DNA of 64,000 nt. Origin: Candidatus Moraniibacteriota bacterium. GTDB taxonomy: Bacteria; Patescibacteriota; Minisyncoccia; Moranbacterales; GCA-2747515. Shown in pieces: positions 1-64,000 of the stretch. Each line of letters begins with the position of its first letter. The first letter of the stretch is position 1. A program made the position numbers and the translations under genes. The notes beneath the pieces were generated by a model that saw only the letters and a program-made list of their open reading frames with translations, had not been told where the DNA came from and ran no database searches. The stretch is taken from contig CP065011.1 of assembly GCA_016699795.1 (NCBI GenBank), positions 226,474 to 290,473 of the forward strand, given 5' to 3'.

Positions 1-15660: not shown

Positions 15661-16638
15661 TTAGATTTCTTTTTTTCGAAGTTTTTCAAGAAAATTATGC
15701 AATTCTTTTTTCGAATAAAATTCAATAGCTACCTTTGCACCATCTCCTTTCTCTTGGATTCTTACTTTCGTTCCCAAAGTTTCACTTAATTCTTCTTCAG
15801 ATGATCGAATTTCAGGGTTTTGGTATGTTCTTCTAGATCGAAAACGAGAAAGGGAGGAAACTGATCTCAATCGTTCCTCTGTTTGGCGAACAGTAAGACT
15901 ATCTTTTATTATAATTTCATATAAAGCTCTTTGTTTTTCTCCATTTTCAAGAGATAAAATAACTTTTGCATGTCCAGGAGTAATTCTCCCCTCTTCGAGA
16001 CCTCTTTGAATTTCAAAAGGTAAATCCAAAAGACGAACAATATTTGCAATCGTACTTCTTTTCTTTCCCATACGAAAAGCTACTTCTTCTTGAGACAATT
16101 GAAATTCGTCCATTAATCGACGATAAGCGCGAGCCTCTTCCAACTGAGAAAGGTCGTGTCTCTGCACATTTTCTAGTATTGCCAATTCAAATTTTTCTTG
16201 AAGTTCTGCCGTACGAACAACAACAGGAACCTTCAATAGACCTGCCATTTTTGCAGCACGAAGACGACGTTCCCCGGCGATTAATTCATAATCACCTGTT
16301 TCTTTTCGAGTAACAATAAGAGGTTGAATTATCCCGTGACGTCGAATAGAATCAGAAAGTTCAATAAGTTTCTCTTCGTCAAAACCAATCCTTGGTTGAT
16401 GTGTATTGGCAAGTATTTTTCCAATTTCAACTTCTGTAGTATTTTCTTCTTGTGTCAACAAAGGATCTACAAAAACATCTTCTTGATAAGCAATTGTTTT
16501 GGGGGCAAAGGTTATCCCCGATTCTTTCTTATACAAAGGCATTCCCATATTTTTTAAGGGGGAAGCATTTTCATTATTTTTCTTTTTTGGAGGTATAAGA
16601 GAAGAAAGTCCTCTTCCTAATCCATGTTGTTGTGTCAT
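15661..16638 (-). CDS. parB: chromosome partitioning protein ParB (Spo0J)
   Basis: GLGRGLSSLIP, IIQPLIVTRKE..YELIAGERRLRAAKMAG ParB box, and an HTH. Confidence 0.9.
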   Translation of the reverse strand: MTQQHGLGRGLSSLIPPKKKNNENASPLKNMGMPLYKKESGITFAPKTIAYQEDVFVDPLLTQEENTTEVEIGKILANTHQPRIGFDEEKLIELSDSIRRHGIIQPLIVTRKETGDYELIAGERRLRAAKMAGLLKVPVVVRTAELQEKFELAILENVQRHDLSQLEEARAYRRLMDEFQLSQEEVAFRMGKKRSTIANIVRLLDLPFEIQRGLEEGRITPGHAKVILSLENGEKQRALYEIIIKDSLTVRQTEERLRSVSSLSRFRSRRTYQNPEIRSSEEELSETLGTKVRIQEKGDGAKVAIEFYSKKELHNFLEKLRKKEI

Positions 16639-16664
16639 ATTTTCAAAACCGAATAAGCACTCAT

Positions 16665-17456
16665 TTATTTATTTTTTTCTAAAGACGCTTGTTCTGTTAA
16701 GGCTATAACTTCTCGAGCAAGAGCTTTATACGCACGAGCACCTTTTGAAAAAGCATCAAAATCTAAAATTGATTTTCCAAAACTCGGAGCCTCAGCCAAG
16801 CGAACGCTTCTCGGTATAATACTTCTAAAAACCGTTCCAGGAAAATGATCCTGAACTTCTTTTACAACTTGTCTACTCAAACGATTTCTTCGATCATACA
16901 TAGTAAGAAGAGCCCCCATAATCGAAAGTTCTGGTTGAAGATTTTCACGTATAAGAGAAATGGTTTCCAAAAGTTGACTCAATCCTTCCAAAGCATAATA
17001 TTCTGCTTGAACAGGAATAATAATTTCATCACTCGCAACAAGTCCATTTACAGTAAGAAGTCCAAGACTTGGAGGACTATCAATAACAATAAATTCATAT
17101 TGGCTACGTAAGTGTTGAAGAACTTCATAAAGTCGATATTCTCTATTCTCTAGATGAATAAGTTCAACACCCGCTCCAGCAAGTTCTGGAGATGCAGGAA
17201 GAACATCTGGATACCCCTCAGGACCACTTAAAATAGACTTCGAGGGATGTTCTCCAGAAAAAATAGCTTCATAAAGACCTCCTTTTCCTAAAGATCGCAC
17301 AGAAATACCAAGACCAGAGGATGCGTTACCTTGAGGATCTAAATCTACGAGAAGAACTTTCTTTCCTCCCCGCGCCAAATAAACTGCCAAATTTACCGTT
17401 GAGGTTGTTTTGCCAACTCCGCCCTTTTGATTGACAAGTGAAATGATTTTTGCCAT
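16665..17456 (-). CDS. parA: chromosome partitioning ATPase ParA (Soj)
   Basis: Deviant Walker A NQKGGVGKTT; 263 aa; adjacent to parB. Confidence 0.9.
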   Translation of the reverse strand: MAKIISLVNQKGGVGKTTSTVNLAVYLARGGKKVLLVDLDPQGNASSGLGISVRSLGKGGLYEAIFSGEHPSKSILSGPEGYPDVLPASPELAGAGVELIHLENREYRLYEVLQHLRSQYEFIVIDSPPSLGLLTVNGLVASDEIIIPVQAEYYALEGLSQLLETISLIRENLQPELSIMGALLTMYDRRNRLSRQVVKEVQDHFPGTVFRSIIPRSVRLAEAPSFGKSILDFDAFSKGARAYKALAREVIALTEQASLEKNK

Positions 17457-17505
17457 ATATAGAGTATACTATAAAACAATCTCAAAGGAAATGTCTATAG
17501 GTTTT

Positions 17506-17586
17506 GCCGAAGTGATGGAATGGTAGACATGCACGACTCAAAATCGTGTGAGGCAACTCATGAGGGTTCAAGTCCCTCCTTCGGCA
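17506..17586 (+). tRNA. tRNA-Leu (anticodon CAA)
   Basis: GCCGAAGTGATGGAATGGTAGACATGCACGACTCAAAATCGTG...GAGGGTTCAAGTCCCTCCTTCGGCA. Anticodon loop CTCAAAA, long variable arm. Confidence 0.8.
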
Positions 17587-17611
17587 CAAAATAAGAAAAG
17601 CTCTTTATATT

Positions 17612-18448
17612 TTAAAGAGTTTTTCTTTTATTCGCCAGCCAAACATTTTCAATAAGACAAGCTACTGTTACGGGTCCTACTCCCCCAGGAACAGGTGAAA
17701 GAATAACATCTCTTTTTTCAAAATCTTTTACCAAAATATCACCAAGAATTATTCCGTTCTTTTTTTCAATTCCTCCATCAATAAGGATGGCTCCGTCTTT
17801 TATATTCTCAGAAATAATACTTCCAGAAATTCCCAATGCAGAAATAATAATATCAGACTTTTTCATTTCTTTTGAAAAATTCTCTCCCGAAGAAAAAATA
17901 CCATATGATGATTGTAATCCTTTTATTTTTAAAAGATCGCTCATATATTTTCCAAAACCATAAGAATTTGCCAATACAAAAGCTTTTTTTCCTATTAAAT
18001 TTTCCTTTGAAGACTCCAATAATTGAAGTATCGCCTTTGGAAAAGGACACACAAAACAGTTTTTTTCTTCTGTCAAACACTCTCGACTTTTTAAAGTAAG
18101 TCCGTCTACATCTTTAGTAGGGTGAATACTATTAAGGAGTTCTTCCTTATTTATATTTTCAGGAAGAGGAAGTTGCACAAGGATTCCGTCAATATCATCA
18201 TCCCCATTAAGGTGTTCTATAACTTCTCTTACCATTTCTTGAGGAGAATCTTTTGGAAGAAGATAATCACAAAATAATATCCCGCAACGATGCGCTGCTT
18301 TTTTCTTAAGATCTATATAAAGTTTTGACGCTTCATCATCCCCCACCAAAACAGCAGCAAGTCCAGGCATTCGTGAAGAGTTTGAAATTTCTTCTTTTAT
18401 TCGATCCAAAATACTCTCAGCAATAAGTTTTCCTTCAAGTTGTTTCAT
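17612..18448 (-). CDS. folD: bifunctional methylenetetrahydrofolate dehydrogenase/cyclohydrolase FolD
   Basis: 278 aa; ...PVPGGVGPVTVACLIENV at the C-terminus is typical of FolD. Confidence 0.9.
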   Translation of the reverse strand: MKQLEGKLIAESILDRIKEEISNSSRMPGLAAVLVGDDEASKLYIDLKKKAAHRCGILFCDYLLPKDSPQEMVREVIEHLNGDDDIDGILVQLPLPENINKEELLNSIHPTKDVDGLTLKSRECLTEEKNCFVCPFPKAILQLLESSKENLIGKKAFVLANSYGFGKYMSDLLKIKGLQSSYGIFSSGENFSKEMKKSDIIISALGISGSIISENIKDGAILIDGGIEKKNGIILGDILVKDFEKRDVILSPVPGGVGPVTVACLIENVWLANKRKTL

Positions 18449-18454
18449 ATAAAG

Positions 18455-19228
18455 TTACAAAATAAATAAGAAAAAAAGTAAAGCAATACCTATACGATAA
18501 ATACCAAAAGGAATAAAAGTGTTTGTTTCTACAAAACGAAGGAGCCATTTAATAGTCAAAAGTGAAACAACAAATGCGGTTAAGAAACCGACAATGAGAA
18601 AACCCCATTGTGTAGTATTTACTGAACCACCACTTCTTACAATATCTAAAGTACTCGCCGCAAGCATCGTGGGAACTGCCAAAAGAAAAGAGAATTCCAC
18701 AATAACTTTTCGTCTCAATCCCAAAAAGAGACCGCCAAGAATAGTTGCTCCCGATCGGGAAACTCCAGGGATTACCGATAATACTTGAAAAACTCCTACA
18801 AAAAATGCCGTCTTATATGAAATCTGGGAAATGTCTTCCGTTGCTTCTTTTTTTTCTTTATGAAATATTTCAAACAAGATAATCAAAATACCCCCAAAGA
18901 AAAGCGCTCCCACAACTATTTCTTCGGATTCGAATAATTTTTTTATAAAAGAATAAAAAAGTCCTCCTATAATAAGCGATGGGATCATTGCTACTATGAG
19001 TTTCTTAATGAGTTTGGGATTATGTAGTATTTTCCGAGCATATAAAACAATAACTGAAAGTATTGCCCCCAATTGAATTACCACTTCAAACATCTTAAGA
19101 AACTCAGTCTGTGAAAGATTGAGTAGTCGTGAAGCAAGAATGAGGTGCCCCGTAGAAGAAATTGGCAGAAATTCCGATATCCCTTCGACTATTCCTAAAA
19201 TAAAAGCATCAAAAAACGACAACTCCAT
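18455..19228 (-). CDS. uppP: undecaprenyl-diphosphatase UppP (BacA)
   Basis: ISSTGHLIL and SRSGATI motifs; polytopic membrane protein of 257 aa. Confidence 0.85.
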   Translation of the reverse strand: MELSFFDAFILGIVEGISEFLPISSTGHLILASRLLNLSQTEFLKMFEVVIQLGAILSVIVLYARKILHNPKLIKKLIVAMIPSLIIGGLFYSFIKKLFESEEIVVGALFFGGILIILFEIFHKEKKEATEDISQISYKTAFFVGVFQVLSVIPGVSRSGATILGGLFLGLRRKVIVEFSFLLAVPTMLAASTLDIVRSGGSVNTTQWGFLIVGFLTAFVVSLLTIKWLLRFVETNTFIPFGIYRIGIALLFFLFIL

Positions 19229-19504
19229 AGTAAATATACATCATCAATATTTCAATCTTTAGGCAATCTATCACTAACCACCCACAAAAGGATATCAAGT
19301 TATTAGCCAAAATACAAATCTACAAAGGTAAAAATGGATAGGTTTTATTGTACAAAAAGTTATACTCGAGAATTTACTCAAAAAATACTAAAACACAAAG
19401 TTCCTATTTAAAAAAATATTCATGTTCTTTCATAATTCTAAATTAGTACTTTAATAATAATACTCTTTTGTGGGAGATCTTTCATGTTTTATCTTTTCTC
19501 TATT

Positions 19505-21357
19505 CTATTGCACAGTTATCTTCCAACGATGCAGTGCTTGAGAATTTCTTTGTGAACTGCATATATTAGTAGCGCTTGTTTTAAATTTCGCACAGTACAC
19601 ATAGAAAGATCCGTTTGCTATATGATTTGCGGAAGCATTATCACTAACTACCGTACAATATTGATATCCACCATCTAAGCCTTGTTGACTTGCTGGTTCT
19701 TCTACGATAGTTTTTGAGAATTTCCAATTAACACCGTCAACTGATTCATATAGTTTTACAAACGTATTCTGCTGATTCCAAGACATCCGTGATGTAGCAA
19801 AATAGTATCTTTTTGTAAGATTGCTCCATACTATTTGTGAGTGAGAGATTCCTTGAATTCCTAAAGAATCACTCCTTCCTCCCATGCCAGGCTCACTCCA
19901 AATTCCTTGAAAATATTTTTTCCAAAGATTTGTACCTACATGACCCGCTCTAGCAGAAGATATAACATTTCCAAGATTAGCACGTGCAACAGCTACCCCT
20001 GCTCCAGATTTTTCATCGTGAAAATATACATACATATAGCCATCTTTGATCATATAAGGAGCTCCTTGTATATTTCCGATAGGATCCTCTAACTGAGATA
20101 TTATTCGTCCTAAATATTTCCATGTATTCCCACTATCATTTGACCAAGCAAGACCGATACGAGTTTTTCCTGAGCCTGGACTGGAATGACCCACAAGCTC
20201 TTCATGAACAATTCCTATATATTCTGAACCACCAACAGAATAAACACCCACAAGCCAAAGTGCTACAACATCATTCAGACTTGGATTAAAAGATGTAAAG
20301 AAATTAGTGCCCTTATCTACTTCATTTATACAGTATCCTGAAGCATTTCTATTACATGTTTTTTTCATCCATATTGCTGAAGCATAAGGATTATCTAAAG
20401 ATCCCTTAAGTTGTGTATGTCTAATTTCTCCAGTACACACATAACTTGTTGCATACCAATAAGTTCCTCCTGGTAACATTTTTAATGGCCCATCAATCAT
20501 TGTTTCATTGAGTATTCCTCGGGAGGTGTCTGTATTATTTGAAACAATAGTAGCCGGAGAGACGGTGATAGAGCCTCCCGTGTTCGAACCCTTAAACGTA
20601 GCCGTTACATTACGAGCTCGTGTAAGAGATACAGAACACGTCTTACTTGCTCCTCTACAGTCTCCTGCCCATCCTTCAAAAGTATTTCCGCTTTGAGGTG
20701 AAGCTGTGAGTGTAACCTTTGTATTTTGAGGTAATGTTTTTGAACATGTTGTACCACAATTAATTCCAGAAGGATTTGATACTATTGTTCCTGCTCCAGT
20801 ACCAGCTTTTGCTACAGTAAGAGTTTGTTGTCCTTGTTGTGTAGAACAGTTAATTTTCTTTGGTGAACCACTAATGACATTGTTTGGTCCTCCAGAAATA
20901 TCAATAGCATGAATGTATATATTCTTTTCACCTTGATTACGGAATGAGGAAGGAAGTTTACAGTCAAAGCCATGAGTTCCACTAATACCATAACCTTTGT
21001 TTATATCAGGTCTGGAAACTTTTGTTTGACATCCTGCTATAAATTTTCCTCCTTTACCATAAGGAGCTCCTTCATAAAAATGAACCCAGATAGATGTTCT
21101 GGAGTTATCAGGATCATAAGCCCAACCTTTTACACTACAAGCACTGGAGTCAGGACCATCAAAAGCTCCTATAGCAGGTTTAGCACTTGCAGCATCTGAA
21201 AATGGTAAATCAAAAGAAATTCCTGAGAAGATATTCGATGTTGTTGTTTTTTGAATAAGAAGAATACTTCCAAGAAAAAAGCTTATGACAAGAAGAAGAG
21301 AAATGATTTGTATTTTAGAATCTTTTTTTTGTTTTTTTTTGTTTTTTTTGAAAACAT
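19505..21357 (-). CDS. secreted protein with signal peptide, divergent InlB B-repeat domain and a BNR/Asp-box propeller; the ATG is out of frame with the body (indel in a homopolymer tract)
   Basis: The open frame runs from about 21374 to 19505 without an in-frame ATG. An out-of-frame ATG at 21355-21357 gives MFSKKTKKNKK, and a 1-nt insertion in the T8/T9/T8 tracts at 21323-21349 fuses it to DSKIQIISLLLVISFFLGSILLI, a signal peptide. InlB-like segment GTGAGTIVSNPSGINCGTTCSK..VTLTASPQSGNTFEGWAGDC; Asp-box SNDSGNTW. Confidence 0.6.
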
Positions 21358-21496
21358 AGTTGTGTGTTTTAGGTTATAGTAGTAATGATACTCTTTTGTG
21401 GGAGATGTTCAAGACTATTACAAAAATAAAAGCTGAATAGATCTTATCTTGCATCAAGAAACATAAAATCCCCTCTTCGTCTTACAGAAAGAATCA

Positions 21497-23143
21497 TCAT
21501 TCCGCTTCCAGAAAATAACCATCTTCTCGATTGTATCCTCCCAATTTTTTGTATTTTCCTTTTTTTCCAAAAACCGTAATATCATTATTATCTTTTCCCT
21601 GTACAATCTTTTTGATTCCTATGTTTTTGGCATAGGTTTCAAAATATGTTCGTAGTTGTTCTTTTAATTGATCTTGGTAAGGAATGCTATAATCAGTATT
21701 AGCTTCGATATTATCTACCACAAGAGTTACTTCTTCTGTTTTTTTATTTTTTCCAATCCACAGCCATGCTGCGACTACAGGAATATCTTTTTTTTCATCA
21801 CGAATAGTTACTACTTGCATACCTACATCAGTAAGATAATCAGCTATGGTAGATTCTTCTCCCATATGTTCACTATCTATACGGATACAACAATCTGTAT
21901 AATTTCCAAGATAAAGATCTTCATCCGGATTACGATTCCAAAGTTTTACGCTCATAGGTATTCCTTCAAGAGAAGTTCTTTCTTCCGATTCCAGAAGTGT
22001 GTGTACCGTACGCATATCAGAATGAATATGATCTCTATCTTCCAAAAAAACATTCTTCTCCAAAACAGAAGAGAGAAAGCGTTCTTTGAATCCTTCACCA
22101 AGTACGTTTTTTATGGTATCCGCAAGTCTCTCTTCTATCGATTCCATACGAAGACGAAATGTACCGAATACCTCTCGGAAGGATCGTTCATGATCTGTTT
22201 GTTGTTTTTTGAGTTCGATTCGTTGTTTTCGATATTCCGGTCCGATGTTTCCTTGAAGAGAATGGAGTTTTTCTTCAATATCAGAATATTGCTTGAGAGA
22301 TGAAGAGAGTTGTTCAAATACTTTTTTCACCAAAACTACATCTCCTCGTATACGGTCATAAGCAGGAACCGTTCTTGGATTGGCAATTCTTTGTTCGAGA
22401 GATGCGCTGTGTTTTTCCAATCCTTCTATTCTTCTTTGTAACTTTTCGATAAAAGTTTCATCTCGAAGCTCTTCATTTTTAAGTTCTTCTTGTTTGATAA
22501 GATCTTCAGTTTCTTTCTGTTGTAATCGTTTTGTATGAAGTTCTTCCTCGAGAGATATTGTGTCTTCTGTATATTTTTTTTCTTGGAGATCTTTTTTGAA
22601 TGTTGTTTCGATTATAGTTGCGATACGGGAAAGATAGTTGTTTACATACTGTGAAAACGGCTGAGAACGAGAAGTTTCCAGAAGACGGTGAATATTGTCC
22701 ATCGTGGATACGTCTTGCTCTTTCCCCAAATCGAAGAATGCTTCTTCTTTGTAGTTGAGCCATTCATCTATATTGATTTCTCCTTCTTCGAGAGATTGTA
22801 CTATATTTGGATTGTTTTTGTATTCAAGGAGTCGTTCTTGCATATGTAAACGAAATTCCAAAGAGTCAAGATCACTTTCTTTTGTTTCTTCTTTTGCTTG
22901 GTAAAGAAAATCAATATTTTCTTGAGATGGTATATCGAGAGTTGGATATTTAAGAATCAGTTTTATGGCGTATTTATTCTTCACCAAAGCTTCAGACAGA
23001 AATGGTTTCTCATACATCGTTTCTATGAGATTGTGTTTTTCTTGTGAAGAAAGAGTAAGGAGCTCCAGAAAAGATTCCACGGTCAAGCGAGAGAACAAAT
23101 CGGGAGCATTTTCTTGAATTTCAGAAAGATCTCCTTGGATCAA
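21497..23143 (-). CDS. hypothetical protein with central coiled-coil and Cys-containing C-terminal domain; probably the C-terminal part of a larger repeat protein
   Basis: 548-aa ORF. Its ATG abuts the 84-bp tandem repeat array directly. Confidence 0.5.
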   Translation of the reverse strand: MIQGDLSEIQENAPDLFSRLTVESFLELLTLSSQEKHNLIETMYEKPFLSEALVKNKYAIKLILKYPTLDIPSQENIDFLYQAKEETKESDLDSLEFRLHMQERLLEYKNNPNIVQSLEEGEINIDEWLNYKEEAFFDLGKEQDVSTMDNIHRLLETSRSQPFSQYVNNYLSRIATIIETTFKKDLQEKKYTEDTISLEEELHTKRLQQKETEDLIKQEELKNEELRDETFIEKLQRRIEGLEKHSASLEQRIANPRTVPAYDRIRGDVVLVKKVFEQLSSSLKQYSDIEEKLHSLQGNIGPEYRKQRIELKKQQTDHERSFREVFGTFRLRMESIEERLADTIKNVLGEGFKERFLSSVLEKNVFLEDRDHIHSDMRTVHTLLESEERTSLEGIPMSVKLWNRNPDEDLYLGNYTDCCIRIDSEHMGEESTIADYLTDVGMQVVTIRDEKKDIPVVAAWLWIGKNKKTEEVTLVVDNIEANTDYSIPYQDQLKEQLRTYFETYAKNIGIKKIVQGKDNNDITVFGKKGKYKKLGGYNREDGYFLEAE

Positions 23144-23177
23144 AGAACTGGAAAGAAAACCTTGAATGGAAAGATTG

Positions 23178-24253
23178 TGGAATTTTTCGAAATTTTGGAT
23201 GATAGGATATACACAATCCCCCTTTTCAATAAGGCGAATGGCAATGTTTTGATAGTCAAGTCCTTGGAATGTGTCGAGGTTATAACAAACAGGACGTCCT
23301 CGCCCCTTTTCAATAAGGAAAATGGCGATATCTTGATTAAGTCCTTGGAATTTGTGAAGGTTAAAAGCGACAAAGTCTCCATGTCCTTTTTCAATAAGGC
23401 GATAAGCAATATCTTGATAGTCAAGTCCTTGGAATTTTCGAGATTTTGGGCAATATAACTTTCATACCCTCTATCAATAAGACGATGAGCGATATCTTGA
23501 TGGTCGAGTCCTTGGAATTTTTCAAGGTTATTAGCAACAGATTTTCCATCCCCTTTTTCAATAAGGCGAATGGCGATATTTTGATGATCAAGTCCTTGAA
23601 ATCTTTCAAAGTTACTGGCAACAGCATATCCATACCCCCATCAATCGATGAGCGATATTTTGATTGACGAATGATATTAGCAGCAAAAAAGCCCGTTCTC
23701 TATTTTGATGGTCTTGATAAGTCTTGAAATTTGTCGAAATTAGAGGCGACAGAATATCCCTGTTTTTTTCAAAAGAGATTCCTTGAAATTTTGGCGAATA
23801 TCCATCCCCTTTTCAATAAATGAGCAATGTCTTGATGATTAAGTCCTTGGAATTTTCAAGATTTCAGAAAATCCGATACCCTTTTAAGAAGATTGGCAAT
23901 ATCTTGATGGTCGAGTCCTTGGAATTTTTCGAGATTTTGGGCAATATAACTTTCATACCCTCTATCAATAAGACGATGAGCGATATCTTGATGGTCGAGT
24001 CCTTGGAATTTTTCAAGGTTATTAGCAACAGATTTTCCATCCCCTTTTTCAATAAGGCGAATGGCGATATTTTGATGATCAAGTCCTTGAAATTTTTCAA
24101 GATTTGAAGCGACACTATCTCCAAACCACCTTCCAATAAGGCGTTTAGCAATGTCTTGGTGGTCGAGTCCTTGAAATTTTTCAAGATTTTTGACGAGATA
24201 TTCTCCACATCCCTTTTCAATAAGACGGTGAGCAATGTCTTGATGGTCGAGTC
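23178..24253. repeat. tandem array of an 84-bp (28-codon) coding repeat, about 12 units, middle units decayed
   Basis: Unit tccttggaatttttcgagattttgggcaatataactttcataccctctatcaataagacgatgagcgatatcttgatggtcgag recurs. One unit is 83 bp (T5 to T4), one is 81 bp, and three are truncated. Confidence 0.85.
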
Positions 24254-24410
24254 TATTATATTTTCCTTCAGAAAGATTTTCTATAACCACAGAAACATTC
24301 CCTTTTTCTATTTCATCCGAAACACTTTGAAGAGAGAGAAATTCTTGTTGTTCTTCTTTTGATGTTTCTATATTATTGGAAATATTGTTTTGAGAAAAAT
24401 TTTCATTCAT
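23856..24410 (-). CDS. 28-aa tandem-repeat protein (five intact NLEKFQGLDHQDIAxRLIxxGxG repeats); N-terminal fragment of a disrupted larger gene
   Basis: 184-aa ORF: a 50-aa non-repeat N-terminus followed by five 28-aa repeats. The stop lies inside the repeat array. Confidence 0.5.
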   Translation of the reverse strand: MNENFSQNNISNNIETSKEEQQEFLSLQSVSDEIEKGNVSVVIENLSEGKYNRLDHQDIAHRLIEKGCGEYLVKNLEKFQGLDHQDIAKRLIGRWFGDSVASNLEKFQGLDHQNIAIRLIEKGDGKSVANNLEKFQGLDHQDIAHRLIDRGYESYIAQNLEKFQGLDHQDIANLLKRVSDFLKS

Positions 24411-24449
24411 AGGTATTCTATTTTTATTAGATATACTATTTTATTCAGA

Positions 24450-26300
24450 TCACTCCACTGTTACACTTTTTGCGAGATTTCTGGGTTTATCTACATCAAG
24501 ACCTCGTTCTACCGAAACGAAATAAGAAAAAAGTTGAAGAGGAATAACGCTTAGTATCGGCGTAAGCATCTCCAATGTTTTTGGAATTTCAATATAATCT
24601 TTGGTAATGTGAGCAATTTTTTTATCCCCCTTAGTTACAATAGCAAGTACATCTCCTCCTCGAGAACGCACTTCCTCCATCCCTGTTAAAGACTTCTCGT
24701 AGACACTATCTTTAGGAGCTAAAAATAAAGAAGGAAATTCTTTATCAATCATAGCAATTGGACCATGTTTTAATTCTCCTGTTGCTAGCCCTTCAGCATG
24801 AATATAGGAAATTTCTTTTAATTTAATCGCCCCTTCCAAGGCTACGGGATAATTATATTTTCTTCCAAGAAAGAAAAAATTTTTCCGTTGTGAATATTTT
24901 TTAGCCAATTTCTTTATAGAAGAAGTATTTTGTAATAGGAACTCAATTTTTTTGGGAAGCATTTCCATTTCTCGAAGAATTCTTTTTCCCATGACTAAAG
25001 ACATCTCTCTTCTTCGACCTAGAAATACAGTAAGAAGTGCGAGGACAACAAGTTGAGAGGTAAATGCTTTTGTTGAAGCTACTGCAATTTCTGGACCAGC
25101 ATGATTGTATACGCCAGCATCAGTTTCTCGGGAAATAGTAGAACCCACAACGTTTACTATTCCCAAAGTAAGAGCTCCTCTATTTTTTGCCTCACGAATT
25201 GCAGCCAAAGTGTCTGCTGTCTCTCCGGATTGTGATAAAGCAATGACTACTGTTTTTTTATCAAGAAGAGATTTTTTATATCGAAATTCATGCGCATATT
25301 CCACTTCAGTTGGAATTCCAGCATATTCTTCGAGCATATATTTTCCCACAAGACCAGCGCATCGGGCTGTTCCACATCCAACAAGAAGTATTCTTTCAAT
25401 ACCTCTTAATTTTTTCTCCACATTTGAAAGTCCGCCGAGTCGGGCCATTCCATCATCAAGAAGAATTCTTCCCCGTAAAGTATTTTTTAGAGACAGTGGC
25501 TGTTCAAAAATTTCTTTCAACATATAATGAGCAAATTCGCCTTTTTTCACTTTCTCCCCAGACCATTCCAATAGCTGTGGCTCCTTTAATTTTTTCGATT
25601 GATTTGAAAGTGTTCGCAAAGAATATTCTCCTTTTGTAATAATCACAGCTTCATTATCATCCAAATACACAACACGATCAGTGTATTCAGCAATAGCAGA
25701 AGGATCTGATGCTAAAATAAATTCTTCTTTTCCAACACCAAGAACCAGAGGACTACTCAAGCGTGCTGCAAGAATTTTTTCAGGATCTTCACTGCTTATA
25801 GCCACAATAGCATAGGCTCCACGAATTTCTAAAAGTGTTTTAAAAAAAGCACTCTCAAAATCCATCGTTTTCATTTTTTCTCCAATAAGCTGAGCGATTA
25901 CCTCACTATCAGTTTCTGAAACAAATGTACATTTTTTCTTTTTAAGAGATTCTTTTAACTGCGTATAATTTTCAATAATACCATTATGAACAATAGCTAC
26001 TCGTTTGGACATATCTAAATGAGGATGAGCGTTTTTTTCTGATGGTTTTCCGTGCGTTGCCCACCTCGTATGAGCAATTCCCAAAAAAGTTTCCGCTTTA
26101 CTCGAGAAAAGTTTCTCTTCTAAATTCGACACTCTTCCAACAGCCTTTATAACCTCCAAAAAATTTTCCTCTTTCTCTTTATTTTTCAAAATAACCGCCA
26201 TACCAGAACTATCATATCCTCGATACTCCAATTGTTTTAATCCTTCAAGAAGAACTTTTTTTGCTGAACGCTTTCCGATATATCCAACGATTCCACACAT
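24450..26300 (-). CDS. glmS: glutamine--fructose-6-phosphate aminotransferase GlmS
   Basis: N-terminal MCGIVGYIG (Ntn amidotransferase), two SIS domains, C-terminal ...KSVTVE. The true start is the internal Met. Confidence 0.9.
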   Translation of the reverse strand: MCGIVGYIGKRSAKKVLLEGLKQLEYRGYDSSGMAVILKNKEKEENFLEVIKAVGRVSNLEEKLFSSKAETFLGIAHTRWATHGKPSEKNAHPHLDMSKRVAIVHNGIIENYTQLKESLKKKKCTFVSETDSEVIAQLIGEKMKTMDFESAFFKTLLEIRGAYAIVAISSEDPEKILAARLSSPLVLGVGKEEFILASDPSAIAEYTDRVVYLDDNEAVIITKGEYSLRTLSNQSKKLKEPQLLEWSGEKVKKGEFAHYMLKEIFEQPLSLKNTLRGRILLDDGMARLGGLSNVEKKLRGIERILLVGCGTARCAGLVGKYMLEEYAGIPTEVEYAHEFRYKKSLLDKKTVVIALSQSGETADTLAAIREAKNRGALTLGIVNVVGSTISRETDAGVYNHAGPEIAVASTKAFTSQLVVLALLTVFLGRRREMSLVMGKRILREMEMLPKKIEFLLQNTSSIKKLAKKYSQRKNFFFLGRKYNYPVALEGAIKLKEISYIHAEGLATGELKHGPIAMIDKEFPSLFLAPKDSVYEKSLTGMEEVRSRGGDVLAIVTKGDKKIAHITKDYIEIPKTLEMLTPILSVIPLQLFSYFVSVERGLDVDKPRNLAKSVTVE

Positions 26301-26355
26301 ACTTGTACAATGTGTAATATAAGCGTGAAAAAAAAACACGCAAAAAAACACTTTT

Positions 26356-27000
26356 TTATCTCATTAAAATTTTCTTAGCTTCTTCTAAATCTTTTACTTC
26401 AAAATCACAATATTCAGTTATTTTCTCTTTATAACGACCCTCTACTCGTGTTACAAAAATGGTTTTTATAAAAGGATTTGTTATTTTTACATTCTTGATA
26501 TGTTCTGGCCGATCATCCAAAAACCAAGCACTATCTTTTTCTTCCTTCAAAAAAGATTTTATTTCATAACCCTTGTGAATATCTCCCACCAAAATACTCC
26601 GAAAAAAACTCTCAATACCCGATCCTTTTATTTTATTTTTTTGAAAATCAGAAATACCAAGAGATACAAGAAAAAGTTGATATTTTTTTTCCTGAAAAAA
26701 TGTAAGAAATGGAATAACATCAGAAAAAATATATCGACTACAATGATGAATAAAAACTTCAACAGCATTTCGAAGTTTCTTTTCATCAAAGGAAATTATT
26801 TTTTTTAATTCAAGAAGATGCTCTTCATAATCATACCCTATCGTTTTGCATTGGCGTTCTTTTACTCTTTTGTATGTTTCCATGAAGACTTCTTTACTTA
26901 TTCCTTGTAAGAAAAAAATTTCCTGAAAATCTTTTATAAATTCTCCTGTATAAAAAAGTACATCATCGAAATCAAGAAAAATTTTTTTATTCATATTCAT
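26356..27000 (-). CDS. HAD-superfamily hydrolase
   Basis: Motif I FLDFDDVLF; later WFLDDRPEH (motif IV-like). Confidence 0.5.
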   Translation of the reverse strand: MNMNKKIFLDFDDVLFYTGEFIKDFQEIFFLQGISKEVFMETYKRVKERQCKTIGYDYEEHLLELKKIISFDEKKLRNAVEVFIHHCSRYIFSDVIPFLTFFQEKKYQLFLVSLGISDFQKNKIKGSGIESFFRSILVGDIHKGYEIKSFLKEEKDSAWFLDDRPEHIKNVKITNPFIKTIFVTRVEGRYKEKITEYCDFEVKDLEEAKKILMR

Positions 27001-27061
27001 TATTATACTACGAATATACAAGATTTTTTTCCTAAAACTTTTTCCCTTTAGAATGTCTCTT

Positions 27062-28093
27062 TCAAATTACATCTTCAATTACTTTTTGATCTTCCATTTC
27101 CAAAAGCAACATAATTACTTTAGCAAGTTTATCGCTGTCATGACGAATAAATGCTCGAAGAGACGCAATAGTGTCTCCAATTTGCATTTCAGGAATACTC
27201 TCGCTTATGACACGAGAAAGAACGATTTTATACGATCTTTTATTTGCTTCTTCATCTTTTTTATAATCAACCAACGTTCCTTTTCCTTCTTTTCGTTCAT
27301 ATTTTTCAATAAGTTCTTTTTTGGGTTTTTCAGTATTAACAATAACATAATTAATTCGACCTTTTCCTATATATTTTTCAAGTGAATCTACATAATGTGC
27401 CACACCCCATCCACTTGTATGTCCCTTTTTATTCGTGAGATTGCATACATAAATTACTTTTGCACGACTTTCTCGTATAGCTCGGGCAAATGGTTTGATT
27501 ACAACGCTTGGCAAAATACTACAATAATGATTTCCTGGACCAATAATAATAACATCCGCCTGGTCAACCTGAATCAATGCCTTTGGATAAGCACCAACGC
27601 GCGATTCGTACCATATCTTTTTTACTCCTTTTTCTTGTATATCTGAATGATTAATAGCATTCTCACCTTCTAATATAGTTCCGTCACCAAGTTCCAAACG
27701 TAACTTTGCATCATGGTCCGTCACAGGTATGACTTCCCCGGAAACATTGAGAATTTTCATTGCATCTTCAATGCCTTTTCCAAAAGAACCATTAATTTTT
27801 TCTAAAGCACTTAAAAATAAGTTTCCAAAATTATGACCTTTAAGACCCCCTTCCGAAAAACGATAATTCATAAGTTCTCTCATTTTTCCCGACGATTGTG
27901 AAAGCGCCACAAGACATTGTCTCACATCACCCGGAGGCAATACTCCAAGCTCATCACGAAGTACGCCTGTAGAACCACCATCATCAGCCATGGAAACAAT
28001 AGCGGTAAGATCTGATGGGTATTTTTTTAAACCCAAAAGTAATGTATATGATCCCGTTCCTCCTCCAAGCGTTACTATTTTTCTTACTTTCAT
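27062..28093 (-). CDS. YvcK/CofD-family protein (gluconeogenesis factor / UPF0052)
   Basis: LGGGTGSYTLL...MADDGGSTGVLRDELGVLPPGDVRQCL is the signature of the CofD/YvcK family. Confidence 0.75.
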   Translation of the reverse strand: MKVRKIVTLGGGTGSYTLLLGLKKYPSDLTAIVSMADDGGSTGVLRDELGVLPPGDVRQCLVALSQSSGKMRELMNYRFSEGGLKGHNFGNLFLSALEKINGSFGKGIEDAMKILNVSGEVIPVTDHDAKLRLELGDGTILEGENAINHSDIQEKGVKKIWYESRVGAYPKALIQVDQADVIIIGPGNHYCSILPSVVIKPFARAIRESRAKVIYVCNLTNKKGHTSGWGVAHYVDSLEKYIGKGRINYVIVNTEKPKKELIEKYERKEGKGTLVDYKKDEEANKRSYKIVLSRVISESIPEMQIGDTIASLRAFIRHDSDKLAKVIMLLLEMEDQKVIEDVI

Positions 28094-28120
28094 ATATTTT
28101 TTCTCTCCGTCAAAAAATTC

Positions 28121-28801
28121 TCAAATAAAATCTATTATTCTTTCTTGAGCCAAAACAAGCGCTTGAGGATTTCCTATAGGAAACCAATCTACTGCTCGAA
28201 GAACTTGAATATTATTTTTATCCTTCATATTCACAAGAGTTTGAGGAAGGCCATATTCTGTTTGTGAAATTTTTACCAAAGGATAAGAAAAATATTCTTG
28301 AGTTAGCATATAAGCAGCTGTATTTACCAAACGGAAATTTGGATCATGAGGACGCTCCAGAATATCCTTCAAATTTCCCTGATCATCCGTTTTCAGAACT
28401 CCAAATTGAGAAGAGTCTTCTACTTCTATAGCCAAAACAGCTAATTCATATTTCATCAAATTTTCCAAATCTTCTTTTTTATACAAATCATCTCCCATAA
28501 TCACTAAAAAACGTTCTTTTAAAATACTTTTTGCGCTATGAAGGATTTTTCCTGTTCCATCAATTTCTTCATGAATAATATATTGGATTTTTTTTCCTTT
28601 ATAAGTATCTCCAAAATAATGTATAATTTTTTCTTTCAAATAACCCACGATAATAATTACCTCATCAATAGCATCGGGGAGCATTTCAATTGTATATGCA
28701 AGTTTTGGTTTTCCTCTAAGAAAAAGCATGGGTTTTGGAATATCATTGCAAAGATCTCCCATTCTTGTTCCTCGTCCCGCTGCAAGAATTACACATTGCA
28801 T
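28121..28801 (-). CDS. sugar-phosphate nucleotidyltransferase
   Basis: N-terminal ILAAGRGTRMG...PKPM (NTP-transferase G-loop); 226 aa. Confidence 0.7.
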   Translation of the reverse strand: MQCVILAAGRGTRMGDLCNDIPKPMLFLRGKPKLAYTIEMLPDAIDEVIIIVGYLKEKIIHYFGDTYKGKKIQYIIHEEIDGTGKILHSAKSILKERFLVIMGDDLYKKEDLENLMKYELAVLAIEVEDSSQFGVLKTDDQGNLKDILERPHDPNFRLVNTAAYMLTQEYFSYPLVKISQTEYGLPQTLVNMKDKNNIQVLRAVDWFPIGNPQALVLAQERIIDFI

Positions 28802-28935
28802 AGTTTTCTACTTATTATTTTCATAATTCTCTTTTCTATGTTTTTACATCTTACACTATTGTCTTGATTTTTTCACCTTTTGCGTGTACAAAAAGGATGG
28901 TCAGCTCGACCCAATGAATCAAAGGAGATTCTTTC

Positions 28936-29331
28936 ATGTTTCTGAAAAAGTTCTTTTTTTTCCTCTCTCTGAGTATATTTATGGCAATCTTTTTTTCGGG
29001 TTGCGGTGCGACATTAAGAGGTATGGAATCTGATCTAAAGAAGCTCTTAGAAAAAGGGTCTTCTTTCTCCTCAGCTCATCCCACAGAAGTGTGTGAACGT
29101 TTTTACAACAAGTCAAAAAATCTCTATAGACAATGCTTACATCAAGAGATTGAGACGAAATTATCACCCGAAGACCGAGAAAATTTGTACTCTTTGGGGC
29201 CATTATCCGGATGTCAAAAATATTCTCAAACAAAAAATAGAGCATCCTTTCAATCGTGCCAAATAAAAACTTTTGTTTCTCAAAAAGTTCGAGAGTTTGA
29301 ATCTTGGCGAAGAAAAAATCCTCCCCTCTAG
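28936..29331 (+). CDS. lipoprotein, hypothetical
   Basis: Signal peptide with lipobox FFSGCG; 131 aa. Confidence 0.45.
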   Translation: MFLKKFFFFLSLSIFMAIFFSGCGATLRGMESDLKKLLEKGSSFSSAHPTEVCERFYNKSKNLYRQCLHQEIETKLSPEDRENLYSLGPLSGCQKYSQTKNRASFQSCQIKTFVSQKVREFESWRRKNPPL

Positions 29332-29353
29332 AAAAAAAGGAGGGATCATCTTC

Positions 29354-29386
29354 AAGCGAGTTTGTTTTTACAAACTCGCTTTTTCT
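29354..29386. terminator. bidirectional terminator hairpin aagcgagtttg-ttttta-caaactcgctt flanked by T-runs and A-runs
   Basis: 11-bp inverted repeat between convergent genes. Confidence 0.5.
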
Positions 29387-29396
29387 ATAAGATATA

Positions 29397-30302
29397 TCAC
29401 TCTTTTCCTATACTATGACCACCAAAAGCATTCCTCATAGCAGTAAGAACTTTCCCTGTATAACTAGGATTTCCTTGTGATTGTTTGCGAAAATCAAGTG
29501 ATTGCTCAATATTTTTAACAGACACATCCCAGCTCTTTGCAATATCAACCGTCCACTGACCCTCTCCACTGTGAGAAACTTCTCCAGAAATATTTTCAAG
29601 ATTCTCTCCATAATATTCCATACCCTTTTTGAGCCAGCCTATCAATCGAGATTCTACTACACTTTTATGATTATAAAGATCAGCGACATCACAAAGATTA
29701 AGATCGAATGGGGATTGTTTCATAAGAGTAAAACCCTCAGCAATCGATTGCATCATTCCGTATTCAATTCCATTATGAACCATTTTTACAAAATGTCCTG
29801 CACCAGAAGGTCCAAAAAATTTATAAGCATTCATTGCGGAAATATCTTGAAAAAGTTCTTCACATTTTTCAAAAATATTCTTCTCCCCTCCCACCATAAC
29901 ACAAGCCCCATTTTTAGCTCCTTCAGGACCACCTGACACTCCAGCATCTATATAATAAATTCCTTTTTCTTTTAACTCTTTATGTCTTCGTATCGATTCT
30001 TGAAAGGGAGAATTTCCTCCATCAATAATAATATCACCTGATCGAATGTTCTTAATAAGATCCGTCAGTACATCATCAACTTTTGTATAAGGAACCATCA
30101 TCCAAATAAGTCGAGAACCTGACGAAAGAAGTTCTACTCCATTAGCAATTGTTTCTACTGGAATAATCCCTATTTTTTCTCCTTCTTTTCTTACAGATTC
30201 GGATGTATCATATCCAATTACTCTCCAATCCTTTTGGACAAGTCGAGTGGCCATATTTATACCCATTTTACCAAGACCGATATAAAAAATTTCTTTTTTC
30301 AT
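29397..30302 (-). CDS. gnd: 6-phosphogluconate dehydrogenase (decarboxylating), short form
   Basis: N-terminal Rossmann IGLGKMGINMATRL; 301 aa like the short-form 6PGDH family (YqeC/Gnd); adjacent to zwf. Confidence 0.8.
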   Translation of the reverse strand: MKKEIFYIGLGKMGINMATRLVQKDWRVIGYDTSESVRKEGEKIGIIPVETIANGVELLSSGSRLIWMMVPYTKVDDVLTDLIKNIRSGDIIIDGGNSPFQESIRRHKELKEKGIYYIDAGVSGGPEGAKNGACVMVGGEKNIFEKCEELFQDISAMNAYKFFGPSGAGHFVKMVHNGIEYGMMQSIAEGFTLMKQSPFDLNLCDVADLYNHKSVVESRLIGWLKKGMEYYGENLENISGEVSHSGEGQWTVDIAKSWDVSVKNIEQSLDFRKQSQGNPSYTGKVLTAMRNAFGGHSIGKE

Positions 30303-30431
30303 ACAAAACTATTTCTTATATTTAAATTATAAACATATCACCAAAAAATATTTTTTTCATATTATCCAATTTTTCACACTATCTATTAGAATCTTTTATA
30401 ACACAATATACTTTCAAATTAATGGTGTATT

Positions 30432-31880
30432 TTATCCCACAGAAGAAGATCCTCGATCATATTCAATGAGAGGAAGATTTTTCCATTGTTCCAGAATAGG
30501 CGTTATAAATGCCCATTGAGCTTTCACCTCATCTGTACTCGGAAATAATGTTTGGTCATTTCGTATCGTTTCCAAAAGAACATGTTCATAAGCATCAGGA
30601 ATTCTTACAAAATTATCTCCCTCTTCATAGCTAAATCGAAGTGTTTTTCTTTCTAATTCTTTAGAAAATCCTGTTCGTTTCGCCCAAAAACAAAGAGAAA
30701 TTCCTTCATTCGGCTTAATGTGAAATGTAAGTGAGTTTCCACATCCATAGGGATTACCTATGGGACAAAGAGCTCCGAAATTCGATTTTTTAAAATTTAC
30801 TCGAATAAAGGTTTGTGTTACATCCATACCCTTCCCACTTTCCAAATAAAAAGGAACACCTCTCCATTTTTCTGTGTCAATATGCGCTGTTATGCGAAAA
30901 TATGTTTCTGTTTGAGAATTTGGATCTACTCCAGATTCATTCCGATATCCTCGATATTGACCACGCACAATATGAGAGCAATTTATTTTTCCGAAAGTGT
31001 CCTTTATGCAAAGAGGATTAAGATATCGCAATATCTCAAATCGCTTTGATCGAATTTCTGTATCTGAAAACTCCGAAGGGCTTTCCATAGCAGTCATCGC
31101 CAACATTTGCAAAATATGATTTTGCCCTACATCCCGAAGAGCACCGATTCCATCATAAAAATTCCCTCGCCCTTCAATCCCAAACGATTCTACCAAACGA
31201 ATTTCTACCGATTCGATATGATCCTTATTCCAAAGAGGTTCAAAAATATGATTAGCAAATCGAAAATTTAAAATATTTTGTATCGTTTCCTTGGCCAAAT
31301 AGTGATCAATGCGAAAAATTTGTCTTTCTTCAAAAAGAGCCCCTAATTTATCATCCAAAAGCTGAGCTGTTTGAGTATTTTTTCCAAATGGTTTCTCCAC
31401 AAGAATTCTTCCCAGACTTCCATTTTCTGAACAAGTACGAAGGAGTCCGCTAAAATGAATATTTTCAAATATAGTTTCATATCGCTCAGGGGAAACAGCT
31501 AAGTATACAATTTTTTCACTACATGATCCGAATATTTTATCCTGAAATCGAAGTTGTTTCGTAAGTTGCTTGTAAATATCAGGATCTTCGAATACTCCTA
31601 TTTCATAAATAAAACATTCTGAAAAGCTTTTCAACATCTCTTCATTAACATTCGAACGAGTTTTGGTTATCACTTCTCGTACATATTCCTGAAAAGCAAT
31701 TATGCCATATTCACTTCGAGAAAGTCCTATAATCCGAAATTGGCCTTTCGTAAGAATTCCATCACAATACAAATCCCAAAGTGATGGTATGAGTTTCTTC
31801 CGAGACAAATCTCCTGTAATGCCAAAAATTAAGAAGGTTATTGCTTTTTTTATTTTTTCTTGAGAAATTTTTTGTGTCAT
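30432..31880 (-). CDS. zwf: glucose-6-phosphate 1-dehydrogenase
   Basis: FGITGDLSRKKLIPSL NADP-binding N-terminus; RIDHYLAKE active-site motif; 482 aa. Confidence 0.9.
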   Translation of the reverse strand: MTQKISQEKIKKAITFLIFGITGDLSRKKLIPSLWDLYCDGILTKGQFRIIGLSRSEYGIIAFQEYVREVITKTRSNVNEEMLKSFSECFIYEIGVFEDPDIYKQLTKQLRFQDKIFGSCSEKIVYLAVSPERYETIFENIHFSGLLRTCSENGSLGRILVEKPFGKNTQTAQLLDDKLGALFEERQIFRIDHYLAKETIQNILNFRFANHIFEPLWNKDHIESVEIRLVESFGIEGRGNFYDGIGALRDVGQNHILQMLAMTAMESPSEFSDTEIRSKRFEILRYLNPLCIKDTFGKINCSHIVRGQYRGYRNESGVDPNSQTETYFRITAHIDTEKWRGVPFYLESGKGMDVTQTFIRVNFKKSNFGALCPIGNPYGCGNSLTFHIKPNEGISLCFWAKRTGFSKELERKTLRFSYEEGDNFVRIPDAYEHVLLETIRNDQTLFPSTDEVKAQWAFITPILEQWKNLPLIEYDRGSSSVG

Positions 31881-32005
31881 ATGTTTCTATTTATTCTTTT
31901 TTAAAAAATAAATTTTTTATTTTTTAAAACTTTCTTTATACTATCATAAAAATAACCTTTAAACGATTAGGATATTCATTCGAAATTGTTTGTGTTATAC
32001 TATCT

Positions 32006-32532
32006 TTATGAAAAATCATCATCAAACACAAAGTTTATCCGAAGAAAAAGAAAAAGCGCAAGAATTTCATTCAAAAAGGTTTCTAAAAATGTCTTGGCAA
32101 GCGCGAGAAAACGAAAAAGAAGATAAAAACATTCTCATACTTTTTGGCATTGAAGGAGCTCTTACGCTTATCGTTATCTATGCAATAATAAACCAAAATC
32201 CCATAATGGCTATTACTTTTATTTTAGTAGGGATTGTTCTTTATCTTGAATTTCAAAAAGAATCCCCTCTTCTTTCTTTCTCTATAGAAGTCGATGGGAT
32301 TCATGTAAATCGCGAAGTATATCCCTATGAGAATATAGAATCTTTTTGGATTTTTTATGAACCCGGTCAAAGAAAAATTATTAGTCTTCATACTAATGGA
32401 GATCTCACGCCCTATGTACACATTCCTATTGGAGACGAAAATCCTATAAAAATACGAGAAATTCTTGAAAAAATTCTTCCGGAAGAACCCCATCCTATTC
32501 GATTAGTTGACATTCTTGAGAAATACTTTTAA
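32006..32532 (+). CDS. hypothetical membrane protein
   Basis: Two TM helices (ILILFGIEGALTLIVIYAI, ITFILVGIVLYL). Confidence 0.4.
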
Positions 32533-32562
32533 GGTGAGAGGGTTTTCTGTTTACAAAAATAT

Positions 32563-32638
32563 GTCCTCGTAGCCCAGTGGATAGAGCGTCCGGTTGCGGT
32601 CCGGAAGGTCGCAGGTTCGATTCCTGCCGAGGACACCA
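32563..32638 (+). tRNA. tRNA-Arg (anticodon GCG as folded; CCG alternative not excluded) with encoded CCA
   Basis: GTCCTCGTAGCCCAGTGGATAGAGCGTCCGGTTGCGGTCCGGAAGGTCGCAGGTTCGATTCCTGCCGAGGACACCA. Cloverleaf with T-loop GGTTCGATTCC. Confidence 0.75.
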
Positions 32639-32712
32639 AATAATATTTTCTCCCTTGTAAAAAATATAACGAAACGAAATAAATACTATTCTTTTTATTC
32701 GTTTATAAAATT

Positions 32713-33564
32713 TTACGTTTCTTTTCTCTCTATTATTTTATCGTATTCTTTCAAAAGAAATTTTGTGATTTTTCCAGGAACTCCTTCTCCAATTTTTTTT
32801 CCATCTACAGAAATAACTGGAACAATTTTTTTATTCGATGCTGTGATAAAAACCTCATCAGCATCAAAGAATTGTTCTAGCGAAACATTCTCTTCGTATA
32901 CTGAAATATTCCCAGCCTGAGCAATTTGAAGAGCGACAAGGCGTGTTATTCCACCAAGAACATCTTCCTTCGGAGAAAAAATGGAGCCATTTTTTACAAT
33001 AGAAATATTACTCGTTGATGCCTCCAGTATTCTACCTTCCCACACATAAAGAATTTCAAAAATATCTTTTTTTTCAGGATATTTCTTTCGAAAAGCAATT
33101 GGAGTAATATAATCTATTGTTTTTGCTTCAGGAAAATATCTTTTATGTTCAAGAGTTTCCAAAGAAACACCATATGTATAATTTGTTATAGGCAAAACAT
33201 GCACATCTTCTATCAAAATAGAAAATGTTTCTTTTCCTTCAGGAAGAAAGCCACCTTCACTCACACCACCAGTCAAAACAGTTCGAATAGCAAGAGCATC
33301 TTTATTATTTTTCTCATTTAAAGAAAGAAGTTTTTGAATAATAATTCCGTGTTCTTGTTGAGTAATAGGAAGAGAAAGTCCAAGAATTTGAGCACTCTTT
33401 TTTAAACGGTGCCAGTGTTCTTTGTGACGAAATATTTTTCCTTCAAAAACTCGAGAAACATCAAAAACACCATAACCTCGAAGAAAACCAAGATCACGAA
33501 GATGTAAAGCTGGTACGTCTAAACTTACATATTCTCCATTCAAATATGCGACATTCTTCTTCAT
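32713..33564 (-). CDS. class IV aminotransferase (branched-chain amino acid / D-amino acid aminotransferase-like)
   Basis: N-terminal ...LRDLGFLRGYGVFD, typical of fold-type IV PLP enzymes; 283 aa. Confidence 0.8.
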   Translation of the reverse strand: MKKNVAYLNGEYVSLDVPALHLRDLGFLRGYGVFDVSRVFEGKIFRHKEHWHRLKKSAQILGLSLPITQQEHGIIIQKLLSLNEKNNKDALAIRTVLTGGVSEGGFLPEGKETFSILIEDVHVLPITNYTYGVSLETLEHKRYFPEAKTIDYITPIAFRKKYPEKKDIFEILYVWEGRILEASTSNISIVKNGSIFSPKEDVLGGITRLVALQIAQAGNISVYEENVSLEQFFDADEVFITASNKKIVPVISVDGKKIGEGVPGKITKFLLKEYDKIIERKET

Positions 33565-33584
33565 ATTATTTTTACTACCAGTAA

Positions 33585-34202
33585 CTACTCAAGAATACCG
33601 TCAAGGTTAACATCGTAAAGAATAGCCTCTTGAAGATGACGATAGGAAAGTATTTCTTCTGGAGAAAACCAGATGGACATTTCTTTTTCAGCTTCTTCAG
33701 GCGTTCCTGAGGCATGAATTAAGTTACGAACAGATCGACTATCAGCATCTGCTAATTGATAAGAGTCTAAAGTAAAATCACCACGAATAGTTCCCACATC
33801 ACTCGAAAGAGGCTCAGTTCCTCCTGTTATTTTTCTTACCAATCCAACAGAATGAGCTCCTTGCCATATCATAGCAACAACAGGACCAGAAGATAAATAT
33901 TTAGCATTTGCTTCAAGAACTGCCATTCCATTTTCTCTATATGTTTCGTAAGGTGATTTCATTCCTTTTCTTTCATATGCTTTTGCAGCCTTTTCTCCAA
34001 CAGTTTCTAGCCATTCTTCACCACCCACCATATAGTGTTCTCGTGATTTCTCTGGAGTGGGAATAGTCATTTTAAGACCTATCAATTTAAGACCTGCGCG
34101 TTCATATCTTTTAATAATTTCTCCAATGAGAGATCGTTGAACTCCGTCTGGTTTGATAATCACAAGTGTTCGCTCTTTGTACAATGATTGCGTTGCTACC
34201 AT
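33585..34202 (-). CDS. ndk: nucleoside diphosphate kinase with about 60-aa C-terminal extension
   Basis: ERTLVIIKPDGVQRSLIGEII...NLIHASGTPEEAEKE (NIIHGSD-like active site). 205 aa against about 140 typical. Confidence 0.85.
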   Translation of the reverse strand: MVATQSLYKERTLVIIKPDGVQRSLIGEIIKRYERAGLKLIGLKMTIPTPEKSREHYMVGGEEWLETVGEKAAKAYERKGMKSPYETYRENGMAVLEANAKYLSSGPVVAMIWQGAHSVGLVRKITGGTEPLSSDVGTIRGDFTLDSYQLADADSRSVRNLIHASGTPEEAEKEMSIWFSPEEILSYRHLQEAILYDVNLDGILE

Positions 34203-34310
34203 AATTCTTTAATTTTATTATTAAATACTTTCTAAGTGTACCGAAAAAATAACAAAAAGCAAGTTATTTCTTTTTATTGTTCTTTCTTATTATTCTCTTT
34301 GTTTAAGAAA

Positions 34311-35222
34311 TTAAATCTTAAGATATTTTCGAACAGCGATCCAACTACTTATAACACCAAGACTAATTCCCACACCAGGAAGTGCCAAAAGTGGCATCCA
34401 CCAATTTTCTTTTAAAGATTCGATAATGAATTTACTTCCCACAGAACCTTCCACAAGAGGAATGAAATAATAAGCACTTACTCCCAAAAGAATCAGAGTT
34501 ATTACCGCAGAAAAAAGTCCATAAAAAATTCCTTCGAAAAGAAGTGGGAGTCGAATATAAAAATTAGAAGCACCCACAAGACGCATAATTTCAAATTCTA
34601 TTCGTTGCGAATAAAAAGTAAGTCGAATGGCATTATACGTTATAAGAGAAGATATTACCAAAAAGATAGTCCCCACAGCAAGTCCTATTTTTTGAAGCAT
34701 AAGAAGAAGAATATAAAGACGTGCGATATCTTCTTTGTTACGATCATAATTAATAAAGTCTATCTCTTTTGCGTACGAAGATACTTTCAAAGTATTACTA
34801 ATTGTTTCATATTGATCTGTAAATTTTGCCCGTATAATAAGAGAATGTGATAAAGGATTTGTGCCAATTTCATCTAATGCCTTTCGGATACTTTCATTCC
34901 TTCCGTCCGTTTCCAAAAAATTATCAAAGGCTTGTTCCTTTGAGATAAATTCTATAGAATCAATTTCTTGATATTTTTCTAATTCCGTTTTAATGTCCAA
35001 AACTCTCTTTTCTTCGACATCTAAATTAAAATATAAGCTTATATTTAGCTGTTTTTCAACATTTTCTAAAGCTGATCGTCCAGCAAGACCCATAAAAACA
35101 GTCACACTCATAACAAAGAGTGAAAGAACCATAATACTTACCGTTGCCAAAGAGAGAAGTCCGTTTCGAATGAAATTTCTCCATCCCTCTCCTAATGTTC
35201 GATAAACTTTAAGCATTTTCAT
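34311..35222 (-). CDS. ftsX: cell division ABC transporter permease FtsX
   Basis: Four TM helices with a large first extracellular loop; directly downstream of ftsE. Confidence 0.8.
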   Translation of the reverse strand: MKMLKVYRTLGEGWRNFIRNGLLSLATVSIMVLSLFVMSVTVFMGLAGRSALENVEKQLNISLYFNLDVEEKRVLDIKTELEKYQEIDSIEFISKEQAFDNFLETDGRNESIRKALDEIGTNPLSHSLIIRAKFTDQYETISNTLKVSSYAKEIDFINYDRNKEDIARLYILLLMLQKIGLAVGTIFLVISSLITYNAIRLTFYSQRIEFEIMRLVGASNFYIRLPLLFEGIFYGLFSAVITLILLGVSAYYFIPLVEGSVGSKFIIESLKENWWMPLLALPGVGISLGVISSWIAVRKYLKI

Positions 35223-35283
35223 ATACTTTTATTGTGTCTTCAAAGAATGAAAAAATAAACATCTCCTCCTCCGTGTCATTTCT

Positions 35284-36039
35284 TTAATATATATATTTTC
35301 CGATTTTTTCATCTCGAATAATCATTCCTTTATCTAAAGTTATAACTCTTCTTTGAATTCTATCTACAACATCACTTGCATGAGTCGCTAAAATAACAGT
35401 CGTACCTATTTCATTCACTTTTAAAAGCAAAGAGATGATACTTTCTTTTGCTCGAGGATCAAGATTTCCCGTAGGCTCATCTGCGACAAGAACGCGAGGC
35501 CTATGCACTAAAGCTCTTGCCGTACACACTCGTTGTTTCTCACCGCCACTTAATTGATGTGGGTAAGCATTTTCTTTTCCAGACAAATTTACAATATCCA
35601 AAATTCCAGGTATTTCCTGTCGTATTTCTTCCGATTTCCATCCATCAATTTCCAAGGGAAAAGCAACATTTTCAAAAATTGTTCTATTTGGTAATAATTT
35701 AAAATCTTGAAAAACAAGTCCAAAATTTCTTCGATAATAAGGAAGGAGTCTTCTTTTGATCGCTGTGGTAGATCTCCCTCCAAAACGAACTTCTCCCTCT
35801 GTTGGAAGCTCTTCTGCATAAAGAAGTTTTAAAAGGGTTGATTTCCCCGCGCCACTCACACCCACAAGACTTACAAATTCTCCTTCTTGTATTGAAAAAT
35901 TTAAATTTTGCAAAGCACAAAAAGAAGTTTCATATGTTTTACCCACAGAATCAAAAACGATCAAAGGTTCCCCATGTTTTTCATTTGGAATTTCTACCAT
36001 AATTTCTTCTTCATTTTGTTTTGATTTCCAATCGTCCAT
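35284..36039 (-). CDS. ftsE: cell division ATP-binding protein FtsE
   Basis: Walker A GVSGAGKST, ABC signature LSGGEKQRV, Walker B LVADEPTGNLD. Confidence 0.85.
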   Translation of the reverse strand: MDDWKSKQNEEEIMVEIPNEKHGEPLIVFDSVGKTYETSFCALQNLNFSIQEGEFVSLVGVSGAGKSTLLKLLYAEELPTEGEVRFGGRSTTAIKRRLLPYYRRNFGLVFQDFKLLPNRTIFENVAFPLEIDGWKSEEIRQEIPGILDIVNLSGKENAYPHQLSGGEKQRVCTARALVHRPRVLVADEPTGNLDPRAKESIISLLLKVNEIGTTVILATHASDVVDRIQRRVITLDKGMIIRDEKIGKYIY

Positions 36040-36089
36040 ATATAAAGAATATCACAAAAAGAATAACTCGCCAATATGCTATGAAAAAT

Positions 36090-36566
36090 TTATAGTAAAA
36101 TTTTTCTTTCAAGCCAATCTTGCAAAATAATTCTCGCCGCCTCTTCATCATCATATCTTTGAATCTGATGAACACCTTTTTCAATCAATTGCATTTGTGC
36201 AATTTTCGTCGAAAACATTTCGTTTTGATAATGAACAACTACGCCATAATTATTTTCAAGAAGTTCTCCTAATTTTTCAGCATCATAAAAAACTTCTTCG
36301 CGATTAATAGGCGAAGGTATCCCTATAATAACAGTTTTTACTTCTTTTTCTTGAATAATTTCTCCTATTTTTTTTATTATCTCTAACGAATTATCCAGTG
36401 TTGTATAGGCAAAAGATATACGTGTTGATTCATCGGCCAAAGCAATTCCTATATCAGATTTTCCCCAATCAATACCCATAAAATCAGCTTTTTCGAAATT
36501 TTTACGAACAACACGAGCTCTTTTTTTTTGTTTTTTAAAAAATTGATGATTTTCTTTTTTTTGCAT
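36090..36566 (-). CDS. yqgF: YqgF/RuvX putative pre-16S rRNA nuclease (Holliday junction resolvase-like)
   Basis: MGIDWGKSDIGIALAD N-terminal motif. The real start is probably that internal Met. Confidence 0.75.
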   Translation of the reverse strand: MQKKENHQFFKKQKKRARVVRKNFEKADFMGIDWGKSDIGIALADESTRISFAYTTLDNSLEIIKKIGEIIQEKEVKTVIIGIPSPINREEVFYDAEKLGELLENNYGVVVHYQNEMFSTKIAQMQLIEKGVHQIQRYDDEEAARIILQDWLERKILL

Positions 36567-36581
36567 ATCTCTATAGAAAAA

Positions 36582-37340
36582 TCATGTTAAAATTTCAAAT
36601 CCATTTTTTGTAATAGCCACAGTATCTTCAAAATGTGCGCTCAAAGATCCGTCAGCTGTAGAAAAAGTCCAGCCATCAGAAAGTTCACGAACTTTCCATG
36701 TTCCCAAAGTGAACATCGGTTCGAGAGCAAGAACCATTCCCTCTTCGACTTTTTCACGAGAAGACCCCGCAACATAATTAGCAATATCTGGTGCTTCATG
36801 AACAGCATGTCCAACACCATGCCCTATAAGATCTCTTACGACAGAAAAACCTCCTTTTTTTGCAATGTTTTCTACAGCATATGCATAATCACGAAGAGTT
36901 GATCCTGGAAAAAAAGTTTCAATTCCAGCATAAAGAGATTCTTTCGTTGCCTCTACTAATTCGCTAGCGCGTTTAGATGGTGATTTTCCTACAATAATCG
37001 TTCTTGCTGTATCCGTTGCCAAGCCTTCAAACCACATACCGATATCAAGAGAAATAAGATCTCCTTCTTGTACTATCTTTTCTTTACTAGGTATTCCATG
37101 TACAACCTCTTCATTCAAAGATATACAGACCGTTGCTGGATAAGGATTTCCAAATTCTTTTCCATAATAAAGAAAAGAGGGCTTTCCTCCAATTTTTTTT
37201 ATTTGATCAAAGGCAAAAACATCAAGTTCATAAGTACTTATACCAGGACGAACTTTTTCAAGAAGCATAAGAAGGACGTCGTGAAGACGTTTACCCCCTT
37301 CTCTCATTTTTTCAATTTCTGCTGGTGTTTTTATTCTCAT
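36582..37340 (-). CDS. map: methionine aminopeptidase type I
   Basis: MAP metal-ligand pattern (D..D..H..E..E); 252 aa. Confidence 0.9.
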   Translation of the reverse strand: MRIKTPAEIEKMREGGKRLHDVLLMLLEKVRPGISTYELDVFAFDQIKKIGGKPSFLYYGKEFGNPYPATVCISLNEEVVHGIPSKEKIVQEGDLISLDIGMWFEGLATDTARTIIVGKSPSKRASELVEATKESLYAGIETFFPGSTLRDYAYAVENIAKKGGFSVVRDLIGHGVGHAVHEAPDIANYVAGSSREKVEEGMVLALEPMFTLGTWKVRELSDGWTFSTADGSLSAHFEDTVAITKNGFEILT

Positions 37341-38031
37341 ATTCTTTTTCTCTCAGAATCAATGTGATTTGTTCATAAACATTCTGGCATACAATTTCTC
37401 CTTCACGATCACCATCAATCTCTAAAAGTATTTTTTTTCGACGATATTCCTCGATAACTGGTAATGTTTCTTCTTCAAAAATATTTAATCTTTTTTCCAC
37501 ACCTTCCAACGTATCATCCTCTCTTTTCATTAAAGGATATTGACAACGAGGACAAAGATCTTTTTGAGCATTCTGTATATCTTTACCTTCGATATAAAAA
37601 CTAAAACATCTTGGACAAAAATATCTATGTTTTATTCTTTTTATAAGAGATTCTTTTTTTACCGAAAGTGAAATAACTCGCAACAAGGGAATTTCTTGTT
37701 TTTGAAGTATCTTCTCAATTCGTTCAATTTGTCCTATGCGTCTAGGGGCTCCGTCAAGAATAATTCCTCTTCGACATTCAGATCTCTTACAAATATCATT
37801 TTGTAAGAGATTTTCAATTATCTCATCTGAAATAAGAGAATGCTCCTTATACATATAATTGTAAATCTCTTTCCCTTGTGGAGTATCCTCTTGAGCAACC
37901 TTTCGGAGCTCCATACCTATATCAACATGCTTGAGTTGAAAAAATTTTGAAAGACAAAGAGCTTGAGCGCTTTTTCCTGAACCAGGAGGGCCCAAAAGGA
38001 CCACACTAAAAAAATTCTGTTTCTTCTCCAT
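37312..38031 (-). CDS. adk: adenylate kinase with Zn-binding lid
   Basis: P-loop GPPGSGKSAQA; lid cysteines CPRC...CPRC. Confidence 0.9.
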   Translation of the reverse strand: MEKKQNFFSVVLLGPPGSGKSAQALCLSKFFQLKHVDIGMELRKVAQEDTPQGKEIYNYMYKEHSLISDEIIENLLQNDICKRSECRRGIILDGAPRRIGQIERIEKILQKQEIPLLRVISLSVKKESLIKRIKHRYFCPRCFSFYIEGKDIQNAQKDLCPRCQYPLMKREDDTLEGVEKRLNIFEEETLPVIEEYRRKKILLEIDGDREGEIVCQNVYEQITLILREKEYENKNTSRN

Positions 38032-38059
38032 AAAACATTTTTATTTCCAAAATGACGTA

Positions 38060-39337
38060 TCAATAAATATCATATCGACGCATCACGAGTTGACTTTCAA
38101 TTTGTTTCACCATCTCAACAACAACAGAAACAGCTATGAGTATACTTGTACCCCCAAGAGTCAAAGTTGAAATATTTGTAAATCCCTGCACAATGATTGG
38201 TAAGACAGCAATAAGACCCAAAAACAAAGATCCAAACAATGTAATGCGACTCGTTACACGAGAAAGATATTCTTCCGTTTGTCGTCCAGGACGTATTCCT
38301 GGAATAAAACCTCCTTGCTTTTGAAGATTCTCTGCTATTTTCTTTGGATCAAAAACAACAGCTGTATAAAAATAAGTAAAAAGTAAAACTAAAATAAAAT
38401 AACTCATTCCATATACCCATTGATTGTTAAAAAGAGTCGTCAAAAATTCTCCGAAAGTTTTAAGATTTTCATTCCCAAATTGAACCAAAGCCCCTCCTAT
38501 AAATGAAGGAAAGAGTACAATTGAAACAGCAAAAATAATTGGAATAACACCAGCTTGATTCACACGAAGGGGAAGATGAGTTGTAACACTTCCTCCTGTA
38601 GCATTCCCCCCCGAACGAGCTCTTTTAGCATAAGAAACTGGAATATTTCGTTGACCCTCATTTACAAAAACAACGCCAGCAATAGTTATAAGCCCGATCA
38701 TGAGGAAAATTAAATAAGTAAAAAGTTGTGTTGAATCAAAAAGAGAAAGCGTTTGAGAAAAAACAGAAGGAAGTCCTGCAACGATACCTGCAAAAATCAT
38801 AATAGAAACACCATTCCCTATTTTTTTCTCTGTAATAAGCTCTCCTAACCACATAAGAAAAATAGTTCCAGCCGTTGCAATAATTACCAAAACAGCCGTA
38901 TCATAAGCAGTTAGATTAACAAGTATCTGTTGCGATTTGAAAAGCGATATCATCCCAAATGTTTGAAGTATAGCCAAAGGAACTGTTATGAGCCTTGTAA
39001 TCATGGTAAATTTCTGTCTTCCTGCTTCCCCATCTTCTTTATACATCTGTTCAAATTGAGGAACTACCATAGTAAGAACCTGCATAATAATAGATGACGT
39101 AATGTACGGACCCACTCCCAAGAGCACTATGGAAATATTACTCAACCCTCCACCCGAAAAAATATTTAAAAGACCCAAAAGTTGACTACTTTCAAAAAGA
39201 GTCTTAACACGATCCATATCCACTCCCGGAAGAGGGATGTTAGCTGCAAATCTATATACAACCAAAATCGCCACAATAAAAAGTATCTTATTTCGAAGTT
39301 CAGAAACTTGAAAAACAGAAAGAAGTCGACGCATCAT
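38060..39337 (-). CDS. secY: preprotein translocase SecY
   Basis: 425 aa, 10 TM helices, conserved SecY segments; position after rplO. Confidence 0.95.
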   Translation of the reverse strand: MMRRLLSVFQVSELRNKILFIVAILVVYRFAANIPLPGVDMDRVKTLFESSQLLGLLNIFSGGGLSNISIVLLGVGPYITSSIIMQVLTMVVPQFEQMYKEDGEAGRQKFTMITRLITVPLAILQTFGMISLFKSQQILVNLTAYDTAVLVIIATAGTIFLMWLGELITEKKIGNGVSIMIFAGIVAGLPSVFSQTLSLFDSTQLFTYLIFLMIGLITIAGVVFVNEGQRNIPVSYAKRARSGGNATGGSVTTHLPLRVNQAGVIPIIFAVSIVLFPSFIGGALVQFGNENLKTFGEFLTTLFNNQWVYGMSYFILVLLFTYFYTAVVFDPKKIAENLQKQGGFIPGIRPGRQTEEYLSRVTSRITLFGSLFLGLIAVLPIIVQGFTNISTLTLGGTSILIAVSVVVEMVKQIESQLVMRRYDIY

Positions 39338-39404
39338 AGAGAAATTGTAATTTTGATTCTTCTTATTATTTCAACTAACAATAATCCGGAAAGAAAACTC
39401 GAAT

Positions 39405-39860
39405 TTATTTCGAGCTTTCTTGGATTTCTTCAACTTTTCCACCAGCTTCAAGAATACTATCATGAGCGTTTTGAGAAAGAAGTATTTCACTTCCAATTAC
39501 AAGATTTTTCGAAAGTTTTCCTTTAAATACTATCTTGACACCATTTCGCTCATTCTTCTTTGTGAGAATCTTTTTCGCAAGAAGAGTTTCTATTGAAACC
39601 GTTTCACCACCTTCATAGTGACTCTCGAGTTTTTCTGTAGTAAGAGTAATTTTTTTAAGATGAATAGACTTCACACCACGAGATTTTTTCATTCTCTCTA
39701 CAAGAGAAGATCTTCCACCTTCAAATAGAGGATCAATCTTACTTCCCGAACGAGATTTCTGTCCTTTCGTTCCTCGCCCAGAATAAGTTCCGCGTTTTCC
39801 TCCTCTCCCTACGCGCTTCCGATCTTTCTTTCCCTTTATACTAAGTTCATGTATCTGCAT
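39405..39860 (-). CDS. rplO: 50S ribosomal protein L15
   Basis: Gly/Arg-rich N-terminus KRVGRGGKRGTYSGRGTKGQ. Confidence 0.9.
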   Translation of the reverse strand: MQIHELSIKGKKDRKRVGRGGKRGTYSGRGTKGQKSRSGSKIDPLFEGGRSSLVERMKKSRGVKSIHLKKITLTTEKLESHYEGGETVSIETLLAKKILTKKNERNGVKIVFKGKLSKNLVIGSEILLSQNAHDSILEAGGKVEEIQESSK

Positions 39861-39890
39861 ACGCTTTTATGCGTCATTAATTTACCTTCT

Positions 39891-40643
39891 TTATACTGAT
39901 TTCTTCATTGTTCGAGTCTTCTTCGGTTTCGCATCTCCTTTTACACTCACCTTCTTAGGGGCTCGTGTAACTACTTCTTTCTTTTCCACTGAAGTAACCT
40001 TCTTTATTGGAGCTTTCTTAATAATATTCTTAGCTTCTAATTCTTTATCTTTTTTCAATCCACTTTCTTTCTTAGTTTCATTCTTTATTGCAGAAGTTTT
40101 CTTTTCTGAAACAATATCGTTAACTACTTCAGGCGTGTTTTTTTTCTCTTCCTGAGAAAGTGTTTTTTGCTTTAAATTAGTAGGTCTTTGTAATTTTCCC
40201 AAAGCAATAAGAGTTGCTCGTGCTACATTTAATTTGTTAGCTGTTCCAAGTGATTTAGTTGTAATGTCGTGAATTCCAGCTAAATCAACAATAGATCGGA
40301 CAGCTCCTCCAGAAATAAGACCTCGTCCCTGAGCTGCTGGTTTAAGAAGAACTTTAGCACTTCCCAATTTTACAGAAATATCATGTGGTATAGTTCCGTC
40401 CACGATAGGAACTGTCACGATTGATTTTTTAGCACTTGCATATGCTTTAGAGATAGCATCTGTAACATCAGAACCTTTGGAAACACCTACTCCAACCCTC
40501 CCTCGACGGTCTCCTATAACTACAGTAGCTCGAAATCGAAACCTTCGACCTCCTTTTACAACTCGAGTAACTCGTCGTAAATCTAAAAGTCTTTGTTCAA
40601 ACTCGGGTTTTTCTCGACGCATTTTTTTTCGTGGATTCGCCAT
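39891..40643 (-). CDS. rpsE: 30S ribosomal protein S5 with about 85-aa lysine-rich C-terminal extension
   Basis: RVTRVVKGGRRFRFRATVVIGD S5 core, then a K-rich tail; 250 aa. Confidence 0.9.
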   Translation of the reverse strand: MANPRKKMRREKPEFEQRLLDLRRVTRVVKGGRRFRFRATVVIGDRRGRVGVGVSKGSDVTDAISKAYASAKKSIVTVPIVDGTIPHDISVKLGSAKVLLKPAAQGRGLISGGAVRSIVDLAGIHDITTKSLGTANKLNVARATLIALGKLQRPTNLKQKTLSQEEKKNTPEVVNDIVSEKKTSAIKNETKKESGLKKDKELEAKNIIKKAPIKKVTSVEKKEVVTRAPKKVSVKGDAKPKKTRTMKKSV

Positions 40644-40662
40644 ATATCAAAAATAGTATTCA

Positions 40663-41019
40663 TTAAAACTGTAAACCACCCTCGCGAGCCCCTTCAGCAA
40701 GAGCTTTGATCTTTCCATGATAAGCATATCCGCCCCTATCAAAAACAATCTTCGCGATTCCGACCTTTGTCGCTTTTTGGGCCAAAATTAGTCCTATCAT
40801 ATGAGCTCGGGAAACATCGTTTTTGGGAAATTTCTTTTTATCAAGTTCACGCCAATCTGCGCTAGTCAAGGTAAGAGAATTTTCATCATCAACAAGTTGA
40901 ACATACATTCCGCAAAGAGTTCTGCGAACAGACAATCTTGGTCTATCATTTGATCCGACTATACGAGCTCGGATGCGATGATGACGTCGCTGTCTTAAAC
41001 TTTTTTCAACTTCTTTCAT
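40663..41019 (-). CDS. rplR: 50S ribosomal protein L18
   Basis: 118 aa; operon position and conserved C-terminal YHGKIKALAEGAREGG. Confidence 0.9.
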   Translation of the reverse strand: MKEVEKSLRQRRHHRIRARIVGSNDRPRLSVRRTLCGMYVQLVDDENSLTLTSADWRELDKKKFPKNDVSRAHMIGLILAQKATKVGIAKIVFDRGGYAYHGKIKALAEGAREGGLQF

Positions 41020-41046
41020 ATATACTTTTCTTCATTCATATAAGAT

Positions 41047-41622
41047 TTAATTTCCAGCTTTCTTTCCTTCTTTTCTTCGAACAATTTCATCGCTGTACTT
41101 AAAGCCTTTTCCCTTATATGGCTCGACTGGCTTAAGAGCACGAATATTTGCTGTAAATTGACCAACTTGTTGTTTATCAATACCAAATATTGTCAAAGTA
41201 TTATCTTTAATAACGGCCTCTATTCCTTCAGGTATTTCGCGCTCTACAGGATGAGAAAAGCCTAAAGCCATGACCATTTTTCCACCTTGAATATTCATAC
41301 GAAAACCGACTCCATTAAGCTCAAGTTTTTTTTCAAAACCTCGAGAAACTCCTATGATCATATTTTCAATGAGACGAGCTGTCGTCCCCCATAAAGCATT
41401 TGTCTCTGAAGTTTCAACTTTTCGGATTACTCGAAGTGCGGCATTGTTTTCTTCCATTTCAACATAAACATCTCGATGATGAGAAAAAGAAAGTTTTCCT
41501 TTTGGTCCGTCAACTTCAACCAAACGATTTTTACTATCAATCGTAACGGTAACTCCTTGAGGAATTATAACTGATTTTTTTCCAATTCGACTCATAAAAC
41601 TAACAGTTACCAAATATAACAA
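41047..41622 (-). CDS. rplF: 50S ribosomal protein L6
   Basis: Two-domain L6 pattern; operon position. Confidence 0.9.
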   Translation of the reverse strand: MLYLVTVSFMSRIGKKSVIIPQGVTVTIDSKNRLVEVDGPKGKLSFSHHRDVYVEMEENNAALRVIRKVETSETNALWGTTARLIENMIIGVSRGFEKKLELNGVGFRMNIQGGKMVMALGFSHPVEREIPEGIEAVIKDNTLTIFGIDKQQVGQFTANIRALKPVEPYKGKGFKYSDEIVRRKEGKKAGN

Positions 41623-42005
41623 ACATATTCACCACCAACTCCACGCTTTCTCGCTTCTTCTCCTGAAAGCACCCCTTCGGAAGTTGAAATAACGGCAACG
41701 CCGAGTCCATTTTTAACTTTTCGAATATCTGTCGACCGAACATATACTCGTTGACCCTCTTTACTCACACGATGAATCTCATGAATAACTGGTTCTTTCA
41801 AAGAAAAACCTAAAGATTTATATTTAAGGTCAATTTCTAAAAGAGATCTCTCTTCTACGGTAGTCGCTCGGACATCTTCAATAAATCCGCGCTTCTTTAA
41901 AACCTCTGCTACTGCTTTTTTGAGCTTAGAAGAGGGAAGAACGATTCCTGCCTTTTGAGCAAGCTGAGCATTCCTTATTCTTGTAAGCATATCACTGATA
42001 GGGTC
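41607..42005 (-). CDS. rpsH: 30S ribosomal protein S8
   Basis: MLDPISDMLTRIRNA canonical N-terminus (internal Met of the longer ORF). Confidence 0.9.
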   Translation of the reverse strand, partial: DPISDMLTRIRNAQLAQKAGIVLPSSKLKKAVAEVLKKRGFIEDVRATTVEERSLLEIDLKYKSLGFSLKEPVIHEIHRVSKEGQRVYVRSTDIRKVKNGLGVAVISTSEGVLSGEEARKRGVGGEYVCYIW

Positions 42006-42057
42006 CAACATAATCGTATATTCGATGCTATTTAGCATTATCAAACTTTTTTCATTA

Positions 42058-42243
42058 TTACCAAGAGGATCTTCGTACTCCAGGAATTTCTCCCCGGGAT
42101 GCCAATTCTCGAAAACAAATTCGGCACACTCCAAATTTCCTCAAAAAACCATGCTTTCTTCCACATTTCCAACATCTTCGAACAATTCTTGTTGAAAACT
42201 TTGGTTTCTTTAACGCTCGTGCTTGTACAGATGTCTTTGCCAT
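42058..42243 (-). CDS. rpsZ: 30S ribosomal protein S14 type Z (zinc-binding, 61 aa)
   Basis: CxxC...CRIC zinc motif; 61 aa. Confidence 0.9.
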
Positions 42244-42255
42244 ATCTTCAAGAGA

Positions 42256-42813
42256 CTAATTATTCGTTTTGAAAGGAAATCGAAGTGCTGAAAATAAAAC
42301 TTCAGCTATTTCTCTATTTCCTGATGATGTTACTACGGTCACTTGCAATGAAAACGGGAATTGAACCTTTTCGGCCCGGATCTCAGGAAAAATAGTATGT
42401 TCCCGAATTCCTAGATTCAAATTTCCAGCTTGGTCAACAATGGATTTTTCCAATCCTTGAAAATCTCTTGTTCGAGGAAGTGCTATATGGATCAGGCGGT
42501 CAAGGAAATCCCACATTCGATTCCCTCGTAAAGTAACTTTTATTCCGGAGGGAACTCCTTCTCGTATCTTAAATCCTGCTATAGCTCTTTTAGATAACAC
42601 GACAACAGGCTTTTGTCCAGTTATTTGTGTTATATCATTACAAATAGCTTCTATTTTTTGATTCTCTTTATGAATTCTTCCCACTCCAACATTAACAATA
42701 ACTTTTTCAATCTTTGGAACAGAATGTATATTTGAAATACCAAAACGACTAGAGAGGTCTTTTACAACATCTTTGCGATATTTTTCTTGTGTGGAAATAA
42801 TAGTAGTAGTCAT
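42256..42813 (-). CDS. rplE: 50S ribosomal protein L5
   Basis: Conserved L5 core; the start is placed at an internal Met to avoid overlap with rplX. Confidence 0.85.
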   Translation of the reverse strand: MTTTIISTQEKYRKDVVKDLSSRFGISNIHSVPKIEKVIVNVGVGRIHKENQKIEAICNDITQITGQKPVVVLSKRAIAGFKIREGVPSGIKVTLRGNRMWDFLDRLIHIALPRTRDFQGLEKSIVDQAGNLNLGIREHTIFPEIRAEKVQFPFSLQVTVVTSSGNREIAEVLFSALRFPFKTNN

Positions 42814-42817
42814 ATTT

Positions 42818-43129
42818 TTAAGAAATAATCGCGTTACACTTCTTACATTTACGCTCTTTCTTTGCGGAGTCATTCACAACATATCCAACTCGAGTCGCTT
42901 TTGCGCATTTTGGACAGAGAAGAGCTACATTAGAAACATTTATAGGAGCATTGACTTCTACAATTTGTCCCTTTTCTCCTTTTCTTTGTGGCTTTCTATG
43001 TCTTTTTGTAAGGTTTATTCCCTCTACAATAAGACGCCCTTTCGTTGGTTGAACAGAAACAACAACGCCATCTTTATTTCGTTCCTTTCCTGTAAGAACC
43101 CGAATTTTATCACCTTTCTTAATCTTCAT
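42818..43129 (-). CDS. rplX: 50S ribosomal protein L24 with C-terminal CxxC...CxxC zinc-ribbon extension
   Basis: KOW N-terminus MKIKKGDKIRVLTGKE, then a C-terminal LLCPKCAKATRVGYVVNDSAKKERKCKKCNAIIS. Confidence 0.85.
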   Translation of the reverse strand: MKIKKGDKIRVLTGKERNKDGVVVSVQPTKGRLIVEGINLTKRHRKPQRKGEKGQIVEVNAPINVSNVALLCPKCAKATRVGYVVNDSAKKERKCKKCNAIIS

Positions 43130-43146
43130 ACACGAAATTATTCGAT

Positions 43147-43512
43147 TTACAAAACTTCTGGAGCGAGTGAAATTATCTTCGAAAAACCAGCTTCTCTTAA
43201 TTCTCTCGCTACTGGACCAAATATTCGAGTTCCTTTAGGCTCTTTTCCTTCAAGAATTACAGCAGCATTATCATCAAATGATATCCATGAACCATCTTTT
43301 CTTCTCAACGGATGAGCTTGGCGAACAATAACCACTTTAACTTTAGCACCTTTTTTTACTGAGCCTCTTGGTTCCGCTGATTTTACTGATGCAATAACAA
43401 TATCGCCAACACTAGCATATCGACGTCGAGAACCGCCAGGAACTTTGAAGCACTCCACAATTTTAGCTCCTGAGTTATCTGCTACACGTAATCTTGTTTC
43501 CGCCTGAATCAT
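43147..43512 (-). CDS. rplN: 50S ribosomal protein L14
   Basis: [17 protein letters not shown] canonical start. Confidence 0.95.
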
Positions 43513-43524
43513 AACTGTCTATAA

Positions 43525-43800
43525 TTATCGATTTTCAATAATGCTCAAAAATTCAAAACTCTTTCGTTTACTATGAGGGCGACAAGAAGAAAAACGAATA
43601 AGATTTCCAACTTTGCATTTACCCAACTCATCATGTACCAAATATCGCTTCGTCTTCTTATACTTCTTTCGATATTTTGGATGCATCTCATAACGAACAA
43701 CTTCTACACAAAGAGTTTTTTCGGAAGATAAACGAACAACTTCTCCTGTAAAGAGTGTTCTTTTACTTCGTACTTCTTCTTGTTGCTCTTCCTTTATCAT
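43525..43800 (-). CDS. rpsQ: 30S ribosomal protein S17
   Basis: OB-fold S17 signature; operon position. Confidence 0.9.
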   Translation of the reverse strand: MIKEEQQEEVRSKRTLFTGEVVRLSSEKTLCVEVVRYEMHPKYRKKYKKTKRYLVHDELGKCKVGNLIRFSSCRPHSKRKSFEFLSIIENR

Positions 43801-43846
43801 ATTGTTACAGCCTCTATAGTATATCTTAAAAAATTCTTAATCATCT

Positions 43847-44044
43847 TTATTCAACAACATCTTTACGTTCACGTTCTTGCGTCATAAGCTTTGCTAAATT
43901 CTTTCGTAATGATCCATACTGAGTGTTTTGTTTAAGCTTTCCAACGCTCAAAGCAAATCTTGTTCCTCTTAAAGCATCTCGAGTTTCTTCAATTGCTTTT
44001 CTTAGCTCTACCTCGCTCATTTGTTGAATATCATGGTATTTCAT
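43847..44044 (-). CDS. rpmC: 50S ribosomal protein L29
   Basis: Short helical protein between rplP and rpsQ; the internal Met avoids overlap with rplP. Confidence 0.8.
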   Translation of the reverse strand: MKYHDIQQMSEVELRKAIEETRDALRGTRFALSVGKLKQNTQYGSLRKNLAKLMTQERERKDVVE

Positions 44045-44048
44045 AAGA

Positions 44049-44468
44049 TTATACGTTGTTGTCTTGATCCCTTTTAACAAATTTTGCTTTAACACTCAAT
44101 TTTTGTGAAGCTCTTCTCATTGCTTCACGAGCAATATTAATAGCAACACCATCCATCTCAAACATCACTTTTCCAGGTTTGATCTTAGCTACATAATGAT
44201 CTACTGATCCCTTTCCCTTTCCCATAGGAGTTTCAGCTCCTTTTTTGGTAATAGGCTTATCTGGAAAGAGACGTATCCAAATTTTTCCTCCACGCTGAAC
44301 ATATCTAGTCATTGCCCGGCGAGCAGCTTCTATTTGTCTAGAAGAAATAAGTCCGCCTTCCATAGCTTTAAGACCGAATGATCCAAAATTCACACTCTGC
44401 CCACGTCGAGCAAGGCCCCGAACTTTACCACCTCGGAACATCTTTCGATGCTTAACTTTTTTTGGCAT
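44049..44468 (-). CDS. rplP: 50S ribosomal protein L16
   Basis: [14 protein letters not shown] canonical start. Confidence 0.9.
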
Positions 44469-44502
44469 TAAAAACATAACCTTGTCGCATCAATAATTTA
44501 CT

Positions 44503-45150
44503 TTACATGCCCACCTTTATCCCCTTGTACAACCAAACCTTCACACCTATCGTTCCGTACGTCGTATAAGCAATAGCATATCCATAATCTATATTAGCTC
44601 GTAACGTATGTAAAGGAATAGTTCCGTGAGACAAACGTTCTGAACGAGACATTTCCGCACCACCCAATCGTCCTGATACCTCTATTTTAACTCCAAAAAG
44701 ATTCTTATTCTTTTTTACCTGATCTATCGATGATTTCAGAACTCGGCGAAAAGGCATTCGTTTCTCTAACTGTTCAGCAACATTTTGAGCTAAAAGAAGG
44801 GCATCCTCTTCATAATTTCGAACTTCTTGGATATCCAATTTCAATTGAATCTTCTTTCCTGCAAAAAACTTAGCTTTAAGTTTCAAAGTCATACTCTCGA
44901 TACCGTTTCCCCCTCTTCCGATAACCATACCAGGACGAGCTGTCCGAACAATCATTCGAACAAAACCTGCTGAACGCTCGATATCAACATCAGAAATACC
45001 TGCACTTTTCCATTCCTTCCTTATGAATTCACGGATTCCTACATCTTGACGCAAAGAATCAACATAATCTTTTGATGAGCGAAACCAACGTGATGCCCAA
45101 CCAGTGTTGATACCTAAACGAAGACTTTTTGGATGCGCTTTTTGCCCCAT
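44503..45150 (-). CDS. rpsC: 30S ribosomal protein S3
   Basis: MGQKAHPKSLRLG canonical start; KH domain. Confidence 0.95.
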   Translation of the reverse strand: MGQKAHPKSLRLGINTGWASRWFRSSKDYVDSLRQDVGIREFIRKEWKSAGISDVDIERSAGFVRMIVRTARPGMVIGRGGNGIESMTLKLKAKFFAGKKIQLKLDIQEVRNYEEDALLLAQNVAEQLEKRMPFRRVLKSSIDQVKKNKNLFGVKIEVSGRLGGAEMSRSERLSHGTIPLHTLRANIDYGYAIAYTTYGTIGVKVWLYKGIKVGM

Positions 45151-45161
45151 ATTTTTCCTTA

Positions 45162-45704
45162 TTACTTCTCGAGTTTACTTACCTTCTTACCCTTTTTTTC
45201 AACATTCGTCAAATCTTCATTCTTCTTTGCCGGTGTTTTTTTCTCTTTCTTCAACAAAATCTTTTCGGAAGACTTTTCTTTCTTTGCTGTAGATACCACC
45301 TTTTCTTTCAAAACTTTCTTCTTCTCTTGTTGAATTAAATCATCATTCTTCACCGTCAAATCTCTTCGATCTTCCAAAACAACCGTGATATGAGATACTC
45401 TCTTAATAATTCTTGCCGCTCTTCCATGAGAACGCGCTCTCCATCGCTTCAAACTAGTAGCTTCATCTACAATTATATCTTTAACAAAAAGAAGTCCCTT
45501 ATCTAATTGAAAATTATTCTCAGCATTTGCTACAGCACCTTTAATAAGAACAACTAGCATTCCTGCTGCCTCACGAGGACATGCTCGTAAACGAGCAACA
45601 GCTTCGTCAGGTGCGAAACCTTTAACAGTATCAGAAACTACTCTGATTTTTCGAGGTGACATTCTATAATTTTTGAGTTGTGCTCTGACTTTCATATACT
45701 TCAA
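45162..45704 (-). CDS. rplV: 50S ribosomal protein L22 with K/E-rich C-terminal extension
   Basis: L22 core of about 110 aa, then a 70-aa lysine-rich tail. Confidence 0.9.
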   Translation of the reverse strand: MKYMKVRAQLKNYRMSPRKIRVVSDTVKGFAPDEAVARLRACPREAAGMLVVLIKGAVANAENNFQLDKGLLFVKDIIVDEATSLKRWRARSHGRAARIIKRVSHITVVLEDRRDLTVKNDDLIQQEKKKVLKEKVVSTAKKEKSSEKILLKKEKKTPAKKNEDLTNVEKKGKKVSKLEK

Positions 45705-45708
45705 ATCA

Positions 45709-46050
45709 TTATTTCTTGGTAGACTTTGCTGATTTTGCAGCTTTTGCAGCGTCTAATTCTCTTTGCTTAGCAGCTGTCTCCATTTCTTTTTGAATCTTTC
45801 CTCCATGGCGCAAAAACTTTCTTGTTGGCGAAAATTCACCAAGTTTATGCCCTACCATATCTTCAGAAATGAAAACAGAAATAAAATCTTTACCATTATG
45901 TACACCGAAAACAAAACCTACCATCTCGGGAGTGACTGTTGCTGAACGTGCCCATGTCTTAATCACCGTTTTATCTCCAGCTTTTTTTTCTTTAAGCTTT
46001 CCTATAAGGCGTTGATCAATGTAAGGACCTTTTTTAAGACTTCTACTCAT
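45709..46050 (-). CDS. rpsS: 30S ribosomal protein S19 (with short Ala/Lys-rich tail)
   Basis: [12 protein letters not shown] canonical start. Confidence 0.95.
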
Positions 46051-46055
46051 ATACG

Positions 46056-46892
46056 TTATCGTTTTTTACTCCTTCGAGCAAGGATAAATCGGTTACTAAT
46101 ATTCTTCTTCTTTCTCGTTTTCTTACCAAGTGCTGGTCTTCCCCATGGAGTCTTTGGATACTTTAATCCAATTGGCTGACGACCCTCTCCTCCTCCATGT
46201 GGATGATCTACTGGATTCATTGCAGAACCTCTCACAGTTGGCCTTCTTCCTAAATGGCGACTCTTTCCTGCTTTTCCAACTCGAATAGATCCGTGTTCAA
46301 AATTACTCACTTTTCCAATGGTTGCGTAACATTCTTTATTAATAAGACGTGTCTCTCCAGAAGTAAGTTTCAATTGTGCATATTTATCATCAAAACCCAT
46401 AAGTTGCACTTTTGAACCTGCACTTCGTGCCATTTGACCACCCTTTCCAGGAAACATTTCAACATTACATACAAAATAGCCAGAAGGAATATTTTTAAGT
46501 GGCATTCTATTTCCAGGAGCAACTGGTGCGGATTCCCCACACAATAAGGAAGATCCGACTTTCATATCTTCGGTAGCAAGAATATATTTCTTATCACCAT
46601 CTGCATAGAAAACTAAAGCTATAAAAGCACTTCTATTTGGATCTCTTTCAATTTGGACAATTTTTCCCTCTACACCAAATTTTATTTGTCGAAAATCTAT
46701 AACACGATATTTTCTCTTATTTCCTCCTCCTCGATGTCGAACAGATATCTTTCCTCCCGCTCGCCCAGATTTTTTATTAACAACAGCAAGAAGGCTTCGA
46801 ATTGGTTTTGCAACATACGAAACAATCTTCGATCGAACGATCGACATATTGCGTCTTCCTGCCCTGTTTCTATTATATTCAACTATTGCCAT
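46056..46892 (-). CDS. rplB: 50S ribosomal protein L2
   Basis: 278 aa; conserved ...HPHGGGEGR. Confidence 0.95.
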
Positions 46893-46927
46893 ATCGATTC
46901 TTGTTCTCGATTATATCATTCAAAACT

Positions 46928-47362
46928 TTATGCTCCCTGAAACACTTCTATAGTCTGTCCTTTCCTTAGTGTCACCATCGCTTTCTTGAAATTTCTCGTT
47001 TTTCCTAAAGATCGACCAAATTTTCTCTCTATTCCCTTCTGTCGTATGGTTCGAACAGCTACAACTTTAACGGAATAAAGTTCTTCAACGGCTCGACGAA
47101 TCATTTCTTTATCTGCATCAATTTTTACTTCAAAAACATACGTTCCCTTCTGCGCTAATTCGTGAGATTTTTCTGTAACATAAGGCTTTCTCAGAACGAT
47201 AGAAGATAAAACTCTTCCTGTCTGTCCCTTTATAGCAACATCTTTTTTCTTCTCTTTGTCAGAATTCTTTTTTGAAGATTTTGTTTTTGAAGATTTCAAT
47301 GAAGAAATATCTTCTTTCACAATTTCTTTCTTTCGTTTCGTTAAAAGCGCCATACGCAACAC
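46928..47362 (-). CDS. rplW: 50S ribosomal protein L23 with N-terminal K/S-rich extension
   Basis: L23 core YVFEVKIDADKEMIRRAVEELYSVKV after a 50-aa basic N-terminus. Confidence 0.85.
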   Translation of the reverse strand: MLRMALLTKRKKEIVKEDISSLKSSKTKSSKKNSDKEKKKDVAIKGQTGRVLSSIVLRKPYVTEKSHELAQKGTYVFEVKIDADKEMIRRAVEELYSVKVVAVRTIRQKGIERKFGRSLGKTRNFKKAMVTLRKGQTIEVFQGA

Positions 47363-47365
47363 TCA

Positions 47366-47995
47366 TTATTTAATCAATCGTTCTTGAAGCGCTTCAAGAG
47401 CTTCCTTACTAAGTACACAAAAATTGGAATGTAGAGCATCTATAATATTCATATCAGAAACTTCTTTAGAAGAAGCGGATGAAATATTCGAAATTGCTCG
47501 CTTAGTTTCAACTTCTTGAGAAGACAAACCGATAAAAATATTTCCTGTAAGAGATAAAGAATTCATCATTAAAATAATATTCTTCGTTTTCAATTCTTCA
47601 AGAATCAAAGAGTCTACAACAACAAGAAGATTTTTTCTTATCTTTTCACTCAAAACTACTCTCAAAGCGCATCTCCTCATAGAAACACTTATTCTTCCAG
47701 AATAATTTCTATCTTTTGTCGGTCCAAATACAACACCACCTTTTCGCCAAACAGGCGTTCGCACAGAACCAACTCGTGCACGTCCAGTACCTTTCTGCTT
47801 CCAAGGTTTTTTACCAGATCCAGCTCTTTCACCACGATCTTTTGTGTGAGCATGTCCACTTCGAGAATTTGCTCTCAAAACATCATATACTTGCTTTATA
47901 AGAGCCTCGTTCATAGGAATATCAAAAACTTGATCCATGACATCCATCATTTCTTTTTTCTCACCTTTCTGATTGTAAACTGCTACACTTGCCAT
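47366..47995 (-). CDS. rplD: 50S ribosomal protein L4
   Basis: 209 aa; operon position; GTGRAR motif. Confidence 0.9.
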   Translation of the reverse strand: MASVAVYNQKGEKKEMMDVMDQVFDIPMNEALIKQVYDVLRANSRSGHAHTKDRGERAGSGKKPWKQKGTGRARVGSVRTPVWRKGGVVFGPTKDRNYSGRISVSMRRCALRVVLSEKIRKNLLVVVDSLILEELKTKNIILMMNSLSLTGNIFIGLSSQEVETKRAISNISSASSKEVSDMNIIDALHSNFCVLSKEALEALQERLIK

Positions 47996-48014
47996 ACATT
48001 TATTGATTTCATGT

Positions 48015-48581
48015 TCACTTTGATACTATTTCAACAATGGAACCTATCTTTCCCGGAACGGCACCTCGAACGGCTAATAAACCCTTTGTTGAATCAATGA
48101 ATACTACATCCAATCCTTTCATCGTTGATCGAGTACCTCCCATTCGTCCACCCATTCTCTTTCCTTTAAAGACATGCTCAGGAAATGAAGCCCCGATAGA
48201 TCCAGGAGCTCTCCAATCATGTTTTCGTCCATGTGTTTTTGGTGATCCTTTAAAACCATGTCTTTTTACAACACCTTGGAATCCTTTCGCTTTTGTTATA
48301 CCTGAAACAGAAACTTCATCTCCGACTTCGAAAATACTAACATCCATTTTTGCTCCAACTTCAACAGAGATAGCTTCTTTTTCTTGTATACGAAACTCTT
48401 TTCGGAAAAAATTCTTTTTTACAGGAACTTCCATCTGAACAGCTTGGTATCCGTCTCTTTCTTTATTACGAACAATAGTAACTTCATTGATTTCACAAGA
48501 AAGAAGCGTAACATTTAAAGCGCCTTTTCCTTCATCATAAAGCGTTGTCATTCCTAATTTTTTTCCCAACAAATATTTCAT
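48015..48581 (-). CDS. rplC: 50S ribosomal protein L3
   Basis: MKYLLGKKLGMTTLYDE canonical start. Confidence 0.9.
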   Translation of the reverse strand: MKYLLGKKLGMTTLYDEGKGALNVTLLSCEINEVTIVRNKERDGYQAVQMEVPVKKNFFRKEFRIQEKEAISVEVGAKMDVSIFEVGDEVSVSGITKAKGFQGVVKRHGFKGSPKTHGRKHDWRAPGSIGASFPEHVFKGKRMGGRMGGTRSTMKGLDVVFIDSTKGLLAVRGAVPGKIGSIVEIVSK

Positions 48582-48823
48582 ACTTTCGATACGTAAATTG
48601 TTCCTTTTCAATTCTTTAGTATTTCGGAGATTATTCTTTATAAAGACAAATAAAAAACCGGTTTACACCAGTCTTTCATCATACATCTTTTATGATGATG
48701 AATCCCTGGCTAGTTCAGTTTCCTTATAATTACTTCAGGACTTAAACTAGTTTCCTTTCAAAAAATTTATCTTCAAACAACTGCCAATTTCTAAATTCTA
48801 CTTTCTCTCAAAAATCAATGATA

Positions 48824-49153
48824 CTACATCTTAATCTCTATGTCTACACCCGCAGGGAGATTGATATTTGTAAGAGCATCAATCGTCTTTGGATTTGGAG
48901 ATAATATATCAATCAATCTCTTGTGAACTCTCATCTCATACTGATCGCGCGCATTCTTATGTACAAAAGTTGATCGATTTACCGTCACCTTATGAATTTC
49001 TGTAGGTAAAGGTATCGGCCCACCAATAGTAGAACCTGCACGTTCAGCTGTTTCAACGATCTTTCTTGTAGATTGATCGATGATCTTACTGTCATACGCC
49101 TTTATTCGTATTCGAATCTTAGGCTCTTGCTCTGTGTCATTCTTCTTGTTCAT
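48824..49153 (-). CDS. rpsJ: 30S ribosomal protein S10
   Basis: [10 protein letters not shown]...[14 protein letters not shown] signature. Confidence 0.95.
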
Positions 49154-49237
49154 GAAAACCACTTTAAACCATTAAGAGGAAACTTGTCAACACCACTCGA
49201 TTCTAACGTAGTGATGTTGACTCTTTCTTCGTAATAT

Positions 49238-50431
49238 TTACTTAGAAATCTTTGTTACAGCACCAGCACCAACAGTTCTTCCTCCTTCACGAATAGCGAA
49301 TCTCATTCCTTCTTCCATTGCTACAGGAGCACCAAGAACGATATCAAGAGTTACGGTATCTCCAGGCATAACCATTTCAATTCCTTCAGGAAGTTTAACT
49401 TCACCCGTAACATCTGTAGTTCGAATATAAAATTGAGGTTTATACCCTTTGATGAATGGTGTGTGACGTCCACCTTCTTCTTTGCTCAAAATATACACTT
49501 GAGCTGAAAATTCAACGTGAGGAGTGATAGATCCGGGTTTAGCCAAAACTTGTCCACGTTCTACATCTTCCTTTTTAATACCTCGTATAAGGAGTCCAGC
49601 ATTATCTCCTGACTGTCCTCTATCGAGAGATTTGTTAAACATTTCAATTCCAGTAACAACTGTTTTTTGAGTAGGATGAATACCAACAATTTCAACTTCT
49701 TCGTTAATATTAACAACTCCTCGTTCAATACGACCAGTTACCACTGTTCCACGACCTGCAATCGAAAAAATATCTTCGATAGGCATAAGAAAAGGTTTCT
49801 CCATATCACGAATTGGATCTGGAATTTTTTCATCCACTGCAGAAATAAGATCCCAAATAGGTTTTGCAGATTCATCAGTATCAGAAGTTGCTTCCAAAGC
49901 TTTTAAGGCACTTCCTCGGACGATTATAGCATTATCTCCATCAAACTCATATTTGGAAAGCAATTCTCTCACTTCAGCCTCAACGAGATCAATCAATTCT
50001 GGATCATCTACCATGTCAACTTTATTGAGGAAAACTACTATTTCAGGAACACCTACTTGACGAGCAAGAAGAATGTGTTCTCGAGTTTGAGGCATAGGTC
50101 CATCTGTAGCGCTTACTACCAAAATAGCACCATCCATCTGAGCAGCTCCTGTTATCATGTTCTTGATATAGTCAGCATGACCTGGACAATCAACGTGAGC
50201 ATAGTGACGAATTTCAGATTCATATTCACAATGAGCTGTTGCAATGGTAATACCTCTTTCTCTTTCTTCTGGTGCATTATCAATATCTTCGACTTTTCTT
50301 GCTTTTGCTTGTCCTCGAAGACTCAACACATGAAGGATAGCTGCGGTAAGAGTTGTCTTCCCATGGTCTACATGACCAATGGTTCCAATATTTACATGAG
50401 CTTTACTTCGATCAAACTTTTCTACTGCCAT
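49238..50431 (-). CDS. tuf: elongation factor Tu
   Basis: G1 [10 protein letters not shown]3 DCPGH, G4 NKVD; start at [17 protein letters not shown]. Confidence 0.97.
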
Positions 50432-50601
50432 ACTTTTTTTCCTCGTGTATACGGTGAAATACAAACTTTCACTGCATACCGATACTTATTTTTACATTAT
50501 TTTAAGAGCACCTCTTTGACTTATAAAATAAACATTTGAATATTTAGCTTCGATATAAACAAAGAAAACACCGAATTAAATATATCGCCTTAACGCCGTG
50601 A

Positions 50602-50631
50602 ATGATAACAATTCTTTTTTTTAATGTCAAG
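50602..50631 (-). promoter_or_regulatory. candidate promoter for tuf (minus-strand TTGACA-18 nt-TATCAT)
   Basis: Reverse complement of tgtcaa at 50626-50631 and of atgata at 50602-50607; about 170 nt upstream of tuf. Confidence 0.25.
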
Positions 50632-50791
50632 ATGAATTTGTATGTAAATAATTTATAAATTCTAAAGAAAAAACATAAGGAATTTTAAAAAACTTGAAAC
50701 GAGTTTTAAAATCTTATCTTTTTACTCAAAAAAATAATTACACCCCCCTCATATTCATCTCATCTAAAAAGTAAAAGTTACTCTTTATTTT

Positions 50792-52744
50792 TTATTTCAT
50801 TTCAATATGTATACGAGAAGGAATTGAAGATATTCGAGGAAAGAGGAATGTTGGTTCTGCGGGGGTTCGAGTAATATCAATTTTTTCTATTACTCCAGCA
50901 TATTCCATTCTGAGTATTTCCACCACTTCATCAGGTTTTTTTGAAACAACTTCTTGGATAAATTTATCTTTTTCTACAGAAGCCTTCCAATTAACATTTC
51001 CCAAAGCTTTAAATTTTAATATTTCCTTCTCAGTTTCAAATAATATTTCTCCATATTTTATATTATAATCTTCAGGAATCCATGAAACACCTTCTTGTAT
51101 TTTCATATCCTTTGCCACTCGAGATTCAAATTCTTGCCAAACATATTTCTCAAGATCTTTCGTTCGTATAGCTTGTATTTGAATACGTGCCGTCATAGAA
51201 TATTCAAAATTTTTAGCAACTGTGTTTTCACCAGGAAAGGCCTGCGCATCTTCGATCGACACTTTCATTGCCTCTGGAAAAACAGTCCAACCCTCACCCG
51301 AACTTTCTTGTATTCTCTTAAAAGCTTCTTCTTTCACCTTTACTTCCATACTCAAACGAGCCTTTTCCACATCTAAAGAAGAAACGAGAAATATCTCCGA
51401 GCCACTTTTTCCTCCTCCTGTAAAAGAATCTTCAGATTTTGCATAAAAATATTCATATTTTGGAGTCCCTTTCAAGCCAGGAATAGTGAATCGAGAAGGT
51501 TCTTTATTATAAGACTCCCCAGGACCGTCAGCACGAACCTCAACTTCTACTTTTCCTGGAACAATCTCACCATTTTCCGTTTTCTTTCCTGGAACGACAA
51601 CACTTTGAACTGTTCTATATACTTTTTCATCCTCTGAAAGTATTCTTGTTGTTGCAACAAGAACCTGAGATTGTTCGCTATATTCATTATAAATTGTCAC
51701 CAAACCTCCTGATTTTTGAACATTAGAACCAGACCCACCTGTCGCAGGAAATGATTCCGTTAATGTTACTGTCTCAAAAAAAGTTTCTGTTCGAATTTCT
51801 TGATCTTTTCCAGAAGCTGAGAGAGTAATAGGCATTTCTCCTGAAGATGAAACTCGGAGCATATTCAAGACCAAAGTAGCTTCTGGAAGATATTTCCATG
51901 AAAAAAATCCTCCAGTAGCAAGAAGTGTTACTAAAATAAAAATTGCAATCCAAGTAAAAAATGATTTCTTTTTTTCTCTAGGAACATAATTCCTTTCTTT
52001 TTTCTTTTCTTGAAAATCCTCAGTGGGAACTTCAGAATCTTGTTGAAAAGATCCGTATTCTCTCTGATGTAAATTTTCTCTCCCATAAAACTCTTCTATT
52101 TTTTCCCGATTATGGAAATCTGGAACGACTTCAAAAGAATTGTTATTCTCTTTTGGAAAGTCCTTCATCGAATTCATAGAAAGATTTAATGCTGGGTCTT
52201 CAATAGTTTCTTCTTGTTTTTCATTAGAAACAATTTCTTGTTCTTTTGAAGATTTAATTGTTTGTTTTTTTCTCTTTTTAAGAATATTTTTCATCAATCG
52301 AATACTATTTGAGATAGATTTTGTTTCATTTTTATCTTTCTCAGGTTCTTGAAAATCTAAAGAGGAAGAAAAATTTTCTTGTTCATGAGTCAAAGAAAAA
52401 TCCTCTTCAAAAGAATCTTTCATTTCTAAGGGTGATAGAATCTGCGCATCTTGAGGAGATACTCGCAAAGCACCTGATTGCTGAAGTTGAATAAGATAAG
52501 AATATGGCTGTGTTTCTATCCCCGCCCTTCGAGCATACGCTTCTCCTCGAGCGTCCTGTGTTATTATGGCAAAATATTTTCCAGCCCGATCAAGCTCTCT
52601 TTTGAGTAAATAGAGATTAGTCAAACTTTCCAAAATAATCGATCGTTGCGGTACAGCTAAAACAATATTTTTTCCATCCGAACGTTTCGCTCTACTTATG
52701 AGCGACATTATCTCTTCGTCTGGATTTATGTGAATAATCAACAT
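50792..52744 (-). CDS. hypothetical single-pass (bitopic) membrane protein: about 90-aa cytoplasmic domain, long acidic/K-rich low-complexity linker, TM helix, about 380-aa extracellular beta-rich domain; located immediately downstream of ftsA
   Basis: 650-aa ORF. TM segment FFTWIAIFILVTLLATGGFFSW around residue 265. No GGGTGSG tubulin motif, so it is not FtsZ. Confidence 0.6.
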   Translation of the reverse strand: MLIIHINPDEEIMSLISRAKRSDGKNIVLAVPQRSIILESLTNLYLLKRELDRAGKYFAIITQDARGEAYARRAGIETQPYSYLIQLQQSGALRVSPQDAQILSPLEMKDSFEEDFSLTHEQENFSSSLDFQEPEKDKNETKSISNSIRLMKNILKKRKKQTIKSSKEQEIVSNEKQEETIEDPALNLSMNSMKDFPKENNNSFEVVPDFHNREKIEEFYGRENLHQREYGSFQQDSEVPTEDFQEKKKERNYVPREKKKSFFTWIAIFILVTLLATGGFFSWKYLPEATLVLNMLRVSSSGEMPITLSASGKDQEIRTETFFETVTLTESFPATGGSGSNVQKSGGLVTIYNEYSEQSQVLVATTRILSEDEKVYRTVQSVVVPGKKTENGEIVPGKVEVEVRADGPGESYNKEPSRFTIPGLKGTPKYEYFYAKSEDSFTGGGKSGSEIFLVSSLDVEKARLSMEVKVKEEAFKRIQESSGEGWTVFPEAMKVSIEDAQAFPGENTVAKNFEYSMTARIQIQAIRTKDLEKYVWQEFESRVAKDMKIQEGVSWIPEDYNIKYGEILFETEKEILKFKALGNVNWKASVEKDKFIQEVVSKKPDEVVEILRMEYAGVIEKIDITRTPAEPTFLFPRISSIPSRIHIEMK

Positions 52745-52756
52745 ATCAAAATAAAA

Positions 52757-54034
52757 TCAAGAAATATTTTTTGCTGTACGTCGGAGTATATTAGAAAGCA
52801 TTTTTTCCTCCAGTAACATTTCAATCATAAGATTAGCCAGAGCAAGGGGTGTTACATCTTGTGATGAAGTTAATTTTTTCGTCATATCTTTCATTCGAGA
52901 AACATGTTCTGGAAGAAGATAGGTAACCTCCACATCAGGAGAAAAAAATAATTCATTTTTCCACTCTTCTCTTCTCATAGATGTTTCCATTTCAGGAATA
53001 GACACACCTCCCCCACAAAGGAGAATGCGCTTTGGTAAAACATCCGTTTTAAGAAATTCACCCAAAGATATCTCTAATCCCCCTAACCATATATTCACAT
53101 CCTCTTTCATAATTTCATGGACAGAATCAGGATTTATTCTTTCATGTTCCCATTTCTTTCCTGAAGTATAAAAAAGTTTCAATCTTTCTGCCTCCTCAAA
53201 AGAAATTTGAAATTCATATGCAAGATGTTTTGTGAAAGAATGCCCTCCAATAGCAAACATTTTCGTTCCCTCAAGTCCTCCATTACGAACCACTGCTATA
53301 TCTGTGGTCCCTCCTCCAACATCCACAAATACTGCCTGAAAATCTCTATCATCTTCAGAAGAAAATATTCTTGAAACAGCATATGGCTCCGCAACAATAC
53401 TCAAAGACGAAATACCCAATTCATCCGCAATTGTTTCCAAAGCACCAAGATGTATCACCGGAGAATAAGCATTAAATATACTTATAGAAACATTCTTTCC
53501 TTGAAAGCCCACAGGATTACTTACCTTATATCCATCTATACGAACATTTACTACTGCAGCATTAATAAGTTTTATATCCACTGCTTTTTGTTCTGTTTCC
53601 CATTCCAATTGATTCTGAATACGTTCAAATGCCTTTAGTTGAACTTGTCGCATGATTTCTTTCAATTCTGAAATTTCAATTTTAGTATCAGGACGACTCC
53701 TCTCATAGTGAACAGTCATGGTCGTTCCTCGAACGAGCTCTCCGGCAATTCCTAATATCGCACGATCAATATGTTTCGTTCGAGATGCTTTAAGCGCTTC
53801 GTTAAGAGCACATCGGGATGTCTCTAATACACCCTCGATATTTACGATACCTCCACTCAACATATCTCCGGCTCTTTGTTGTTTTTTCCCAACGCCGATG
53901 ACATATCCGCGCTGTTCCTTTTTGTCAAAACGAAAAATTAAAGCCTTTACAACATCAGTTCCAATATCAAGAGCCAGATATCGTTTATTACTTTCTGAAG
54001 AATGAAATATATTTATATTTTCTAAAAAAGACAT
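52757..54034 (-). CDS. ftsA: cell division protein FtsA (actin-like ATPase)
   Basis: LALDIGTDVVKALIF phosphate-1; VDVGGGTTDIAVV phosphate-2; LCGGGVSIP adenosine motif; 425 aa. Confidence 0.8.
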   Translation of the reverse strand: MSFLENINIFHSSESNKRYLALDIGTDVVKALIFRFDKKEQRGYVIGVGKKQQRAGDMLSGGIVNIEGVLETSRCALNEALKASRTKHIDRAILGIAGELVRGTTMTVHYERSRPDTKIEISELKEIMRQVQLKAFERIQNQLEWETEQKAVDIKLINAAVVNVRIDGYKVSNPVGFQGKNVSISIFNAYSPVIHLGALETIADELGISSLSIVAEPYAVSRIFSSEDDRDFQAVFVDVGGGTTDIAVVRNGGLEGTKMFAIGGHSFTKHLAYEFQISFEEAERLKLFYTSGKKWEHERINPDSVHEIMKEDVNIWLGGLEISLGEFLKTDVLPKRILLCGGGVSIPEMETSMRREEWKNELFFSPDVEVTYLLPEHVSRMKDMTKKLTSSQDVTPLALANLMIEMLLEEKMLSNILRRTAKNIS

Positions 54035-54081
54035 ACGTCAAGTATACCATATCGTACAAAAAAATAGAACGTTTCATTTTT

Positions 54082-55116
54082 CTATTCTGCACATTTTAAA
54101 ACATGAGCAACTTCTTCTATTTTACTTCTTGATAATAATCCTTCTTTTCCACCATAATGTCGTATAACATTTGTTGCGTTGGCTATTCCCCAAGACAGTG
54201 CTTCTCCGGTACTACGATCAAGAAATATTGCTCCCAAAAAACCACTTGTAAATGCATCTCCAGCACCCGTTGAATCTACAACAGAATCTGTCATATTTTT
54301 TCTACAACGAAAAACCGAATCTACATTTCGATCGTACACCCAAGCCCCACGAGATCCATCTGTTATAACCACAAAATGAGCATTTCCAGCGAGCGCAATA
54401 ATGAGAGAAAGATATTCCTCACTTTCAATTCGAGAGACATCAAGAGATACATTCAAATTATCTTTTTTAGAAACAAGGGCAAGAAGCTCCATAGCTTCAT
54501 CTTTATTCAAAAAAATTCCCTTTGATTCACGACAAATAGCCCATACGGTTTCCGCATCTTCATGAATATTATTTTGACTTGGATTATAATAGAGAGAAAG
54601 ATCTTTTTCTTTTGAAAGGGTAAGTATTTTTTCTATTGGAGCCTTCCATTCTCCATAAAGTCCTCCTACAAAAATTGATTGCCCTTGATGAAAAACACTA
54701 TCTGGAATTTCCAGACATTCATTAGCATCTCTATTATAAAAGATAGTTCTCTCTCCTGTTTGTTCATCGATAATAATAGCACCGAGATCTGTTTTTCGGT
54801 CAGGAAGTCTTTGGATAAATGATGTGTCTACGCCCGTCTTTCGAATTTCTTGAAGTAGTAAATCTCCAAGAGTATCTTTTCCTACATTAGAAATTAAAAT
54901 AGAATGAATACCCAAAAGAGCCAAACCTTGAGAAACGTTTGTTGCACATCCACCAGGAGCTTCAAAACGATTTTCTGCTCGATATTTTGCTCCGACTTCA
55001 AAAACCATTTTTTGTTTAGAAAGCATTTCTTTGGGCGTATGTACAATGGAAAGATCTTTATAAGGAAAAAAGACATCCTGTGACAAAGATCCGATACAAA
55101 CTATTTCTTTTACCAT
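54082..55116 (-). CDS. PfkB-family carbohydrate kinase (ribokinase-like)
   Basis: C-terminal DSTGAGDAFTSGFL is the PfkB signature 2. Confidence 0.8.
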   Translation of the reverse strand: MVKEIVCIGSLSQDVFFPYKDLSIVHTPKEMLSKQKMVFEVGAKYRAENRFEAPGGCATNVSQGLALLGIHSILISNVGKDTLGDLLLQEIRKTGVDTSFIQRLPDRKTDLGAIIIDEQTGERTIFYNRDANECLEIPDSVFHQGQSIFVGGLYGEWKAPIEKILTLSKEKDLSLYYNPSQNNIHEDAETVWAICRESKGIFLNKDEAMELLALVSKKDNLNVSLDVSRIESEEYLSLIIALAGNAHFVVITDGSRGAWVYDRNVDSVFRCRKNMTDSVVDSTGAGDAFTSGFLGAIFLDRSTGEALSWGIANATNVIRHYGGKEGLLSRSKIEEVAHVLKCAE

Positions 55117-55221
55117 ATATTCTTTATATTTACACTATCTTCTTTTTTCTATTATAAAACACCAGAAACAATATGCAAGAATACCTTTTTATTTCACCAT
55201 AAAAATAAAAATCTTTATTCA

Positions 55222-55806
55222 TTACTTATTTAAACCTATTAAATAAACTTTTTGTAACCACAATTCTTTCTTTTTAGAAGAAGCAGAAAGAACAGATCCA
55301 AAATAATTTTTATAAATCGGTTGTATTCCACAAAAACCTAAAGTTCCTTTCATCATTTTATAACTAGGATCTCCAACAAACCACCAATAATACCAAGAAG
55401 GAGAATCCATAGTAGTAAAAAGTTGAGCTGTTTTCCCTTTCAAAAGTTTATCCCATCTTGGAATTATTCCTTTAGATTTTTTGTACGAGAAAGCAAATCC
55501 TGATTGAAAAACAGATTCAAAAAAAACTTTAAGTAATGCTGGAGGTGTAGCCCACCAAATTGGGTAAACAAAAACTAAATAATCCGCCCAAGAAATAAGA
55601 GATTGAATATTTTTAAGGTCTTCAGGAAGTTCAATTTTTTCTTTATATTCACATCTCAAAAAATTTTCAAGAGAAGAAAGATCTCTTAATTCAATAGTTC
55701 TTACTTCATTACCAGCATCTTTTGCTCCCTGCACATAAGAATTACAAAGAGCATGGCAGAAACTCTCTTTTCTAGGATGAGCCATGAAAACAACTATTTT
55801 TTTCAT
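55222..55806 (-). CDS. flavodoxin-like NAD(P)H-dependent oxidoreductase (FMN reductase/quinone reductase family)
   Basis: MKKIVVFMAHPRKESFCHAL N-terminus is typical of the NAD(P)H dehydrogenase (quinone)/MdaB-like fold. Confidence 0.65.
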   Translation of the reverse strand: MKKIVVFMAHPRKESFCHALCNSYVQGAKDAGNEVRTIELRDLSSLENFLRCEYKEKIELPEDLKNIQSLISWADYLVFVYPIWWATPPALLKVFFESVFQSGFAFSYKKSKGIIPRWDKLLKGKTAQLFTTMDSPSWYYWWFVGDPSYKMMKGTLGFCGIQPIYKNYFGSVLSASSKKKELWLQKVYLIGLNK

Positions 55807-55817
55807 AAGGAGACTCT

Positions 55818-57098
55818 CTAGCGATCAAAATTTTTCCTTCCCGCGTAAATAGCACGATTTCCTAATAATTCCTCAATACGAAAAAGACGATTATATTTTG
55901 AAAGACGTTCACCTCGACAAGTTGCTCCACTTTTAATCTGTCCTGCTCCAGTAGCAACAGCAAGGTCGGCAATAAAATCATCTACCGTTTCTCCGCTTCT
56001 ATGACTTATATATACCGAATATCCAGATTTTTTAGCTATTTCAATAGCTCTAAAAGTTTCCGTCAGTGTTCCGATTTGATTTACCTTTATAAGCACTGCA
56101 TTAGCAACTCCATCGTTAATTCCCTGTGTAATTATTTCTGGGTTCGTGCAAAAAAGATCATCTCCCACAAGCTGAATACTATTTCCCAATCGTTTGGTAA
56201 TTTCCTTCCAGCCTTCCCAATCTTTTTCTCCGAGAGCATCTTCAATAGAAACAATTGGGTAGTCGCGAATCCATCGCTCCCACATTTCAATCATTTGTAA
56301 TGAGGATTTTTTTTCTTTTGTGGATTTCCAAAATTCATATTCCCCATCTCTCCATAATTCACTCACTGCAGGATCAAGTCCAATAGCAATGTCTTTTCCT
56401 GGAATATATCCCGCCTTTTCAATCGATTCCACCATAATTTCCACAGCTGCTTCATTGGAGGGAAGATCTGGAGCAAAGCCACCCTCATCTCCAACTCCGG
56501 TAGTATAGCCACGTTCTTTAAGTAAAGATTTTAGAACTTGGTAAGTTTCACTTCCCATTCTCAATGCGTGAGAAAAACTTTCTGCTCCTACAGGATTAAA
56601 TTTAAATTCTTGAAAATCAAGTTTATTATCAGCATGAGCTCCGCCATTAATACTATTAAAACATGGTGTAGGGAGGAGAACTGCTTCATCTCCACCAAGA
56701 TATTGAAAAAGCTCCTGTTTTCGAGACAATGCTTCTGCACGAGCCACTCCCATAGAAACACCGAGGATAGCATTAGCTCCAAGATTTGCTTTATTGGAAG
56801 TTCCATCCAAATCAATCATTATCTGATCAATTTCCTCCTGATTTCCTGCATCTTTTCCTATGAGCTTCTGCGAGAGAATATCATTTACATGAGAAACTGC
56901 CTTAAGAACACCCCTTCCTCCATAGCGATGCTGATCCTCATCTCGGAGTTCTACTGCTTCACGTTCTCCTGTTGAAGCTCCAGACGGCACTCCTGCAATC
57001 ACTACCGTCCCATCTTCAAGAGAAACCTCTACTTCAACGGTAGGATTTCCTCGTGAATCAAGAATTTCTCTTGCATGAATTTTTTTTATACTAGCCAT
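55818..57098 (-). CDS. eno: enolase
   Basis: [20 protein letters not shown] canonical N-terminus; C-terminal SHRSGETED-like [15 protein letters not shown]. Confidence 0.97.
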
Positions 57099-57137
57099 AT
57101 TTTTCTTCTTAAAATAAATCAAAAAATGTACGAAAAA

Positions 57138-58193
57138 TTAATTCTTTTTCAATAAAAGAGCTTCTAAACCAGGCATAGATGCCCCTGTAAGATATTCTAA
57201 CATTGCTCCTCCTCCAGTAGAAACAAATGAAATAGCACCAAGAAGTTTCATATCTTCCAAAACCTCAATCGATTCCCCTCCTCCAATAACACTAAATGCT
57301 GAGCTTTCTCCTATAGCTCGGGCAATTTCAACAGTTCCTTTTGCAAACCGAGCATCTTCAAACATTCCCAAAGGACCATTCCAAACAATAGTTTTGGCGT
57401 TCTTTATTTTTTCACAAAAAATTTCTCTCGTTTTCTCTCCTATGTCAAATCTATCTCCCTCAAAATCTATAGGAAGAATAACATTTTCCGAAAGTTCTAT
57501 ATTACCATCAATAGCTTCATTGGCGACTTTTCCACCTACCAGAACTTTATCGAAAGTCTTGGAAAACATTGTAATAAGAGGAAGTTTTGTTTCTATTTTT
57601 GCACCACCCACGATAGCAACTGATGGAGAATCCACTCCTTTGCGAATATTTGAAAGTATTTCAATTTCTTTCTCAAGATATATACCTGCGTATGTCGGAA
57701 TATGTTTTGTTATTCCCACGGTAGACGCATGCGCTCTATGACACACACTAAAAGCATCGTTTACAAATATATCAAATGGTTCAGAAAGTAATGCCGAGAA
57801 GGCTTTGTCATTTTTTTCTTCTTCAGCATGAAATCTTACATTTTCTAAAAGAAAAATATTTCCTTTTTCAGCGCTTGCAATAGCCTCTTTTACTCGATCA
57901 CCCACTGATTCTCCCACAAAAAAAATCCATACACCCAAAATTCTTCGCACATCATCTGCTATATGAGCAAGAGAGTCAGATTCGCTATATCGCCCTTCCG
58001 GCCTACCAAGGTGAGAAAGAAGAGAAATAGTTCTAGCGCCATTCTTTAAAAGATACATGATAGTCTCTTTGGCCGCTTCCATTTTATATTTTTGACGAAC
58101 GTCCCCATCTTTAAGATTAACATTAAAGTCAACTCGAACAAGAACATTCTTTCCTTCAACCGAAATATTTTTTACACTTTCATATTGATTCAT
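57138..58193 (-). CDS. pgk: phosphoglycerate kinase (compact, 351 aa)
   Basis: KNVLVRVDFNVNL N-terminal motif; C-terminal GGGESIEVL...STGGGAMLE. Confidence 0.9.
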   Translation of the reverse strand: MNQYESVKNISVEGKNVLVRVDFNVNLKDGDVRQKYKMEAAKETIMYLLKNGARTISLLSHLGRPEGRYSESDSLAHIADDVRRILGVWIFFVGESVGDRVKEAIASAEKGNIFLLENVRFHAEEEKNDKAFSALLSEPFDIFVNDAFSVCHRAHASTVGITKHIPTYAGIYLEKEIEILSNIRKGVDSPSVAIVGGAKIETKLPLITMFSKTFDKVLVGGKVANEAIDGNIELSENVILPIDFEGDRFDIGEKTREIFCEKIKNAKTIVWNGPLGMFEDARFAKGTVEIARAIGESSAFSVIGGGESIEVLEDMKLLGAISFVSTGGGAMLEYLTGASMPGLEALLLKKN

Positions 58194-58332
58194 ATTTTTT
58201 TCTTTATCATTGATGTAAACCTTTAGAGAAGAATATCATTCACAAGAAAAAATGTCACTTTCCAAAAGTAATCATTTTTCAAAAAAATATCTTATTTCTT
58301 CTATAAAAAGAATTTTTTTATTCCTAAAGATG

Positions 58333-59340
58333 TCAAACAAAGTCTCGCAAATGCTTAGCAGCAACTTCTGGCTCGATAGTAGAAATTTCTATTCCTGTCG
58401 AAAGTTCAAATCCAGCCCATGTCGAAGTTTTTGGTAAAATCTCAAAATGCCAATGATAATGAGGGTAATCTTTTCCATCACAAGGAGATGTGTGAAGATA
58501 AAGATTATAATCAGGATTTCCAAGCGCTTTCTCCAAAGCTCCTAAAGATCTCTTGAAAGCCCATGCTAAGGAAATTTTTTGAGCATTTGTTATTCGTTCA
58601 AAATAAGGACTGTGAAATTTTGGAAGAATCCACATTTCAAAAGCAGATCTTGATGCGTACGGCGCAATAACAATACAATGTTCATTTTCAAAAACTACTC
58701 GTGTTTTTTCAAATTGTTCGTATTCTATAACCGTACAAAAAACACAACGATTTGTACTTTTCCAATGTTGATCACTTCCATAAAGTTCCAATTCTACATA
58801 AGGAGAAACGACAGGAACTGCAAATATTTGAGAATGAGGATGATATACCGATGCGCCCGCAGATTTACCATGATTATGGATAATGCTTATATATCGAACA
58901 TCCTTTTGATTCATGATATTGAGATATCTATCTTGATAAGCATCTATCATTTCTACAATGGTATTCACACCCATCTTTGCAAAATGATCGTCATGTTTTC
59001 TAGGCACGACCAATTCATGATTTCCAACCCCACTCATACCAAAATAAGGCCCCTCTTCAAAAGAAACTATTTCTTTTTCAATATTCTGAATTGCAGGATA
59101 AAGATTAGGAAAAACTCGAAGAGTCCAATCTCCATCATCTTTTTTATAAATAAGAACATCATCTTTTTGTCCACTCGCCTCTGGATTTTCAAAAGGACAA
59201 GACCCAAGAGACTCATCCAAAACAAAATCTTTTCTTACTATAAAATCCTCAGGTCGTTTCGATCGACCCGTAGCAATAACAACCCAATCTCTCGTTACAA
59301 TATCTTGTCTAAGCTGAGAAAGCTCCTTTTTTTGTTCCAT
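58333..59340 (-). CDS. galT: galactose-1-phosphate uridylyltransferase-like (HIT-family, GalT type)
   Basis: HNHGKSAGASVYHPHSQIFA is the HxHxQ nucleotidyl-transfer motif; the N-terminal half has Cys/His zinc-site residues. Confidence 0.7.
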   Translation of the reverse strand: MEQKKELSQLRQDIVTRDWVVIATGRSKRPEDFIVRKDFVLDESLGSCPFENPEASGQKDDVLIYKKDDGDWTLRVFPNLYPAIQNIEKEIVSFEEGPYFGMSGVGNHELVVPRKHDDHFAKMGVNTIVEMIDAYQDRYLNIMNQKDVRYISIIHNHGKSAGASVYHPHSQIFAVPVVSPYVELELYGSDQHWKSTNRCVFCTVIEYEQFEKTRVVFENEHCIVIAPYASRSAFEMWILPKFHSPYFERITNAQKISLAWAFKRSLGALEKALGNPDYNLYLHTSPCDGKDYPHYHWHFEILPKTSTWAGFELSTGIEISTIEPEVAAKHLRDFV

Positions 59341-59376
59341 AAAGAGTGTTTATTTTATATTTTTATATCTAACTTT

Positions 59377-60138
59377 TTATTTATTTTTCGAATACAGGTG
59401 ATAAGAACCCAAACAGAGCCTCGATCGAGTTTTCACTAAATCTATAAGTACTTGTACAAATCCATTTGGTCCAAGTAAGGAAACAGTAGATCCTGTTTCA
59501 TTAAGCCATCGAACAGGCATTTGTTTTATACCAAATCCTAATTTTTTTGCTAAAACAATAAATTCAAAATCAAAACCAAATCTCTCCACTTTCATACGAT
59601 TGGCAACTTCTCGTGAAGCTTCTTTGGTGATCATTTTAAATCCACATTGCGTATCAGGATAGGCCCACAAACCCAATGTAAAACGAATAAGCCAATTTCC
59701 CATATCTCCCATCAATTCTCGATATTTTGGCTGATGTATAGCAACATAAGATCCTTTTATATCTCTCGAACCTATAACTACATCAAATTTTTCTTTTTCA
59801 ATTTCAGGTAAAAAAACATCTACATGTGTTATTGATGTCGAGCCGTCAGCATCCATAAATAATTGGTATTTCCCCTTTGCTTCAAGAAGTCCCTGTCGAA
59901 CAACATAGCCTTTTCCATGATTTTCTTTATTTTCAATAACACGAAGACCATTCACTTGCGAGCTATAATTACGAGCAACTTCAGCGGTGTTATCAGGTGA
60001 TCCATCAATGACTACAATAATTTCATATTCAAAATCCTTTTTCGAAAGATGTTCTTCTATTTCCAAAAGCGTTCGTCCTAAACGATCTTTTTCTTTATAT
60101 GCAGGAATAATAACCGAAAGAAATATATTTTCATTCAT
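59377..60138 (-). CDS. family-2 glycosyltransferase (polyprenol-phosphate sugar transferase-like)
   Basis: LSVIIPAYKE...IIVVIDGSPDNT...DAD GT-A fold motifs. Confidence 0.8.
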   Translation of the reverse strand: MNENIFLSVIIPAYKEKDRLGRTLLEIEEHLSKKDFEYEIIVVIDGSPDNTAEVARNYSSQVNGLRVIENKENHGKGYVVRQGLLEAKGKYQLFMDADGSTSITHVDVFLPEIEKEKFDVVIGSRDIKGSYVAIHQPKYRELMGDMGNWLIRFTLGLWAYPDTQCGFKMITKEASREVANRMKVERFGFDFEFIVLAKKLGFGIKQMPVRWLNETGSTVSLLGPNGFVQVLIDLVKTRSRLCLGSYHLYSKNK

Positions 60139-60203
60139 ACGTTACATAAAGAAACATTTCCTCAAAAGTATATCATTTATACAGAGAACATACAAGAAAA
60201 ATA

Positions 60204-61034
60204 TCAAACCTTAAAAAGAGAAAAAATCTCTTGTGATGTTTTTTGTGTTTTTCTTTCTAATTCTTCGAAAGATATTCCTCGAAGTTCCGCAAGAAATTCA
60301 AGCGTTGAAGAAATAAAAGCAGGCTCATTTCGTTTTCCTCGAAATTTTTGAGGACTAAGGTAGGGACAATCTGTTTCCACTATTATTTTTTCAAGAGGTA
60401 TTAAGTTAACAACGAGATGAGAATCATCCTTTGTTCCCTGTGCATCTTTTTTTACTGGATATGTTATATTTCCCGCGAAGGAAAAGAAGATATTTCCTTC
60501 AAGAGAAAGAAATTTTTTTGTTATTTCTTCATCCCCTTGATAACAATGAAAAATAAGCGAAGGAAGTTTTGAACTGTATTCTCGAAGAATTTCAAAAGCA
60601 TCTTCATAAGCTTCTCGACAATGCACTACTAAAGGTTTCCCCATTTCTAGCGCTAGTTGTATATGATCCAAAAATCCTTCTTTTTGAGATTGTTTTTGTT
60701 CTTCTGTAATTGATTTTCCAAAATCATGATAATCCAGACCACATTCTCCTATAGCCACAACACAAGATTCTTTTGCCAAAGTCTTCATCGTTTCTTTCCA
60801 CAAAATCCTCGTTTCTTTATTTGGAAGTTTTGAGTATTCATGAGGATGACTCGCTACCATAGCATAAAGAAAGCCTTTATATTTTTTGGCGGTATCAATT
60901 GCTAATCGGCTTTCTTCAATGCTTGTTCCTACCGTAATAATACTTTCGATACCATTTTCTCGAGCTCGAGTTATTACTTCATCTCGATCATCCTCAAATT
61001 TTTCATCATGAATATGAGCATGCGTATCAATCAT
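60204..61034 (-). CDS. tatD: TatD-family metal-dependent DNase/hydrolase
   Basis: MIDTHAHIHDEKF N-terminal HxH; 276 aa. Confidence 0.85.
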   Translation of the reverse strand: MIDTHAHIHDEKFEDDRDEVITRARENGIESIITVGTSIEESRLAIDTAKKYKGFLYAMVASHPHEYSKLPNKETRILWKETMKTLAKESCVVAIGECGLDYHDFGKSITEEQKQSQKEGFLDHIQLALEMGKPLVVHCREAYEDAFEILREYSSKLPSLIFHCYQGDEEITKKFLSLEGNIFFSFAGNITYPVKKDAQGTKDDSHLVVNLIPLEKIIVETDCPYLSPQKFRGKRNEPAFISSTLEFLAELRGISFEELERKTQKTSQEIFSLFKV

Positions 61035-61055
61035 AGTTCTACGTTTACTTTTTAC

Positions 61056-61292
61056 CTATTCTTCCAAACGAATAATTCCAACAGGACAACTTTTAGAACA
61101 TTTTTTTGCTTTTTCTTTTTCAAATTCATCAAGTTCAAGAAGTGAGTATTCTCCTTTTCTTTTCGAACCCAAAAGATCAGCCTTTCCATCTTCTTTATTC
61201 ATAGAAAACTTTTTCGAATCAATTTGAGCACATGTTCCACAACCAACACAATCCGATCTTTTTTGTGTAAATATCACCCGCTTAATTCCCAT
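61056..61292 (-). CDS. small 4Fe-4S ferredoxin
   Basis: CVGCGTCAQ cluster motif plus a C-terminal CSKSCP; 78 aa. Confidence 0.65.
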   Translation of the reverse strand: MGIKRVIFTQKRSDCVGCGTCAQIDSKKFSMNKEDGKADLLGSKRKGEYSLLELDEFEKEKAKKCSKSCPVGIIRLEE

Positions 61293-61421
61293 ATACTTTT
61301 TCTTATTTTCTCATTCTCTCCTTATACAATAGCGTGTAATAACTCATTTTCACTTTAAAATCAAGAATATGTTTCATTATACCATTCTTTTCAATATTTC
61401 ATCTTTGTGATTTTCCTCCTC

Positions 61422-64000
61422 CTACCCTCCCGTCCAAGCAAAGATTTCTTTGAAGTTCTTTATGATGAGTTCTACAACAGATTCTTTTGTTTGTGGTGTA
61501 AGGGTGATGTAGTCTTTGGTTATGGTTTCATTCCCACTCAGATCTTTTACTATGACTTTGTAAGAGTAGAGAGTTCCTGGTTTCCAAGAGGTGAGTACAA
61601 TGATGTGATTCTTTGTTGGGGAAGAACTTACATTCACTGTTTTTTCTTCTCCTGCTCTTCCTTCTTTGTAGATGAGGGAGGAAGAAGCATCTTCATCTGT
61701 TTGCCAGTTAATAATCATTTGTACTTTTCCGTTTTGTGAAAGAGCGGAGTCGGTAGAGACTCTTTCTACTGTAGGAGAAGTTTCATCTTTTTGCATAGTG
61801 AATTCTATCTCATCAGAGAGAGTTTCATTTCCCATATCATCTCTGACTCGTACAGTAAGAACGTAGTTTTCTCCAGGAGTGAGTTCTTTGAGGGTGAGGG
61901 AGTGAGTTTGGAGGAGGGAGGGATTTCCTTCACTCTTTTGATCTTCTTCTTTGTTTTTGTTTTTGTAGGTTACAAGAGAGTCGGTAAGAGTATCAGTAAG
62001 GAAGTTTACTTTTGCTTCTCTGTCTGAAAGAACTTCTATCTTGATTTCTTTGATTTGTGGTGGAGACTTTGGTTCAAAGGTAGAGTCGGAAGAAGAGAAG
62101 AGATTTTTTGATTCATCTTCTCCTTTTACTCGGAAGTGGTAGGTAGAGTTTTCTAAAAGATTGTTTATGATAATTTCATGATCTTTTTTGAGTTCTTCAC
62201 TTTTTCTTGTTTGTCCATAGTTTTCTGTGTTTCCATATTCAACAATAGAGGTAGTGGGAGTGGAAGTTTTCCATGTGATAGTTGTTTCCCCTATTTGTTT
62301 GGAAGAAGCTTTAATGGAAGAGATGGAAGAAGGAGATTGCGTTTGGAAGGTTTGTTGGGAGGAGGTGCCTATGTTTCCGGCGGTGTCGGAAGATCCTGTG
62401 GAGAAGAAGTATTTAGTAGATGGGATGAGACCTCGAAGAGTTACGGAGTGGGAGGTGGTGTATTTGGTGGGGTCGAAACCTGTAATACTATCAATTGTGG
62501 CATATTCAAGGTCTTTTGTCGTACCATATTTTACTCTACTATCAGAAACTTCATCCGTCTCCCAACTCACCACTGCACTCTCTCCTGTAATGTCTTTGAC
62601 TTTGACTCCTGAGATAGAGGGAGGAGTAGATTCTGCTTGTTCACTTCCACTGTCTACTTGTTTGAGTTTTGTTGTGAAGCTTTTTTCTTCACTCTCTATG
62701 AGGGTTCCAAGATTATCTTCACAAAGAAGTTTGTAGAAGTAGGTTGTGTTAAAGATGAGTCCTCCAAGATGCAGGGAATGGAGTGTGTCATAGATTCCTG
62801 TCGCTTCTGTTTGAGGAACTTCTTGGTAGTTTCTTGATTGGGTTCCATATTCAAGGATGCAGTTTGCTGCTTGATCCGTCTGGAAGGTTATGACTGCTTT
62901 TTGATCAGTGAGTACTTTAGGAGGATCACTGATAGTATGAATCTTTGAAAGAGGTGCATGATTGTATTCTGGATCTAAGGTTGTTTTCATTGTTTGTATA
63001 TCACTCTGTGATTCGTTTTGATTGATATCTTTAACACTCACTTGATATTCATACTCTGTATCAGGAGTAAGAGTATCGAGTACCCTGTAGTGAGATCTAT
63101 CGTATGTTGTTCCTTGTTCTGTTTGTGTGAAGGTAAGGCTTCCTTTTTTTCTGTACTGAAGGAGGAAGGATGCTTCTTCATCTGTGTTTGCTGTAATAAC
63201 TGCTTTGTCATTTGAGATAAGAGATGTTTGAAGATTCGTTATGGTAGGAGGTGTTTCGTCGAGTGTTGTAGAGAATTGAAAATAGTTTCCTCCATTATTG
63301 TCATTGGCAATGTTTCCTTGTGAGTCGGTGGAGGTAACGTAGAAATAGTAGGTGGTTCCTTGAGTAAGAGCATCTAAGGTTACTTGATGATTTTTTGTAA
63401 GAACACTTGATCCGGAGAGAGTGATAGGATCGATAAGAGATCCATTCTTGTTTTCACTGTAATGGAGTACAGAGTCTGCAGGGACATTCGTATTCCAGAA
63501 TATGGTTGCTTGTGTGTTAGAAGCACTTGATACCGCTACACCACTGATAGAAGGTCCAGGATTCGTTGTGACTTCATATCCATTGCCATTATTGTCATTG
63601 ACTCCGGTATTGCCTTGAGGATCAGTAGAGGCAACTCTAAAGAAGTAGGGAGTGTTTGGTGTGAGGTTGGTAAGAGTGACTCTATGAAGTCCTGATTGTG
63701 CTTGGGTGTCAGCATAGGTAGAGACTCCTGTTTGTTTGGTATAGGTGTTGGGAGTGGTTGCATATTCTACACGAGAGTCAGAGAGTTCATCTGTTTCCCA
63801 TGTGATAGTTACGGTTGTGGTGTCTTTAGATTCTACGGTTACGTTTTGTAGAACAGGAGGGGTTTGATCTGATCCTCCTCCACCTTCTCCGAAGTCTTGA
63901 ATACCATTTGCTTTCATCGTAACGGTTTGTGAGAAGAAAGAAACATTTCCTGGTGTGTCTGTTGTCTTTGCTTTGTAGGTGTAGAGAATGTCTGGTTGTG
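61422..64000 (-). CDS. very large extracellular protein built of repeated fibronectin type III-like domains (C-terminal 860 or more aa; N-terminus beyond window end)
   Basis: The ORF stays open past 63917 to the window edge. Recurring domain of about 95 aa, PPxISxVxVxxITxxSAxVSWETDExSDSRVxYGTT...HSVTLxGLxPSTxYxF. Confidence 0.7.
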   Translation of the reverse strand, partial: QPDILYTYKAKTTDTPGNVSFFSQTVTMKANGIQDFGEGGGGSDQTPPVLQNVTVESKDTTTVTITWETDELSDSRVEYATTPNTYTKQTGVSTYADTQAQSGLHRVTLTNLTPNTPYFFRVASTDPQGNTGVNDNNGNGYEVTTNPGPSISGVAVSSASNTQATIFWNTNVPADSVLHYSENKNGSLIDPITLSGSSVLTKNHQVTLDALTQGTTYYFYVTSTDSQGNIANDNNGGNYFQFSTTLDETPPTITNLQTSLISNDKAVITANTDEEASFLLQYRKKGSLTFTQTEQGTTYDRSHYRVLDTLTPDTEYEYQVSVKDINQNESQSDIQTMKTTLDPEYNHAPLSKIHTISDPPKVLTDQKAVITFQTDQAANCILEYGTQSRNYQEVPQTEATGIYDTLHSLHLGGLIFNTTYFYKLLCEDNLGTLIESEEKSFTTKLKQVDSGSEQAESTPPSISGVKVKDITGESAVVSWETDEVSDSRVKYGTTKDLEYATIDSITGFDPTKYTTSHSVTLRGLIPSTKYFFSTGSSDTAGNIGTSSQQTFQTQSPSSISSIKASSKQIGETTITWKTSTPTTSIVEYGNTENYGQTRKSEELKKDHEIIINNLLENSTYHFRVKGEDESKNLFSSSDSTFEPKSPPQIKEIKIEVLSDREAKVNFLTDTLTDSLVTYKNKNKEEDQKSEGNPSLLQTHSLTLKELTPGENYVLTVRVRDDMGNETLSDEIEFTMQKDETSPTVERVSTDSALSQNGKVQMIINWQTDEDASSSLIYKEGRAGEEKTVNVSSSPTKNHIIVLTSWKPGTLYSYKVIVKDLSGNETITKDYITLTPQTKESVVELIIKNFKEIFAWTGG

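Follow-up and report, generated by a model that had tools for sequence, protein, structure and literature searches.

The Patescibacteria (CPR) hold a large share of bacterial diversity, and almost nothing is known of cell division and envelope construction in these ultra-small organisms. What, then, is the protein that one of these genomes encodes immediately after an FtsA-type gene? In a 64,000-nucleotide stretch of a Candidatus Moraniibacteriota MAG, referred to here as the window, the minus strand carries a gene (50792..52744) for a bitopic membrane protein of 650 aa, deposited as hypothetical protein IPN70_01480 (NCBI QQS61583.1). The best explanation of our results is that two genes form a module that is widespread in Patescibacteria and that this protein is its membrane-spanning half. 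With moderate confidence, we infer that it contacts an FtsA-type protein as a bitopic adaptor and takes part in division or envelope morphogenesis, most likely division.

Architecture of the bitopic protein

The open reading frame begins with ATG, and the sole hydrophobic segment of its product lies at residues 261 to 283 by hydropathy and appears as a helix at residues 262 to 284 in the model. An AlphaFold2 model built with 49 homologs has pLDDT values above 90 at residues 1 to 90 and 261 to 650 and below 50 at residues 104 to 260, a profile that indicates two folded parts, the N-domain (beta-alpha x4) and the ectodomain, on either side of a disordered linker of ~160 aa. From the N terminus, all on the minus strand, the protein comprises a cytoplasmic N-domain (aa 1 to 92, 52469..52744) in the form of a minimal four-stranded Rossmann-like alpha/beta sandwich; a disordered, E/K/S/P-rich cytoplasmic linker (aa 93 to 260, 51965..52468); a single transmembrane helix (aa 261 to 284, 51893..51964); and an extracytoplasmic domain (aa 285 to 650, 50795..51892; pLDDT mostly >90). 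Across the family, the linker has a median length of 167 aa and ranges from 37 to 249 aa. Family means of K+R per 15 aa are 3.9 before the transmembrane helix versus 2.3 after it, and this surplus on the N-terminal side fits an N-in topology. An earlier sequence-only reading had proposed the same open reading frame, the 12-nt gap after an ftsA-type gene, and the layout of N-domain, linker, single transmembrane helix, and ectodomain, all of which the open reading frame, hydropathy, and AlphaFold2 bear out. It had also described the ectodomain as beta-rich and ~380 aa long; the domain is present, but it measures ~365 aa and is a mixed beta/alpha structure with four long helices. The structure prediction that this reading had proposed for both domains returned a generic Rossmann-like N-domain and an ectodomain that joins a GlxA/baseplate-J-type barrel to alpha/beta parts.

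Modeled alone, the N-domain reaches a pLDDT of 92.6. Its best PDB fold match has an E value of 0.06 and a TM score of ~0.5, to generic B12-binding, STAS, and REC folds, and on the model the domain is a generic Rossmann-like fold without a specific relative. Conserved positions include DEEI, P32, S40, LLKRE (46 to 50), K56, and D64, and among the 89 loci that we compared the domain is confined to this protein family. Acidic residues after beta1 and beta3 prompted us to consider a Toprim- or REC-like domain; no Pfam match to either was found and the fold match is not significant.

In the model, the ectodomain combines beta-strands with a beta-barrel and a pair of alpha-beta-beta units, and it ends in a small alpha/beta part. 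The barrel (aa 340 to 436, 51437..51727, minus strand) is a small fold of the GlxA/baseplate-J type, and most invariant positions fall within it (G347, N353, Q360, T366, R367, A405, G409, P422, and G423). The window protein scores 24.2 bits against PF21110, below the gathering cutoff of 27 bits, which is exceeded by the family members P0039 (28.0), P0045 (27.4), and P0043 (43.8). Foldseek matches the ectodomain to GlxA (4.5e-8) and to Mu and other baseplate wedge proteins (~2e-5), BFVD matches to Baseplate J-like proteins range from 1e-7 to 1e-3, and the PHROG match (phrog_6) is limited to aa 343 to 418. The full Baseplate_J profile (PF04865) is covered at positions 22 to 109 of 255 only, with scores below the cutoff (P0043, 20.5 versus 21.1), and a sequence search of PDB with the family profile returned low-complexity noise, one weak GlxA match, and nothing else.

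In both sequence and fold, the barrel is like the GlxA barrel domain and the wedge proteins Baseplate J, T4 gp6, and Mu gp47. Superposition on the wedge proteins is limited to the barrel, as long alignments have an rmsd of 27 to 40 Å and a TM score below 0.25. Unlike the wedge proteins, moreover, the protein studied here is membrane anchored and encoded in a cellular housekeeping context from which other tail and baseplate genes are absent, and we rejected the possibility that it is a phage baseplate protein. A broader alternative is that the two genes of the pair are simply co-transcribed housekeeping neighbors, in which case the bitopic protein would be an independent envelope or surface protein (wall binding or host contact, for example) or a domesticated derivative of a phage baseplate. 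The barrel speaks for such a reading, and so does the conservation of the ectodomain, which is higher than that of any other part. We nevertheless regard this alternative as quite unlikely, because the phage resemblance extends over a ~90-aa barrel only, with no phage genes nearby, and because a conserved cytoplasmic module and the cytoplasmic peptide described below imply a cytoplasmic ligand.

Pairing with an FtsA-like gene in a housekeeping backbone

The gene upstream of the bitopic protein encodes an FtsA-family actin-like ATPase of 425 aa (52757..54034, minus strand; NCBI QQS61584.1), which carries the name "rod shape-determining protein." It ends in TGA and is followed by a 12-nt spacer (ttttattttgat; 52745..52756, minus strand) and then by the ATG of its neighbor; the two genes share a reading frame, and the spacer contains no terminator. 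Upstream of tuf lies a strong match to a sigma-70-like promoter (50602..50630, minus strand; 11/12 hexamer matches plus an extended TG, a match to consensus only), which likely marks the downstream end of the two-gene unit. The upstream gene had earlier been called ftsA outright. Membership in the FtsA family holds (Pfam FtsA, 60.7 bits against a cutoff of 31.8, 2.3e-16), but the protein is divergent and falls short of the FtsA equivalog TIGR01174 (103.7 bits versus a cutoff of 175.85). Against PDB, the partner profile matches Vibrio FtsA (residues 4 to 263) at 3.3e-23 across IA and IC, PilM at 3.7e-14 over the C-terminal half only, and MreB at 7e-8. The partner has an actin fold with an IC domain, and its nucleotide motifs LDIGT, DVGGGT, and CGGG are intact; more than 100 clusters are 53 to 57% identical to it. 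Near its C terminus lies a basic amphipathic helix (KMLSNILRRTAKNI; 52763..52804, minus strand) with a hydrophobic moment of 0.76, above the 99th percentile of 14-mers from the same protein. The tail motif L..ILRR is conserved in diverse Patescibacteria and is kept even by pseudo-ATPase partners, for example those at loci L046 and L077. The tail is predicted to be an FtsA-like amphipathic membrane-targeting helix, and it is a candidate docking tail as well.

An exhaustive search of representatives found 14,118 family members at 50% identity; an earlier profile search of a 5.8-billion-protein set, which relied on a word prefilter, had added 1 new member only, and the scan of a genome collection used a profile from 11 closer sequences. 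The family has no Pfam or NCBIfam model, and we did not find a description of it in the literature. Tight coupling to an FtsA-family gene had been suggested from the window alone and proves to be a family trait, since 69 of 89 loci, and 66 of the 68 that encode the N-domain and have upstream context, show an FtsA-like gene as the immediate upstream neighbor on the same strand, at a median gap of 21 nt. The pairing is seen from both sides, whether one starts at homologs of the bitopic protein or at FtsA-like homologs. The recurrence of architecture and pairing in dozens of independent loci is more than chance would give. The FtsA-like gene is also the only conserved non-housekeeping neighbor, and this adjacency, kept while all other neighbors vary, argues against two genes that are merely co-transcribed.

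No ftsZ gene was found within 10 kb at any of the 89 loci, and a regular-expression search for the tubulin signature GGGTG[ST]G found it in no open reading frame of the window or of 88 loci. The absence of ftsZ from the window had been noticed before and stands; the accompanying idea that the bitopic protein occupies the position of ftsZ reflects positional coincidence only. The pair sits instead in a housekeeping backbone, with pfkB/eno/pgk or alaS upstream and tuf/S10 or infA-rpsM-rpoA downstream. In the source lineage, the dcw cluster is broken up, with mraY alone ~7 kb upstream of the pair and murA-mreB ~7 to 8 kb downstream. One survey reports that CPR ftsZ neighborhoods retain an FtsA-domain gene (PMC9871819). 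Since ftsZ is absent near the 89 loci and such a gene is reported beside ftsZ elsewhere, the partner could be a second, non-dcw copy of FtsA.

Envelope genes do occur near the pair, in keeping with a role in division or envelope morphogenesis. mraY lies ~7 kb upstream in 25 loci, murA lies downstream in 17, and 27 loci have a genuine mreB no more than 10 kb away. At one locus (L035), the FtsA-like gene, the gene for the bitopic protein, mreB, mreC, mreD, and pbp2 form a co-directional run, and at another (L051) mreBCD-pbp2 begins one gene further downstream. These neighborhoods, and the fact that ftsZ is never near the pair, raise the question of whether the protein is a RodZ-like adaptor of the elongasome that works with MreBCD-PBP2 in lateral or general wall synthesis rather than at the Z-ring. 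Its layout is that of RodZ in the MreB-RodZ system, where a small folded cytoplasmic actin-binding N-domain is followed by a linker, one transmembrane helix, and a beta-rich outer domain. The N-domain, however, is Rossmann-like (beta-alpha x4) and not HTH, no HTH or DUF4115 match was found, and the invariably adjacent actin gene belongs to the FtsA family and not to MreB. In most loci, the alpha ribosomal operon separates mreB from the pair, so that the link may reflect the conserved genome backbone only. We therefore reject RodZ as the identity of the protein and consider an elongasome role unlikely.

Long forms, short forms, and a PilN-like peptide

The family has two architectures. Long forms, such as the window protein, combine the N-domain with a well-conserved FtsA-like partner; in short forms, a peptide replaces the N-domain, and there is either a degenerate pseudo-ATPase as partner or no partner. 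Among loci with the N-domain, the partner is strong in 61, weak in 5, and absent in 2; among those without it, the corresponding counts are 1, 3, and 11 (Fisher p=6e-9 for the co-occurrence of N-domain and conserved partner, not corrected for phylogeny). That the N-domain covaries with the partner is again at odds with an independent envelope protein, for which the short forms that lack an adjacent actin-fold gene, 7 of them with alaS directly upstream, provide some support.

The short-form peptide has the pattern Phi-D-I-I-P-P (Phi-D[IV][IV]PP) and occurs within residues 3 to 29 in 22 of 25 short forms, compared with 0.27 expected from shuffles. A few long forms carry both N-domain and motif (L031, P0298, and P0307). 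The window protein has no Phi-NLLP at its N terminus, and a loose FEVVPDF occurs in its linker only. Several lineages of the Paceibacteria type have a partner without its nucleotide-binding motifs or no partner beside the gene, and the Phi-DIIPP peptide is kept nonetheless, which implies that the protein binds something else instead or as well.

The peptide also brings the PilM-PilN(-PilO) system into consideration, in which an actin-like protein with an IC-type domain likewise has a bitopic partner encoded immediately downstream. The Phi-NLLP peptide of PilN binds PilM (bioRxiv 10.1101/2022.09.21.508927), and Phi-D-I-I-P-P follows the same pattern as that docking motif. The IA-IC cleft of the partner is bound by both FtsN and PilN (PMC7613929). 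With PilM_2 Pfam matches at E ~1e-7, alpha-beta-beta units in the ectodomain, and an abundance of type IV pili in Patescibacteria (PMC9938205), the pair might be an alignment module of a type IV or competence pilus, the actin-like protein being a PilM analogue and the bitopic protein a PilN/PilO-like platform protein. We find this very unlikely. Genes for pilB, pilC, pilT, pilO, and pilin are absent from the conserved neighbors at 87 loci; the partner profile fits FtsA better, including the IC domain, whereas PilM is matched over the C-terminal half only; and, unlike PilM, the partner bears an FtsA-like amphipathic C-terminal tail. Neither PilN (PF05137) nor PilO gave a Pfam match to the bitopic protein, and no such fold is among the top 50; on these defining domains, we rejected PilN and PilO. 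The long form in the window also differs from PilN in lacking the strict motif.

A proposed link between an FtsA-type protein and the envelope

On their defining domains, FtsZ, FtsQ/DivIB, and FtsN were rejected as well, in agreement with the view taken from the sequence that the protein does not look like any of them. The tubulin signature is absent, with no Tubulin or FtsZ_C Pfam match at E<=1; neither POTRA_1 nor FtsQ matches at E<=1 or appears among the top 50 PDB folds; and SPOR is likewise missing at E<=1 and from those top folds, the ectodomain having a different fold from that of FtsN. ZipA was rejected on its defining domains. As an architectural analogy, ZipA is instructive: its globular cytoplasmic domain hangs from the membrane on a disordered, charged tether long enough to suit contact with filaments that lie beneath the membrane, much as the N-domain is tethered here. 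Unlike the protein described here, ZipA has an N-terminal transmembrane helix (and thus the opposite orientation) and no ectodomain, and there is no homology.

The genes of our module are adjacent, unlike ftsN and ftsA of E. coli, which are unlinked. In other respects, the FtsA-FtsN pair of E. coli and Vibrio is similar, with an FtsA-type protein that has a C-terminal amphipathic helix and a bitopic, N-in partner, a topology with which hydropathy and K+R bias in our protein are consistent. FtsN touches FtsA with its cytoplasmic N terminus and influences wall synthesis with its outer part (PMC7613929). FtsN is unrelated to the bitopic protein in sequence or fold, and its cytoplasmic part is a 30-aa tail instead of a folded 90-aa domain on a ~160-aa tether. 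The bitopic protein is built like a transmembrane linker and, by analogy, most likely couples the FtsA-type protein to the cell envelope in the way that FtsN, PilN, and RodZ serve their own actin partners.

We propose that the FtsA-family protein is probably held on the inner face of the membrane by its basic amphipathic C-terminal helix, where the cytoplasmic N-terminal module of the bitopic protein would engage it. In long forms, this module would be the small Rossmann-like domain on its flexible tether of ~160 aa; in short forms, Phi-D-I-I-P-P may occupy the IA-IC cleft, if PilN-PilM and FtsN-FtsA are a guide. The well-conserved ectodomain, with its GlxA/baseplate-J-type barrel and alpha/beta domains, would work on the external side, where its target would be the wall or the enzymes that synthesize it. 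Envelope growth, most likely during division, would in this way be tied to a cytoplasmic filament or scaffold. A single observation, the family of the partner, points to division, and the pseudo-ATPase or absent partners of some lineages, together with the mreBCD-pbp2 runs at L035 and L051, make an elongation or general envelope role conceivable. More speculatively, and with some doubt, the pair may form the core of a transmembrane coupling machine specific to Patescibacteria, in which an FtsA-type filament or pseudo-ATPase scaffold, a Rossmann-like domain or PilN-like peptide, and a baseplate-J-type ectodomain organize septal or envelope synthesis or host-cell contact and replace links of the FtsN/FtsQLB type.

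A family of at least 14,000 clusters at 50% identity thus sits, nameless, in the housekeeping core beside the FtsA-type gene of its lineage. The split into long and short forms, alongside which the ATPase motifs of the partner have decayed, offers a natural experiment in the coevolution of an actin-like protein and a bitopic adaptor, and the two genes provide a concrete protein pair that is open to testing. If the coupling-machine reading is true, the family would be a previously unrecognized, phylum-wide component of the divisome or of morphogenesis. If the bitopic protein is the membrane partner of FtsA, it would provide the connection from cytoplasm to cell exterior that is missing from the picture of the CPR divisome.

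A bitopic protein beside an FtsA-family gene

The target, a 650-aa ORF with an ATG start (50792..52744, minus strand), begins 12 nt after the TGA stop of a 425-aa actin-like ORF (52757..54034, minus strand) and in the same frame. Both exact proteins are in NCBI from one Candidatus Moraniibacteriota MAG, the target as QQS61583.1 ("hypothetical protein IPN70_01480") and its upstream partner as QQS61584.1 ("rod shape-determining protein"). A hydropathy scan placed one transmembrane (TM) segment at residues 261-283, and an AlphaFold2 model (49 homologs) had a pLDDT of >90 at residues 1-90 and 261-650, with 104-260 disordered. From its N terminus, the target thus consists of a folded N-domain, a tether of ~160 aa rich in E, K, S, and P, a single TM helix, and a folded, mostly beta ectodomain. 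An N-in topology fits, because basic residues are commoner N-terminal to the TM helix (family-wide, 3.9 K+R in the 15 aa on that side versus 2.3 on the C-terminal side). No ORF in the window carries a tubulin signature. These results confirm the sequence-only reading of a bitopic protein 12 nt after an ftsA-type gene in a window without ftsZ; its layout of N-domain, linker, single TM helix, and outer domain also held, except that the ectodomain is ~365 aa rather than ~380 and has four long helices in the model.

The upstream protein matches the Pfam FtsA domain at 60.7 bits (cutoff, 31.8) and the FtsA equivalog TIGR01174 at 103.7 bits, under its cutoff of 175.85. Against solved structures, a partner profile of 19 diverse family members matched Vibrio FtsA (3.3e-23, spanning the IA and IC domains), E. 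coli FtsA (3e-18), Myxococcus PilM (3.7e-14, C-terminal half only; other PilM, ~1e-7), and MreB (7e-8). Its nucleotide-binding motifs are intact, and its C terminus is a basic amphipathic helix with the conserved pattern L..ILRR.., whose hydrophobic moment of 0.76 exceeds the 99th percentile within the protein; FtsA binds the membrane via such a C-terminal helix (PMC7613929). Judged by these sequence features, the partner is a divergent FtsA-family member and not MreB, a genuine copy of which is a separate gene in organisms carrying the pair.

The remaining window genes are housekeeping genes (dprA, topA, relA/spoT, parAB, folD, uppP, glmS, pentose-phosphate genes, ribosomal operons, eno, and pgk). 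At the left end, a large serine recombinase of 504 aa (Resolvase, Recombinase, and zinc ribbon; 1242-2756, plus strand) and a 540-aa protein that combines three DUF4379 treble-clef zinc fingers with a CapR domain (7505-9127, minus strand) may mark a mobile or defense island. Minus-strand ORFs at 21497-23143 (548 aa) and 19505-20500 (331 aa) had no Pfam match. From 15 kb to 64 kb nearly all genes are on the minus strand; GC skew, negative nearly throughout the window, becomes positive only within its final 2 kb (~62000-64000), and the turn at the cumulative minimum near 62 kb may be a replication-related strand switch. An 831-aa protein with about seven FN3/purple-acid-phosphatase-N-type repeats (61422-63917, minus strand) is probably a large surface protein, and one homologous locus (L022) has a fragment of related FN3 type ahead of the target.

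Family distribution and genomic context

A first search returned 50 relatives of the target, all unnamed and all from Patescibacteria. When 1.84 billion representatives at 50% identity were searched exhaustively with a profile, 14,118 members emerged, 7,498 of them at E<=1e-30, and each of the top 150 covers the whole profile. In a scan of GTDB species genomes, two peptides of the family used as queries gave 412 confirmed loci, and hosts of the best 80 of these include Moranbacteria, Paceibacterota, Portnoy-, Wildermuth-, Ryan-, Yanofsky-, and Nealsonbacteria, and others; some MAGs are labeled "uncultured Bdellovibrionales" and the like by submitters and share the same gene context. Full-text searches found no description of the family, and neither Pfam nor NCBIfam assigns the target to a family, the sole signal being a sub-threshold GlxA beta-barrel match (aa 344-430).

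Target homologs and FtsA-like homologs, taken in turn as starting points, both show the pair side by side and in the same direction. Screening with an HMM of Moranbacteria-type FtsA-like proteins placed the partner directly upstream of the target in 69 of 89 homologous loci, with a median spacer of 21 nt. Clustering of all neighbors showed the other conserved genes to be housekeeping backbone: alaS or pfkB-eno-pgk upstream and infA-rpsM-rpsK-rpsD-rpoA-rplQ-rplM-rpsI downstream (in the window, tuf and the S10 operon). In one Patescibacteria genome, four tandem small genes with T4SS-pilin/TrbC (VirB2-like) domains separate eno from pfkB shortly before the FtsA-like gene (L008:7061-8833).

Envelope genes are scattered through this backbone. 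A stand-alone mraY lies ~7 kb upstream of the pair in 25 loci, flanked by pgk and a gene for a dacA-like carboxypeptidase and away from mur/fts genes (e.g., L007:4680-5786 and L027:4147-5256), and scores 183-191 bits against TIGR00445, just below the cutoff of 192; murA and mreB occur ~7-8 kb downstream in 17 and 27 loci. An ftsZ signature was found within 10 kb of the target in none of the 89 loci. Moranbacteria-type genomes have a fragmented dcw cluster, as the dispersed mraY and murA show. Distance from ftsZ alone is no proof that the FtsA-like protein is a paralog; CPR ftsZ neighborhoods do keep FtsA-domain genes, according to one survey (PMC9871819). The supposed ftsZ position of the target is incidental. 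A full mreB-mreC-mreD-pbp2 operon directly follows the FtsA-like and target genes in L035 (6092-10735) and lies one gene further downstream in L051 (4913-9217), so a complete elongasome core is kept in these ultra-small bacteria. The adjoining mreBCD genes in a few loci lend support to a RodZ-like elongasome role for the target, which we nonetheless consider unlikely.

Cytoplasmic modules and partner state

Long forms of the target carry the N-domain, with conserved DEEI, P32, S40, LLKRE, K56, and D64. Short forms (~410-480 aa) lack it and have a conserved N-terminal peptide instead (e.g., FFDIIPPGRR, MQDIIPPKKR, or IQDIIPPARSK), found at residues 3-29 in 22 of 25 short forms versus 0.27 expected from shuffles. 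Next to targets with the N-domain, the partner is strong in 61 loci, weak in 5, and absent in 2; next to those without it, the partner is strong in 1 (a truncated ORF), weak in 3, and absent in 11 (Fisher p=6e-9, not phylogeny-corrected).

The phosphate-1, phosphate-2, and adenosine motifs are gone from weak partners, which makes these pseudo-ATPases. In several Paceibacteria-type lineages (L004:4802-5977, L005:4851-5972, L046:2499-3737, L071:6366-7532, L077:6144-7388, and L088:8241-9413) they have no FtsA Pfam match or only a weak Ppx-GppA one; they still hold their place directly upstream of the target, and an ILKRR C-tail persists in L046 and L077. In 7 of 11 partner-less short-form loci, alaS directly precedes the target (L044, L064, L066, L067, L069, L082, and L084); the Phi-DIIPP peptide is conserved there all the same, which implies that its binding partner is encoded at another site. 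Long-form pairs, too, often have alaS nearby (45 loci). Three long forms combine the N-domain with a strict DI(I/L)PP linker motif, which suggests that domain and peptide belong, as related steps, to a single evolutionary series. A second linker motif, (L/F)L(V/I)(E/D)ELKP (residues ~113-147), occurs in one long-form clade (L059, L075, L038, L040, and L079) and could be another docking site.

The short-form peptide fits the Phi-[N/D]-Phi-Phi-P pattern of the PilN N terminus, which docks into PilM (bioRxiv 10.1101/2022.09.21.508927). A PilM/PilN-type pilus platform, to which this likeness points, is nonetheless very improbable, given the gene context and a partner closer to FtsA.

Folds and proposed adaptor function

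Modeled alone (pLDDT 92.6), the N-domain is a four-stranded beta-alpha sandwich whose best PDB fold matches are insignificant (E>=0.06, TM ~0.5) and generic (B12-binding, STAS, REC, and USP folds). Its conserved acidic residues after beta1 (DEE) and beta3 (D64-E/x-x-G) (52469-52744, minus strand) are placed like metal/phosphoryl-binding acids of Toprim and receiver domains; no Pfam or fold match assigns it to either. Across the 89 loci it occurs in no protein outside the target family. The family has no name, and its cytoplasmic domain is new.

The ectodomain barrel (aa ~340-436) carries most invariant residues and is followed in the model by two alpha-beta-beta units and a small alpha/beta end. 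It matches the GlxA barrel (4.5e-8), phage baseplate wedge proteins of the Baseplate J/Mu gp47 type (~2e-5, PDB), and Baseplate J-like proteins (1e-7 to 1e-3, BFVD). Long alignments with entire wedge proteins superpose poorly (rmsd, 27-40 A), and Pfam and PHROG matches are confined to the barrel, the one domain we regard as common to the target and GlxA/wedge proteins. That the target acts independently or is a phage-derived surface protein is quite unlikely, as both the covariation of N-domain and partner and the housekeeping context speak against it. No PilN/PilO, FtsQ, or SPOR fold was among the top fold matches, in agreement with the sequence-only impression that the target does not resemble FtsQ/DivIB or FtsN. 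By their defining domains or signatures, the target did not qualify as FtsN, PilN, RodZ, FtsQ, FtsZ, or full Baseplate J.

The best-supported reading is that the target is a bitopic adaptor for the FtsA-type protein, given its conserved cytoplasmic module (domain or peptide), the covariation of that module with the state of the adjacent actin-like gene, and the translationally tight gene pair. The transmembrane linker coupled to FtsA that was proposed from sequence is thereby supported. Architecture, folds, family size, synteny, and covariation were observed directly; binding and its site, the ectodomain target, and the cellular process are inferred. The pair would work as FtsA-FtsN, PilM-PilN, and MreB-RodZ do, through an actin-like protein and a bitopic adaptor, and FtsN occupies the IA-IC cleft of FtsA equivalent to the PilN site (PMC7613929). 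The long tether would allow the N-domain to reach a filament layer beneath the membrane, and strong conservation of the barrel outside it implies a specific extracellular ligand, which might be wall material, a synthase, or another envelope protein. From the family of the partner and from the mraY, murA, and mreBCD-pbp2 genes dispersed around the pair, we infer a role in division or envelope morphogenesis; a part in division itself is plausible. The family is phylum-wide, uncharacterized, and directly testable.
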